Of a stretch of 64,000 bases of DNA, positions 1 through 64,000 are shown in pieces. The stretch is from NCBI GenBank assembly GCA_026770705.1, contig JANJGN010000005.1, forward strand, positions 44,020,001-44,084,000. The letters run 5' to 3'. The notes under the pieces are model-generated. The model worked only from the letters and a program-made list of their open reading frames with translations, searched no databases and was not told where the DNA came from. Position 1 is the first letter of the stretch. Each line of letters starts with the position of its first letter. Both the position numbers and the translations under genes were made by a program. This stretch comes from Isurus oxyrinchus. Lineage: Eukaryota.

Positions 1-289
1 TCATAAAATAATTAAAAAGTGAAGAATAATTTACTCCCAGTATGCTGTCTGTGAGAATTCTTCAATGTGCTTGGCTGTTTATCCTGCTTGATGACATCAC
101 TGCTGCTAGATCTCTTGCAGGAATGAAATAAACATGGGCAAAGGTAAAATCCACATAATAAAGGTCCTAGCTGGATCTTAGTGGGCAGCTTTCTTTGAGG
201 TCAGCAGTGAGTGCTGTTACTTCATTGCTAATCACAAAATCCGGGCTCTTGACTTTTAGCGATGAACCTTATGGGTAATTACTTATTAT

Positions 290-1275
290 GATTACAGAAT
301 CACAGAATCGCAGAATCACATAGTGCAGAAGAGGCCCTTAGGCCCATTGAGGCTGCACCGACACGTGAGAAACACCTGACCTACCTGCCTAATCCCATTT
401 ACCAGCACTTGGCCCATAGCCTTGAACGTTATGATGTGCCAAGTGTTCATCCAGGTACTTTTTAAAGGATGTGAGGCAGGCTGCCTCTACCACCCTCTTA
501 AGCAGTGCATTCCAGACAGTCACTACCCTCTGGGTAAAAAAGGTTTTCCTCTCATCCCCCTAAACCTCCTGTCCCTACCTTGAACTTATGTCCCCTTGTG
601 ACTGACCCTTCAACAAAGGGGAACAGCTGCTCCCTATCCACCCTGTCCATGCCCCTCATAATCTTGTACAGCTCGATCAGGTCGTCCTTCAGTCTTCTTT
701 GCTCCAACGAAAATAACCCAAGTCTATCCAATCTCTCTTCATAACTTAAATGTTTCATCCCAGAAAACATCCTGGTGCATCTCCTCTGTAACCCTCTAGT
801 GCAGTCACATCCTTCATATAATGTGGCGACCAGAACTGCACACAGTTCTCCAGCTGTGGCCTCACCAAGGTTCTATACAACTCCAACATGATCTCCCTCC
901 TTTTGTAATCTATGCCTCGACTGATAAAGGCAAGTGTCCCATATCCCTTTTTCACCACCCCCATGCCCAACCGCCTTCAGAGATCTATGGACACATATGC
1001 CAAGGTCCCTTTGTTCCTCAGAACTTCCTAGTGTCATGGCGTTCATTGAATACTTCCTTGTCAAATTACTCCTTCCAAAGTGTATCACCTCACACTTTTC
1101 AGGGTTAAATTCCATCTGCCACTTGTCCGCCCATTTGACCATCCCGTCTGTATCTTCCTGCAGCCCAAGACACTCAACCTCACTGTTAACCACCCAGCCA
1201 ATCTTTGTGTCATCTGCAAACCTACTCATCCTACCCCCCACATAGTCATCTATGTCATTTATATAAATGACGAAT
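290..1275 (-). mobile_element. CR1 LINE 3' fragment
   Basis: Frameshifted RT pieces (FADDTK, WQMEFNPEKC, RPQLENCVQFWSP, YEERLDRLGLFSLE); 3' tail of ATTCTGTG-like octamers at about 293-320. Confidence 0.9.
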
Positions 1276-1669
1276 AATAATAATGGACTCTTTGGGCAAA
1301 TTTGTGATGGGTAAGGAGTCATCTGAAATGACTGTTTAATGACATAATAATGCGACGTGAGCTCAGTCGAAATAATTTAAATAATTTCTGATTCATTTGG
1401 TGCATGACACTTTATGCACTGACGGCAACATATCTGTCAACGTACTCAATGGGTGAACATTTATTTTTGATAGACTATGGAAGCTCAGATCCATGAATGA
1501 TTCTCTTCATAAATACTAATGCTTGAATGACTCTATGGATAAATGCCAATTTGTGAATGATTATGATTAGATGTTCTTTGCAGAGATTTTTTTTTTTACT
1601 GAGCAGTACTGTCATGACGCACTTGATATAAAGATAACGTATCCACTGTGGTTCAAAACAAAGTTTTAC

Positions 1670-1758
1670 CTTGGCATTGACTATTTCAATGTGAACAAGT
1701 AGAGAGGCCAGCTCTAGCTCCTCACTGTAACTGTTTTTCAAAGGCACGGATCTGTAAC
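1670..1758 (-). CDS. PLCG exon: end of C2
   Basis: (G)[29 protein letters not shown]; TACAG / GTAAAA; 89 nt. Confidence 0.95.
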
Positions 1759-4700
1759 CTGTAAATAGAACAACATCTTGACATTCATCAGGGCATCACT
1801 GACAAGTAGAGGCATCAGCAGATAGGGACTAGTCCACACCAGCTCAGAAATGTACAATGCAATTTCAGTGAGCACACCTAGTATCAACACATGCACATGC
1901 ATGCATATGCATACGCACACACTCATGCACACGAAGTCACTTACAATTTGCGAAGGCAGCCTAGCATATATCCAACAATGTTGGCATATGGAGCCATAAC
2001 ATTATATAACAGTTTATGTCTAAAGGGATGCAAGGTAGTCCATAAAAGTTAAGCTTCAACTCAATTATAATATTCAGCATGGCAATATCATTTAAGCTTA
2101 AAGGATGAGATAACTGAACTCTTTGGCTTGGAGTCTAATAGGTATGAGCAATGTCTGTGAAGGTCTCAATTTCTATGGGTAAATATTCATCATAACATAA
2201 GAACATGTATGTATATGAGTGTCATCAGATCACTGTTGTAAATGTCTGCTTTAAAAGTCAAGCTTTATCTTAACAGTATCCAGAAGTGAATATACAGCCA
2301 TGATTGAATAAGATCAGAAAATTTAGGGACCGCACTTGCCTGTGGTGAGGTGTACCGTGCCAGCAGTGGGATGGTTGTCCTTGCCAAATCTTACAAAATA
2401 AGCCTCTCCCCTATGATAGCACAGGCATGCTTATTAAGGGAAAAAGTCCAGCATTGATAGATTGTATTGGCAATGAACCATGGTGGTATTGGGATTTAAT
2501 GGTAAGAAGCTATGACGCTATCAAAGAAATTTTATGAATAAATTTTAACTGTATTTCAAGCAGATGATCTGTGTGAGATGTCCCTTCAATATAGAGATCC
2601 ATCCACCACCACATGTTGTTGAGATCTGATGTATATAACTTGTGAAAGGGTACATAAATTGTGAGAAACTAGGAATGGTGGAGGTACAAAGAAACTTGGA
2701 AGTCTGAGTTCACAAATAATTAAAAGCTAGTGCACAGGAACAAAGGGAAATCAAAAAAGCTAATAGAATTTTGATCTTTATCTCAAAGGGGAGGAAGCAA
2801 TGCTTCAACAACACCAATTTGCATTTATCTAGCACCTAAAATATTTCAAATTTCTCCCCAGGAGCATTATCAAACAAAATTAGACACTGAACCAGATAAG
2901 GGGATGTTAGAACAGGCGATGCAAAATCTTGTTAAAAGATGGAGGTTTTAAAGAGTGTCTTAAAGGAAAAGAGAAAGTAAAGAGGCAAAGAGGTTTAACA
3001 AGGGAATTCCAGAGCTTAGGGGCTAGGCAGCTGAAGGCACAGTCGCCAGTGTTAGAGCAATTTAAATTGTTGATGTACAAGAGGCAAGATTTGGAGGTGC
3101 AGAGAGATCTCGGAAGGTTGTAATCTTGGAGGAGGTGACAGAGATAGGCAGGGCTTTGGCCATGGGGGAATTTAAAACAAGGATGAGAATTTTAAAATCA
3201 AAGCATTGTTGGGCTGACAGCCAATGTAGGTTAGAAAGCACAGGAGTGATGTGTGAAGGGGACTTGTTGTAATTTAGGATATGTGCAGCAGGATTTTGGG
3301 TGAGCTCAAGTTCATAGAGGGTGGAAATTGGGACACCGGCCAGGTCACTGTTCAAATAATGCAGATATAGCAACAAGGATGAGGGTCTCTGCAGTAGGTG
3401 AGATGAGGCAGCGGTAGGAAACAGGTAATGTTATGGAGATGGATGTAGGCAATGTTCAGGGGGAGGGATGGAGCCTTCAGTTGTATAGACCCTTAATCTG
3501 ACTCCTTTCAGATTGGAATCAATGTTAAGCACTGCACCTCGGGTTGGATGTAGTGTTGTTGAAGGGGATACAGCACAGATTCAGTAGAATTATAACAGGG
3601 TTTATGAAGGCAGGTTGCAATATTTTGGCTTGTCTTTTCTTGAACATAGAGGATTGTGGAGCAATGTGGTTGAAATGTTTACATATTAAAAAGATTTGAA
3701 AGCGTGGAATATATAGAAATTATTTCCTCTGGGGGAATCAAGAGCAAGGAGACACAGGGCCCGATTTTGCACCAGTGGCGGGTAGCTACAGTCAGGAAAT
3801 TTCCCGATGCAGTAGACCCACCTCAGTTGAAATCGCTCTGTCATACACAATTTTCTTGGGAATGGTTGGTGCAGGATAACATTGGGCCACTGATCCTGGA
3901 AGCAGGTCCTAGGCAGTCATGGGAGGCAGGCGAGTGTTGAGGACCTGGATGAACAACTTATTATAACCACTTAGAGATGTCAAACAAGCAAAGTCAACAA
4001 TTCATTTCACTTGTCAAAACAGGTTCCCTGCTGAGCTAATACTTTTATTCTTCTGGGCTCTCAGCCAAATATGTATAATGAGGGCAGGTGCAAACCTGGG
4101 TCTCTCGGCATGCATCAGGAGTTGGCATTGAGTTTGCATGGAAAGTATAAGAGGCCATGGGACGTGAGGCGGTGTGAGAGGAGAGGCTAGAGGGGTTAAG
4201 TGCTTTTATTAAAAATGGGACAAGGTCCCAGAGAACCGAGGTGAGTCTTCTAACCAACCTTCCTCATATGAACATACAAACACTGGGCAAGAGTAGGCTA
4301 TTCTGCCCCTTGAGCCTGCTCTGCTATTTAATAAGATCATGGCTGATCTGATAGTAACCTGAAATCTGCATCCCACCTACCCCTGATAACCTATCACCCC
4401 CTTGCATACCAAGAATCTATCCACCTCTGCCTTAAAAATATTCAAGACTCTGCTTCCACCACCATTGGTAAACCTTGGTTCTCTGGGACTTTGTCCCATT
4501 TTTAATAAAAGCACTTAACCCCTCTAGCCCTCTCCTCTCACACCACCTCACCTCACCACCCATACCCCATGGCCTCTCATACCCTCCATGCAAACTCAAT
4601 GCCAACTCCTGATGCATGCCGAGAGACCCGGGTTTGCACCTTCCCTCATTATACATACTTGGCTGAGAGCCCAGAACAATAAAAGTATTAGCTCAGCAGG

Positions 4701-7700
4701 GAATCTGTTTTGACAAATGAAATTAATTGCTGACTTTGCTTGATTGACATCTCTAAGTGGTTCTTTTACGTGGACAGAGTTAAGAGTTTGAAACGTTTCA
4801 AGCCTCTGGCTGGAATTTCCCAGCCCCATTGGCATCAGGCATCATGGTGGGAGGGGGGGGTGGTTGTTGTTGGGGGGGGGTGGTGTGGTGGTCGGGGGAG
4901 TGGTGTGGTGGCGAGGGGGGTGGTGGTGGTTGTGGGGGGTGGTGGTGGTGCTGGGGGGGGTGGTGTGGTGGTGGGGGGCATGGTGTGGTGGTGGGGGGGC
5001 ATGGTGTGGTGGTGGGGGGGGTGGTGGGGGGGCATGGTGTGGGGTGGGGGGGGTGTGGGTGGTACGGGGTGGTGGGGGGGGTGGTGGGGGGAGTGGGGGG
5101 ATGGTGGGGGGGTGGTGGGGGGTGGAGCGGGTGGTTGTGGTGGACAGTATGGCGAGAAGGCCAAAAATTGGTTTAACGCCATCTTGAAACTAGTTTGCGA
5201 TTGTCTGCTCTACCCATCAATGGCAGACCGCATTTCCCACCACTGCACATCAGGAACCTAATTTCAATACTTTAGTATCTCATCATAAGCCCTGCTCGCC
5301 AGAATCATCCCCCCATGCTGGATCATTCGGGCACGTCAGCCTTCACAACTGTACATAAGCAACGTGCACCAGGCGAGCTGCACTTCGCTCGAAACTTCGG
5401 GATTTGTTTCCCGACCTTGCTTCGGGCAGCACTCGTGATCATCAGAGCAAGCCTTTTGCAGACAGCACCACATCACTTTTAGGAGGGCCCATGGATAGGT
5501 TTCTACTTACCTGACCAGCTGTAAGATGGGGGTGGCTTTTCAATGGCTAGAGGGCTGGGTCTTGCTTGGGGAAGGGGGAGAAGTGGCCTCAGGCAAGAGA
5601 AGTGGCTGCAGGGTGAGGGCTGTACCGTGGAAGCGAGGTGTCCCGGGGTGTGTGTGGTGGCACATGTTGGTCTGTGCAAGTAGCCTCAAGATAATGAGGG
5701 ATGAGGAGGCAGTCTACAGAGGAGATAAGGCCAGATAGAGATGTGGGGGTGTGTGAGAGAGAGTGAACGGTGATGTCCCTTTAGCTGGCAGTGAGTGAAA
5801 TACCAGTGAATGTGCGATGGCCTTGTGTGTGTATGAGTTTAGAGTGATAAGATGGTAACCTTACCCTAGTGGCACGGATGAGATCATTCATCCATTTTCT
5901 GCAACTCCTGTGTGTAGCTTTGGCACTGACCACCTCTGCCACTGCCTCCCAAGCCAGAGTGGTCAGACTGATGGGCCTTCTACAGCCAGAGCGGGGCTAG
6001 AGGACATTGTGGCGGGCTTCCATGGCCTCCAGAAGGCGGCCCAGGGATACGTCACTGAATTGTGGGGGGCTGCACTCTTCTTGGCTTTTGGGGCCATGTC
6101 TTCACTGGAGCACTGTTGGGCTGCAAGCATTGAGAACTGTGTGTGTGGCTGCAGTTTAAATATGGTACCCGGCATGAGGGAGCGGCGAGGTAGCGGCATG
6201 GCAGGCAAATAGGGTGCCGCCCGCCAGCGAGACAGTGTGTTTCCTGTGGCTGCCTAATTAATGAGGCAGAAATGAGATGATACGGTGTGAAAAGCTGCCA
6301 ATGCGGCCGGTGGGTAAAACATGCAATGGAACTGGCCAGGTTGGGAGTGTAGTGTGTGGGCTGGCTGCCCGCACCCTTATCTCATGCTGGCGGAAATTGC
6401 CAGCACCGGGAATGGGGGCAGGAATCCCGGAATCGGATCCCACCTGCCATTTTTAAATGGCTCCGGAGTCGTCCGAACTCCACGAAAATCCAGACCATGA
6501 CCTTAATTCTAGAGGCAGGCCACTCAGGAGCAAAACTGGGAAGCATTTTCATACAAAGCGTAGTGTAAATCTGGAACTTTCTCTGCCGTGGGTGAATGAT
6601 CTAATCACTCCTGTTCCTGATGCTCCCTGTAGTCCTCATTCAGTAGTGGGTTTGAAAATTAAATGGCAAGTCCAGATCAGTGTGTGGAAACAAAAAAGAT
6701 GTTGATCCTGATTTCCATGAGTATTGGCACTCACTGCTTGAATCTGTGGGTGATGCCAGGCCAGGGTCTCTGCCATCAATTCTCTTTCTCTGTAAATGGG
6801 TATTTCACTGGCTCCTCAGCTGATGCCATTTTATATTGGGGAGGGTGGTACAGCTGTGGTATGAGCCCTCTTAACAAGGAAGAGTCATTTTTTATAAAAA
6901 AAAACACTTGTATTGAGCTAAAACAAATTATGTTTAACGTGTTCATTTCAAAATGGTTCTTGAGAAAAAATTCAACCTGTAAATTCACTCAGATACTTAA
7001 AAGGACAGTGGCAGGCCCTTCCCAGGGTCAAGGTCTCCAGGGGAAGAAGTCCCACCCGCAGAGAGCTGCTGGCCAATCAGAGGCATACCGCTCTATTGAA
7101 CAGTCGCGTCAGTGGGAAGGCGCTGGCTGCTGCTGGAACGACACCCACCCAAGGCCTAGCATTATCGCTGGATCCTAGGCCACTGGTGCGTGCTGGCGGG
7201 AGGAAGGGGGGTTGGTGGCAATGGCAGTTCTCACCGGGCCCCCCTTTCTGAGGCTGCATCCCTCGATCAGACCTTTAAAGGGACCACCCCTCCTCCCTCA
7301 AGGAACCCACAAGCAAACATGAAAGGATTTGCTTGTCATGCCTTCCGCATGGTGAGCACCACCCCCCAACACAGTACCATTGGCGGTGGGATGAGGCACT
7401 GTAGTGAGAATTAATTACCCACTCAAGAGCCTCAACTGGCAGCAGGGTGGGAAAGCCACCCATGGTTCTTCCTGCACAGAATTAATTGCCCCAAAACTTG
7501 CCATGGGAGAGGGCATTAAATTCTGCCTATTCTCTCATCCTTCCCCACGGGGATCAGAAGAGAAGGACAACTTCTCTGAGCTAAATCCATGTTGCGCTGG
7601 ATGTGAGTGCGCTCAATGATGCACTCCCAGCACTATCATCCCTCACACTCTCACCTTATTAAAAAAAATTAAATAATATTTTTCATACTAGGTTGCTAGT

Positions 7701-10700
7701 TACCTGTTTTAAGTCCTTTTACTGGATAGGTTGCCTGGGCTAGGAAGTTGGGGTCACTGAACATGTCCTCATCATACACAATGAACTTCAAAAAGGCAAA
7801 TTCGGGATTATTGATGTCAAAGACAAATTGCTTGAAGAGCCAGACAGGATTTAACCCATTATCCGCTGGAACAAAAATAAAACATAAGCAGATGCAATGA
7901 AATAATGCTTTATATAACATTTCTTTTCTCTGTGCTTCCTTTGTTACTTCACTTTTCTTCCCTCCTCTACCTCCATCTGAGCTTCCTGTGTAGTTCCCAC
8001 AAACAGCCATTCCTTAAGACCCATTTCCAGCAAGGATAGTGATTAGGAACTGGAACCTTGGCTGATTTTCCATCCGTTTTGATGTCAGTGCTGGGCTCAG
8101 CTAACAACACAGAGCAGAGACTAAACCTGAGACCACTCTGGTCTGTATGTCTGAATTCCACACTGGACACAGAATTTACCAACTGAGTAAATAATAAATA
8201 ATCCATTAAGTAGTTTAATGTAAAAACTGACAGGACTCTTTCCAGCATTATCTTTTAATGGCTACTCTCACCTCACAAACACACCCACACATACACATAC
8301 ACGACCCCTTACTCTGAGATTATGCCATCTGATCCTAGACTCTCCCACAAGTGGAAACAACCTCTCAGCATCCACCCTGTCAAGCCCCCTAAGAATCTTA
8401 TATGTTTCAATAAGGTCACTTCTCATTCTTCTAAACTCCCACGAATACAGGCCCAACCTACTCAACCTCTCCTCATAAGAAAATCCCTCCATACTCGGGA
8501 TCAACCTGGTGAACCTTCTCTGGACTGCTTCCAGTGTCAGTATATCTTTCCTTAGGTAAGGGGACCAAAACTGTACAAGTAAAAGTATTGCTCAGGCAAC
8601 ACTAAACCATACAAAACAGAAAATCCCATGTTTGATCATTCAGTTAGCTGGGAGAGCATAAAGACATGGCTATTTGTGTCAGTGCTTTGCTCCCTGACTA
8701 GGAAGAGGAAGAATCAGATTTTCTAAACTCACAATTCTAACTGGACCCCTAAGGAATGGATCGAGTCTATGATTCTGTTGGCATGCACTGTCAAAGCTCC
8801 CAAAGGAAGAATGACAACCCAGTGAGGGACCAGAGAGCTGCCAATGCACATGGAACTGTCTGCTAGAAAACAGCCAACCTCTTGGGGAATGGACAGAAAT
8901 TGACAAAAGAAAAAATATGCATTAAATCAGAAAATGAAGTATTATAATCCCTTAGTTAATATGAGGTTATTTAGAATGATTCATTTATTAATGAGGGAGA
9001 GTCAAATGTGCGTTCTAAGTTTCTGTGAGAGCAAAATACTACGCATGCTGGAAATCTGAAATAAAAACAGAAAATGCTGGAAAAACTCAGCAGGTCTGGA
9101 AGCATCTGTGGAGAGAAAAACAGAGTTAATGTTTCGAGTCCATGTGACTCTTCTTCTGAGTCTGTATGACTCCTGAAGAAGTCATACAGATGCGAAATGT
9201 TAACTCTGTTTCTCTCTACACAGATATTGCCAGACCTGCTGAGTTTTCCCAGCATTTTCAGTTTTTATTCTAAGTTTCTATAGTGTCTATTATTAAGTGA
9301 GATTTATGCAGTGTGTGTCATCGGGTTATATTTTTTGTATATCCTCACATATTTTGTATATTCACAGGGTGGTGTATGTGGAAAATTGAATCATTACACC
9401 GTACAAAGTGCCCTTTTGAAGTTGGGATATATTCAAAGGCAAATTAAATAGTATTTTTCTTCTGAAAAGGATATTTTAGGATACAGTATATGAATAGTTT
9501 AAGACATGGCATGTAGTAAATGACTTTGGACCTCTGATTCCCAAACCTCTTCACCACTGGAGTTTTCCTCTTGTCATGTCTGGGTCTATTGTAGACTAAT
9601 TGAAAGAGATTGATTGCTATGACTAGCCAAAATCTCCATTATTGCTGTATTATGTGACTGCCCGGATGATAGAAGGTCCTTTTTCATCTCGCAATTCCTG
9701 ACGTACATCATTGGGAGCAGAATAGAAACAGCTTCATTCAGCAGACAATCCAGGCTGCACCAGAGTATTAATTAGGGTAGTGCAGAGGGGACTTCATTCT
9801 GGCCAGTCTACTGGTGCTCCGTGTACCTCACCTGGAAGTACTTAACTCAGCAGTATAAACTTTGTATCTATTCCATGCTGCACCCGCCTTTGAATACAAA
9901 TTTACCAACAGAGATCAATAGGGAGGAAATGACGTATAGATTATTGGCAAAAAGCAATCTAATGGAAGGTCAATGCCTTGAAATGTTAACCCTGCTCTCT
10001 CCATAGATGTTACCTTTTCTGCTGAGTGTTTCCAGCATTTTCTGTTTTTACTTTAGATTTCCAGCATCTGCAGTATTTAACTTTCTGTGTAGATTATTAA
10101 AGCTGTTGAAATGATTCTAATGCTGTGTCTGACTCGGACTGTGCGTGGGGACTGAGAACATTATCAGCTGATCTTCAATGTCAAGCCTCATGCGAAGGAT
10201 CCCCGACTGGTATGGCCCTTTCCCCTCCCCACAAAAAGGCTGCTGCTTTAGGGACCGAGAAGGGAGAAAAACACAGGGAGGTAAGGAAAAAATGTTGCCG
10301 GGAGCGTACAATCAGATCACCAGATCACAAAGGAAGAGTTTCACTTACCCACTACCTCTGTTTTGTATTTGCTGTTGTCGTATTCAGCTCCACATACCTC
10401 CACCTCAACAAATGGACAAACAATGCTCCTCCCATTCTTGGGCAAGTGTCGTGCTCCCAAGATCTATCAATTTAAGAGAATGAAGTCAGTAAGGACTCAC
10501 ACCCACAGCTTCTCCTCATGTATTCATTTTTAAAAGGAGTGAGGACGCTGGATTTATGTCTCTCTCTCTCTCTCTGTCACTCGAAGAACAAGGACACTTG
10601 CCACGGAGCCCATGGCAAGAGATTGCGCGTGGAGTTGTTTAATGTGGGGATGCTGACACTACCACATGGTTCTAGCTGACCAGGAAGTTGTTCCACTCTT

Positions 10701-13700
10701 ACCGCCTGCCATAGGTGTATCTGTAGGATTTACAGGTTGACAATCAACCTGCTTTGCTACACCACAAACACACCCTCTGTGGCCATCAAGTCCTGGGATG
10801 GGACTTGAACCCAGGGCTTCTCACTGTTAGCGGTGCTACCCACTGCGCCAGAAGACCTCCTATGTTGAATTGATATATCACCCTGTAAAATAGCCATTCC
10901 CAACAGCTGGCAAATCAGTAATCCAGTGGGAAACTAAGCCATTCTACTCCATGCTGGGACAGCATTAGTGTTGCCACAACTTACAGCATATCAGGGCTGA
11001 AAAAAGTTCCTCGGGGTAGTGTCCTAGGCCCTACCATCTTCAGCTGCTTCATCAATGACTTTCCTTCATAAGGTCAGATGTGGGACATTTGCTGATGATT
11101 GCACAATGTTCAGCACCATTTGCGACTCTTCAGATACTGAAGCAGTCTGTGTCCATATGCAGTAAGATCTGAACAACATCCAGGCTTAGGCTGACAACTG
11201 GCAAGTGACATTCGCATCACACAAGTGCCAGGCAATGACCATCTCCGAAAAGAGAAAATCCAACCATCGCCCTTTGACTTCAATTGCATTATTATTGCTG
11301 AATACCCCACTATCAACATCCTGAGGATTGCTATTGACCAGAAACTGAACTGGACTAGCCATATAAATACTGTGGCTACAAGAGCAGGTCAAAGGCTAGG
11401 AATTATGCGACGATTAACTTACCTCCTGACTCCCCAAAGCCTGTCCACCATCTACAATGCACAAGTCAGGAGTGTGATGGAATACTCCCCACTTTCCTGG
11501 ATGAGTGCAGCTCCAACAGCACTCAAGAAGCTTGACATCCTCCAGGACAAAGCAGCCTGTTTGATCCACAAATATTCACTCCCTCCACCACTGATGCACA
11601 GTGGCAGAAGTGTGTACCATCTACAAGATGTACTGTAGGAATTCACCATGGCTCCTTCGACAGCACCTTCCAAACCCATGACCACTACCATCTAGAAGGA
11701 CAAGGGCTGCAGATAGATGGGAACGCCACCACCTGTAAGTTCCCCTCCAAGCCACTCATCATCTTGTCTTAGAAATATATTGCTGTTCCTTCACTGTTGT
11801 TGGGTCAAAATCCTACATCTCCCTCTCTGACAGCACCATGGGTGTACCTACACCACATGGACTGCAGCAGTTCAAGAAGACAGCTCACTGCCGCCTTCTC
11901 AAGGGCAATTAGGGATGGGCAATAAATGCTAGCCTTGCCAGCGAAGCTCACATCCCATAAATGAATAAAAAAAGGGGCAAAATCAGAGTTTCATTATTCA
12001 GTGATTCCTGCTGGCACAGGATCATGGCTGAATAACCTAGTAATTACCTGGCTTTAATGAACAGCCAAAGAACCAAAGGGGAGCTGAAAAGAATTCTTTC
12101 ATGCAGCAAGTTGATATGATCTGGAATGCGTTGCCTGAAAGGGTGATGGAGGCAGATTCGATAATAACTTTCAAAAGATCTATTCTAGAAAAGGAAAAAA
12201 AAATGTAGGGCTGTGGGGAAAGAGCAGGGGTGTAGGGCTAATTGGATAACTCTTTCAAAGACCCAGAATAGGCACAATGATCCCCTGCTTTGTGAGGTAG
12301 ATGGAGAATAGCTGAAGCCTAGGAAGCTAAACAATGAAGCCTTTATCGTTAAGCGAGACGGGGAGAACAAGAATCCACCTTGTTGCCTCAGTAATAAAAA
12401 TATGGGCAGAATCTTCAGGTCAGCAAACACGGTTGCTAACACGGAGAATGATGCGTGGTGACGTCGGGTGTGTGTCCTGACGTCAGCGCGCGTTATTCAC
12501 ATATTCAGTTCGGCGGGCGTGCACCGGAGTCAGCCACGTGCCACCGAGCTGTCAAAGGCCTATTAAGGCCATTTAAATTCCAATTGAAATAATAAACTGA
12601 GCTGCCCGTCCACCTTAAAGTTGGCGGGCTGGCAAAGAGCCCAGGCGGCCTTCGCATTTATCATGAAATCTCATCCACGGGCAGGATGTGGTTTCATGAA
12701 GGTTTTAAAACATTAATAACATTTTTTAATACAATTCATAGATATGTCCCATCTCATGTGGCACTGTCACATGAGGGACATGTCTTTAAATTTTTTTTTC
12801 CTTTGTTAAAATTTTTAAAAATCAAAGTAATCTCCCTGAGGCAGCTCTGTGACCTCAGGGAGATTTCTGCACTCTTTCGCACACATGCGCATGCATGAAA
12901 GAGCATAGGCCATGACTCAGCCTACTCTCCCCCCACCCCTCCCACCCCCGTCCGCACAGGGAGTGCTCCGCACTTCCAAGTGTGCGTCATGCTGGGCAGG
13001 CCTTAATTGGCCCACCCACTTAAAATGGTGGCACGCAGCCAATCATGGATGGCTGCGCGCCCGCCTGCGCCCGCCCAACCTCCCTGACGGGGAGAAAATT
13101 TCTCCCCTCCCCTATGGTCAGATTCCAATTCCTGGTATTAATTGCTGTGAAACAACTGTTGTCATGATTGTGTGCATTGCATGTAACAGTGCAGCGGTGA
13201 GGTGTCGCGAGCACAAGCTAAACTCAGATTCATCCCTGAGCCTCTCTCTGTGTGTACCTGTCACTGAATAGTGACCAACCATGTCAACCCGTGCTCTCAG
13301 AGACCCCCAGGACAAGAATCCAGCCCAACTGGTCCTTCAGGAGGAGTGGGCAGGAAACTGAAGTGTAGAGGGAGAGAAGTCTCATGCAGCGCTGCAAGTA
13401 TAGCAGCGCATTGGAAATACAAACTGGTGCATCACGCAAAGCTGTCAGATATCACTGACTATGGCTTGCTACTACATTAAGGTACCCATAGCAACTTCAG
13501 CCATTTTGTTGTGTTGAGGCATCGGGAAATCAGTCACATACATCTCCTAACATTTGGCTGAAGAACAGCCGAAGGGAAGGTATTGGAGAAAAATCACGTG
13601 CAATGCCTATGGAAACTTGACTAAACAAGAAAGAGTGCATGAAAAATGTACAAATATCTCCTTTCACTGGTGGTCCTATGTGCAATGAATTTGGGCAAAG

Positions 13701-16700
13701 ATAACCCTGACTTCAGTGGCCATTGGCCATAGGAAGACAGCATGGGGTTGTTTGGGCAATGTAAAAATGTCACTTTGGTGCTGTAAAGGGGAGCTCTTCT
13801 CAGCTTTGGGCTGAGGTATGTTGTTGCAACAAAACACACTAATTGCCTAAAATACAGGCTTGGATTGCATTAACTGATTTAATTGCCGCTAAGTGTTAGC
13901 ATGGCGAGTTTGGGCAGCCAAGTACTAGCAGGTAAGTGACAGGGAAGGAGTAGGGCTGGTAGGAGGGAGGCTGGTAGAGGGGAGTGGGGGTTGCAGCTTT
14001 CTTTGTGGGGCTCTGAGAAGCCCCCTGCTCTTTCTGATCCAACAAAAGGAAAATTTCACATTCACCTTGGAGGACCTCTTCTATTTGTATATACCAGCTG
14101 CAAACCTCAACTTAGTGAGGACATTGTGGTGGTTCCATACACAAGCCCCAGGCAAATTAATGTCAGGGTCCTATTGACATCATAGTAAGTGCACGAGGCT
14201 TCAACCTGATTCTGGCAAACACCAAAACCAGTGGGAATTGAGCTAGAAATTGAGCTGCTCCATTTTCACTGCTCACCTACTCTGTTCCCACCTAGAACGA
14301 AGAGTTACAATTCCCTTTCATGCTTTCAGCATCTTTCAGGTTGCTCAGATCTCTTGTGGTAAAACAAAATGGCTGCCACTTGCCTGAAGCTGCACGGTGA
14401 TTGGTTCCACGCCCTTGAGAGTGTTCTTGTCAAAAGGGTCAAAGCTCTCTTCTCTCATGATGTCAGGGTGCAAAACATACCCACTCTTCCCATTCATGGT
14501 GAAGATCGCTTGGTTCAACTGCATGGGTTTGTCTGCAGAGAAAAGAAATTCCAAAACACTTTCAGATTCAAAGTTAATTCCTCTTTTACTATGTCAGTGA
14601 TTCTCCTACACAGTTCCCAGTATTTACAGTGCCTCTATTTTCTTTAGTTGGGATCTTCTCTGCCTAATATTGGAGTCCCACAAGGGTTAGTACTGATTTT
14701 CATGGGTGAATCTGGAAGGGAGTAAGGGAGTAAATTTCCATGCGCATTTTCCCGCTTATCTTCAGCCATGTAAATCCCACAGAAATGACAGAAAAGTTAT
14801 TCCTTAATTGGCAGCACTGCGCAGTTGGGAGCTTCGCAGCTGAATCCTATCAAGTTCTCACCGACAATAAAGACAGTCTCGCAAAGGGTCACCAAATAAC
14901 AATTGGGAACAAATCTTTAATCAGTTTAATCACCTTTCTAGCTGGGGAATGCTAAATCCAATTATAACACCCTAATACCCAGCCCATTTGAGCTCATTCA
15001 GCACAGACCAGGCTTGTCGGGCTTAGCTAATCACTGGATCAACTCACTGAGCCTTTCTAACCCATATGGCTCTGCTCCACATTTAGCAAAGAGCCACCAG
15101 AGGGCCTTCTCATATACTGGATATGTATATATAAAATATGAGGGACAAGTGTAAATGAAATTTATTTCGTGGTGGTGGAAGAGGTGATCAGATGACATTA
15201 CAAACTGTTTGGGCTATGGGTCAGGTAGATTATAGTTTACACCTTTGCTATAGCCATAGTCATTGTTTCTGTAATTATCATTCAGTCCAGCAGAGGGCGC
15301 TTCAGCCCACTTATTTAATTCTGAGCTGCACTTACAACAACAATAATAACCACTCTAACATAGAAAAACATTGCAGGACATTTCACAGATAGGATTGCCA
15401 AATATGATAAGACATGTTCCTAAAAGTTGCATTACCTGACTGCCCCCACAATGCTACTATTGGGGTGGCCCAGCATGGTGCAGCACCTCGCCATGGCAAT
15501 CACAAAGATAATACACTCTTCATTATCTGATGGGATGATTCTTGATTGTCAAATATTTTTATAAATAGTAAACAGAAGTCTCCAAAGAAAAAAAAACTTT
15601 TTATGTCCTTATGATATTTCTTCAGGGTTGGTTACAGGCCTATGTATTTAATACATAGACATTCCATTGGTAGCCCTGGAGGGATGAAACGCTATTCACA
15701 AAGGCGTAAGAAAGCATGGGTGCTGAATCAAAGAAGGAAAGAGTAGTAGTCCTGACCAAAATGTTGATTAAGAGCTGTGTTTTGGAGAGAAGCTGAGAGG
15801 AGAGGGAGAGTGATTTAGGGAAGGAGATACAGAACATTGGGCCTAGATGACTGAAGGGACAGTCACTAATGTTCGATTGATAGGATATTGGTAGCAGAAT
15901 TTTGGATGAGCAGAAGTTTATGGAGCTTCAAGGTAACGCAGGCACAGATGAAGTGGGTGATGGGCTGAGATAGGGGTGGAGGTGGGCAATATTATGGAAT
16001 TGCAGTTATTGTAACAGACTGACTATGGGTTTGGAAACTTAATTTGGATTCAAACAGATTGTTGAGGCTGCGAGTACTGAGACAGGTTAGAATCAGTGGC
16101 AAGGGTAAGGAGAATATGGTGGAAACCGAAGATGATGGTTTTGGTCTTTCCAATTTTTGTCTCAAGGAAATTACAATTTATAAATACTTTGCTGTCTGGC
16201 CACCCATCCGACATCTCGAGATAGTGGAGGTGTTGACAGAGATGGTGAAAACATAAGTTTGGGTGTCACCAGCATGCTTGTGGAAGGTCCCATTTCACCA
16301 AGGGAAAGCATGTGGATGAGGGAGAGGTGATGGGCTAAGTATGGATCCTTGGATGGTTCCTGAGATTATGGTATTGGGTTGGGAAGGGAAGTCATTATTA
16401 GAGATTCTCTGGCTATGATCGAATAGGTAAGGGTGGAAGCAAGTGTTGGAAATCCTACTGAGCTGGAAATCAGATGGAAGGGATTGGAGAATGATGGTGT
16501 CAATGGGAACGATGCTTTTGAGGCGAAGGGAAAGAATTTGAGAAAGGTACTTTGAGAAGGAAAAGAGAAGAAAGCTGGGAACAATGCTTTTGGGTATTGA
16601 AAGGAAAAAAGCTGAAAAGTATATTGAGAGGATGAAGGAAGGGAAGTCCTAAGCCCAGAAGATGTTGATTTATGGCACTTCAGTCTCACTTCCAAAGAAT

Positions 16701-19700
16701 GCTGTAGCTGCCACTCTCTCTGTGACTTCTACCAGGTGCTGAGCTGAGTGGGACATGTACAAAGAAAGACTTATACAGTGTCATTGATAACACATGTACT
16801 GCTGGCAAAGCTGCACCACTTCACAGCATCGGATACCGTGCTCCAGTGAAGAGCGTTCCAGTACTGCTTCTGACTGAACGATAACCTTCAACAGCCCATT
16901 GAAAATATAACATAGTAAACATTATTGTTAAAAATATTCTAGCAAAAAACCAGCACAAGCACGAGGGACTTGGTCTGTGTTGGAAACTTCTACGGTTCTA
17001 TAGAAGCGTTTTAACATTTTTTTTTAACAAGTTCTTTGATTGTTTTTGAACTTCTTGAAACACCCTCCCACACCATTTTATTTTAAGGGCAGGCTTTTGA
17101 AATTCAGAAATCCGAACTGTGGACTTTTCTGAATCAGATAACTGAATCTAAAAAGAGCTGAAAAAAATAAAGCCTCAATGCCAAAAACACACCGAGGCTG
17201 CTGGCTCCCTGTGCACGGTGTGGGGTAGCCTTGCCTCCTTTGGTTTTGAGAGATTGTAAGTCACTCTCTGGCATAGCTCGTCATAGTAAAGTTACCTGGT
17301 GTCTGAAAGTTGAGTGCGACCAGCTGGCTGCCGCAGATCCACATGGGCAGTGGGTCGTAGTTGGAAGAGTCCAGGCGTTGCCCCTTGGGGTAGACACGAC
17401 TCAGCTGCCGGTGGTTGTACTGAAGAAACTTCTTGCCCTTGCTTTTGTTGGCGTATTTTTCTGCCTTTGTTTCAGGGAAGGACGACATGTCTCTGTAACA
17501 GGCCTTGTCTGTTCCGATCTCTGCAGACGAGTCAACGCGAGGTCAGCAAAGAAGCACCAATATGGAGAGGGCTAATGAGGTACATCAATTCATCTTTTGA
17601 CAAGATTCATTGCTCATCAATGATATACTGACTTTCCCAGTACTTCATGACTCCTTCTATGTATTGTGTAACACAGAGAATATTTTACTCATTGGCCAGG
17701 AATTTCCTTGGAGCTTCTTGCATTCCAAGCCTGTTACTTTGGCAGACGGTGAGGCGGAAGCACTGTTTCCCACAACACTATCTCAGTGGAGCGGGAATGG
17801 CATTGTGGAAATTCTGCATTGGCTAGATTAGAGAATTTTGTATTCGTCAGGAGCTCTGAGGAAGATAGGGACTTCCATTTCAGATACTCAGTGTCAGCAT
17901 CGAATAGTCCCAGGTCAGAATGGCACTGGTTAAAGCAGAGTCAGGCTCGCTCCACATTACAGCAGCAATGGGCCTCAGTTTAAATAAGAATGCCCACTCC
18001 ACCAGCTAACCTGTGGGCCTTCTGAGTGGCAGAAACAACATGAGGTCAATGGGCCTATATTTCTGCAGAAGCTACTCTGCCAGCAGAAGAGATGTCAGGA
18101 TGATACATTTTGGATGGTTAGGAAGAGCTTCCAGCACCTCTGAGGGCACTTTAGCAGAATCTGGCTCAATACTTTTACAGGCTGAAAATCAAAGCTGGCT
18201 ACATAAAACCACAGCTTAAAGAGAGGCAAATTTTGCTGAAGTCATAAAGGATTGATTACCTCAGAGTAGTGAAGGTCTTTCAGAAGGCCTTACAGCATCA
18301 CCTGTCAGCACTCAGCTGATGTGAGTTACCGTAGGGCCTTTTAAGAGTGGAAAGGGCAGAATTCTCAGGCTAGCATGGAACTCCCCCTGTCAATCCCTTG
18401 ATGTAAAGGGCTTGGGTGGAAAATCTGGTCATGGCCCTCTACTGTAGTGGAAAATAGTAATCAGAAAAAAAATAAAGTGTTATTTGGTCAAACCCTATTT
18501 TCCTATCCAGGGTCTGGGTTTATTTCCAAGTGGCAGAGAGGGCTAAGAGAGGAGAGGTTGTTAAAGTAATGAAGAGTTTTGATCACGTGAATAGGGAAAA
18601 ATTATTCCTACTATTTGGAAAACCAGTGCTGCGGGGTTATCAATTTAAAATGATCATTCAGAATGAGGAGGAAGGTGAGGAGAAATCTCGATAGAGAGAG
18701 GGCTGGATTTTCATCATCAAGGCAGGTAGCAGGAGTTAGGAAATTTCCCAGATTGGTGCACTTGGGGATAAGTGCTGGCCAAGACAGAACTTTTGTTCCA
18801 GGTGCCAACAGGAGGCCACGGGAAACAGTATGGTGGCAGCCACAGGGGCTGTTTAAAAGGCCCACCTCAGAGCTCTGGGACTTCATCCCAGTTATAATAA
18901 AAGCAATAAGTTCCTCTAGCCCTCACCCCTCACCACCCCTCATACTCCCCATGCCCCACCTATGCCACTTCATGGCTCCTCACCCACCACCTATGTTCCC
19001 TTATACCTTCCATACCACATTTCGCCCCAACACCCACATCCTATCACCCCCTCATAACTTCCATGTCAAGCTATGGCATTTCCATGCCCGTTCACCTCCC
19101 ATACACTCTATTGAGCCAACGAACCCTATAGTGACAATGATATGTATTAAAAAAGCTTTAAAAACAGTTATTCATTCATAACTCTCCATTTTGTTATAAA
19201 TCTCCTTTGGCTACAGCCCAATAAAAGTGTCAATCATTCAGAACATTTAAAGTATCAATAGCAGAAACTGCAAGTACTTGAATCCTCCATCTTGTGTAAA
19301 TAAATATTGTGCAATTGACATAATAGATCACAGACCAAGAGCTGTCAAGAAAGCAATGTTTTCTCTGGAGCACAGCTGTTTCAACAGTCTAGTGGATGTT
19401 TGGGATCTCAGTCAAGAATGCATAATGAGGCTTGGTTGAGAGCCCAGACATCCATTTGTCAGGAAGATATAATAATCTTAAAATGTTATTGGAATTTATG
19501 GTGGAGTCATGGTGGGGTCAGTGTCTATGGGTCTATGTCTGTGTGTGCAACTCAATTGAATTAAAGGCAGTTGGTCTGAAGGCTTTGATGTAACAGAAGA
19601 TAAGCTAGATTTGAAATGTTGAGTAGGTAAACATAGGTGTAGAGGGAACATTTGCATTTTAAATAAGCCAGACTAGATTGATTTCAAAGGAGAGGTAAAA

Positions 19701-22700
19701 TGCTTCACCTAGCCAGCAGAAATTAAGAAACAGTGAGCAGGATCTTCCCCTTGTTGGGGGGGGGGGGGGGGGGGGGGTGTTGTGCGGGACCGGGTGCAAG
19801 CTGGCAGGTCCCGATCAGCGCCTCCAATTGGGGGCACTCCGTCATTTTACGTGGGCGGGCCTTAAGCGCTATGCGCTCCCTGTGCGGGCGGGAGGGGGGG
19901 ATTCCCTGAGTCTGGAGTGCGTTCTTTCACGCATGCACGCAAAGTAGCGCACTCATCTCCCTGAGGCTAGTGCTGCGTCAGGGAGATCGGCTCAGGTTTC
20001 AAACCTTGAATAAAGATGGGAAAAAGAATTATTGACATGTCCCCTCTTGTGACACTGTCACATGAGCTGGGACATGTCCATTACTTTTATTTAAAAAATT
20101 CTGGTACATTTTAAGTCCCTCATGAAACCTCATCCCGCCCGTGGATGAGGTTCATGTTTTTTCAGAAGCCCGCCTGGGCTCCCGACCTGTCCGCCAAACT
20201 TAAGGTAACACATGCCCGATGTCATGCCGCATCATTTAATGCATCGGTGAACAGGCCCCGCCCCACTCGCTGACCTAAAAATTCACCCCAGTGTGTTTAT
20301 TTTTCCAAAAGATTACTGGTAAAATTGGCACTATGAAAGATTTTTATTATTCAAGAGATAAAGTCCAAAGACATAGTGAAACAATGGGAATTTGCTTTCA
20401 CAGGGGAAAATATAGATAAAGGAGAGAGGACTGTGTGCAAGGGAAGGCATTCTAAGATCTAACAAGTGTAAATGCCTCCAGCATCTAAGCCTCAAGCTTC
20501 TGTCCACAAAGAACTGAAGTTAAGAAAACTCACTTTGAATTGGATTATTCAGGGTATCATGTTTCTTTGCCAGGGTCTTTTAACATCTATGTGTCTTACT
20601 GTTGCCTTAACGAAAGTGTAACTGGGAGATCGATTAACTAGGGGATTTAGAAGTTATCAAGGTACTCATTTGTAGATCTATGTATGTGCTTCAAATTTTT
20701 CTTCCATTAATAAAAGTTTAATTTAGTTTTGTAGGAAACCTATAAAGACTCAGTGGTCTTATTACTACTGAATTCAAGGCACGCATCTTGAAGTATATAC
20801 AAATTGCAAAACAAGTTGTGGCAGTTGTTTCAAGTTTCCTTCTGGGATTTCAGCAGCTTAACATTTACTATCAGATGCGCCTTAACACCATTAGGCAGTT
20901 GAAGCAGCTGTGAGCTGGATTGACAACTCTAGCTCTCCGATCTATTCTGTCAATTGCACAATATTCATCTGCACAAGATTAAGGGCAGGATTTTCTGGCC
21001 CCGCCAGAAAATCCTGACCAAAGAAATTTCAAGTTCTTGCAGTCTTTGTCATTGATATTTGAAGAGTCTGTATGATCAACACCTTAACTGTGCTGCAGTA
21101 TAGGAGTTTTTTTTTAAGAAAGTGGAAAGTTATGAATGGTGATTGTTTTTTAAAAAGCTTTTTTTAAGATGTACTATTGTCAGTATAGGATTCATTGGTT
21201 CTATTCAGGGTGGAATGGGCATAGAAGTGCCATAGATTGGCATGGGGGTATGGGGGCCCATGGGGTGTGGTGGTGGGATATAGCTTAGCACGGAGGGTAT
21301 GAGGGGCCATGGGGTATAAATGAAGGGGTAGAGTTTGGCATGGAGGGTATGAGGGGCCATGGGGTTGGGTGGAGGGGCACAAGTTGGCATGTGGGGGCAA
21401 GGTAACTTGAACTTATCTTTCAAAAGATTCTTCCAACTAGACTGGTTCAGAATGCTTCTGAGGGGCTGTGAACAATGAGTGCTGCAAAAGCTGGCCAGAC
21501 TCCATGAAAATTGCAGAGGACCAGGACATGCCTATCCCCACAATGGAGCTGGCCAGCCTGATAGTGCAGCATATGGGCTTGCGCCCTGCAGCAGCCCCCA
21601 CCCTTAAACTGCACTGGTTAAAATTAGAAATCCTAGGAATGAGGTCAGGAATCCCAGAATCAGGTTCTGGCCACCATTTTCACACTTTTATGGAGCCTCC
21701 CCGACTTCAAAAGAAAGATTTTCCCCCCATCGGTGGGGATGTGCAGGAGCAGGCGCGGGCGGGCGTGCCGCCATTTTATGTGGGCGGGCCAATTAAGGCC
21801 CGCCCAGCATGACGTCTGCCAGGAAGCGCGATGCGCTCCCCATGCGGGTGGAGGGGGGGATTCCCTCAGCCATGTGTGCGCTCTTATGTGCATGTGCGCG
21901 AAAGAGCACATTGATTTCCCTGAGGCTAAGTGCTGCCTCAGGGAGATCGGCTCCAAATTAAAATTTGCAATAAAAATGATAGAAAAATTTCCCTGACATG
22001 TTCCCTCATGTGACACTGAGTTGGGACATGTCCGTAACTTTAACTGAAACCTTTATTAAAAATTTAAATACTCTCATGAAACCTCATCCCGCCCATGGAT
22101 GTGGTTTCATGCTTTTTCTGAAGCCCGCCAGGGCTCCCGGCCTGTCCACCAACTTAAGATTGGACGAGCAGGTCCATTAATGATTTTAATTAGTTTCTCA
22201 ATGGCCTCAATAGGGCGTTGACAGGTTGGCGGGTGCACAGCTGACTCGGCTGCACCCCCACCGACCTGAAAATGGAAATCACGCGGGGTGACTTTGGGAG
22301 TTCCAGTTGACATCATCCTGCATCATTTTACGCATCGGCGAAAGGGCCCCGCCACCCCCACTCGCCGACCTGAAGATCCAGCCCCAGGAAAATCCAGCTC
22401 AGAGTGATGTTGGACATGGAATGTTTGGCCACAGGGAGTGACTGAGGAAGGCATCATTGCATCAGTGAATCAAAATTTGGATAAATATTTGAGAAGGCAA
22501 AGAGACCTGGAGAGGTCAGGCAGTGTGATTTGTTTTGGATTAGGCTAGTAAACAGCTGCATGATAACAGCAACTTGCATTTTTATAACATCAGGCAATCG
22601 GCCAAATGGCTTCCTTCTGTGCTGCAAACCTTAATGCTCCTAATAATGAGCTACATCAGGATGCTGCCTGGGCCTAGACAATAAGCTCAATACATTTTGT

Positions 22701-25700
22701 GCTGGATTAGGGTCATGTTAAATGTTAGTCTTGTCCGCATGACAATTTGATTTAAAGACCAAAGTAACTCAACAAAATAAGTTGCAAGATAAAATGACAG
22801 GAAATTGAATGTTTGCATCTGAATGGCTTGAGTCAAACTTACTTTCTTCATCAAAAGGCACAGGGCGGCAGTAGACGACCAGCTCTGACAATTCCAGTGC
22901 AATCTTCTTTCGCCTTTCCATTATTTTTCCTTCTTGCATCTGTTACAAAGAGATATAGACATTTAACAGCATTGTGGGAACAATGGCACCACCTCGACTG
23001 CAGTGGTTCAAGGAGAAGGCCTGCCACCACCTTCTCAAGGCAAATGCCAACTTTGCCAGCATAGCCCATATCCTGAGAATGAAAAGCAAATTTTCTTTTC
23101 TAATTGCCCTGTTCTAAGGGAGTTGATTCATTCTGGGGTATAGTTTCACTGGCACTGCCCATTCTCCAGTGCCTTGCCTAGGTGGCCATTCTACATGTAT
23201 GAATCTTGACAGGTCACTCAACCTTGAAACGCATCACCATGAGGTCCATCCTAGTCTCACCTAATGTCTACTAGCAGGTATTTTCTAGCAAGATCACGGG
23301 ATAGCAACCAGGAATGAGAACTCTGGCTGACTCTTCTCCTCTCTAGCTAGGACAATCTGAAGGACAGCAGGTCAGACCTTGATAGTGGGGATGTGAACAG
23401 CATTCCATTCCCTGCCTCAGAAGCATCAGAACCATTATATTCCTGTGGAATATTTCAGCATCTCAGTCCATACGAATCCTGATCCATTGCCTATCAATCC
23501 CATTCTCAGTCAGACGCATCCAGATCCTTTTTCAAGTTGATCACCTGGCTTCAGCTGCAACATGTATCACTTATCCAAACTCCCAGGGAAAAGACCTTCA
23601 GTTCTGCATGAAACATTTCATTTTAAATCAATATGCTTTAATTCACTGCTCACAGTTAAATACCTCACTGACATCATTCCACCCATGTCATTCAGTGTTT
23701 TAAAACCAGAATCTCGTTTTGTTTTCTTTTCTGCATTAATTCATCACACACACACCTAATCACACCCCCCCATACCCACACACCCAAACAGAAACACACA
23801 CTCACACACCCACCCACACACGCCCCCACACAGAAACACACACACACTGCTAAATCATACACACATCCAATCTCACAAACACACACACTAACACCCATCC
23901 AATCTCTCACACACGCACACACAATCTCTCTCTCACTCTCACACACACACACACACACACACACCTACACCCCCCAATCACACACATATCTACACACCCA
24001 ATCACACACACACACATATCCACCCAATCACACACACACACACACGCACACACAGCCCCACACCCAATTACACACACACCCACCCAATCACACACACACA
24101 CACCCAATCACACACACACACCCACACACCCAATCACACACATACACCCACACACCCAATCACACACATACACCCACACACCCAATCACACACATCCACA
24201 ATCACACAATCCCTGAATAGTGGTCAGGAATGAGATACTTACCCTTCTCTAACTCAGGGAGTTGTGTCAAACTGTAGCTGCCTGTGATGCCTGTCACTTT
24301 AAGACCAGTTTAACTGAGTAGGAGTCACGTGATTTGTTCAACCAATGTGTGGCTAGTGCAGAGGGAATAAATTCCAGGGAGCTTAGAGCCTTATCCTTGG
24401 AAAAGATGGCTGTATGAGGGGCTGGCTGTATACAAGCAGCCAAAGAAGCTCTCATGGAAATAAAATTCGTTTTGTTTAACCAAGAGGCCTCCCAGACTGT
24501 GTTTCTACACTAACTCAGCCATGCCATGGCTAAAATCAGCTAATTCAACAAACGGCAATACAACAATCTGCATTTATTTAGCACCTTTAATAGAGTAAAG
24601 CACTGCAAGGCATTTTACAGTAGATTTATCAGGCAAAGATTAACACTAAGCCAAAGAAGGAGACATTAGAACAAGCGGCCAAATGCTTTTTCAAAGCGGT
24701 GGGTTATAAACTGTGCCTTAAAGGAGGAAAAGGAAGTGGAAAGGTGGTGTGGTTTGAGGGGAGATTTCTGGAGCTTAGGGCCCAGGCATGGTGACCAATG
24801 GCTGGGGGAAGGAAATGGAGAATGGACAAGAGGCCATAGTTGGAGGAATACAGTTCCTGGAGAACTGTGTGGCTGGACATGGTTGGCGAGATGAGGCCAT
24901 GGACAGATTTGAACAGAAATATGCACGTATACCTATGTTCCTAGAGGAGATTGGTAAACAGGATTTGGTGTGGGGTTAGGATGTAAGCTGCTCCTGGTCT
25001 ATCTGGATCAGCTACTCACGAGTCAAACTCACAGCTGCCTGGGGAACCAGGTTAAAATTGTATTCTACTGCTAGAAAATAAACAGTTGCCACAGCCAGTT
25101 AGGCCTCATTTGTCACATACAGCTCCTTCAAGAATTGGGGAAAGAAAGTAGATGCAAATATATTCTGCTTTACTCAGTTGATAACAAGAATGAGTTCAAT
25201 TGTTTCAACATCTCCCAATGGCTTTTGTTTCACACTTACTCTGGCATCTGCATTCTGTGTTGCCTCCCTGATCTTGGCAGCCCAGTCATTCAGATCCTCT
25301 TGGCTATCTGCAGCCACGTCCAACATCTGCACAGGGTGGGACATTTGTTGGGAGTGGATGGTGAACACGTACTGCTTGCTTCCTTTCCCTTCCTTCTGAA
25401 TAACTGCCAAGTAAATACTGAACATGTTAATATGGTGCGAATAATCACAGGCACTCAATAAAGCATCTAAAATATCTTTGAAAAAAATAATTGGCTCTGA
25501 TTTTGGTTCCCTCTGCTTGGTGGAAACTAGGTGGGAAGGGCAGTGGAGGAGGTGGGCAGTGATGGCTTCTCAGTGAGTCTAGCCCTGAGTGGAGAAGGTT
25601 CGTGAGTCAGAAGAGGCTCAGCAGGTGGGTTTTTTAACAATGGGTTGTTTCCTCGTGAGGCAGGAAAGAAGAGGAGTAGTCCACCATGGGCTTCACAAGG

Positions 25701-28700
25701 AGGCCTTGGACTTCCCTTGCAGCAGCCTTCCCCTCTCCCCTGATCACCTCCAACACTACACCACCCCTTCAACCCCAGACAGGTCTAATCCCCTGGGTTC
25801 CTTGTTATGGCCGCTGGCCAAATTCCTGCTCCAGTGGATTTGGTGGGGTTCAGAGGGACTATTGGATAATTAATGTATTTATTCATGAGCCACACTGTTA
25901 AGATTATCCAGGCTTCAAGTCCCCAGGCTCCCCAGGCACGTTTCCCACTTTGGAGCCATTGCCTCACCTCTGTATTGTGACAGATCAGAGGTCTCTCTTG
26001 TTTTAGAAATAGAAATCCCTATAATACATTTCTTATAGATATTGTTGCTTGCTATTATTGTCATTACTGTTAAATTACCTTTTATATCTGTTTGCGGGGA
26101 TAACTGTTTCTATATTTGGGGAAGGTAGTAAATGTTAAAACCTATTTAGTAAATAGGAGCTTGATTGAAAATAAAATATTATTTATGCTAAATTCTACCA
26201 ACAGGATTAACTGCAGCAGCTCACCAAGGTTTCTTTTAAACCAACTGGAAGGACAAAGGTAGTACCACCTCCAAGTTCCCCTCCAAATCACACACATCCC
26301 AACTTGAACATAATTCCCTCAGTCCTTTATTGTCACTGGGCTGGATTTTAAAGGGTGCTGTATTCCTCGTGTTTCCCCCCGCCCCCACCAACTGAAAAAT
26401 TGGTTCTCAGCCCGCCCATCCGAAACCCAGCTGTCCTGCACCGATATTACGTTGAGAGCAGCCTTAATGGTTTTAGAGTGGGACTTTCGTGCCACCCCAG
26501 CCACCCCCATCTTGGAGGAAGTCCCGCTCTGGAGACCTGCCAGCCAATCAGATTAGCTGGAGGCTCTGTAGTCCCAGCTGTGCCAGGATCATGCAGTTAG
26601 CCACTGCTGGGACTACAGGCAGTCCTCAAGAAGAAGAAATGATGTAGCCCGGATTTCAAGATAAGTCCGGGGTTTTGGACAGGCCTTGGCTCCAGTGAGA
26701 AGGGAGGATGGGGGTGGGGTTGAGAAGCCTGGAGGGATGGTTAAATGGCAGGGTATGGACCTGAAGGTGACCCCCAGTGGAAGTATCCCCCCACTTCCTG
26801 CACAACGGCAACCCACGCAGTGAAACCTGCTGGGTTACCTCCACCTTCCCTCCTATGTAACTCTTTCGAGTACAAACATGTTTCCATCTGTTTTTCAGAT
26901 GAAGTTACATTGTTTGCCATTGTGAGATTTGAACTCTTGATTTCTTTCGAGTACAAACCCGTTTCCATCTGTTTCAGATGAAGTTACATTGTTTCATAGT
27001 TTGCCATTGTGAGATTTGAACTCTTGATACTCTTTCGAGCACAAACCCGTTTCCATCTGTTTCAGATGAAGTTACATTGTTTCATAGTTTGCCATTGCAA
27101 GAGTTGAACTCTCGATCTTGGGGTTACAAACCCAGTACCATAACCACTTGGCTATTTAGGCCAAGCCCAAAACATGTTTCCATCTGTTCCAGATGAAGTT
27201 ACATTGTTTCATAGTTTGCCATTGTGAGATTTGAACTCTTGATCTTGGGGTTACAAACCCAGTACCATAACCACTTGGCTATTTAGGCCAAGCCATAGTT
27301 TTGCCATTGTGAGATTTGAACTCTGGATCTTGGGATTACAAACCCAGTACCATAACCACTTGGCTATTTAGGCCAAGCGTTAAGAAGATGTAACTCTTTC
27401 GAGTAGTAACATTGTTTCATAGTTTTGCCATTGTGAGATTTGAACTCTTGATTTTCTTTCAAGTACAAACCCGTTTCCATCTGTTTCAGATGAAGTTACA
27501 TTGTTTCATAGTTTTGCCATTGTGAGATTTGAACTCTTGATCTTGGGGTAACAAACCCAGTACCATAACCACTTGGCTATTTAGGCCAAGCTCTTACTGC
27601 ATATGTAACTCTTTCGAGTACAAACCCATTTCCATCTGTGTTCAGATGAAGTTACATTGTTTCATAGTTTGCCATTGTGAGATTTGAACTCTTGATAATC
27701 TTTTAAATGAAAACCAAATCAACAAAATCGGGACAAATCAGGCACAGCCCCTAATTCAGGTCAGCTGTAAAACCAAGAACAAAGTTTAAAGGAAACTTAC
27801 AAACTTTAAATCAAAATGTGATTAAAGGGGTCAACAAAACACCCCAGTCCCCGCGGTGCCCACCGAGCACGGAAGGCCTCGAGAGTGCCAGCAGACACCG
27901 CGTGCTCCCTCTCCAGGGACATCCGGCAGCGAACGTAGCCGCAGAAGAGGGACAAACAATCGGGCGCGACTCCCCTGTCGATCGCCTGCTGCCTGGACCT
28001 GTTAATGGCCAACTTGGCCAGGCCCAGGAGCAGGTTCACGAGGAGGTCCTCTTCCTTCCCGACCCCCTTCCACACCGGGTGCCCATAGATCAGGAGCGTG
28101 GGGCTGAAGTGCAAACAAAACATCAATAAAAGGTTTTTCAAATAACTAAAAAGGGAGTGCAGCCTACAACACCCTGTGTATACATGGTCCACGGACTCCA
28201 CAAGACCGCAAAAAGGGCACGTGTCCTGAGAGTCCGTGAACCTATGCATCCTCTTATTATAGGGGACTGCTGCATGCAACACCCTCCAACCCAGGTCCCC
28301 GATAGAAAGGGGGAGGACACCTCCCATCGGGGGCCTCCGCCGCCGGACGGCAACAAGGCACGCCAGGGCGTGTCCTGTCGACGGACAAGGGCGAGAAAAT
28401 GGAAGGTGTGCAGCAGCAGTCCGTACAAAAAGCCCCTCTTTGCTGTGCCAAAAGGCACGGAGGGCATGTCCCCGAGGCGGTTCATATTGCGGGGCACCAG
28501 CACCCGAGGGAGGGTTCGGGGCTTGGGGCCAATGTGGAATTCTGTCTGAACAGGGGAACGTTCAGACGGAAGACCACCGCGCACCTGGGCCACCTCAAGA
28601 CCCAAAATAACGTCGGGTCTGAGCACGACCGTTCTCAGGTCTTGGATGGCATCGGCTGCGACCTGGACACTCACAGACGCGCGTCGCGCCAACTCCTGCG

Positions 28701-31700
28701 GGAGCATCCAGCCCAGTCCTCCGCCACCCAGCACGTCCCCGATCCTGGTCACCCCTGCGGCCACAGCCCTCCTCTCCGCCAACCACTGAAAGGGACGGAG
28801 GGGCGGATTCCTGAGCAGTGGCTCTCTGACGATAGCCGCTACTCCTGACGGGGGAGAGCTGTGTCGCGAGGCAACCACTTTCCAGACTTTGATCAGGTCT
28901 TGGTAAAAGACGGGCAACGCCTGCAAGGAGCCACCAAGGCCCAGTTGTTCTATAAACAGGAGCTGCACGTCATAATTCAGGCCGTGCACCTGACGGAAGA
29001 AATACGTCGTCAGGGCACACCATCTAGGAGAAGGCTCGACGTAGAGGTATCGCTGCAGGGTCTGAAGGCGGAAAGTCGCCACCTGTGTGCATAGGCACAC
29101 TAGCGCCTGACCGCCCTCCCTAAGCGGGAGACTCAGAACCTCGGCAGCGACCCAGTGCAATCTTTTGTCCCAGAAGAAGTCGACTAACAATCTCTGGATT
29201 CTTGTGACAAAGTCCGGGGGAGGGGTCAAAGTGACCAGCCGATACCACAACATGGCGGCGATCAGCTGGTTTATGACCAGAACTCGACCTCGGTAAGATA
29301 GCACTCGGAGCAGTCCTGTCCAGTGCCGCAGGTGAGCGGTGACTTTCGTCTCCAGTTCCTGCCAGTTTGCCGGCCAGGATTCCTCAGCGGGGCAGAGATG
29401 GACCCCCAGGTAGAGGAGGCTGGTCCTGCTCCAGGTGAAAGGCCTGAGCTCCTCGGGTAGGGAATCCATCTGCCACTGACCGACCAGGAGTCCAGAACAT
29501 TTACCCCAGTTGATCCTGGCAGAAGAAGCGGCAGAGTAGACCTCTTGGCACTCGCGCATCCTCCGCAGGTCAGCCGGGTCACTAAACATAAGGAGCACGT
29601 CATCGGCATAAGCCGAAAGGACCACCCCGATGCCTGGCCCGCGCAGGACCAATCCCGACAACCTCCTCCGCAAGAGTCGCAGGAAAGGCTCCACGCAAAT
29701 AGAATACAACTGGCCAGACAGGGGGCAGCCCTGACGTACCCCTCTCCCAAAGCGAAGGGGCGCCGTCAGGGACCTGTTAACCTTCACTAGACACTCCGCG
29801 GCGGTGTACAGAAGTTGGATCCGGGCGACAAAATGCGTCCTGAACCCAAACGCTCGCAGAGTTCCGAGTAAGTATCCGTGATCCACCCTGTCGAACGCCT
29901 TCTCCTGATCGAGAGACAGGAAGGCACTCGATAGACCAGCCCTCTGGGAATAGTGACAAACATGTTTCCATCTGTTCCTATTCAGATGAAGTTACATTAT
30001 TTCATAGTTTACCATTGTGAGATTTGAACTCTTGATACTCTTTTGAGTACAAACCCATTTCCATCTGTTTCAGATGAAGTTACATTGTTTCATAGTTTTT
30101 GCCATTGTGAGATCTGAACTCTCGATCTTGGGGTTACAAACCCAGTACCATAACCACTTGGCTATTTAGGCCAAGCTCTTACTGCATATGTAACTCTTTC
30201 AAGTCTTTTTAGTAACTCTTTCGAGTACAAACACGTTTCCATCTGTTCCTATTCAGATGAAATTACATTGTTTCATAGTTTGCCATGGTGAGATTTGAAC
30301 TCTTGATAATCTTTTAAATGAAAACCAAATCAACAAAATTGGGATAAATCAGGCACAGCCCCTAATTCAGGTCAGCCGTAAAACCAAGAACAAAGTTTAA
30401 AGGAAATGATGTAGCCCGGATTTCAAGCTAAGTCCGGGGTTTTGGACAGGCCTTGGCTCCAGTGAGAAGGGAGGATGGGGGTGGGGTTGAGAAGCCTGGA
30501 GGGATGGTTAAATGGCAGGGTATGGACCTGAAGGTGACCCCCAGTGGAAGTATCCCCCCACTTCCTGCACAATGGCAACCCACGCAGTGAAACCTGCTGG
30601 GTTACCTCCACCTTCCCTCCTATGTAACTCTTTCGAGTACAAACATGTTTCCATCTGTTTTTCAGATGAAGTTACATTGTTTGCCATTGTGAGATTTGAA
30701 CTCTTGATTTCTTTCGAGTACAAACCCGTTTCCATCTGTTTCAGATGAAGTTACATTGTTTCATAGTTTGCCATTGTGAGATTTGAACTCTTGATACTCT
30801 TTCGAGCACAAACCTGTTTCCATCTGTTTCAGATGAAGTTACATAGTTTCATAGTTTGCCATTGTGAGATTTGAACTCTTGATCTTGGGGTTAACCCAGT
30901 ACCATAACCACTTGGCTATTTAGGCCAAGCTCTTACTACATATGTAGTGGAGGAGGCAGAATCAGGCCCTTAGGTGGCTGTTAATTAGCCATTTAAAGGC
31001 CTCAATAGGCTTCTGGGCAGGCAGGATATCTGATGCCATCCCCACCCACTGTAATATGGGAAACACAGGGTTGGGCAGGGAGACATTGGGAAGGCCACCC
31101 GCTTTATTTTAGGAGCACCTCTGTCCATCTTCAAATACACCGCTAGGGGGGGCTGCAAGCCCACTGAGTCAAAATTCTGGAACTCCTTACCTAATTGTAT
31201 TGCGTGAGTACCTTGACCCATGGACTACAGCATTCAAAAAGAATGCTCAGCACCATCTCGACAGTATTAGGGATTAAAATTAAAAGCTCACATCCCAAGA
31301 GTTAATATAAGAATAAAATGTTGATTTGCTTATTGGCAATTTTCTGTCAAGACAAAGTAGCTTGATTGTTTAAACAAGCACACATGTCAGAATACTTGAC
31401 AAATGTTAATAGATACTATGTCTACCCAAGTTATAGAAATAGTTAACATTAGGTTATCAACTGCCTATCCTAACAGTAAACTAAAGAGCCAGTAGTTATT
31501 GTGTTTGCCTCAAGAGAGATCTTGTTTACCAGACTGGTCATTTTGATCTGTCCAGAAAGTAGTTAAATTGCCCAAGTCCTGCCTGTATAACTTTGAAGGT
31601 TGACTTGATTGACAGGCCGGTTCTGATTACTGGTGAATGATACCTATCTGTCTTTCTTACTGCTAGTTTGGACGTCAAACAAAAGAATGAGATATGACTA

Positions 31701-34700
31701 AGATTGCTGTATGATTCTGTTCAATCCCTTCTACCCTTGCTGCTATATGAGGCAGAGGCTTGAAGGGATTCTGTGAAGTGTCTTTCATGCCCAAAAGCTT
31801 TTCATTAAGGAATCATGCTTCCAGTCTTAGAAGTTATCACAGGGATATGCAAGAACTTTGGCACTTGGTTCTAGAGCTGTTCTAAAGCACTAGTGCGTAA
31901 TCAAATATTCCATTACTATATGCATTCTGTCTATTAATCCATTTTGGTTTGTGATTTTTCTATCTCTTAATAGACACTAATTAGTAGCTCTCATTATTTT
32001 ATTCCAAGTACAAGGTCTTGCTTTTCTATGAACCTGGTTTTCACTGATCTACTTTGGATTTCAATGTCTCAAGTTTAAAATTATCATCTTTGTATTTAAA
32101 CCCCACCAAGATTTCATCATTTCTATCTCTGTAACTTGCTCCAGCCTCTTACTCCCACTGTTCCTCTGATTCTGGCATCTTGTTCACTACTTCATCTCTT
32201 TGCCGCACCATAGATGCTTTCAATATAAAGTGACAATGGCATAGAGTTACAGTCACTAGACTGGTAATCCAGAGGCCTGGCTAATGCCCTGGGGATATGG
32301 GTTTGAATCCCACCATGGCAGCTGGTGGAATTTGATTTCAAGTAACAAATTCAATTGATTAATTTAAAGATCTGGAATTGAAAGCTAGTCTCAGTAATGA
32401 TGATCATGAAACTATCATTAATTGTCGTAAAACTCACCTGGTTCACTAATGTCTTTTAGGGAAGGAAATCTGCTGTCCTTACCTGGTCTGGCTCCAGATC
32501 CACAGCAATGGGGTTGACTCTGAAATAGCCTAGCAAATCACTCAGTTGAAGGGCAATTAGGGATGGGCAACAAATGCTAGCCATGGCATTGGTGCCCCCA
32601 TCCCATGAGAGAATAAATAAAAACTAAGCCCCACACTCTAATTTTTCCTTTGTCTCATCATCTCTTACTTAAGTTGGTTGAAGGATAAGTGCTTGCCAGG
32701 ACTGCTCTTCTTTGGATAGTACCATGGGATCTTTTACACCCACTCGAGAGGACAGACAGGCAGACATCACATATCAAAGATGGAACATCTGAAAGTACAG
32801 CACTCCCTCAGTACTGCACAGAAGTACCAACCTAGATTAGATATTTAAGTTAAAAGCAAAATACTGCGGATGCTGGAAATCTGAAACAAAAACAAAAATA
32901 GCTGGAGAAACTCAGCAGGTCTGACAGCATCTGCGGAGAGGAGTACAGTTAACGTTTCGAGTCCATATGACTTCATCAGAACTAAGGAAAAATAGAAATG
33001 AGGTGAAATATAAGCTGGTTGAGGGGGGTGGGAGGGGTAGATCTGGATAGAGGGCCAGTGATAGGTGGAGGCAAAGAAGAGATTGCCAAAGATGTCATAG
33101 ACAAAAGGACAAAGAGATGTTGATGGTGGTGATATTAGCTAAGGAATGTGCTAATGGTGACATTAAGGGTAGAAAACAGGATGAGCAAGTGACAGATAGC
33201 CCTAGTAGGTGGGGTGGGGTGGGGGGAAGGGATCGAAATAGGCTAAAAGGTGGAGATTAAACAATGGATGGAAATAAATTAAAAAATAATAGAAATAGGT
33301 GGGAAAAGAAAAATATATTAAAAAATGTTAAATTTTTTTTTAAAAAGTTATAAATTATTGGAAAATCGGAAGGGGATTCCAATAATTTATAATTTCCCTC
33401 CCACCTATTTCTAAATTTATTTCCATTCATTGTTTTATCTCCACCTTTTAGCCTATTTCAATCCCTTCCCCCACTTCCCCACCCCCCCCCAGGGCTATCT
33501 GTCACTAGCTTGTCCTGCTTTCTACCCTTAATGTCACCATTAGCACATTCCTTAGCTAATATCACCACTGTCAACACCCCTTCATCTATGACGATCTCTT
33601 CTTTGCCTCCATCTATTGCTAAATATTTAAGTCTCTGGACTGGGATTCAAACCCACAACCTTCTGACTCAAAGGCAAGAGTATTACCACTGAGCCAAGTC
33701 TGACACAAAATGAAAAAATGCAGCTCTATAATGTGGTCTTCGAAGTTGGAGTTAAAGCATATTGCTGGATGTTGGGGGAGCCCTACTGTTCATGCTTGTG
33801 CTGTAACTGACCTGCTAACATTACTTTGACATGAGTGTTTATAACACCGAAAGAGGTCACTTGACTCATTAAGTCTGTGCCAGCTCTTTCTTTTGCCAGT
33901 TTATTTGTAAACATATTTGTACTAAACTTCTTTGTGCATTACAATAATGCAGTCTTGGACCTGTGAAATATTATTATGTGAATTTAATGAACAATGCACC
34001 ATAAGACAAAATTAAACCTTTTGGTTTATAAACATTTTCTGTTGTACATGTTGACGCAGAAAATTTAACAGAAAATAGGAATAATTTAAAGGAGTGTAAG
34101 ATCTTCGCAAGACTGCTCACCGACATGACATGTTGGAACATCAATAAATCCTTTGAGGAAACTTCCCAGTGGGCTGTTTTCCACAGACTGCAGATACAGA
34201 AGAGAAACAAAATTACAAAAGCACAACTGTAGCTGCATTATTTCATATATATAATATATGTATATATGTATAAAAATTTATGCACCGCATCCATCACATG
34301 TAAGTGTCATACTGCCACATATGCAAATTTCTGAGACTTGTTTCAAAGGAGGAGGGCCATTTATTTCCAGTCTACAAAGGCATTTCCAAAAATTAGGTCT
34401 GGGATTATTCCAGCAAAAGAAGCCATTAGAGTTGGTGAGTGACCAGTTCCCACGATCCCAGCACTGCAAATCTTTAAGCTTTTGGTGGATTTTCTTTTTA
34501 TTCTTTCATGAAATGTGTGCGTCGCTGGCAAATCAGCATTTGTTGTCCATCCCTAACTGCCTTTGAGAAGGTAGTGGCGAGCTGCCTTCTTGAACCTCTG
34601 CAGTCCATCAGGTATAGATACACTCACAATGCTGGTAGAAAGGGAATTGCCTTGACTATGTTTAGCCCTTTCCTACAGCAGCAGGGCTGAGACTATGACC

Positions 34701-37700
34701 TGAATTTTCATTAAAATGGACAGCCAATCAGTATTGCGAAAATACGCGCGGAGAAATCTGGAAGTCCCACCCCCCGAACACAGGGTGGGCGGGGGGTGGG
34801 AGGGGGGGGGGGGGGGGTGGCGGGGTGGAATGGGGGCGTGTTCATAATTGCACAACTGTGATTTATAGACACGGCTGCCCAGCTGCTTCCGGTCATGTGG
34901 GATTTTCATCAGCTAGGATTGGGGAACACAACATGTGCAAATTGGACCTGGTAAAAGCAGGAGTGGAGTTGTGGAGTTGCTTGGATAAGTGGGGTACCCT
35001 TTTGGAGAGGTAAGGTACCCTTTTGGACATAGTCTCGGACGCCTTTGGAAAAGGTCAGGTGCCCTTTGGGAGATGTAAGGTGCCTTTTGGGATTGCTAAA
35101 AGTAGATAGCAATGTGTATAAAAAGTGCATAAACTCATTGGAACTGTCAGGCTTATTAGAACTGTCAAAAGTGCTGGCAAAAGGAACTGCCAAGAAAGCT
35201 GTGTCAAAAAGAACTGTCAACAAAGCTATCAAAAGGAACCATCAACAGAGCTGTCAAAAGGAACTGTCAAGACATTTAAAACCCCTGCCCTTTAAATATC
35301 TGAAAAAAAGTCAGTGCTCGTTTATTTTACTCTGTTAACATAAGTTTGAGGGCTGTCATTACTTGATAAGTGCTGTTTGACTGATTTCACAACCTCCTAT
35401 TAACACAGTGGGATGCCTCTCAGTTCATAGTTTGATTGCCAGCATCAACTGGTTATAGACTGTTTGAAGTGGGACCTTGAATTTCAATGCTTGTTTTTAT
35501 AAGGGATTAAAGGAAGCTATATGTAGCGAATGGGTTTTTACCAATGAGAATAGTTTCGTTTTGAAATAGTAAGTTAATCAATAGACACTTAAGAACTTTA
35601 TTTTATCTCATCACTGCATGGTGAGTACTGGGTGAGTTGGTACGGTAGCTGTAAGGGCAAAGGGTGGTGGTTGGGGGCATGGGCTGGCACCAAGTTGGCA
35701 TAGGGGCTGTAAAGGGCCTTGGCAGATGGGTAGAGGGTCATATGTTGACATGGAAGGTATGAAGGGCCCTAGGGTATGGGTTGGCATGGATGGGGCATGG
35801 GGAATTGCAGGGGGTGAGGGGGTGTGAGGAGTGAGGGCTGCAGGACAGTTTCATTTTTTAAAAATGTTGACACAGTGCCAGTGCATTGAAGCAGGCCTCC
35901 TGTCCAGCCCACCTCCCCACCCGGCAGCCTTTGCTCTCATTCCGGAGTCATCTGCCAGGACTCCCATTTCTATCCACCCACCCCTGGACTGAAAATTTGA
36001 CCTTCCAGAGCACTTTCTCCCGGGTCAGGTTTGTGGAGCGGGGAATTGTACCCACTCTCCACTCCTGGCCCAGGAGTATAAATCAAGGCTAAGAGCTCAG
36101 CTTATGGCAAACTGGCTGGCCCCTGGTCACTCCTATTCCTCTGCTGTGTTACTGGGGATTTGCATGCAACCTATAGAAGACCAGGTGCTGAACCCTTCTC
36201 CAATGTCTCCTATTGGATCCACAGAAATTAAAGAATAGTACTAGCGAGTGGGGAAATGCTAGGAACAAGATGTAAGAGACAAAACAACAGAGGTCCAATC
36301 AAAAGGCTGGCCTTAGCAACGTGAAATTATACATAATTTTGTTGGAGAATAGGTCATTTCTCTTATTTTGTGGCACATTCCTTCACCTTCACTCCCAAGT
36401 GTTTCTCAGGCAAAATGGAAGTGCCACTCTTAGAATCTCACAAGTCAGAAGGAGGCCATTCAGCCCATCTTCTCTGTCAGCTCTTTGAAAGAACTATCCA
36501 ATTAGTTCCACTTCTCTGTTCTTTCCCCTTAACCCTGCAAATCCTTTTATCAAGTGTATATATCCAATTCCCCTTTGAAAGGTACCATGGAAACCGCTTT
36601 CATCATCCTTTCAGGCAGCACATCCAGATCATAATAACTTGCTGCATTAAAATAAATCTTATCTCCATGCTGGTCCTTTTTCCAACTATATTATATATGC
36701 ATCCTTTACTTAATTGCCCTCTTGACAATGGTAATGGTTTCTATCGACTCAATCAAAAGTCCTTATAATTTTGAGCATGTTTTTCAAATTTCCCCTTGTC
36801 CTTGTTTTCTTTAAGAAGACCAGCTCTTCTCTAGACGCTCCAGAAGATTGAAGACTCTCATTGCTGATGCCATTCGAATAGATCTCCATTGTACCCTCTG
36901 TATGGCCTTGACTTCCAAAGTGTGGTTCCCAGAATTGGATTCAGTACTCCAGCTGAGGACAGTGACTTATTGTGCTTAAATTTTTATTTCACTGTTTTTG
37001 CACTCCAGATATCTCTATTTATTTGGAAGTTTTAATTCCAAAGTTAAACATTCTATACACAAATAAAATTTTAAAAAATGCTTATGAGGTCTCCACATCC
37101 ACAATGCACTTAACAAATTGCTATCCATTGGTTTCCAGCCACACTGTACTAACATATGCAAAACTCTTGCTCACCGCTTCGTCCTGTTCAGGAACCAGTG
37201 TGTTGGTTATCTCCTCCACATAGTTTGCTGGAAACCACAGCTGTTTTTTACCCCCATAGTCACCACGCCACCTGATAGGGGTTGGAAGGAAAAACATTCA
37301 GGAAGCGGAAAGGAATTCAGCAGAAAACAGGAAATAACATTTCCACAGTTTCTGGCACTATCTATTTTTGTTATTTTCTCCTTGGCCTTTTATTTGCTCC
37401 CCCCTATCACCATCACACTATACAGTACTGCAATAAACCACTTTCTCCTGTCACCATCACACGATACAATAGAACTACAATAGGCCACTCTCTACCCATC
37501 ACTGCCACTATACAGAAGCATTGCTAATGTTCACTTCCTTCCATCACCCATCACATCATACTGAAGCCCTGCAATATAGGCCACTTACTCCCTTACACTT
37601 CTCTGAAATATTGATCCATCAGAATGAAAATTTGTTAGAAATTGACTGTTCTTAATTTTATTTGAAAACACAATTTGTTTCGTTGAAGAGGTATTTTGAG

Positions 37701-40700
37701 TATCATCAGGACTTCAGTTAATATTTACATAAACACGTACATACAAACACATAGATATATACACAGAACAGAGAACAGGGGTTAACAGAAAATTTTAATG
37801 TTACACTGTAGGAACAGAATGACATGGGAGGGAGGGCATTAGCCTTTGGCCTTTGAACTTAGAAAGTTGGGTTCAATTCCATCTCAAAGTCATGAGAAGA
37901 AAGTTTCATCGTTACTGTTTGTAACTGAACTTTGTATATAGTTTCTATATAGTTCCAATTGGTCATGAGCCTAAAGTGGACAAGTGTCTGTAACGTACAC
38001 TGCAGTGGCAGGCTCACACGGTAAGTTCACAGAACAGCCGATGTGAGAAACTCTGGGAGGATGGTTCCAAGGTTGGAGCCAAAGCATATTGTTGGGCAGA
38101 GCAGAGAGAACTTACTCCTGGCTTGTGAGTGCTGTTTATATCCTCTCCCTTTTTATGTACAAAACAAAATCACCAATACCTAGTTTTAAATTGAAAAGGA
38201 AATGACGTTATTGCTATTACAGAGACTTGGTTGAAGGATGGACAGGATCGGCAGATACACATTCCAGGATTTAAATGTTTCAGGCAGGACAGACAGGGAT
38301 GGAGAAGAGGTGGGGGAGTCGCACTGCTGGTTAAGGAGAATATCACAGCTGTACGACAAGAGAACACCTTGGAGGGTTCATGCAGCGAGGCAATAAGGGT
38401 AGAGCTCCGGAATAGGAAGGATGCAGTCACAATGTTGGGGGTTTACTATAGGCCCCCAATTGCCAGCGGGAGATTGAGGAACAGTTATGTAGACAGATTT
38501 TGGAAAGATGTAAAAGCAATAGGGTTGTTGTGGTGGGTGATTTTAATTTTCCCTATATTGACTGGGAATCACTTAGTGCTAGGTGTTTGGATGGTGCAGA
38601 ATTTGTAAGGTGCATCCAGGAGGCTTCCTGAGACAATATGTAGATAGTCCAACTGGGGAAGGGGCAATATTGGACCTGGTATTAGGGAATAAACCCGGCC
38701 AGGTGGTTGAAGTTTCAGTAGGGGAGCATTTCGGGAAAAGTGACCATAATTCAGTAAGTTCCAAGGTACTGGTGGATAAGGATAACAGGAGTCCTCAGGT
38801 TAAGGTGCTTAATTGGGGGAAGGCTAATTATAACAATATTAGGCAGGAACTGAGGAATCTAGACTGGAGGCGGATGTTTGAAAGCAAATCAACAACTGAC
38901 ATGTAGGAGGCTTTCAAACGTCAGTTGATAAGAATTCAGGACCAGCATGTTCCTGCTAGGAGGAAGGATAAATATGGCAAGTTTCAGGAACCTTGGATAA
39001 CGAAGGATATTGTGAGATTAGTCAAAAAGAAAAGGGAAGCATTTGGAAGGGCTAGAAGGCTGGGAACAGATGGAGCCCATGGAGAATATAAAGAAAGCAG
39101 GAAGAAACTTAAGCAAGGAGTCAGGAGGGCTAAAAGGGGTCATGAAAAGTCATTGGCAACCAGGATTAAGTAAAATCCCAAGGCCTTTTATACATATGTA
39201 AAAAGCAAGAGGGTAGCAAGGGAAAGGGTAGGCCCACTCAGGGACGGAGCTGGGAATCTGTGTGTGGAGCCAGAAGAAATGGGAGAAATACCAAATGAGT
39301 ACTTCTCATCAGTATTCACCAAAGAGAAGGACTTAGCGGTCGATTTGTCTAGGGAAGAGTGTGTAGATGGCCTGGATCATGTCGAGATCAAAAAAGAGGA
39401 GGTGTTAGGCGTCTTGAAGAATATTAAGGTGGATATGTCCCCAGGGCCAGATGGGATCTACCCCAGAGTACTGAGGGAGGCAAGGGAGGAGATTGCTGGG
39501 GCCTTGACAGAAATCTTTGTATCCTCACTGGCTACGGATGAGGTCCCAGAGAACTGGAGAATGGCCAATGTTGTTCCATTGTTTAAGAAGGATAGTAGGG
39601 ATAAATCAGGAAATTACAGGCCAGTGAGCCTTATGTCAGTGGTAGGAAAATTATTGGAGAAGATTCCCTGTGACAGGATTTACTACATTTGGGCTTATTA
39701 GTGAGAGACAGCATGGTTTTTTGAAGGGGACGTCGTGTCTCACTAACTTGGTCGAGTTTTTCGAGGAAGTGACAAAGATGATCGACGATGGAAGGGCAGT
39801 GGATGTTATCTACATGGATTTCAGTAAGGCCTTTGACAAAGTCCCTTATGGCAGACTGGTACAGAAGGTAAATTCGCATGGGATCAGAGGTGAGCTGGCA
39901 AGATGGATACAGAATTGGCTTTGTCATAGAAAACAGAGGGTAGCAGTGGAAGGGTGCTTTTCTGAATGGAGAGCTGTGACTGGTGGTGTTCCGCAGAGAT
40001 CAGTGCTGGGACCTTTGCTGTTTGTAGTATAAGTAAATGATTTGGAGGAAAATGTAACTGGGCTAATTAGTAAGTTTGCAGACAACACTAAGGTTGGAGG
40101 AGTTGCAGATAGTGAAGAGGATTGTCAAAGGATACAACGGGATATTGATCGGTTGGAGACTTGGGCGGAGAAATGGCAGAAGGAGTTTAATCCGGACAAA
40201 TACGAGGTAATGCATTTTGGAAGGTCTAATACAGGTAGGAATTATATAGTAAACGGCAGAACCCTTAAGTGCATTGATGGGCAGAGGGATCTGGGTGTAC
40301 AGATACACAGGTCACTGAAAGTGGCAACGCAGGTGGATAAGGTAGTCAGGAAGGCATATGGCATGCTTACCTTCATCGGCAGGGGTATTGAGTATAAAAG
40401 CTGGGAAGTCATACTGCAGCTTTATAGAACCTTGGTTAGGCCACACTTGGAAAATTGCATGCAATTCTGGTCACCACATTACCAGAAGGATATGGAGGCA
40501 TTGGAGAGGATGCAGAGGAGGTTTACCAGGGTGCTGCCTGGCCTGGAGGTTATTAGCTATGTTCTCATTAGAGCAACAGAGATTGAGGGGCAACTTGATA
40601 GAAGTTCACAAAATTATGAGTGGCATGGACAGAGTAGGTTGTCAGAAGCTTTTTCCCAGGATGGAAGAGTCAATTACAAGGGGAAATAGATTTAAGGTGA

Positions 40701-43700
40701 GAGGAAAAACTTTAGAGGAGATGTGCGGGGCAAGTTTTTTTATGCAGAGGGTAGTGAGTGTCTGGAATTGGCTGCCAGAGGAGGTGGTGGAAGCAAGTAC
40801 GATAGCGATGTTGAAGAGGCAGCTTGACAAATACATGAATAGGATGGGAATAGAGGGATACGGACCCTGGAAGTGCAAAATGTTTCAGTTTGACAGGCAA
40901 CGTGATCGGCGCAGGCTTGAAGGGCCGAAGGGTCGGTTCCTGTGCTGTACTTTTCTTTGTTCTTTGTTCTTTTAAGTACTCCCTAGAACATGATAGTTTC
41001 ATCCTGGAACCATGAGTGTAATATTTATAGTAGTGCAAGTTAATAATATGGGTTGTGCGATTAGATGGCCACATGTTTTTCTTTGAAGGAAATAGTCCAG
41101 GAAATTAAGCAAATGGGATAAGGAACATGCAGTTCAAATACATTCAAAGTGAGTGAAAAGTCCTATTCCATGTTTCCCATGTTATGAGAGTGAAGTCCTT
41201 TAATTCCTAGTAATGATCATTTACATCACAAACTGAGTAAAAGCTGGCAGCGCTGCACATACCCAATATACTTAGTATATGAGAGCATATTAACAGCTCT
41301 TGGCCTCTCGAGCTTCTAGCCTCCACATTAACTCCCAAATATTAGTCTCCTGTGTTCCTAGCTCTCAGTCACACTGAGTTCTCCAACTCTCCCACTCTCA
41401 GCTATCAACTTCTCACACTTCCAGCTCTCAGATTCTCACACTGATGGCTCTCAGTCTCTTGCATTCTCAATAGTCCATCTCCTACAGTGGAAATAGTTAG
41501 ACTGTCCCTCTCCCAGCTCCTCTTTTACCTACTCGTTCACTGTCCCAAATCCTCCATTCTCCTTTGCTTACTTCTGATAGCTTGACTTGTTCTCTTTCCC
41601 ATTTCCATTTGTTAGAGGCAAAGTCATGCATTCCCATCGTTTCTTGCTCATTTTGCAAAATTTCAACATCTTTCGCTCGCTTTTCCCACTTAATTTATTG
41701 TTCTCCAAATTTCCTTTAGAATCTCAGTTAATGTCACAACCTATGTGGCATAAATTTCAATCTTGAAAAGCAAAGCTGTTCCTTCAGTGAACTCACCATC
41801 CACCATCTTGCTTGTCAACATTGTGGATCAGGGCCTGTTTACAGAAAGATAGCTCATCCTCCCTCTGGGCTTTGTAATCATACAGCGCTTTAACTGTACA
41901 CTGGAAGAGAGCAGAGTCAGGGTCCCATTGAAATATGCTATTACTTTACACTCATTTAGGAACAAAAAGGTCAAGCAGTCTTCAATGTTCTCCCTCATTT
42001 TTGATTTGATCTTGAAGATTTGGACTCCTGTGTGGAGGGCAAATAGATGGCCTCCAACATGACTAACTCTTTGGTCAGCAGAAGGAGCTCAGTGAGATTA
42101 TCTGGTTCTCTGAAGGTAGGTGCCATGACTTTTTTAAATTCATTTATGGAATGTGAACATTGCTGGCTAGGCCAGCATTTATTGTCCATCCCTAATTTCC
42201 CTTGAGAAGATGGTGGTGAGCTGCCTTCTTGAATCATTGCAGTCCACTCAGGTGGAATGCAAGGAATCCAAGCCAGTGTGTAGTGCGGCTAAGTGTCTGC
42301 CGTATAACACTAGGTTAGAGTGAGATTTCTATCTTCTCTTCCACAGCAAAGATCAGACTCTGAATAGCACCAACAACAGCATTATTTGCATTTTCCATGC
42401 TGGTAACCTTATAGTTGCGAGAAATTGCCAAATAGTGCCCAGTTTTGCCCATACCAGTTAGGAACTGAGTTAAGACAGCGGCAAACTTACTCCACAGCAG
42501 GGCCTCACAGTCAACAAAGAAAAGAGATTTTCATCCCACCAGCCTGGGCTGATGCAGACCCTAGAGGTGAAAGGACAGTGTGATAGCCTATTGTACCACC
42601 CAACACCATGGACCAAGATGCTCAGACATCTACAACTTACCCTTGCAGTTGGCATCTTATTGGCTTCAACATAAAAATGAGGAGTCCGCACTTCATACAG
42701 GGCCCCATAGTCCAGTTCCTGAAAGTAATCAACAATCAGTAAGGATCACAGTCTCATGAATGAACCTCTACAACAAGAGCAGCAACTGAATGTTGAGTCA
42801 GATACCCTTATTCAGTTTTGTTTAATAATTGTAACTTTTTCAACTGTTTTGATCTTTTCTAAGTCTTATTTTTTATTGAAGAGGCAGCTGGAGTATTTAC
42901 TCTCAGGCCTGTGACCAAACTTGGCTTTAATCAGCTATGTGGCTGGTGGACTGCTATTGAATTGCCGACCAATTCCTCCTTCCTAAGAGGAGATAGCTTC
43001 CACTGCAAATTTCTTTGACAAACTTTCAAGAAAAGGAAGTAAAGGTCTTGCATTTATCTGATATCTTTTACTGATTCATAGCTGTCCCAAAACACTTCAT
43101 AGCAAATATAGGAAATACAGCAGACAAGTTTCACATAGCAAATTCCAACAAAAAACAATATGATAATGGATAGATAATCTATTTTAGTGATGTTAGTTGA
43201 GGGATAAATATTGGCCAGGAAATTAGGGAGAACTCCACTGCTCATACTGAAAAGGGACCTTATACATCTATTTGGGAGGACACAAAGAGCCTTAGTATAA
43301 CATCTCTCCTGAAAGCCGGCACTTCTGAAAATACAGAATCCCGTAGCGCACTGGGGTGTCAGCCTAGAGTATGCACTGACATCTCTAAACCCACAAACTT
43401 CTAGCTCAGAGGCAAAAGAGAGCCAATGCTGACACCTAAAATTGTATTTATTAACATACAATGATATAAATCAAATGAATCAGTACTGTGTCCAAAATTT
43501 ATCCTAAATTATATCTTGAAGTAAGTTAATGAACCAGATATGTTTATACAAAAGCCCAGCCACTACTCAAATTACCTGATTTATTGAATTCAAATTCATC
43601 CAGGATGCCGGAATGGGATTATGAAATCATATGCTCTGGGTTTCTAGGCTAGTGTTGTAACCACTAGGATACTCTACCCCACTGAACTTATTAAGTAAAC

Positions 43701-46700
43701 TGCTAAAATGGCTCACTCATCGATTTTTGTTGCCTCAGTCTGGGCTTCTCCCTCTCCAGCTGAATGGCCAGACTGATAATGCTGCTATACACCATAATTT
43801 TGTGTATATATGTCTATGTGTAAATGCGTGTTTGTGTGTGTATGCAGACCTTTATGTGTATGTATATGTGTGTAGGTTACTATGGGCAGAATTTTCACTG
43901 ACCCGACCAGCAGAAGGTCATGGGGAACCCATCATTTAGGAATTCCCCCCATCATGTTGTGGAATTTTAACTCCACACCAAATTAGTAATGTCAGTGATT
44001 GGTCCCATGCCCAGTGACCTAGGATGATTGAAAGCTGGGCCTTAAGTCGGGCGGGGAGCCAGGCACTGTTGACCAATAGTATCTCGTAAGTCCATGATGG
44101 GAATAGGGGTAATGACTGGGACTGGGGTGGTGGAGGAATGGGAGTGGCGGAAGGTTAGGGGCCAACGGGAGGGAAGGGGACTGGCCAGGTAAAGAGAAAC
44201 AACAATCATAGGGAGAGGTGATTGGAGGGGAATGCCATCTAAAGGTGGGGAGAGGAAAAGTTTACTGATCCCCTGATCCCAGTGGGGAAGTTGGGTTCTG
44301 AATGGAAGAAGGTTGGTGGCCATGTGGCAAGGGTTAGAAAGGGGCTTGGTGGAAGGGAGGAAATTGGTCCTGGTGGGAGGATCAGGGCCTGGTGGTGGTG
44401 GACGTATTAGGGACTAGTGGTTCTGGGGATTGATAGTGGGGAGGGGCATGGTAGGTCAGAGGCCTAAGGAGGGAGGCCATTGGGGGTAGGTCCTGATCAC
44501 AGAGGGACTGCAGGCATCTGGATTCAGAGGGTGAAGGTACTTCCTGAATGCATCAAGTCCTTACCTTGAGGAAGCTGCTGGATACCTCAACACCTGGGAA
44601 ATCCTATTGACAGTAGTTAAATTTCAAAAGGAGAATAACAATGAGGTTCGCAATTTCAATGGTGTTTAAAAGCTGCAACCTGCCTCTTTATGCATAGGGT
44701 TGGCTGCCCACCCAGCTTCTAGAATTAGTTACAGCTGGAATTGGGCGGGTTAGAGAAAACAGACATCCGACACTTTAACCCCCACCTCCCCCACTGATCC
44801 CCACCCCAGCCTGACTCAACTTTCCTGTTTTTTTTCAATTAAAATTCAGTGAAATTTACAATGGGAGGATGACAGTTTTGCACAAAAAGTCCCTGAGGCA
44901 CTTCTGTGCAGACCTATACTCAATGGCAAATCACTTGCCTCACATCCACTTGTCCTTCTTGGGATGTACCTGTCATTCACACAGGCATTAGGGAATTAGG
45001 AAAAAAAAACAAAAACGAAAAGTGAAGGAATAAAATCCCCACTCTTCCCACTCACTGTTGTGCCCATCTTCTCCAAGGTTTCCTCATTGATTGGGTACCG
45101 CAGTTTCATTTTACGATACAGAGGGTGCTTTTCATAATAATTCACCAGGTCCACCAGGCTCTCAAATTCTGCTGAGCTACCGAGCATGAAGAGGCGTCCC
45201 TCCTGCTGGATCCGGCAGTGTTTAATTTTCCCCTCCGCTCTAGAAATCACAGACAAGATGTGTTTTGTACATCAGACTAGAAACACATTTTCACAATGAT
45301 TAGAGGCTAGGGAGCCAATTTTCCAAGTGTATTACAACTTGCTGAATTAATTTACTGATTTTTTTTTTGAATGAATCTTCCTGTTTCTTTAAATTCTTTT
45401 TCTGCTTACTGTGATGAGGGATGTTAGTGCTGGGATTGTAAAACTTTCCCATTTCAGGTACTAGTGACAATGCAAGGCACTCTCAGGTTAGGTATAGTGC
45501 AGGTTAGACAGAAAGTAAAGCTCCCTCTGTTCAGTTTACAAGGATGTGCATCCAACCCAAACTCAGAGGAATGTCTCCTAGTGTATCAGTTTCCATTTTT
45601 CACACTAACCAAGGTGTGGCAATCTTCGAGTGAAATTGTCAAACCAGTGCTGAATTGGGAGCAGTTTTGTTTTTCAAAATGACAAAACTTAATCCATTTA
45701 AGACCCTTCCAATCAATAGGCAGATGAAATTCACATTCCATCAGTTTGGATGAGATGTGATCCTCAATCTTGCAGGTAAAATGCAAGTGGTGAACCTACT
45801 GTACCATCTATCAACTGATGACTTTTTCTCTTGTTAATGTTCATAGATGACTCGCGCAGCAGCTCTCCACTCACTGTTTGAGTTCATGACCCATTCAGCA
45901 ATCTGACTGCTTAAAGTAAAAGGACTAGTTGTGAAATCTGAGTAACTTACACAATTAATTCAGTCATAACATTCATCATCACTCACCGGAAGGATATGGC
46001 GTATGAGTTGAGCTCATTCCTTTTACGCACTAAGAAGGCTCCATCCCGCGGTACTCTCATTAGCATGTGCTCAGCCTGTAGACGTGTAAGGTTGGCATGG
46101 TACCACCTGATGGAATAACTCATCCTTATAAGTATGTTTGTATAATCACATTATATTATTTTTTCAATCACTGAGTATCCCCTCAATTTCTCAGTCTCTG
46201 ATCTCTGCCATTCCCTTTTTCTTTTCTAGGACCTGCCAAACCTGAAACCTTCATCACATAGCTGCCTGGATACATCATCACCTCAAAGTTCCCCTCTAAC
46301 TCACAGACCATTCTAACTTGGACACATATCACCAATCTTTCACTGTTGTTGGGTCAAAATCCTAGAACTCCCTAACTGTATTTACCTTCACCACATGGAC
46401 TACAAAGGTTCAAGAAGGCGGCTCATCATCATCTCCCAAAGGCAACCATAGATGGGCAATAAATGCTCACCTGGCCCACATCCTGAAAAATGATATAACC
46501 AATATAACTTATATAATATGGAAAGCATCAACCCTCTCAGTCTTCCCTCCACTTTTTAATCAGCAAGATTTTAAAACCCAAGCTTGAAGAGTCATACAGG
46601 CTCAAAATGTTAACTCTGTTTCTCTTTCTATGGATGCTGCCAGACCTGTCAAGTTTTTCTAGCACTTTCTGTTTTTATTTCAGATTTCAAGCATCTGCAG

Positions 46701-49700
46701 TATTTTGCTTTTATCATCAAAATATTGCTTGATTTTACTCATATTTTCTCTTGCACTCTTCAGCCCTAATGGTACCACACCCTGTGGACCTTAATTAGAT
46801 TCTCAATTAAAGAATACAAAAAAAACCCCATGTGTACAGACAAAGGAATCCTCTGAAGCCTTATTAAGTTCCTATGGCAACATGCATGGCAGATTACCAA
46901 CAAAAGCAACAAAAGGCCTTTACCGTTCATCTAGATTTCTCAGTTTAAAAGCTGAAATGGATATATTCTAGTTAACACTCACTCTTTGCTTTCATGAGCA
47001 TTTGGTTGTGGTACTGGGTCAGTTAGTCTCATCTCAAATTCATTACAGCGCAAAGGAACCTCCCGGTAATGACTGATCAGGGTATAGAGGCTGTCAAAGA
47101 CCAGGTTGTCAGTCAGGTAGAACTTGGTGGTGCCAGCTTCTTGTCGGGAATGGATGCGGCAGTGTTGAACCCGCCCCGACCTCCTGTGCAAATGGAATAA
47201 ATAAGTCAGATCAAAATTAATTGATAGTGGAGTGCAAGTAAAATTTTTATAAAATATCCAGGGTGCAAGTAATTCCCTGGACTTTGTTCCTCACTGACTT
47301 TATTTTGCTAAGAAATTCAAGCCTAACCAAAGGTCATTCTCCAAAATGTTCCTACACAGTAAACAATGGAATGACAGAACACAGGTCTGTCTCTCAGATT
47401 CCACATACAGTAATCACACCATTATTGAAATCTGTTCCTCCAACAGAAAATGAGAAATGGGGATGTTCGCTGATGATTGCACATTGTTCAGTACCTTTTG
47501 CAACTTCTCGGGTATTGAACCAGTTCGTGCCCATATGCAGCAAGACCTGGACAACATGCAGACTTAGGCTGATAAGTGGCATGGAACAGACATGGCACAC
47601 GAGTGCCAGGCAATGGTCTTCTTGAATAAGAGAAAATTTAACCATCTCTCCTTGACATGCAGCAGCATCACCATTACTGAAATCCCCCATGAACAACATC
47701 CTGGAGGTTACCATTGACCAGAAACTGAACCAGACCAGTTATATAAATACTGTAACTACACGAGCAGGTCAGAGGATGGGAATTCTACAGACAGTAACTC
47801 ACCTCCTGACTCCCCAAAGCCTGTCCACCATCTACAAGGCTGAAGTGAGGAGTGTGATGGAATACTCTCCACTTGCCCGGATGAGTGCAGCTCCCACAAC
47901 ACTCAAGAAGCTCGGTGCCACCCAAAATAAAGCATCCTGCTTGACTGGCACCCCATCCGCCACCTTAAACATTTATTCCCTCCACCACTGGTGCACAGCA
48001 ACAGCAGCCAGTACCATCTACAAAATGCACTGCGGCAACTCACCAAAGCTTCTTCGACAGTACATTCCAAGTACATGACCTCAACAACTTAGAGGAACAA
48101 GGGCAGCAGGCTCATAAGAACACCACCATCTGCAAGTTCCCCTCCAAATCATCACCATCCTGACTTGGAACTATATTACTGTTCCTTCAGCGTTACTGGG
48201 TCACAATCTTGGGGCTCTCTTCCTAATAGCATTGCAGGTGTTCCTACACCACATGGGTTGCAGTGGTTCAAAGAGATGGCTCTCCACCATGTAAAGGGCA
48301 TTAGGAATGGGCAATAAATGCTGGTTTTGCCAGTGATGCCCACATTTCAGGAAAGAATCAAAAAAATGCCATTTGTCCCATCGTATCTGTGCAAGCCATA
48401 CAAAAGTGATCCAGTCTAATCCCACTTTCTAGCTCTTGGTTTGTAGCCTTGTAGGTTACAGCACTTCAAATGTACATCCAAATATATTTCTAAATGCAAT
48501 GAGCATTTGTACCTCTTACATACTTTTAGTCAATAAGATCCAAACCTCCACTGCTCTCTGGGTGATAAAATTACTCCTCACTTCCTCTCTAATCCTTCTG
48601 CTAATTACCTGAAATCTGTGCCCTAGGTTTTAGTGACTTTTCAGCTAAGGGAGACCAATCCTCCCTATCGATTCTATCCAGGCCCTTCGTATTTTGTACA
48701 CTTCAAATAAATCACCTCTCAGCCTCCACTGTCCTAAAGAAAATAACCCCTCCCTATCCACTCTTTCCTCATAGCTAAAATTCTTAATTCCTGGCAACAT
48801 CCTCCTAAATCTCCTCTGTACCCTCTCTACTGCGTTCACATGCTCCCTGTAACGCAGTGATGTGAACTGAATGCAGTACTCTAGCTGTGGTCTAACTAGC
48901 ATTTCATACAGTTGTGGCATTATCCCCTGCTCTCATTTCTATACCTCAGCTAACAAAGGAAATTATCCCTTATGACTTCTTATCTATCTATCCTACTGCC
49001 TTTAAGGATCAGTGGGCATGCATTCCAAGATCCCTTTGTTCTTCTACATTTCTCGGTAGCCTACCATTTATTGTGCATCCTCTTACCTTATTCGCCATGC
49101 ACAAACATGTTACCTCACACTTATCTGATTCAACTCTATATGCCACATTACTGTTCATCTTACTGGCCCACTGATAACTTTCTGCAGTCTACAGCTTTCT
49201 TCCTCACTATCAACCATGCACCCAATTTCTGTATCATCCACAAACTTTTTAATCATAATCCCTATATTTAAATTGAAACCATTTATCTCCACTATGAAAG
49301 AAAGGGATCCAGTACTGAACCCCACTGGCAACATCTGATGCTATAGTACCAACCAATGAGTTGAGTGTCATCCATATTTGTATCGAATACAAAAAAATTT
49401 TCTTCAGTGCTGTAAATGATACTTCTTTCTGTTGTCAGCATTAATTACACTGAGATCATCTAAATCTTCATGTAGACACAGAATAAATCTCTAGGACAGT
49501 TTTTTCGCTTCATCAGGCGGCTGTGAAACAGTGCACCACCTGGAATCGGGCCCCGACTGCGATTTTACGCTCACTGGCCAATTAATGGCCAGCTGGCATG
49601 AAAGGCACACTGAGAACCTCAACGCTGCTGAGGTGGGGGCAGGAGGAGTGCAAGCACTAAAGTCTGCACATGCACAGGGCAGCGCACGCTGGAAGCTCCC

Positions 49701-52700
49701 TGAAGACACAGAGCTGCCTCAGGGAGCTGAAGAATTTTACAATGAAAAATAAAGATTTTAAAAATGAGGGAAACATGACCCCATATGTGATTCAGTCACA
49801 TGAACAGGGACATATTAAAAATGTTGTAAAAATTTTATTTTTTTTAAATTGTTGTTGGATATCTTATCCAGCCTGTGGATGAAGCTTCCTAAAAAATGTA
49901 AAGGCCACCTGGTTAATTCACGCACCCAACAACCTTCAGGTTGGAGGGCAGTGAAAAATACAAATTAATTGTTAGCTTAATGGCCTTAATAGGCCTCTTA
50001 ATTGTCAGCGGGCACACTGCCAACTCTCTCGCATGCCCGCTGACTGGAATATCACGCGAGTGCCTGATGACATCTGGACGCTTGCCTGACGTCATCACAC
50101 ACTACTTTAATCCTAGAATCAAATCCTGGTCCCAGAGCTGAATCTACAGTGTGCTAATTATAACCATTTGATAGTACAGAATTTGAGTATTGCTGCAAAA
50201 AAGAGACTTTTTTTTGATGCTTTTGTCTTGCACTCATCAGGACAATTCATAAGAAAACACCAATGTCAGGGGAAGCAACATACTTATGCTGCATGAGAAG
50301 AGAATGCTGATTGGTTGGCAAGTGGACTATGATAAGTGGAGGCATTTCCATGGGGAATGCACCAGTTGATTGTGACTGAGAGTTAACTGCCAAGCATTGT
50401 GTGAAATTTAAGCCAAGCAGCTTGACCAGCGAATGGCTGTCACTTTGTTTGTTTAGCTGAAACAGGGACATTGGCCACTGTCCAATCAGAGTCCACTTGC
50501 CAACTAATCAGCACTCTCTTCTCATACAGTATAAAAATGTTGTTCCCCATGACATTGGTAGTTTTTTGCGAATTGTCCCAATGAGTATAAGATGAAAAGC
50601 TTTGAAAAATCAGTCACTTTTCTTCAGCAATATTCAAGTGTGCTAATTGTTTACGCCACTCAGCTCCTGTCCTTCTGCATAGCCTCTCACTTCACTTAAG
50701 ACTTCTACTCCTCTCAGACCTAGCCAATACTGAGTATGTAAAAAAAAAGTATTTTAATGATAAATCATTATCCAGTTTACAAGGCAGCCGGTCCCTGCTG
50801 ACAGATTTACATTTGCCAGCTGTCAGACTAGAATCAAACTGTGGTGATGTCATTTTACAATAACACAAATTTTTCAAAATTACATGAAAATCATTTAATT
50901 GTTTCTATATGAACACAACTAACATGTTTTCAAAACATGCTAACTAAGAAAGATTACAGGTGCTATGGGGTGAGATTTATTGCACTGTTTGGTGTATTTG
51001 CAACAATGGAAACGGGGCATGTTAAATTTTGCAACAGGAAAATTGGGCTGAAGCCACGATTTCTAGATTTCTGAATTGCTCCTTGCATTCCCTGTGCTAT
51101 TTCGCGGTTCCTATAATCCAATGGCTGAATCACTATGGTTGTAGAGAGGGCTGCAAACTAAATAGAGAGGGGGATGGTTCTGGAAAGGGAATATATAGAC
51201 TTACAAAGCCAAAGGACATGGCAGCCTTGCAGGGCAGCTATTTAGATATTTAGAGCATGACAGGAAGGGACAGAGTGTACAAACATTTTTTAAAAAGCAT
51301 CAAATAGGGTCAAAATGGGAAAAGAATGGCAAAAAGGTAAAATTAATGGCTCTTTACTTAAATGCACATAGTATTCAGAACAAAATAAATGAATTAACGG
51401 CACAAATAGAGGTTAATGGGGTATGATCGTATAGCCATTATGGAGAAGTGGTTACAAGGAAATCAAAGTTGGGAACTAAATATTCAGGGGTATGTGACTG
51501 TTTGAAAGGACAGGCAGAAAGGAAAGGGTGGTGGGGTAGCTTTATTAGTACAAGATGGAATAAGAACCATATACAAGAAAGGATCTTGGATCGAAAGATG
51601 TAGAATCCATATGGGTGGAGGTAAGAAATAACAGGGGGAAGAAGACACTGGTGGGAGTAGACTATAAGCCCCCTGACAGTAGCTATCCTGTAGGACAGGG
51701 ACAAATCAGAAGATAATGAGGGCATGTAAAAACGGCAGTACATTAACCATGGATGACTCTAATCTTCATGTAGATTGGGAAAACCAAATTGGCAGAGGTA
51801 GACACGAGCAAGAATTCTTGGAGGAGAATTCCCCCCCCCATTGGCGGGGAGGGGGGTTCTGTGCGGGGGTGGGCGGGAGCTGTCGTGGAGCCGATCAGTG
51901 CCCCCAATCGGGTCCGCGCTGCCATCTTACTTGGGTGAGCCAATTAAGGCCCGCCCAGTATGACATGCGCCCAGAAGCAGGTGAGTGGGGTTTGCTTGCA
52001 TCTGTTTCCCTTGTTCTTCTAGGTGGTAGAGGTTGCAGGTTTGGAAAGTGTTGTCGAAGGAGCCTTGGTGTGCTGCTACAGTGCAAGTTGTATATGGTAA
52101 ACACTGCAACCATTGTGCATCAGTGGTGGAGGGAGTGAATAATTAAGGTGGTGGATGGGATGTCAATCAAGCAGGTTGCTTTGTTCTGGATGTTGTTGAG
52201 TTTATTGAGTGTTGTCAGAGCTGCACTAACGCTGAATTGTGCTTTTTTGATGGCGGATAGGTGTTGCAGAGTCAGGAGGTGGGGTTACTTGCCACAGATT
52301 TCCTAGCCTTTGATCTGCTCTTGTAGCCACAGCATTTATATGCCTGGTCCAGTTCAGTTTCTGGTCTATAGTAACCCCCAGGATGTTGATAGTGGGGGAT
52401 TCAGTGATGCTAATGCCTTTAAATGTCAAGGGGAGATAGTTAGATTCTCTTGTTGGGATGGTCATTGCCTGGCACTTGTATGGCATGAATGTTGCTTGTC
52501 ACTTATCTGTCCAAGCCTGAACGTTGTCCAGGTCTTGCTGGATGTGGTCAAGGACTGATTCAGTATCTGAGGAGTCATGAATGTTGCTGAACATTTGAAA
52601 TCATAAGCAAACATCCACCTTATGATGAAAGGAAGGTCATTGATGAGGTAACTGAAGATGGTTGGGTCTAGGACATTACCCTGAGAAACTCCTGCAGTGA

Positions 52701-55700
52701 TGTCCTTGGATTGAAATTATTGACCTCCAACAACCACAACCATCTTCCTTTGTGCCAGGTATGACACCAAGCAGCGGAGTGTTCTTCCCCCGGATTCCCA
52801 TTGACTCCAGTTTTCTGAGGGTTTCTTGATTCCACACTCGGTCAAATGCTGCCTTGGTGTCAAGGACAGTCATTCTCACCTCACCTCGGGAGTTCAGCTC
52901 TTTTGTTCATGTTTGAACCAAGGCTGTAAAAGGTCAGGAGCTGGGTGGCTCTGGCAGAACCCAAACTGAGTGTCAGTAAACAGGTTATTTCTGTACAAGT
53001 ATTGCTTGATAGCACTGTCGACGACACTTTCTATCACTTTGCTGATGATCAAGCGTAGACTGATGAGGTGGCGATTTATCCTGCTTTTTGTGGACAGGAC
53101 ATACCTTTGAAATTTTCTACATAGCTGGGTAGATGCCAGTTTGGTAGCATAATATGTACATTATGATGAGGGACTGTGGTGCTGCAGCCTCAAGTTTTCT
53201 ATTTTTATACTCGCTTTGAACTCAGGGTATCTTAGACTGATATTATAAGGGTCAGCTGGTGCCAGCATCAGCTGAGGTAGACAGAAGTAAGGAGATTCTG
53301 AGCCTCAACAGTGTGGAGAGTTCCACTGACAATTTCTGCTGCTCTGAAACTTTTTTTTGCAGTCATTTTTTTTAGTACCATTGTGCCTATACAAATCCAG
53401 ACTTATTTCTTATTTCTTCTCACAAGGTCAGACCACCAGCTTCCACCACATTCCTCACCCATATAGTCAGAGTTACTTGAGGATTAGAGGCGGCATTCAC
53501 CATGGACATACTTTTTCTGTGCATTATGACTGGAGCTAGAGAAGCGGTACTTGTTGAAAGGAAGAAGACTCAGGCAGCATTTAAGGAATATGCAATGCAT
53601 TAAATATTACCATGGCCCTCCTTCCATCCCTTCAGAACATACAGGGAGCATAGGCTGATGAAGACTTACTAAGGAGATATGTATAAGAAGAGTGCACACT
53701 TCAAAACGCAATAGTGCAGCCCTGCCACTTACTACAAGTGAAGCTACCCTCATTGGTCTCTCTCTCTCTCTCTCTGACTTCCACATGACGCAGGTTCATT
53801 TCAGGAAATCTCTGTGATATCACCCAGGCAGCAATACTGGTACCTACTCACTAGGTGACTGACGCCCTTTGCAGCAGAACTGAAGGAATTCATTACCTTT
53901 GGCATCACAATAAGACGGTAGCAAAAAGAGGGTCAAGAGTGTGCTGGTGCTCAAGGTCGTCAAGCAAGAAAAGGCAGGGTGTCCAGTATGTTATCATGGT
54001 TGCCCTAGTGAGGCCTTTAACTTCTGGCGACACTGATGCCTGGTGATTGTGAAAGCTGAAACATATGTGCTAGCTCTATCAAGTGCCAAGACTGACATTT
54101 CTAGCAGTTTATTGCCATGGACACCCTGCAGTCAGTGTCTCAAGGTGTCAGCTTCCTCAGGAGGGTTACCTAGTCACAAACTCTGAAATCTTGGAACTAT
54201 TTTGTGTTCTTTTGTGCTACTCCCTGCTGCCTAGTTTGGTTATGTACATCAGCTGCTTCTCTGGTAGACATGTTTGAAAGTTACAGGATAAAGTTTAATA
54301 AGACATTCAGAGGTGTTGCCCGAGAATGAAATGGATGAGTCAAATGTTACTCCTTCCTTATCTGGTTTGTCCAGCAATTTGCAGCTGTAGTATTTGGTCA
54401 GAACAAACATTTTAAAGACCACATTGTAATTTCTATATACTCTGACAGATTACACTAATTTTAAGTAGGATTTTCACCAGTCGCTACTATAATAATTATG
54501 CTAATGAGTTGACCTGGAACCCTTGTTAAATACCTCTCTAGATGGAATCTTTATTCATTGATGTAGAAGTGGCATTAACTTACTAAATGGGAATTCCTTA
54601 GAACAGTCTGTTTGCAGAACTGGGCTATATAAATCTTAATTGACTGAATTTTGGTTGACTTCACATCTAAGTATTACCTACCAGAAAGACAGGGTGTAAT
54701 CGCCCACAAATGTCTCGCTCTCCCGCACAAGGAAGGTGCCGTCCTTTCCGCCGGTCTCTGTGCAGTACTCATGGAGAAGCTTCTCGGCTATCTGACGACC
54801 ATCTCGCCCGCCACCGAGTTTTCCATGGAACCACTTCTCGCTGAAGTGCAGATCATTGTTGTTGAACTCCTGCTGAGAACCACAAACCGGGGCAAAGTGT
54901 AACCATCTGACATCAGGCCTGATAAAAAGATACTCAATGTATGACTCAGCGCAGTGTCATTCACTAATTATCGGTGGAGGGTCCCAAAATCTCACCAATT
55001 TCTTATTGGAGTATAGTTCTCTGGAATGCAGCACCATAGAGTGATGGATTGCAGTTAGTGCGTCTGATCTTCACGCAATTGGCCCAATGCAGGTCGACAT
55101 TTTCCCATAGAAAGGAGAACAAAAACTAGGACCAATGTTTTGACTAACTGATTATATTTTAATAGGGTCCCTTCACACAGCATAGAAGCTGGAATGATCC
55201 TCTTACATTTCTGGAATGTCACCCCAAATATTTTTTCTCATGTTTTGCTGCCAAAGACCACAAACCTGCCCGATTACAAAGTTAGCCCAGTGTAAAACAA
55301 AAAACTTGGTCACTGTTTAGATGTACTGGTTATATCACATGCTCTTCGTAACTTTGGAAAGCAGTAGAATAAACACTCTATAAAGCTATGGCATTAACTA
55401 GAAACTACCAAGTAGATTTATTTACAGGCTCAATACTCTAGCTATTATACTATCATGCTCCCTAATGTAACATGCCAACTATGGTTTAAAGATTACAGGC
55501 TAAAATCCAGTTCAAATTATGAAGAGCCCAATCAAGTTTTGCCCTCCAGGCTATTGTCATCATCGGGACCCCCTTGAATTGAAATATTGCCTGGTAATTT
55601 TCCAACAAACTTCCATTAGCTTCAGAAAAAAGAGAAAACAATAAAAAAAAACTAAGATTGAAGTTCCCTTGATGGTTGAGTGAGTAATTTTGGCATTCTG

Positions 55701-58700
55701 AGTACTATAGGCTGGAAGATCCCAGATTCCAATTTTGGCCTGTGCTGTGATAGCTGATTTTGGACAAAGGGGATTACAGTTGGCTTTTGCACTTTGGCGA
55801 GAGAAGGGGAAGCCAGCAATGCTGATCACCATTGAGTAGCTCCTTCAGAGAACTTATGTCTGCACCGATCTTGGGTGAGGGTAGGGATCAGGCTTTGCTA
55901 TAATGCTCTGCCTAGCATTCACCATCCAGTCTCAAGAGTGATCGCTAAGGTGAGTTTTTAAAAATTATTCATCCAGCATTTATTGCCCATCTCTAGTAGT
56001 CCCTGAGTAGGTGGTAGTGAACTGCTTTCTTGAACAGTTGTAGTCAATGTGGTGTAGGTACACGCACAGTGCTGTTAGGGAAGAAGCAGGTTGCTTTGCA
56101 CTGGATGGCGTTGAGCTTCTAGAGTGTTGTTGGAGCTGCACTCATCCAGGCAAGTGGGAAGTATTCAGTCACACTCCTAACTTGTTCCTTGTAGATGGTT
56201 GACAGGCTCTGGCGAGTCAAGAGGTGAGTTACTCACCACAGGATTCCTAGCCTCTTCCCTGCTCTTGTAGTCACAGTATTTATATGGCTAGTCCAGTCCA
56301 CTTTCTGGTCAATGGTAATGCCCCAGGCTTTTAATAGTGGGGGATTCAGTGATGTCAAGGGGCAATGGTTAGTTTCTCTCTTGTTGGAAATGGTCACTGC
56401 CTGGCACTTGTGTGGCGTGAATGTTATTTGTCATTTGTCTGTCCAATTGTTGAATTGCCCACGTCTTGCTGCATTTGGACATGGACTGCTTCAGTATCTG
56501 GGAGTCATGAATGGTGCTGAACATTGTGCAATCATCAGCAAACATTCCCACTTCTGGCCTTTGGATGGAAGGGAGGTCATTGATGAAGCAGCTGAAGATG
56601 GTTGGGCCAACGACATGACCCTGAGGAACTCCTGCAGTGATGCCCTGGAGTTAAGATGATTGACCTCCAACAACCACAACCATCTTCTTTTGTGCTAGAT
56701 ATGACACCAACCAGCAGAGAGTTTTACCCCCTGATTCCTATTGCCTCCAGTTTTGCTAGGGCTCCTTGATGTCACACTCGGTCAAATGCTGCCTTGATGC
56801 TGAGGACAGTCAGTCTCACCTCACTTAAATATAGCTATACCCCAGAGTGAGTTAGTGCCTTCAAAAAAGAAGAATTAAAAATAACAGTGGGGTACCTCTT
56901 TCTGTTCTTCTTCCTCTTCATCCTCATTGTTCTGGTACCTGGATGTTTCCTCAGAGTAATAGATCTTATTACTAGTCAGGACAAAGTAATGTGGGCTCCA
57001 GTTCTGCAAAGAATAAGTCATTGTAAAAAAAAATCACTGATTCTCACCTTCCCCAAATCTAGAGCATAGGGGCTATACTGGCCTCAAGTGCGTCAACACC
57101 TCAGAGTAGCGAACCACTCGTGCATTTCCGGTATTTACAGGAAAACCCTTAAGAACAAGGGAATTACAAACAACTGCATTTCGAGTGGCCCTAGGATTTA
57201 ATTTTCCTTTACAGTGATTCAGTGTAAGAGCTCACCACAAATCTCTCATGATTTCTATGCAGCTGTGAGCTGCTTCTGTCCAATTGACAATCTCATGCAT
57301 CCAGACACTAACGTATTTATTTGTCTCTATTATCGTGCTAGGTAGTTGTTTTAACCATACTTTTCATTCGTTTATTTTATCTATCGTAGTCCCGACCTGA
57401 TTTATCCTGAAGTTCTAGATTCACCCTATCTATCTGCCCTAATTAATTTATACTTCTGTGGGATATCTCCCTTAAACTTGTTTTGAACTCCTTTAACCTT
57501 TCCTCATAGCTCATCACTTGCACTTGAGGTCAGTCATATGGCTTTTCTCTAAACTATTCCCAAAAGATAATGGTCTAATGGTTCGAAGAATGTACCACAG
57601 TTTCCAAAGTGAACTTTTGAAAGCATGAAACTAGGAAATGGCCTATTCTTCCACAGATTATGTATAATCAGCTCTATCCATCACAGTGGGTCACATACAG
57701 AAACTCACCACTTTCCTCCAGAAACTGCAGGAGAAACCTCACTGATGCTTACATCAACTATGAAGTGACATTATCAGAAAACCTCCTGAAGGTTATGATC
57801 ATATTATCTTGCTTTGGAATTGGAACACATTCGGAAGAAAGGTTGGGTGTCTTTCACCTACAACTTCTTATTCTCTGATGTAAGCCTGCTTTGTCTGTTT
57901 GGTAAATACTGCTTTAGTCTTTTTCCCCCTAAGCTCCAAATTAGCAATTTTCACATTCTTGCTCCTTCCTACGTTCTCACTATATTCAAATCAAGATTAA
58001 TAAAGCCATAGAATAATAGTTATTTATGTCATAGAAGGAGATCATTTGGCCCATTAGGTCTGTGCCAGCTGCCCCGTTCAATCCCCCTAGCCCTGTGAGT
58101 TTATTCCCTTCAATTGCCCATCCAATTTCCTTTTGAAATTATTGATTGTTTATATTTCCACCACTCCCATGGTGTGTTCCTGGTTATTACCACTTGCTGT
58201 GTAAAAAAGTTCTTCACAAAATCTTAAATTTAAATCCCCTTGTACCATTAGCTAATGGGAAGAGTTTTTCATTGTCTGCCTTACCTAAGCCTGTTATAAT
58301 CTTGCATACATCTATCAAATCTCAAGCAGAAAAAATCTCAGCCTTTCCAACCTAACCTTGTAACTAAACCCCCCACTCACCACCGCCCCCCACCCCTATA
58401 ACCATTCTGATAAATCTACTTTGCACCCTCTCAAGGTCCTTCAGCTTTTTCAGTAAATGAGGTGACTAGAACTTGATGTAATACTCTAATTGTGGTCTAA
58501 CCAGGGCTTCATAATGGTTCAACATAACTTCCCTGCTTTTGTACTCAATGCTTCTATGAAGCCCACCATCCGATATGCTCTGCTAACCACTTTCCTAAAT
58601 TTCCTGCCCCTTTGAAGATTGATGAACATGCACCCCCTGGTCCCTCTGTTCATCTGCAACTTGTCTGCCCATTCTGCTAGCTTATCTATATCCTGTTCCA

Positions 58701-59203
58701 GGAAATTTGTATTGTCCTCACTCCTCCAAGTTTGTTATCATCAGTGGATTATGAAATTTTATCGCGTATTCCAAGATCCAAATCATTTATACTTAGCAAA
58801 AAAGACTCATCACACTTCTCTATCTCATCTCTTACTGTCACTTCAAAATTTTTGAACCTCTTGCCTTCCTCAGTCTTTCCTTCCTTCTATAATCTTCAAA
58901 TTTTTAAAATCCAAGCTTGGCCTCAACCAATCACTACTTCTTGATTTACTATAATTGCGCTTTAGGCCTTGGCTTTTAACCTAATTTTCTCAGTTACAAA
59001 AAAGTCAGTAAATTTGAAAAGAGAAATAGTTAAACAATACACAATGGTATTGATGCTGGTGGTGAGGAGTGAACAGCACTTACATGGTCAATAGGGTCCT
59101 CTAAATACAGGATACCATTTTTAATAGAATTGCTGATGTCATTTTCTGAGTAGCTGGCTGATGAGACCTCTTCATACAGGTTGCCTTCCACCAGTTTCTT
59201 GTG
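1670..59203 (-). CDS. Phospholipase C-gamma (PLCG1-like), partial gene; 17 exons in window, continues beyond both ends
   Basis: Spliced exons join in frame (2268 nt) and translate to X-box end, split PH, nSH2, cSH2, SH3, Y box and C2. PLCG family is certain; PLCG1 orthology versus a separate paralogue is unresolved, so no symbol is given. Confidence 0.96.
2810..3480 (-). mobile_element. L2-type LINE 3' fragment
   Basis: ORF 3062-3376 QNPAAHIL...[12 protein letters not shown]...FKILILV, typical of the L2 ORF2 C-terminus; related decayed copies at about 15690-16700 and 24565-24990. Confidence 0.75.
3965..4762. repeat. Long inverted repeat (arms about 3965-4243 and 4471-4762) with a CR1 3'-UTR piece as spacer
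   Basis: For example GTGCTTTTATTAAAAATGGGACAA (4200) versus TTGTCCCATTTTTAATAAAAGCAC (4491); match continues over about 280 bp. Confidence 0.9.
4845..5142 (+). repeat. G-rich low-complexity tract (GGT / poly-G), G-quadruplex-prone
   Basis: About 300 bp almost entirely G and T; accounts for the Gly/Val/Pro-rich ORFs. Confidence 0.92.
5865..6097 (-). pseudogene. Decayed Myb/SANT-like DNA-binding exon (Harbinger ORF2 / NAIF1-like)
   Basis: [11 protein letters not shown], frameshift, [65 protein letters not shown], then GTAAGG donor. Confidence 0.75.
7704..7865 (-). CDS. PLCG exon: C2 domain
   Basis: (A)[53 protein letters not shown]; TCCAG / GTAACT; 162 nt. Confidence 0.96.
8300..8575 (-). 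mobile_element. CR1 LINE fragment
   Basis: ORF 8268-8504 [29 protein letters not shown]. Confidence 0.85.
9030..9270. mobile_element. Penelope-like non-autonomous fragment in inverted arrangement with two hammerhead-like motifs
   Basis: Arms about 9060-9145 and 9185-9270 are reverse complements; CTGAAGA..GAAATGTTAACT on + and CAGAAGA..GACTCGAAACATTAACT on -. Confidence 0.7.
10349..10463 (-). CDS. PLCG exon: C2 domain start
   Basis: [38 protein letters not shown]; GATAG / GTAAGT; 115 nt. Confidence 0.96.
11005..11975 (+). mobile_element. LINE 3' fragment (CR1/L2 superfamily, 'family B')
   Basis: FADD-like motif, [28 protein letters not shown]; tail GGGCAATTAGGGATGGGCAATAAATGC..CACATCCC followed by an A-rich end. 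Confidence 0.85.
12404..13106. mobile_element. Harbinger-like MITE
   Basis: Ends GGGCAGAATCTT / AAAATTTCTCCC; internal hairpins CTCCCTGAGG..CCTCAGGGAG, CTCATGTG..CACATGAG and GGCCTTAATTGGCC; related copies elsewhere in window. Confidence 0.75.
14384..14532 (-). CDS. PLCG exon: end of Y box, with GC donor
   Basis: (D)[49 protein letters not shown]; CTGCAG acceptor; donor CAG|GCAAGT; 149 nt. Confidence 0.93.
17296..17520 (-). CDS. PLCG exon: Y box
   Basis: (K)[74 protein letters not shown]; CTGCAG / GTAACT; 225 nt. Confidence 0.97.
19397..20887 (+). mobile_element. Probable solo LTR
   Basis: TGTT...AACA termini, AATAAA at about 20709, no ORF; no TSD seen; interrupted by a MITE. Confidence 0.55.
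19735..20290. mobile_element. Harbinger-like MITE copy, opposite orientation to 12404-13106
   Basis: Ends GAGCAGGATCTTC / AAAATTCACCC; same internal hairpin motifs. Confidence 0.75.
20983..21019. mobile_element. 37-bp TIR-only mini element
   Basis: GGGCAGGATTTTCTGGC-CCC-GCCAGAAAATCCTGACC; absent from the matching position of the opposite foldback arm. Confidence 0.7.
21712..22384. mobile_element. Harbinger-like MITE copy
   Basis: Reverse complement of 12404-13106 over most of its length; ends AAGATCCAGCCC. Confidence 0.8.
22843..22939 (-). CDS. PLCG exon: start of Y box
   Basis: [32 protein letters not shown]; AACAG / GTAAGT; 97 nt. Confidence 0.95.
23745..24210. repeat. (CA)n-derived minisatellite
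   Basis: Repeated CACCCAATCACACAC units mixed with CA runs. Confidence 0.92.
24263..24509 (+). mobile_element. Possible short solo LTR
   Basis: TG...CA ends, CCAAT at about 24342, AATAAA at about 24458; TAACTCAG occurs near both flanks. Confidence 0.35.
25240..25403 (-). CDS. PLCG exon: split PH C-half
   Basis: (V)[54 protein letters not shown]; GGCAG / GTAAGT; 164 nt. Confidence 0.93.
26854..27696 (-). repeat. Nested/tandem array of a tRNA-Thr(TGT)-derived SINE-like element, left part (8 whole or partial units)
   Basis: Minus strand GGCCTAAATAGCCAAGTGGTTATGGTACTGGGTTTGTAACCCCAAGATCAAGAGTTCAAATCTCAC: A box TAGCCAAGTGG, loop TTTGTAA, B box GAGTTCAAATC. Confidence 0.85.
27697..29955 (-). mobile_element. 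5'-truncated Tx1-clade (L1 superfamily) non-LTR retrotransposon
   Basis: [31 protein letters not shown] in a 582-aa ORF; one frameshift into the C-terminal zinc knuckle [17 protein letters not shown]; GC- and CpG-rich; short 3' UTR without a long poly-A. Confidence 0.9.
29956..30307 (-). repeat. tRNA-Thr-derived array, middle part (3 units)
   Basis: Same unit; breaks after TTGAACTCTTGAT at 30036 and 30307. Confidence 0.85.
30308..30406 (-). mobile_element. Second, about 100-bp 3'-terminal Tx1 fragment at the same target site
   Basis: Nearly identical to 27697-27795 and joined to the same CTTGAT. Confidence 0.88.
30403..30882 (+). repeat. Direct duplication of about 26636-27115 (MITE flank plus array units)
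   Basis: Duplicate ORFs 26745/30512 and 26656/30423 differ by about one residue each; both share a private deletion (ACATTGTTTGCC). Confidence 0.92.
32225..32625 (+). mobile_element. tRNA-derived SINE with Meta-like core and family-B LINE tail
   Basis: B box GGTTTGAATCCC; core CTGGTTCACTAATGTCTTTTAGGGAAGGAAATCTGC; tail GGGCAATTAGGGATGGGCAA. Confidence 0.75.
32851..33622 (-). mobile_element. Penelope-like non-autonomous element with partial inverted tail
   Basis: 10-bp TSD ATATTTAAGT (32841-50 and 33623-32); 33376-33615 is the reverse complement of parts of 33060-33360; carries a hammerhead-like motif. Confidence 0.72.
32947..32983 (-). ncRNA. Minimal type I hammerhead-ribozyme-like motif
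   Basis: AGTT-CTGATGA-AGTC ATATG GACT-C-GAAACGT-T-AACT: stem I AGTT/AACT, both core boxes, palindromic ACGT helix III. Confidence 0.6.
34121..34187 (-). CDS. PLCG exon: split PH C-half start
   Basis: [22 protein letters not shown]; CTGCAG / GTGAGC; 67 nt, phase 0/1. Confidence 0.92.
34685..36090. mobile_element. Harbinger-like / foldback-related element with short internal tandem repeats
   Basis: GGGCTGA start; GGTRCCYTTTGG repeats at about 34990-35090, AAGGAACTGTCAA repeats at about 35140-35272; GGCATGG-rich arm at 35660-35840 like those at 4100-4200 and 21230-21400. Confidence 0.5.
36430..36970 (-). mobile_element. Decayed CR1 3' fragment
   Basis: GAAGGAGGCCATTCAGCCCATC 3'-UTR stem motif and decayed RT C-terminal sequence. 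Confidence 0.6.
37175..37271 (-). CDS. PLCG exon: SH3 second half
   Basis: [32 protein letters not shown]; ATCAG / GTGAGC; 97 nt. Confidence 0.95.
38190..40972 (+). mobile_element. CR1 LINE, 5'-truncated ORF2 (endonuclease part plus RT), disrupted
   Basis: [49 protein letters not shown]; several stops and frameshifts; tail (CTTTGTT)n. Confidence 0.95.
41797..41900 (-). CDS. PLCG exon: SH3 first half
   Basis: [34 protein letters not shown](W); TCCAG / GTGAGT; 104 nt. Confidence 0.96.
42641..42718 (-). CDS. PLCG exon: cSH2-SH3 linker with activating tyrosines
   Basis: [26 protein letters not shown] (equivalents of human PLCG1 Y771/Y775/Y783); TTCAG / GTAAGT; 78 nt. Confidence 0.95.
43040..43435 (-). 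mobile_element. tRNA-derived SINE (Deu-like core, L2-like tail)
   Basis: GTTGAGGGATAAATATTGGCCAGGA core; decayed tRNA head at about 43375-43435. Confidence 0.6.
45056..45239 (-). CDS. PLCG exon: cSH2 second half
   Basis: [61 protein letters not shown]; TCTAG / GTGAGT; 184 nt. Confidence 0.96.
45987..46106 (-). CDS. PLCG exon: cSH2 first half
   Basis: [39 protein letters not shown](R); ATCAG / GTGAGT; 120 nt. Confidence 0.96.
46580..46712 (+). mobile_element. Penelope-like terminal fragment with decayed hammerhead-like motif
   Basis: TGAAGAGTCATACAGGCTCAAAATGTTAACTCTG..GCCAGACCTG..GCATCTGCAGTATTTTGCTTTT; a similar remnant lies at about 9975-10085. Confidence 0.65.
46983..47183 (-). CDS. PLCG exon: nSH2 second half
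   Basis: [66 protein letters not shown](E); CACAG / GTGAGT; 201 nt. Confidence 0.96.
47440..48365 (+). mobile_element. Family-B LINE 3' fragment
   Basis: MFADDC-like motif; ORF 47689-48078 homologous to 11225-11638; same tail. Confidence 0.85.
48370..49330 (-). mobile_element. CR1 LINE 3' fragment
   Basis: ORF 48645-48920 [20 protein letters not shown]. Confidence 0.85.
49490..50135. mobile_element. Harbinger-like MITE copy
   Basis: CTCCCTGA..TCAGGGAG hairpin, GGCCTTAATAGGCC, GACGTCATC motifs shared with 21712-22384. Confidence 0.7.
50180..50640. mobile_element. Second Penelope-like family: inverted arms each ending in a hammerhead-like motif
   Basis: Arms about 50180-50335 and 50485-50640; minus TGTC-CTGATGA-GTGCAAGAC-AAAAGC at 50215-50245; plus TGTC-CCAATGA-GTATAAGAT-GAAAAGCTT at 50574-50602. 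Confidence 0.6.
51260..51820 (+). mobile_element. CR1 ORF2 endonuclease-region fragment
   Basis: [21 protein letters not shown] and KGGGVALLV-like motifs, frameshifted. Confidence 0.75.
51970..53150 (-). mobile_element. Family-B LINE fragment
   Basis: [29 protein letters not shown]. Confidence 0.85.
54682..54869 (-). CDS. PLCG exon: nSH2 first half
   Basis: [62 protein letters not shown](W); tandem CAGCAG acceptor, donor GTAGGT; 188 nt. Confidence 0.95.
55970..56825 (-). mobile_element. Family-B LINE fragment
   Basis: [13 protein letters not shown]; reverse-complement tail at about 55975-56075. Confidence 0.85.
56896..57003 (-). CDS. PLCG exon: split PH N-half and acidic linker
   Basis: [36 protein letters not shown]; acceptor TTGCAG, donor GTACC; 108 nt; not in ORF track. 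Confidence 0.93.
58020..58700 (-). mobile_element. Decayed CR1 3' fragment
   Basis: 3'-UTR stem motif at about 58035 and decayed RT C-terminal sequence. Confidence 0.6.
59084..59203 (-). CDS. PLCG exon: end of X box / start of split PH
   Basis: [40 protein letters not shown]; acceptor TTAAAG, donor GTAAGT; 120 nt, phase 0/0. Confidence 0.95.
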
Positions 59204-59559
59204 CTTTAAACCAACAAGAAAACAAGTTTTACATGAGGGTTCACTTATAAGACAGCATTCCAGATTGGTAAACTGAAGCAAGCACAGTGCCACGGTGAGC
59301 TCAATGGATGGTCATTTTAATTACAAAACAAATTCTAATGAAACTTAAAAAACTAAGAAGGCCCATCCCTGAATGATTGACGGGTATCTGAGCCAGTTGG
59401 AATGGAAGGCCGCAAATCTCTAACCAGTAGCACTTGCATAATAGAGATAGCGCCCCCTAGGCTATAGAGCAGAAAATCGGCTGTTGAGAAGTGCATTTGT
59501 TTAGAGTCAAGTGAGGGAAAAATCAGATCATGAACTCTCTCCTCCATCGCCACTCCTTT

Positions 59560-60035
59560 TCCGATCCCCCTTTTTTCTAATCATTTATATATTTTTAAAA
59601 TAATTTTTTCTTTCCTCCCCTATTTCTATTATTATTTTAAAAATTATTTCCATCCATTGTTTTATCTCCACCTTTTAGCCTATTTCAATCCCTTCCCCCT
59701 ATCCCACTAGGGCCATCTGTCACTTGCTCATCCTGCTTCCTACCCTTAATGTCACCATTAGCACATCCTTTAGCTAATATCACCACCGTCAACAACCCTT
59801 TGTCCTTTTGTCAATGACATCTTTGGCAATCTCTTCTTTGCTTCCGTCTATCACTGGCCCTGTATCCAGCTCTACCTGTCTCACCCCCCACCACCCCCCC
59901 AAACAACTTACATCTCACCTCATTTCTATTTTTCTTTAGTTCTGATGAAGAGTCATACGGACTCAAAATGTTAACTGTCTTCCTCTCCGCACATGCTGTC
60001 AGACCTGCTGAGTTTTTCTAGCTATTTTTGTTTTT
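59560..60035 (+). mobile_element. Penelope-like copy, reverse complement of 32880-33375
   Basis: Long close match; hammerhead-like AGTT-CTGATGA-AGAGTC ATACG GACTC-AAAATGTTAACT at 59938-59976 (GAAA box mutated). Confidence 0.75.
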
Positions 60036-60551
60036 GTACCATTAGGTTTGTTCACATGCCAATTAGTGCCCAAGTGGAAGCAGTGGCCTGCTATTCCAGT
60101 AGCATGCTGCAATTGACAAGGTACTGCTGCTCTCTCTCAATGTCCCATCAGCCTCTTCCATTGATTGTATTTGGCATGAGGAGAGGTGCAACTGCAGGAA
60201 GTCCAATTCAGGACTTAGCTGCTAGAAGAAAAGGGCCAAGAGGCTCCAATTGCAACAGCCAAGTGGCACACATATACTTGCCATTCTTAAGAGAAGAACA
60301 AGGTTTCACTTAAAAGGTCACCCAATTGCACAAATGAGAACCCGGTTGATAAAAGGCACTCTAGACACACACTGAATGGGATTTCATTAAAATTGTGATA
60401 GCATGAAGGTTATCCTTGGAAAGGTTGTAGAATCATACCATAGTAAACCACGGGAGAAAATATTTGGCCATCAAGTCTGCAACAGTTCTTTAGAAGGGCA
60501 ATCCAGTTAATCCCATACCCCTCCTCTGTTGCCCTGAATTTTGTACTCTAT

Positions 60552-62065
60552 GGGCTGAGTAATACACCATGGTACCGAGTGTTCCACACCCAGATGTCAG
60601 CCCCATTTCAACTTCCAGGCCCGCCTTCAGAGCACACCCGATAAAACGTCAATTGGGACTTTGAGTGCTATGAGGCTGTCATCCTGCCCAATCACCGTTG
60701 GGTGGAATGTCCGGCCTCCGAGGTCATTGGCCATGCCCCAGAACGAGGTCACAGCCAGTAGTTTAAAGGGCTCCTTGGCACAGAACACAGGGGACCCAAC
60801 AAATGCAGGAACACTTCAAACTCCGCAGGAAAATTTATCATTGAGCAGTTTGCAGGCTTCTAAGGTGAGTGTATTTTATTTTGAGATTTTATTTTCAAAA
60901 GTGGAATTATTTTTTAACCTGAACAAGTCAACCGCTTATTTGCAAGGAGGAGTGTCTAGTTGTTGGATGTTTCCCTCCAGAGATGTCTGTGCCACTGGGC
61001 AAGGTGGGGAGAAGGGCCAAACTAGCCCCTAGGTTCAACGAGGTCCCTCCCAAAACTTCTCATACATGTAGTCTCTGACCAACGTGAGCTGCTGATGTCT
61101 GCCCCTGCTAAGAGGAGGAAGCCAAGCCAGGCTCGTGCAGCCTGGGAGAGGTGGCTGAGGAGGTCAGCAGTGTTGGGCTGATCAACAGGAAATGGTCCCA
61201 ATGCCAGAAAAGCCTCAATGACTTAATGAGAGTGGCCAGGGTAACTAAGACCTCAACATGTACAATCTTGTACCAGTGTGCTACAGGGTTCTCATGAATG
61301 CAGGCGAAAAGTCAGTTTGGCTGGAGCTCAAAGGCATCATGATTCACCAAGGACACAGCTGCCTTTGACGATGTCATTGTGCATTTAACGCTTTGGTCCA
61401 GTTGTAGGGTGGGTGGGTGGTTGGCAGAATGAGGACATGATGGATAAGCACAGCATCCAGGCTGGCATGCACTTGGCTAATAATGGGTAGGCAGCATGCC
61501 ATAAGATCATTTGAAATTTTTAATGAATGCTCACTTACACATCTTTTCAGCAAAAGTGAGACCAGAATGCCTATCTCTCTCAGGTACTTTATAGCCCTGG
61601 GAGATGGCCGGGAACAAAACATAGCACTCTGCAGAACACTCAGCAGCCAAGAAAAGGCCTCTAACTCATATGACTTAAAAATGGATAGCCTGCTCACTCA
61701 AATAAGTGCTCCTAGCAGTAAAAGATCTACTAACTGCTAAGCTGAAATTTAGGGTTCAACTGCACCTTTTAACAAGCTGCCCATTAAAAAATGGAAACCA
61801 CACATTGCATAAATTTGACTCTGAAAGCATATTATAGCGTTCACACCTTATTATGGCAATCAATTGGGTTGTTAATGACCTTAAATTCACTGTTAATTTA
61901 CATTTACATAATGTGGGCATGGTTCTGGCTTTTAAATCCACCCACCTGCTGCATTATAAAAAACTGGCATGATGACGTCGGGAACATCACCTGACATCAC
62001 CATGCCCGATAATATGTCTCCGGATGTGGGGAACGCTTTCGATTTGAGAGCATATTTTTCTGCCC
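60552..62065. mobile_element. Harbinger-derived element
   Basis: TAT|GGGCTGA ... TCTGCCC|TAT (3-bp TSD); internal Myb-like remnant. Confidence 0.55.
61022..61240 (+). pseudogene. Decayed Myb/SANT-like exon (Harbinger ORF2 type)
   Basis: LAPRFNE, frameshift, LLIHVVSDQRELL..ARAAWE, frameshift, EVAEEVSSVGLINRKWSQCQKSLNDLMRVAR, then GTAACT donor. Confidence 0.72.
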
Positions 62066-63109
62066 TATGTCTCTATTTATAATGCACATGATCTCATATA
62101 CTTTATTACTTGCTTTGTTAACCTCTTTTGCCATCTTCTAAGATTTGTGTAAAGATAGCTCCGGGTCTCTCAGTTTTTGCTCCACTTTTAAAATTGTACC
62201 ATTTAAATTGTATTTTCTCATCGGATGGAATGATGAAGCAGGCTTGACGGGCCATACGGTCTACTCCTGCTCCTACTTCTTGTGTTCTCCCCTCATTTTT
62301 CTTACCATCGCCTCATACTTCTTTGCGTTGAACTTTATCTGCCCTACACCCACCTTTTCCATCAGCCTATCTATTTCCACTTGAAGTCTATCACTTACTT
62401 CTGTTACAGCTGAGAGTTTTATAAAATTATTATGATTTAGGACTGGTGAGCAGGACTTTTTGGATGGTGGGGGTTTCTCACTCTGCCACCTGAAGGGTTG
62501 GTGAGGAATGCAACCTTGCCGATCACAGCAGCCTCAGAGCCATTTAACAGAGCACTTTAATTGACTGGAGGTGGGACTTCCATCCATCACTCAAACTGAT
62601 TGGCTGGCAGCTCTGTAGTCCCAGCACTGCCAGTGACAGCAGTGCAGCGGGCAAAACTGTGACTACAGTAGTTGCCAGAAGTCCTGGGGCAGAATTTTAC
62701 AATACCCCACCAGCAGGTTTGTGGGTTGGGGGGGGGAGGCTCTGTAAAGTTCCCCAAGTGGTCTTCCCACCATCCACCCACCCAACCCCAATTTGTCTCC
62801 AATTTTAGGTAGGGTGGGCAAAGCATAGAGTGGCCCACCTGCCCTCACCCCAATTGAGGCCCTTAAATCACCAAAATTGGTCACTTCCCACCCTGTTCTC
62901 AATTTTAAGGCTGGCAGGAGGAGCTCAGGGGCTGTGGGGAAGCCCAGAAGGTCACTCTGTTCCCTGCTCTGGCCTTAGGTGTGAAGTAAGGGATTGCCTC
63001 ACTGAAGGGCCTCATTTCCACATTGTTCAATAATTGGATGCTGGACATCCATGTTGTGAATGTAAATCAGTACAAATGAGGCTGAGAATTGAGCATATTT
63101 TTAAAAGCT

Positions 63110-63475
63110 TATTTACTCTTTCACGGAATGTGGGCATTACTGGCAAGGCCAACATTTGTTGCCCATCCCTAATTGCTCTTGAACTAAGTGGCTTACTAAG
63201 CCATTTCAGAGGCAACCATATTACTGTGGATCTGGAATCACATGCAGGCCAGACCAGGTAAGGATGGTAGATTTTTTTCCCTAAAGCGCATTAGTGGTCC
63301 AGGTGGGTTTTTATAAAAATCTATGATATCTACTGCGATAGTTTTCAATTCCAGCCTTTCTTAATTGAATTTAAATCCCATCAACTACTATGGTGGGATT
63401 TGAACCCATGACCCCAGTTCATTTAGCTAGGTCTCTGGATTACTAATTCTGTGATACTACCACTATGCCACCGTC
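63110..63475 (-). mobile_element. Meta-like tRNA SINE copy
   Basis: Reverse complement of 32225-32625 (GGGATTTGAACCC, CCAGACCAGGTAAGGA, TTGCCCATCCCTAATTGC). Confidence 0.75.
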
Positions 63476-63739
63476 ATTATTATACATGTGACATTATTAT
63501 ACTACTACTCTTCCTGTGCATGCATCTGCCCAAAAATGGAAGAGCACTTCTGACAGCCACTGGAAGTAACAGCATAAAATGGGTAGGCACATGCAAATGA
63601 GGTAGCAATAACACTGTATTGTCTGAAACCTATTTCCCACCGCTATTTGCCTGATTCCTGTTACAAAATCCGGCCTTCATTCACTAAGTGTGTACATGAA
63701 AAATTATCATTTTATGGGAGGCATTGAAGGGCATTCAGT

Positions 63740-64000
63740 GTCCATGGAATGCTACACAAGCAAGGATCTAAGCCTTCATTTCTTAAGCTAATTTAACAAC
63801 GATCAAAAATAGATCATAAATCTGTCTAACTCAGCTGTGAATATATTCAATGAGCTAGTCTCCACTGCAATCTAGGGAAAAGAATGCCAAAGATTAACGA
63901 CCCTCAGAAAAGAAATCCTCCTCAATACTGTCTTAAATGGGAGACCCCTTATCTTTAAACTGTGCTCCCTAGTTCTCGATTCCCCATGAGGGATAACATC
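63740..64000 (-). mobile_element. CR1 3' fragment running off the window end
   Basis: CTGTGCTCCCTAGTTCTCGATTCCCC..GGGATAACATC, reverse of CR1 ORF2 end. Confidence 0.6.

Follow-up and report, generated by a model that had tools for sequence, protein, structure and literature searches.

Many families of the Tx1 clade of LINEs are target-specific, and the sections of Kojima 2015 drawn on here include other transposons among their targets (PMC4494074). In crocodilians, SINEU and the LINE Tx1-Mar are described there as having a common target (Kojima 2015, PMC4494074), and this pair is a close published precedent for the locus described below. The same sections treat a family as target-specific when one sequence type makes up more than 20% of its flanks (PMC4494074). 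For zebrafish, the targets named in the consulted parts of two sources are the tRNA-Leu spacer for Dewa, U2 snRNA for Keno and 5S rRNA for Mutsu (PMC3706591, PMC4494074). An earlier note on the present DNA had cited all three as site-specific relatives within the Tx1 clade; those parts place Keno in the clade, but list Dewa and Mutsu just as target-specific zebrafish elements (PMC3706591, PMC4494074).

The shark locus analysed here lies in a 64-kb stretch of DNA (the window) and joins copies of a tRNA-Thr-derived SINE to one another and to a Tx1-type LINE. Judging from sequence, we propose, with a confidence that falls a little short of even, that a high-copy LINE of the Tx1 clade may preferentially insert at one bond of this SINE.

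Results

Reads and contigs of two related organisms were compared with the window in runs X1 and X5 (contigs) and X20 and X24 (loose reads). Within the window, blastn returned 14 matches to one SINE unit, all on the minus strand and within 26862-30946, and no match elsewhere in the 64 kb (Table 1), in agreement with the approximately 14 copies that had been claimed. The claimed likeness to tRNA-Thr also holds, as six of six heads match the Rfam tRNA model over model positions 1-71 with 17.7-28.8 bits, just below the gathering score of 29, and the anticodon loop UUUGUAA yields UGU, hence Thr. ARAGORN called no tRNA gene on the SINE heads, which is expected because the heads are decayed tRNA-like sequence. 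The tRNA-related head with A and B boxes, and the many dispersed copies in unrelated flanks, evident in X20 and X24 from low-agreement loose ends on either side of the SINE, place the element among tRNA-derived SINEs (SINE2). The SINE body shows no 3' tail similarity to the last 134 nt of the LINE (local alignment 16; shuffle mean 16.1, sd 2.7), the sole likeness being a terminal AAAGA(G/T)T.

By pairwise scores the LINE is of Tx1 type, as the earlier note had stated, with an RT nearer to Tx1 ORF2 than to L1. Its RT piece has 48% identity over 551 aa (E 5e-164) to residues 579-1122 of Xenopus Tx1 ORF2 (YTX2_XENLA), and its C-terminal piece has 46% identity over 166 aa to residues 1127-1291, the CPFCG...H...C motif included, versus 81 bits for the RT against human L1 ORF2p and at most 49 bits against R2 proteins. 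RVT_1 scores 58.5 bits and zf-RVT 22.9 bits, under its cut-off of 27.5, and a C-terminal cysteine-histidine zinc motif is present 3' of the RT domain. Teleost relatives carry the source name "Transposon TX1". The window copy is truncated at its 5' side within the RT domain and is without an endonuclease domain; in the relatives P0025 and P0183 an APE-type endonuclease (PF03372) is present. The LINE 3' end has no poly(A).

Table 1. Parts of the array and its flanks, 26636-30946, in minus-strand order
Part	Position	Strand	Evidence or remark
16-nt leader/tail-like piece	30931..30946	minus	before first head; contains TATGTA
SINE U1, full with head	30796..30930	minus	blastn; Rfam tRNA 17.7 bits at 30857-30925
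SINE U2, headless from bond	30709..30795	minus	blastn, 15-mer
SINE U3, headless from bond, 10-nt internal deletion	30627..30708	minus	blastn, 15-mer
A', copy of non-SINE flank A	30404..30626	minus	99.1% over 226 nt
Tx1 LINE stub, last 96 nt	30308..30403	minus	97.0% to 27697-27795
SINE U4, headless from bond	30193..30307	minus	about 22-nt local duplication of own 3' end (30193-30216)
Spacer + SINE U5, full with head	30037..30192	minus	Rfam tRNA 24.9 bits at 30100-30171
SINE U6, headless from bond	29956..30036	minus	cut at SINE position 148 = LINE start
Tx1-type LINE, 2259 nt, 5'-truncated in RT	27697..29955	minus	RVT_1, Tx1 ORF2 identity
LINE sub-parts	open RT piece 28141-29955; frame break near 28324; C-terminal piece 27809-28327	minus	
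SINE U7, headless from bond	27608..27696	minus	adjoins LINE 3' end
Spacer + SINE U8, full with head	27453..27607	minus	Rfam tRNA 20.2 bits at 27515-27586
SINE U9, headless from bond, internal deletion	27379..27452	minus	14-nt 3' tail kept
SINE U10, head only, cut near position 85	27294..27378	minus	Rfam tRNA 22.7 bits
SINE U11, with head, cut near position 124	27169..27293	minus	Rfam tRNA 23.7 bits
SINE U12, full with head, T-arm patch of changes	27029..27168	minus	Rfam tRNA 28.8 bits at 27096-27161
SINE U13, headless from bond	26942..27028	minus	identical to U2
SINE U14, headless from bond	26860..26941	minus	identical to U3
A, non-SINE flank in young direct repeat	26636..26859	minus	contiguous with older repeat on left

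Eight of the 14 units are headless and have a common start base directly after a 15-mer motif, with breaks at + strand coordinates 26941, 27028, 27452, 27696, 30036, 30307, 30708 and 30795; in the remaining six there is no break at this bond and the SINE continues into its head. The 15-mer ending at the break (+ strand ...TTGAT) occurs 12 times at one mismatch or fewer, versus 0.01 expected and none of 100 shuffles reaching 12, and has two differences in each of the other two units (27102-27116 and 30112-30126). The bond lies in the variable loop (minus strand ...CCCCAAG^ATCAAGAGTTCAAATC...), with the T stem three bases on and the B box five bases on. Directly before it, again on the minus strand, stands a SINE 3' end (...GAAAGAGT or ...GAAAGAA(A)) at six of the eight breaks and the LINE 3' end at the other two (27697 and 30308); SINE and LINE 3' ends meet one and the same base. 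The tRNA model alignment runs across the bond in all six heads, and the downstream half is thus of SINE and not LINE origin. Three 3' truncations fall off the bond, near SINE positions 85 (U10) and 124 (U11) and at 148 (U6), so that the bond is common to 8 of 11 breaks; internal deletions are also present in units. That all joins occupy one spot of the SINE suggests that the Tx1 enzyme may cut there purposely.

The 16-nt leader recurs with one difference as the spacers at 27592-27607 and 30177-30192, and a read depth of ~1450 (X20) over spacer positions 27595-27602 marks it as part of the repeat family rather than unique flanking sequence. The LINE stub meets A' over a 4-5-nt microhomology.

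Part of the array has been copied as DNA. A young direct repeat (26636-27166 = 30403-30930; 520 matches, 8 mismatches, 1 gap) has its limits exactly at the bond or exactly at a SINE 5' end, and an older duplicated block (27405-27795 = 29990-30406) carries ~5% substitutions in all parts, with 3/99 mismatches in the LINE part versus 16/289 in the SINE parts (p=0.42). Given both duplications, the eight joins represent at most four events, and the two LINE joins, lying within one duplicated block of uniform divergence, a single one; as the spacer-U8-join-U9 block is 93% like leader-U1-join-U2, there are possibly only three. Two or more events of DNA-level or long duplication contributed to the growth of the array. 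The claim that nearly every break falls at one bond thus stands for its eight coordinates, but these are not eight separate events; likewise, both Tx1 3' ends do join the bond, although as one insertion that was later duplicated. Growth by repeated attack, as the earlier note had proposed, is a partial account: bond-joined neighbours are of mixed subtype (AACGGG versus AACGTG/AACATG, loop indels, a 10-nt deletion), which speaks against simple tandem copying, but segmental duplication accounts for some of the growth. One might go further and suppose that local DNA events alone, or a partly wrong assembly, produced the pattern, with unequal crossing-over, gene conversion and segmental duplication amplifying a single chance join, and the array length may then be an assembly product. 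The two demonstrable duplications, with U2 identical to U13 and U3 to U14, would fit, as would the fact that no contig spans the array, those of X1 ending at 26882 and resuming at 30908. However, LINE/SINE and SINE/SINE joins at the same base recur in another organism's contigs and raw reads in other contexts, neighbouring units are of different subtypes, and for three to four independent events the chance would be 4e-5 to 2.5e-7; we consider this explanation very unlikely.

Joints in the contigs supply the other contexts. In X5, the joint 30317->30869 (one contig, depth 217) runs from SINE 1-86 through the 3'-terminal 10-12 nt of the LINE to SINE from position 72, which amounts to a LINE stub that interrupts an otherwise unbroken SINE and is accompanied by a 15-bp duplication of the target. 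In X1, the joint 30315->27603 sets the last 8 nt of the LINE on SINE position 72 in a third context. Two further joints, 28353->29969 and 28803->30037, are truncated LINEs after SINE 3' regions. Other SINE-SINE joins are head-to-tail dimers, in 27 X1 and 9 X5 contigs (five joint rows), and one further join lies near SINE position 65; these joins tell against a preference for the bond. Within the array itself there are four such dimers, a complete tail abutting a head, and the whole array stands between two copies of TATGTA (30941-30946 and 26854-26859). Both the dimers, in the window and in the 27 X1 contigs, and the flanking TATGTA copies would be accommodated if the reverse transcriptase had jumped end to end between abundant RNAs within one insertion, the constant break then marking a fixed 5' end or hard stop at SINE RNA position 72 and no DNA nick. 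However, no processing or blocking site is known to us at tRNA position 45/46. Further, the bond-joined units are without the ...GAGTTAC... tail of most genomic SINE copies, although jumping onto an RNA 3' end is expected to copy this tail, and the LINE stub with its 15-bp duplicated target resembles a DNA-level target duplication. Concatenation of RNAs appears quite improbable.

Read depth over the LINE falls from ~2625 in the 3' part to ~855 at the 5' end of the fragment, which points to many 5'-truncated copies. The truncation point at 29955 served as a control site, since every other LINE copy must part from the window copy there, and 540 loose reads (agreement 0.98, depth ~900) do so, continuing 5'-ward. 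From this ratio, 750-870 loose reads were predicted at the LINE 3' end (depth 1257-1452). Among the six loose-end sites listed per run, none was a pile at 27696/27697 in any of the four runs, the smallest listed holding 471 (X20), 382 (X24), 37 (X1) and 5 (X5) ends. Copies diverging at 27696/27697 would thus make up at most ~54-63%, a soft bound that applies among the sites listed, to be read beside the >20% same-type flanks of Kojima 2015. In the SINE unit that follows the LINE, 1340 of the 1634 reads covering 27640 are without the private extra base of the window copy and so stem from other copies. The SINE behaves differently: its 5' end gives large piles of unlike flanks (939+652 loose reads, agreement 0.33-0.34), its 3' ends give 688+471+796 loose reads (agreement 0.34-0.44), and the best head depth reaches ~4700, an estimate from a bin mean. 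Most genomic SINE copies end in the ...GAGTTAC... tail and have varied, AT-rich flanks, so that the SINE is not confined to the bond target.

A constant genome-wide LINE/SINE join would be accounted for equally well by the main rival, inheritance, that is, by one ancestral Tx1 insertion in a SINE, after which "LINE 3' end + SINE 72-158" travels as a tail. Read-through transcripts whose SINE 3' end is accepted by the reverse transcriptase would suffice, site-specific nicking would be unneeded, and the headless arrays would derive from DNA-level duplication. The varied AT-rich flanks of the SINE fit this scenario, as does the 5' side of the window LINE, which borders on SINE position 148 instead of a head, a point that also weighs against insertion at the bond; the LINE/SINE join of the window is itself a single event copied by duplication, and the deep spacer after the body (~1450) may mean that a longer composite 3' end travels too. 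However, inheritance does not predict SINE 3' ends on the same base (at least three joins here, of mixed subtypes), nor the X5 contig in which a 10-12-nt LINE stub stands between SINE 1-86 and SINE 72 onward, and 5' truncation of a LINE with such a tail is expected to be ragged and not constantly at position 72. An inherited join is unlikely, although it retains appreciable weight.

Discussion

The reading we tentatively prefer, preferential insertion of the LINE at the bond, can be cast as a model in which some SINE copies probably also insert there. An APE-type endonuclease of the LINE would nick the bottom strand at the bond, where reverse transcription would begin, and a second nick at variable distance downstream may yield the target duplications from SINE position 72. 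The head of an incoming SINE RNA could then pair with the head of the target, leaving one head with extra headless bodies. As the target would be kept or duplicated in each product, clusters would be able to grow. A more specific proposal, which we think possible but on balance doubtful, is that the endonuclease of a vertebrate Tx1 LINE seeks out the boundary between variable loop and T arm in a tRNA-Thr-derived SINE mobilised by the same machinery. Under homing of this kind the SINE would serve the LINE simultaneously as cargo, as landing pad and as Pol III-driven head, and insertions would regenerate or duplicate the site to give self-extending SINE/LINE arrays.

If site preference is borne out, a sequence-specific APE-type LINE would have its own partner SINE as a safe harbour, with less damage to host genes; SINE/LINE concatemers would be accounted for, and a route would be apparent by which a SINE head may reach the front of a LINE. 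A natural, defined nick site would be added to the few sequence-specific LINE endonucleases, with interest for targeted insertion such as the part of PMC6895275 cited here describes for R2. For annotation, such arrays would be neither satellites nor independent insertions.

Among known systems, Tx1-Mar and SINEU resemble the system proposed for the shark locus in several respects set out in the cited sections: a Tx1-clade LINE prefers a site within another transposon, and a SINE has the same target with no evident common 3' tail (PMC4494074). Some LINE families there have the same small-RNA-derived head as the SINE, and SINE and Tx1 elements are nested neighbours, as they are here (PMC4494074). 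Unlike the shark elements, the crocodilian ones have a Mariner DNA transposon as target and heads from U1/U2 snRNA (PMC4494074). At the shark locus, by comparison, the LINE has its own partner SINE as candidate target, within the tRNA-derived Pol III promoter region of that SINE, and most SINE copies lie outside the target. The Xenopus Tx1L target is reportedly a piggyBac-type DNA transposon and not a SINE, and the Tx1L endonuclease is said to have been tested. Tx1L of Xenopus laevis, which inserts in Tx1D, is the closest named protein and is described, in the section consulted, as inserting site-specifically in another mobile element (PMC4494074). The zebrafish elements Dewa, Keno and Mutsu are, on the same partial sources, target-specific and occupy or adjoin small Pol III or snRNA genes (PMC3706591, PMC4494074), but their targets are host multicopy genes, whereas the candidate site here is in a tRNA-derived retroposon and in the tRNA-like body rather than a spacer. 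For R2 and R1, the relevant section of PMC6895275 sets out a 5'-junction step in which an incoming RNA already carries target sequence from upstream and is joined with no second copy of that sequence being made; a similar step in a SINE-into-SINE insertion would give "one head, several bodies". R2, in contrast, has a restriction-like endonuclease and an rDNA target, and the junction step, a model there (PMC6895275), would be borrowed here purely by inference. Classic tRNA-SINE/LINE pairs, as the cited part of PMC3747384 presents them, have the same tRNA head with A and B boxes, body and short non-poly(A) tail, and the two partners have a 3' tail in common (PMC3747384); at the shark locus there is no significant tail likeness to the LINE beyond 7-8 terminal bases.

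Architecture of the array and the shared break

The same-bond SINE/LINE joins in this window are a real observation: SINE and LINE ends abut the tRNA-Thr(UGU)-like SINE at a single bond just before SINE position 72 (minus strand CCCCAAG^), where the headless units, or bodies, begin. With one SINE unit as the blastn query, the whole 64 kb, a sequence without any N, gave 14 matches, all in 26862-30946, and no SINE copy was found elsewhere in the window; all elements of the cluster lie on the minus strand, along which the units are numbered U1 to U14. The SINE stops exactly at the break in 8 of the 14 units, at the eight coordinates listed in the earlier note. A SINE 3' end (...GAAAGAGT or ...GAAAGAA(A)) precedes the break in six of the eight headless units and the LINE 3' end (...AAAAGATT) in two of the eight, so that the claim of both Tx1 3' ends joining this one SINE site also stands. 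The + strand 15-mer ending at the break occurs 12 times at no more than one mismatch, with 0.01 expected and 12 reached in 0 of 100 shuffles, and two further units carry the break motif with two differing positions.

Elements of the array in minus-strand order, then repeats and neighboring features (window coordinates)
Feature	Coordinates	Description
Leader	30931-30946	16 nt, after the right flank
U1		full
U2, U3		headless
A'	30404-30626	223 nt, non-SINE DNA, copy of A
LINE end		terminal 96 nt of a LINE
U4		headless, with ~22-nt local duplication
Local duplication	30193-30216	~22 nt of SINE 3' end, like an extremely short second copy added at the tail
Spacer	30177-30192	16 nt
U5		full
U6		headless, cut at position 148
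LINE	29955 to 27697	Tx1-type fragment, 2259 nt
U7		headless
Spacer	27592-27607	16 nt
U8		full
U9		headless, internal deletion
U10		head only, to ~position 85
U11		to ~position 124
U12		full
U13, U14		headless
A	26636-26859	non-SINE flank, then left flank
Young direct repeat	26636-27166; 30403-30930	two joins in each copy
Older duplicated block	27405-27795; 29990-30406	LINE end, body, spacer, full SINE, body, in this order in both copies
TATGTA copies	26854-26859; 30941-30946	+ strand, bracketing the array
Older repeat families, both sides	26264-26310; 31165-31259	like 46279-46435; also 48125-48167, 62592-62868
Open frame	25177-25458	minus strand, 94 codons; weak PH-domain match PF00169, 22.2 bits, under cut-off 25.1
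Microsatellite	24000-24211	CA-rich, CCC/AAT interspersed (Tandem Repeats Finder, periods 8-40)

The array flanks are old non-coding repeats; no ORF with a family match adjoins the array, and a coding flank such as a Harbinger gene was therefore rejected. In the copy at 46.3 kb the left and right flank pieces lie just ~25 bp apart, which indicates that ~4.85 kb was inserted here into an older element. The open frame to the left is probably a host-gene exon, and the SINE/LINE cluster is therefore likely intronic. The TATGTA pair could have arisen as a target duplication when the founding element inserted, or could simply belong to the SINE tail; the flanks adjoining it form a weak inverted repeat (70% complementarity over 27 nt). 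The 16-nt piece before three of the full heads has a depth of ~1450 in X20, a raw-read run of organism B, and neither of its sides shows a large pile of loose ends. This suggests a very high genomic frequency of SINE-spacer-SINE dimers.

Identity of the SINE and the LINE

The Rfam tRNA model aligned end to end to six of six heads at 17.7-28.8 bits (gathering score 29), with an anticodon loop UUUGUAA that gives UGU, hence Thr; ARAGORN made no tRNA gene calls. In this alignment the bond separates tRNA positions 45 and 46 of the variable loop, with the T stem three bases on. The tRNA likeness spans it, and the sequence beyond still includes a T loop (B box) and a 3' acceptor strand. Because tRNA-like sequence crosses the bond, the half downstream is SINE-derived and not LINE-derived; an origin of the SINE body, which holds one small hairpin, from the LINE tail was rejected on this ground and for want of significant similarity.

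The LINE fragment comprises an RT piece open for 605 codons and a C-terminal piece open for 173 codons, the frame being broken between them near 28324. Contigs of both organisms differ in sequence from this copy at ~28320-28324, so that the frame break is restricted either to this copy or to a subfamily. Against Xenopus laevis Tx1 ORF2 the RT piece is 48% identical over residues 579-1122 (E 5e-164) and the C-terminal piece 46% identical over residues 1127-1291, in agreement with the earlier identification as a Tx1 LINE; human L1 ORF2p scored 81 bits. Pfam returned RVT_1 at 58.5 bits and zf-RVT at 22.9 bits, under its cut-off of 27.5. The closest database proteins are two from ENA, at 74% and 68%, followed by others from sea turtles at about 50-60%, and several teleost relatives are labelled 'Transposon TX1' at source. 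Assignment as Tx1-type is thus well supported by sequence similarity. This copy is without an endonuclease domain, because its start falls inside the RT domain.

Duplication and the number of separate joins

The young direct repeat (97.9% over 531 columns; realigned, 520 matches, 8 mismatches and 1 gap) and the older block both multiply joins. Mismatches in the older block number 3/99 in the LINE part and 5/87 (+1 indel), 8/155 (+1) and 3/47 (+1) in the SINE parts, with no difference in divergence between the LINE part and the rest (p=0.42). Given this even divergence and the identical order of the five elements, the two Tx1 joins are most simply one event, and independent insertion of the two LINE ends was rejected. 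The spacer-U8-join-U9 block is, moreover, 93.1% like leader-U1-join-U2 (203 columns), and with these duplications the window joins come to at most four separate ones, perhaps three. If the events are taken as independent, with break points at random over 158 nt, the chance of hitting the same bond again is 4e-5 to 2.5e-7. Neighboring units carry different subtype markers (AACGGG vs AACGTG/AACATG; TAGGA inserted in U4 and U6; 10 nt deleted from U3/U14), which makes plain tandem copying unlikely.

Divergence of the young repeat is uneven: U12 and U1 differ by a 3-nt indel and six substitutions, three of which cluster in a 6-nt patch of the U12 T arm, whereas the remaining 393 nt hold two substitutions (p=0.004). 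Either gene conversion altered one unit, or the real repeat is 393 bp ending exactly on the bond, like a long target duplication. The SINE has an AAGAGTT motif at the B box and another close to its 3' end, and unequal exchange between them would yield ...GAAAGAGTTCAAATC...; this was rejected, as ATC and both motifs are retained at the joins. A 'Russian doll' reading of 26854-27378, with three heads followed by three bodies, was likewise rejected: U10 and U11 need not pair with U14 and U13, since U12-U13-U14-A recurs as U1-U2-U3-A', one head with three bodies, and the subtype markers of U10 and U11 do not match those of U14 and U13 as pairs.

Other copies in reads and contigs

The stretch was matched in four runs of organism A (~0.8 of words), which is probably the sample sequenced here, and in organism B (~0.53 of words), and contigs of A (X1) and B (X5) and two read runs of B (X20, X24) were aligned to 26400-31200 at 85% likeness. 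Along the LINE, X20 depth drops from ~2625 (27849-28009) to ~855 (29781-29941), a gradient indicating a high-copy, mostly 5'-truncated family, and since the reads extending past 29955 agree (540 in X20 at 0.98, 526 in X24 at 0.94), other copies go on as LINE there. Reads that pass the 5' end of the SINE (27293/27294) enter AT-rich sequence (939+652 in X20, 906+642 in X24; agreement 0.33-0.34), and at its 3' ends (27455, 30037, 30212) 688+471+796 X20 reads diverge from one another once past ...GAGTTAC, so that the SINE is dispersed. Its usual terminus has a tail that units joined at the bond are without. No loose end at the LINE 3' join was among the six listed per run in 4 of 4 runs (6851 rows lay beyond these listings), where 750-870 loose reads at depth 1257-1452 would be expected if all copies had unlike flanks (scaled from 29955, 540 loose reads at ~900 depth); the smallest loose ends among those listed were 471, 382, 37 and 5. 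This absence among the ends listed sets a soft bound on unlike flanks. At 27640 in U7, a private base of this copy is missing in 1340 of 1634 X20 reads, so that many reads from other copies were placed on the unit after the LINE.

The main rival explanation is that the join is inherited, from one old insertion after which the SINE half was carried as a transduced tail. This would account for the constant LINE/SINE join and for the dispersed SINE, but it leaves unexplained why SINE 3' ends lie at the same base, and also a contig of organism B. That contig (X5 joint 30317->30869; one contig, depth 217) runs from SINE 1-86 through the last 10-12 nt of the LINE to SINE from position 72, so that the LINE stub sits in a target of which 15 bp are duplicated. 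In X1, joint 30315->27603 links a SINE tail, 6 nt, the terminal 8 nt of the LINE and position 72, and joint 26942->27294 links SINE 1-85, one base and position 72. Head-to-tail SINE dimers, found in 27 X1 and 9 X5 contigs over five joints, are common, and X1 joint 27134->27605 has one join at ~position 65; both observations argue against a single joining rule. RNA-level template jumping and local DNA events alone rank lower than an inherited join.

No contig bridges the whole array, X1 contigs stopping at 26882 and restarting at 30908, so that the order and number of units are as assembled only. The organism B contig over 30907-31200 has six differences (A vs B ~2% at the right flank), placing the rightmost SINE before the A/B split. 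Metagenome scans for further copies gave 0 matches.

A model of SINE-directed insertion and its known relatives

Insertion directed to the SINE is a plausible reading of these data, if still a somewhat doubtful one. We infer a mechanism by which the Tx1 endonuclease would preferentially nick the SINE at the bond, target-primed reverse transcription would follow, and a second nick would fall at varying distance. The resulting target duplications would begin at position 72 and differ in length: 15 bp in the X5 contig, perhaps 77 bp on either side of this LINE, and 393 bp for the 3.2-kb block. For an incoming SINE RNA, the head may pair with the head of the target, so that the body alone would be added; in the R2 model (PMC6895275), RNA-borne upstream target sequence is used in joining.

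In the literature searched we found no paper on a shark Tx1 / tRNA-Thr SINE pair; Repbase or Dfam could still list it, and supplementary figures S3-S6 of PMC4494074, on Tx1 family targets, might list SINE targets. In that work, the targets of Tx1 families are transposons of the Mariner, LTR and Harbinger kinds as well as microsatellites (Kojima 2015, PMC4494074); there are Tx1 families that bear the same U1/U2 head as the SINE called SINEU, and SINEU and Tx1-Mar have a Mariner target in common and no tail in common. The Dewa target is given as a tRNA-Leu spacer (PMC3706591). Tx1-Mar/SINEU is the same kind of system as the Tx1 / tRNA-Thr SINE pair here. However, the target here would be the partner SINE itself, with the site inside its Pol III promoter region, and SINE-directed Tx1 insertion, if true, would be a variation on an already known kind of system.
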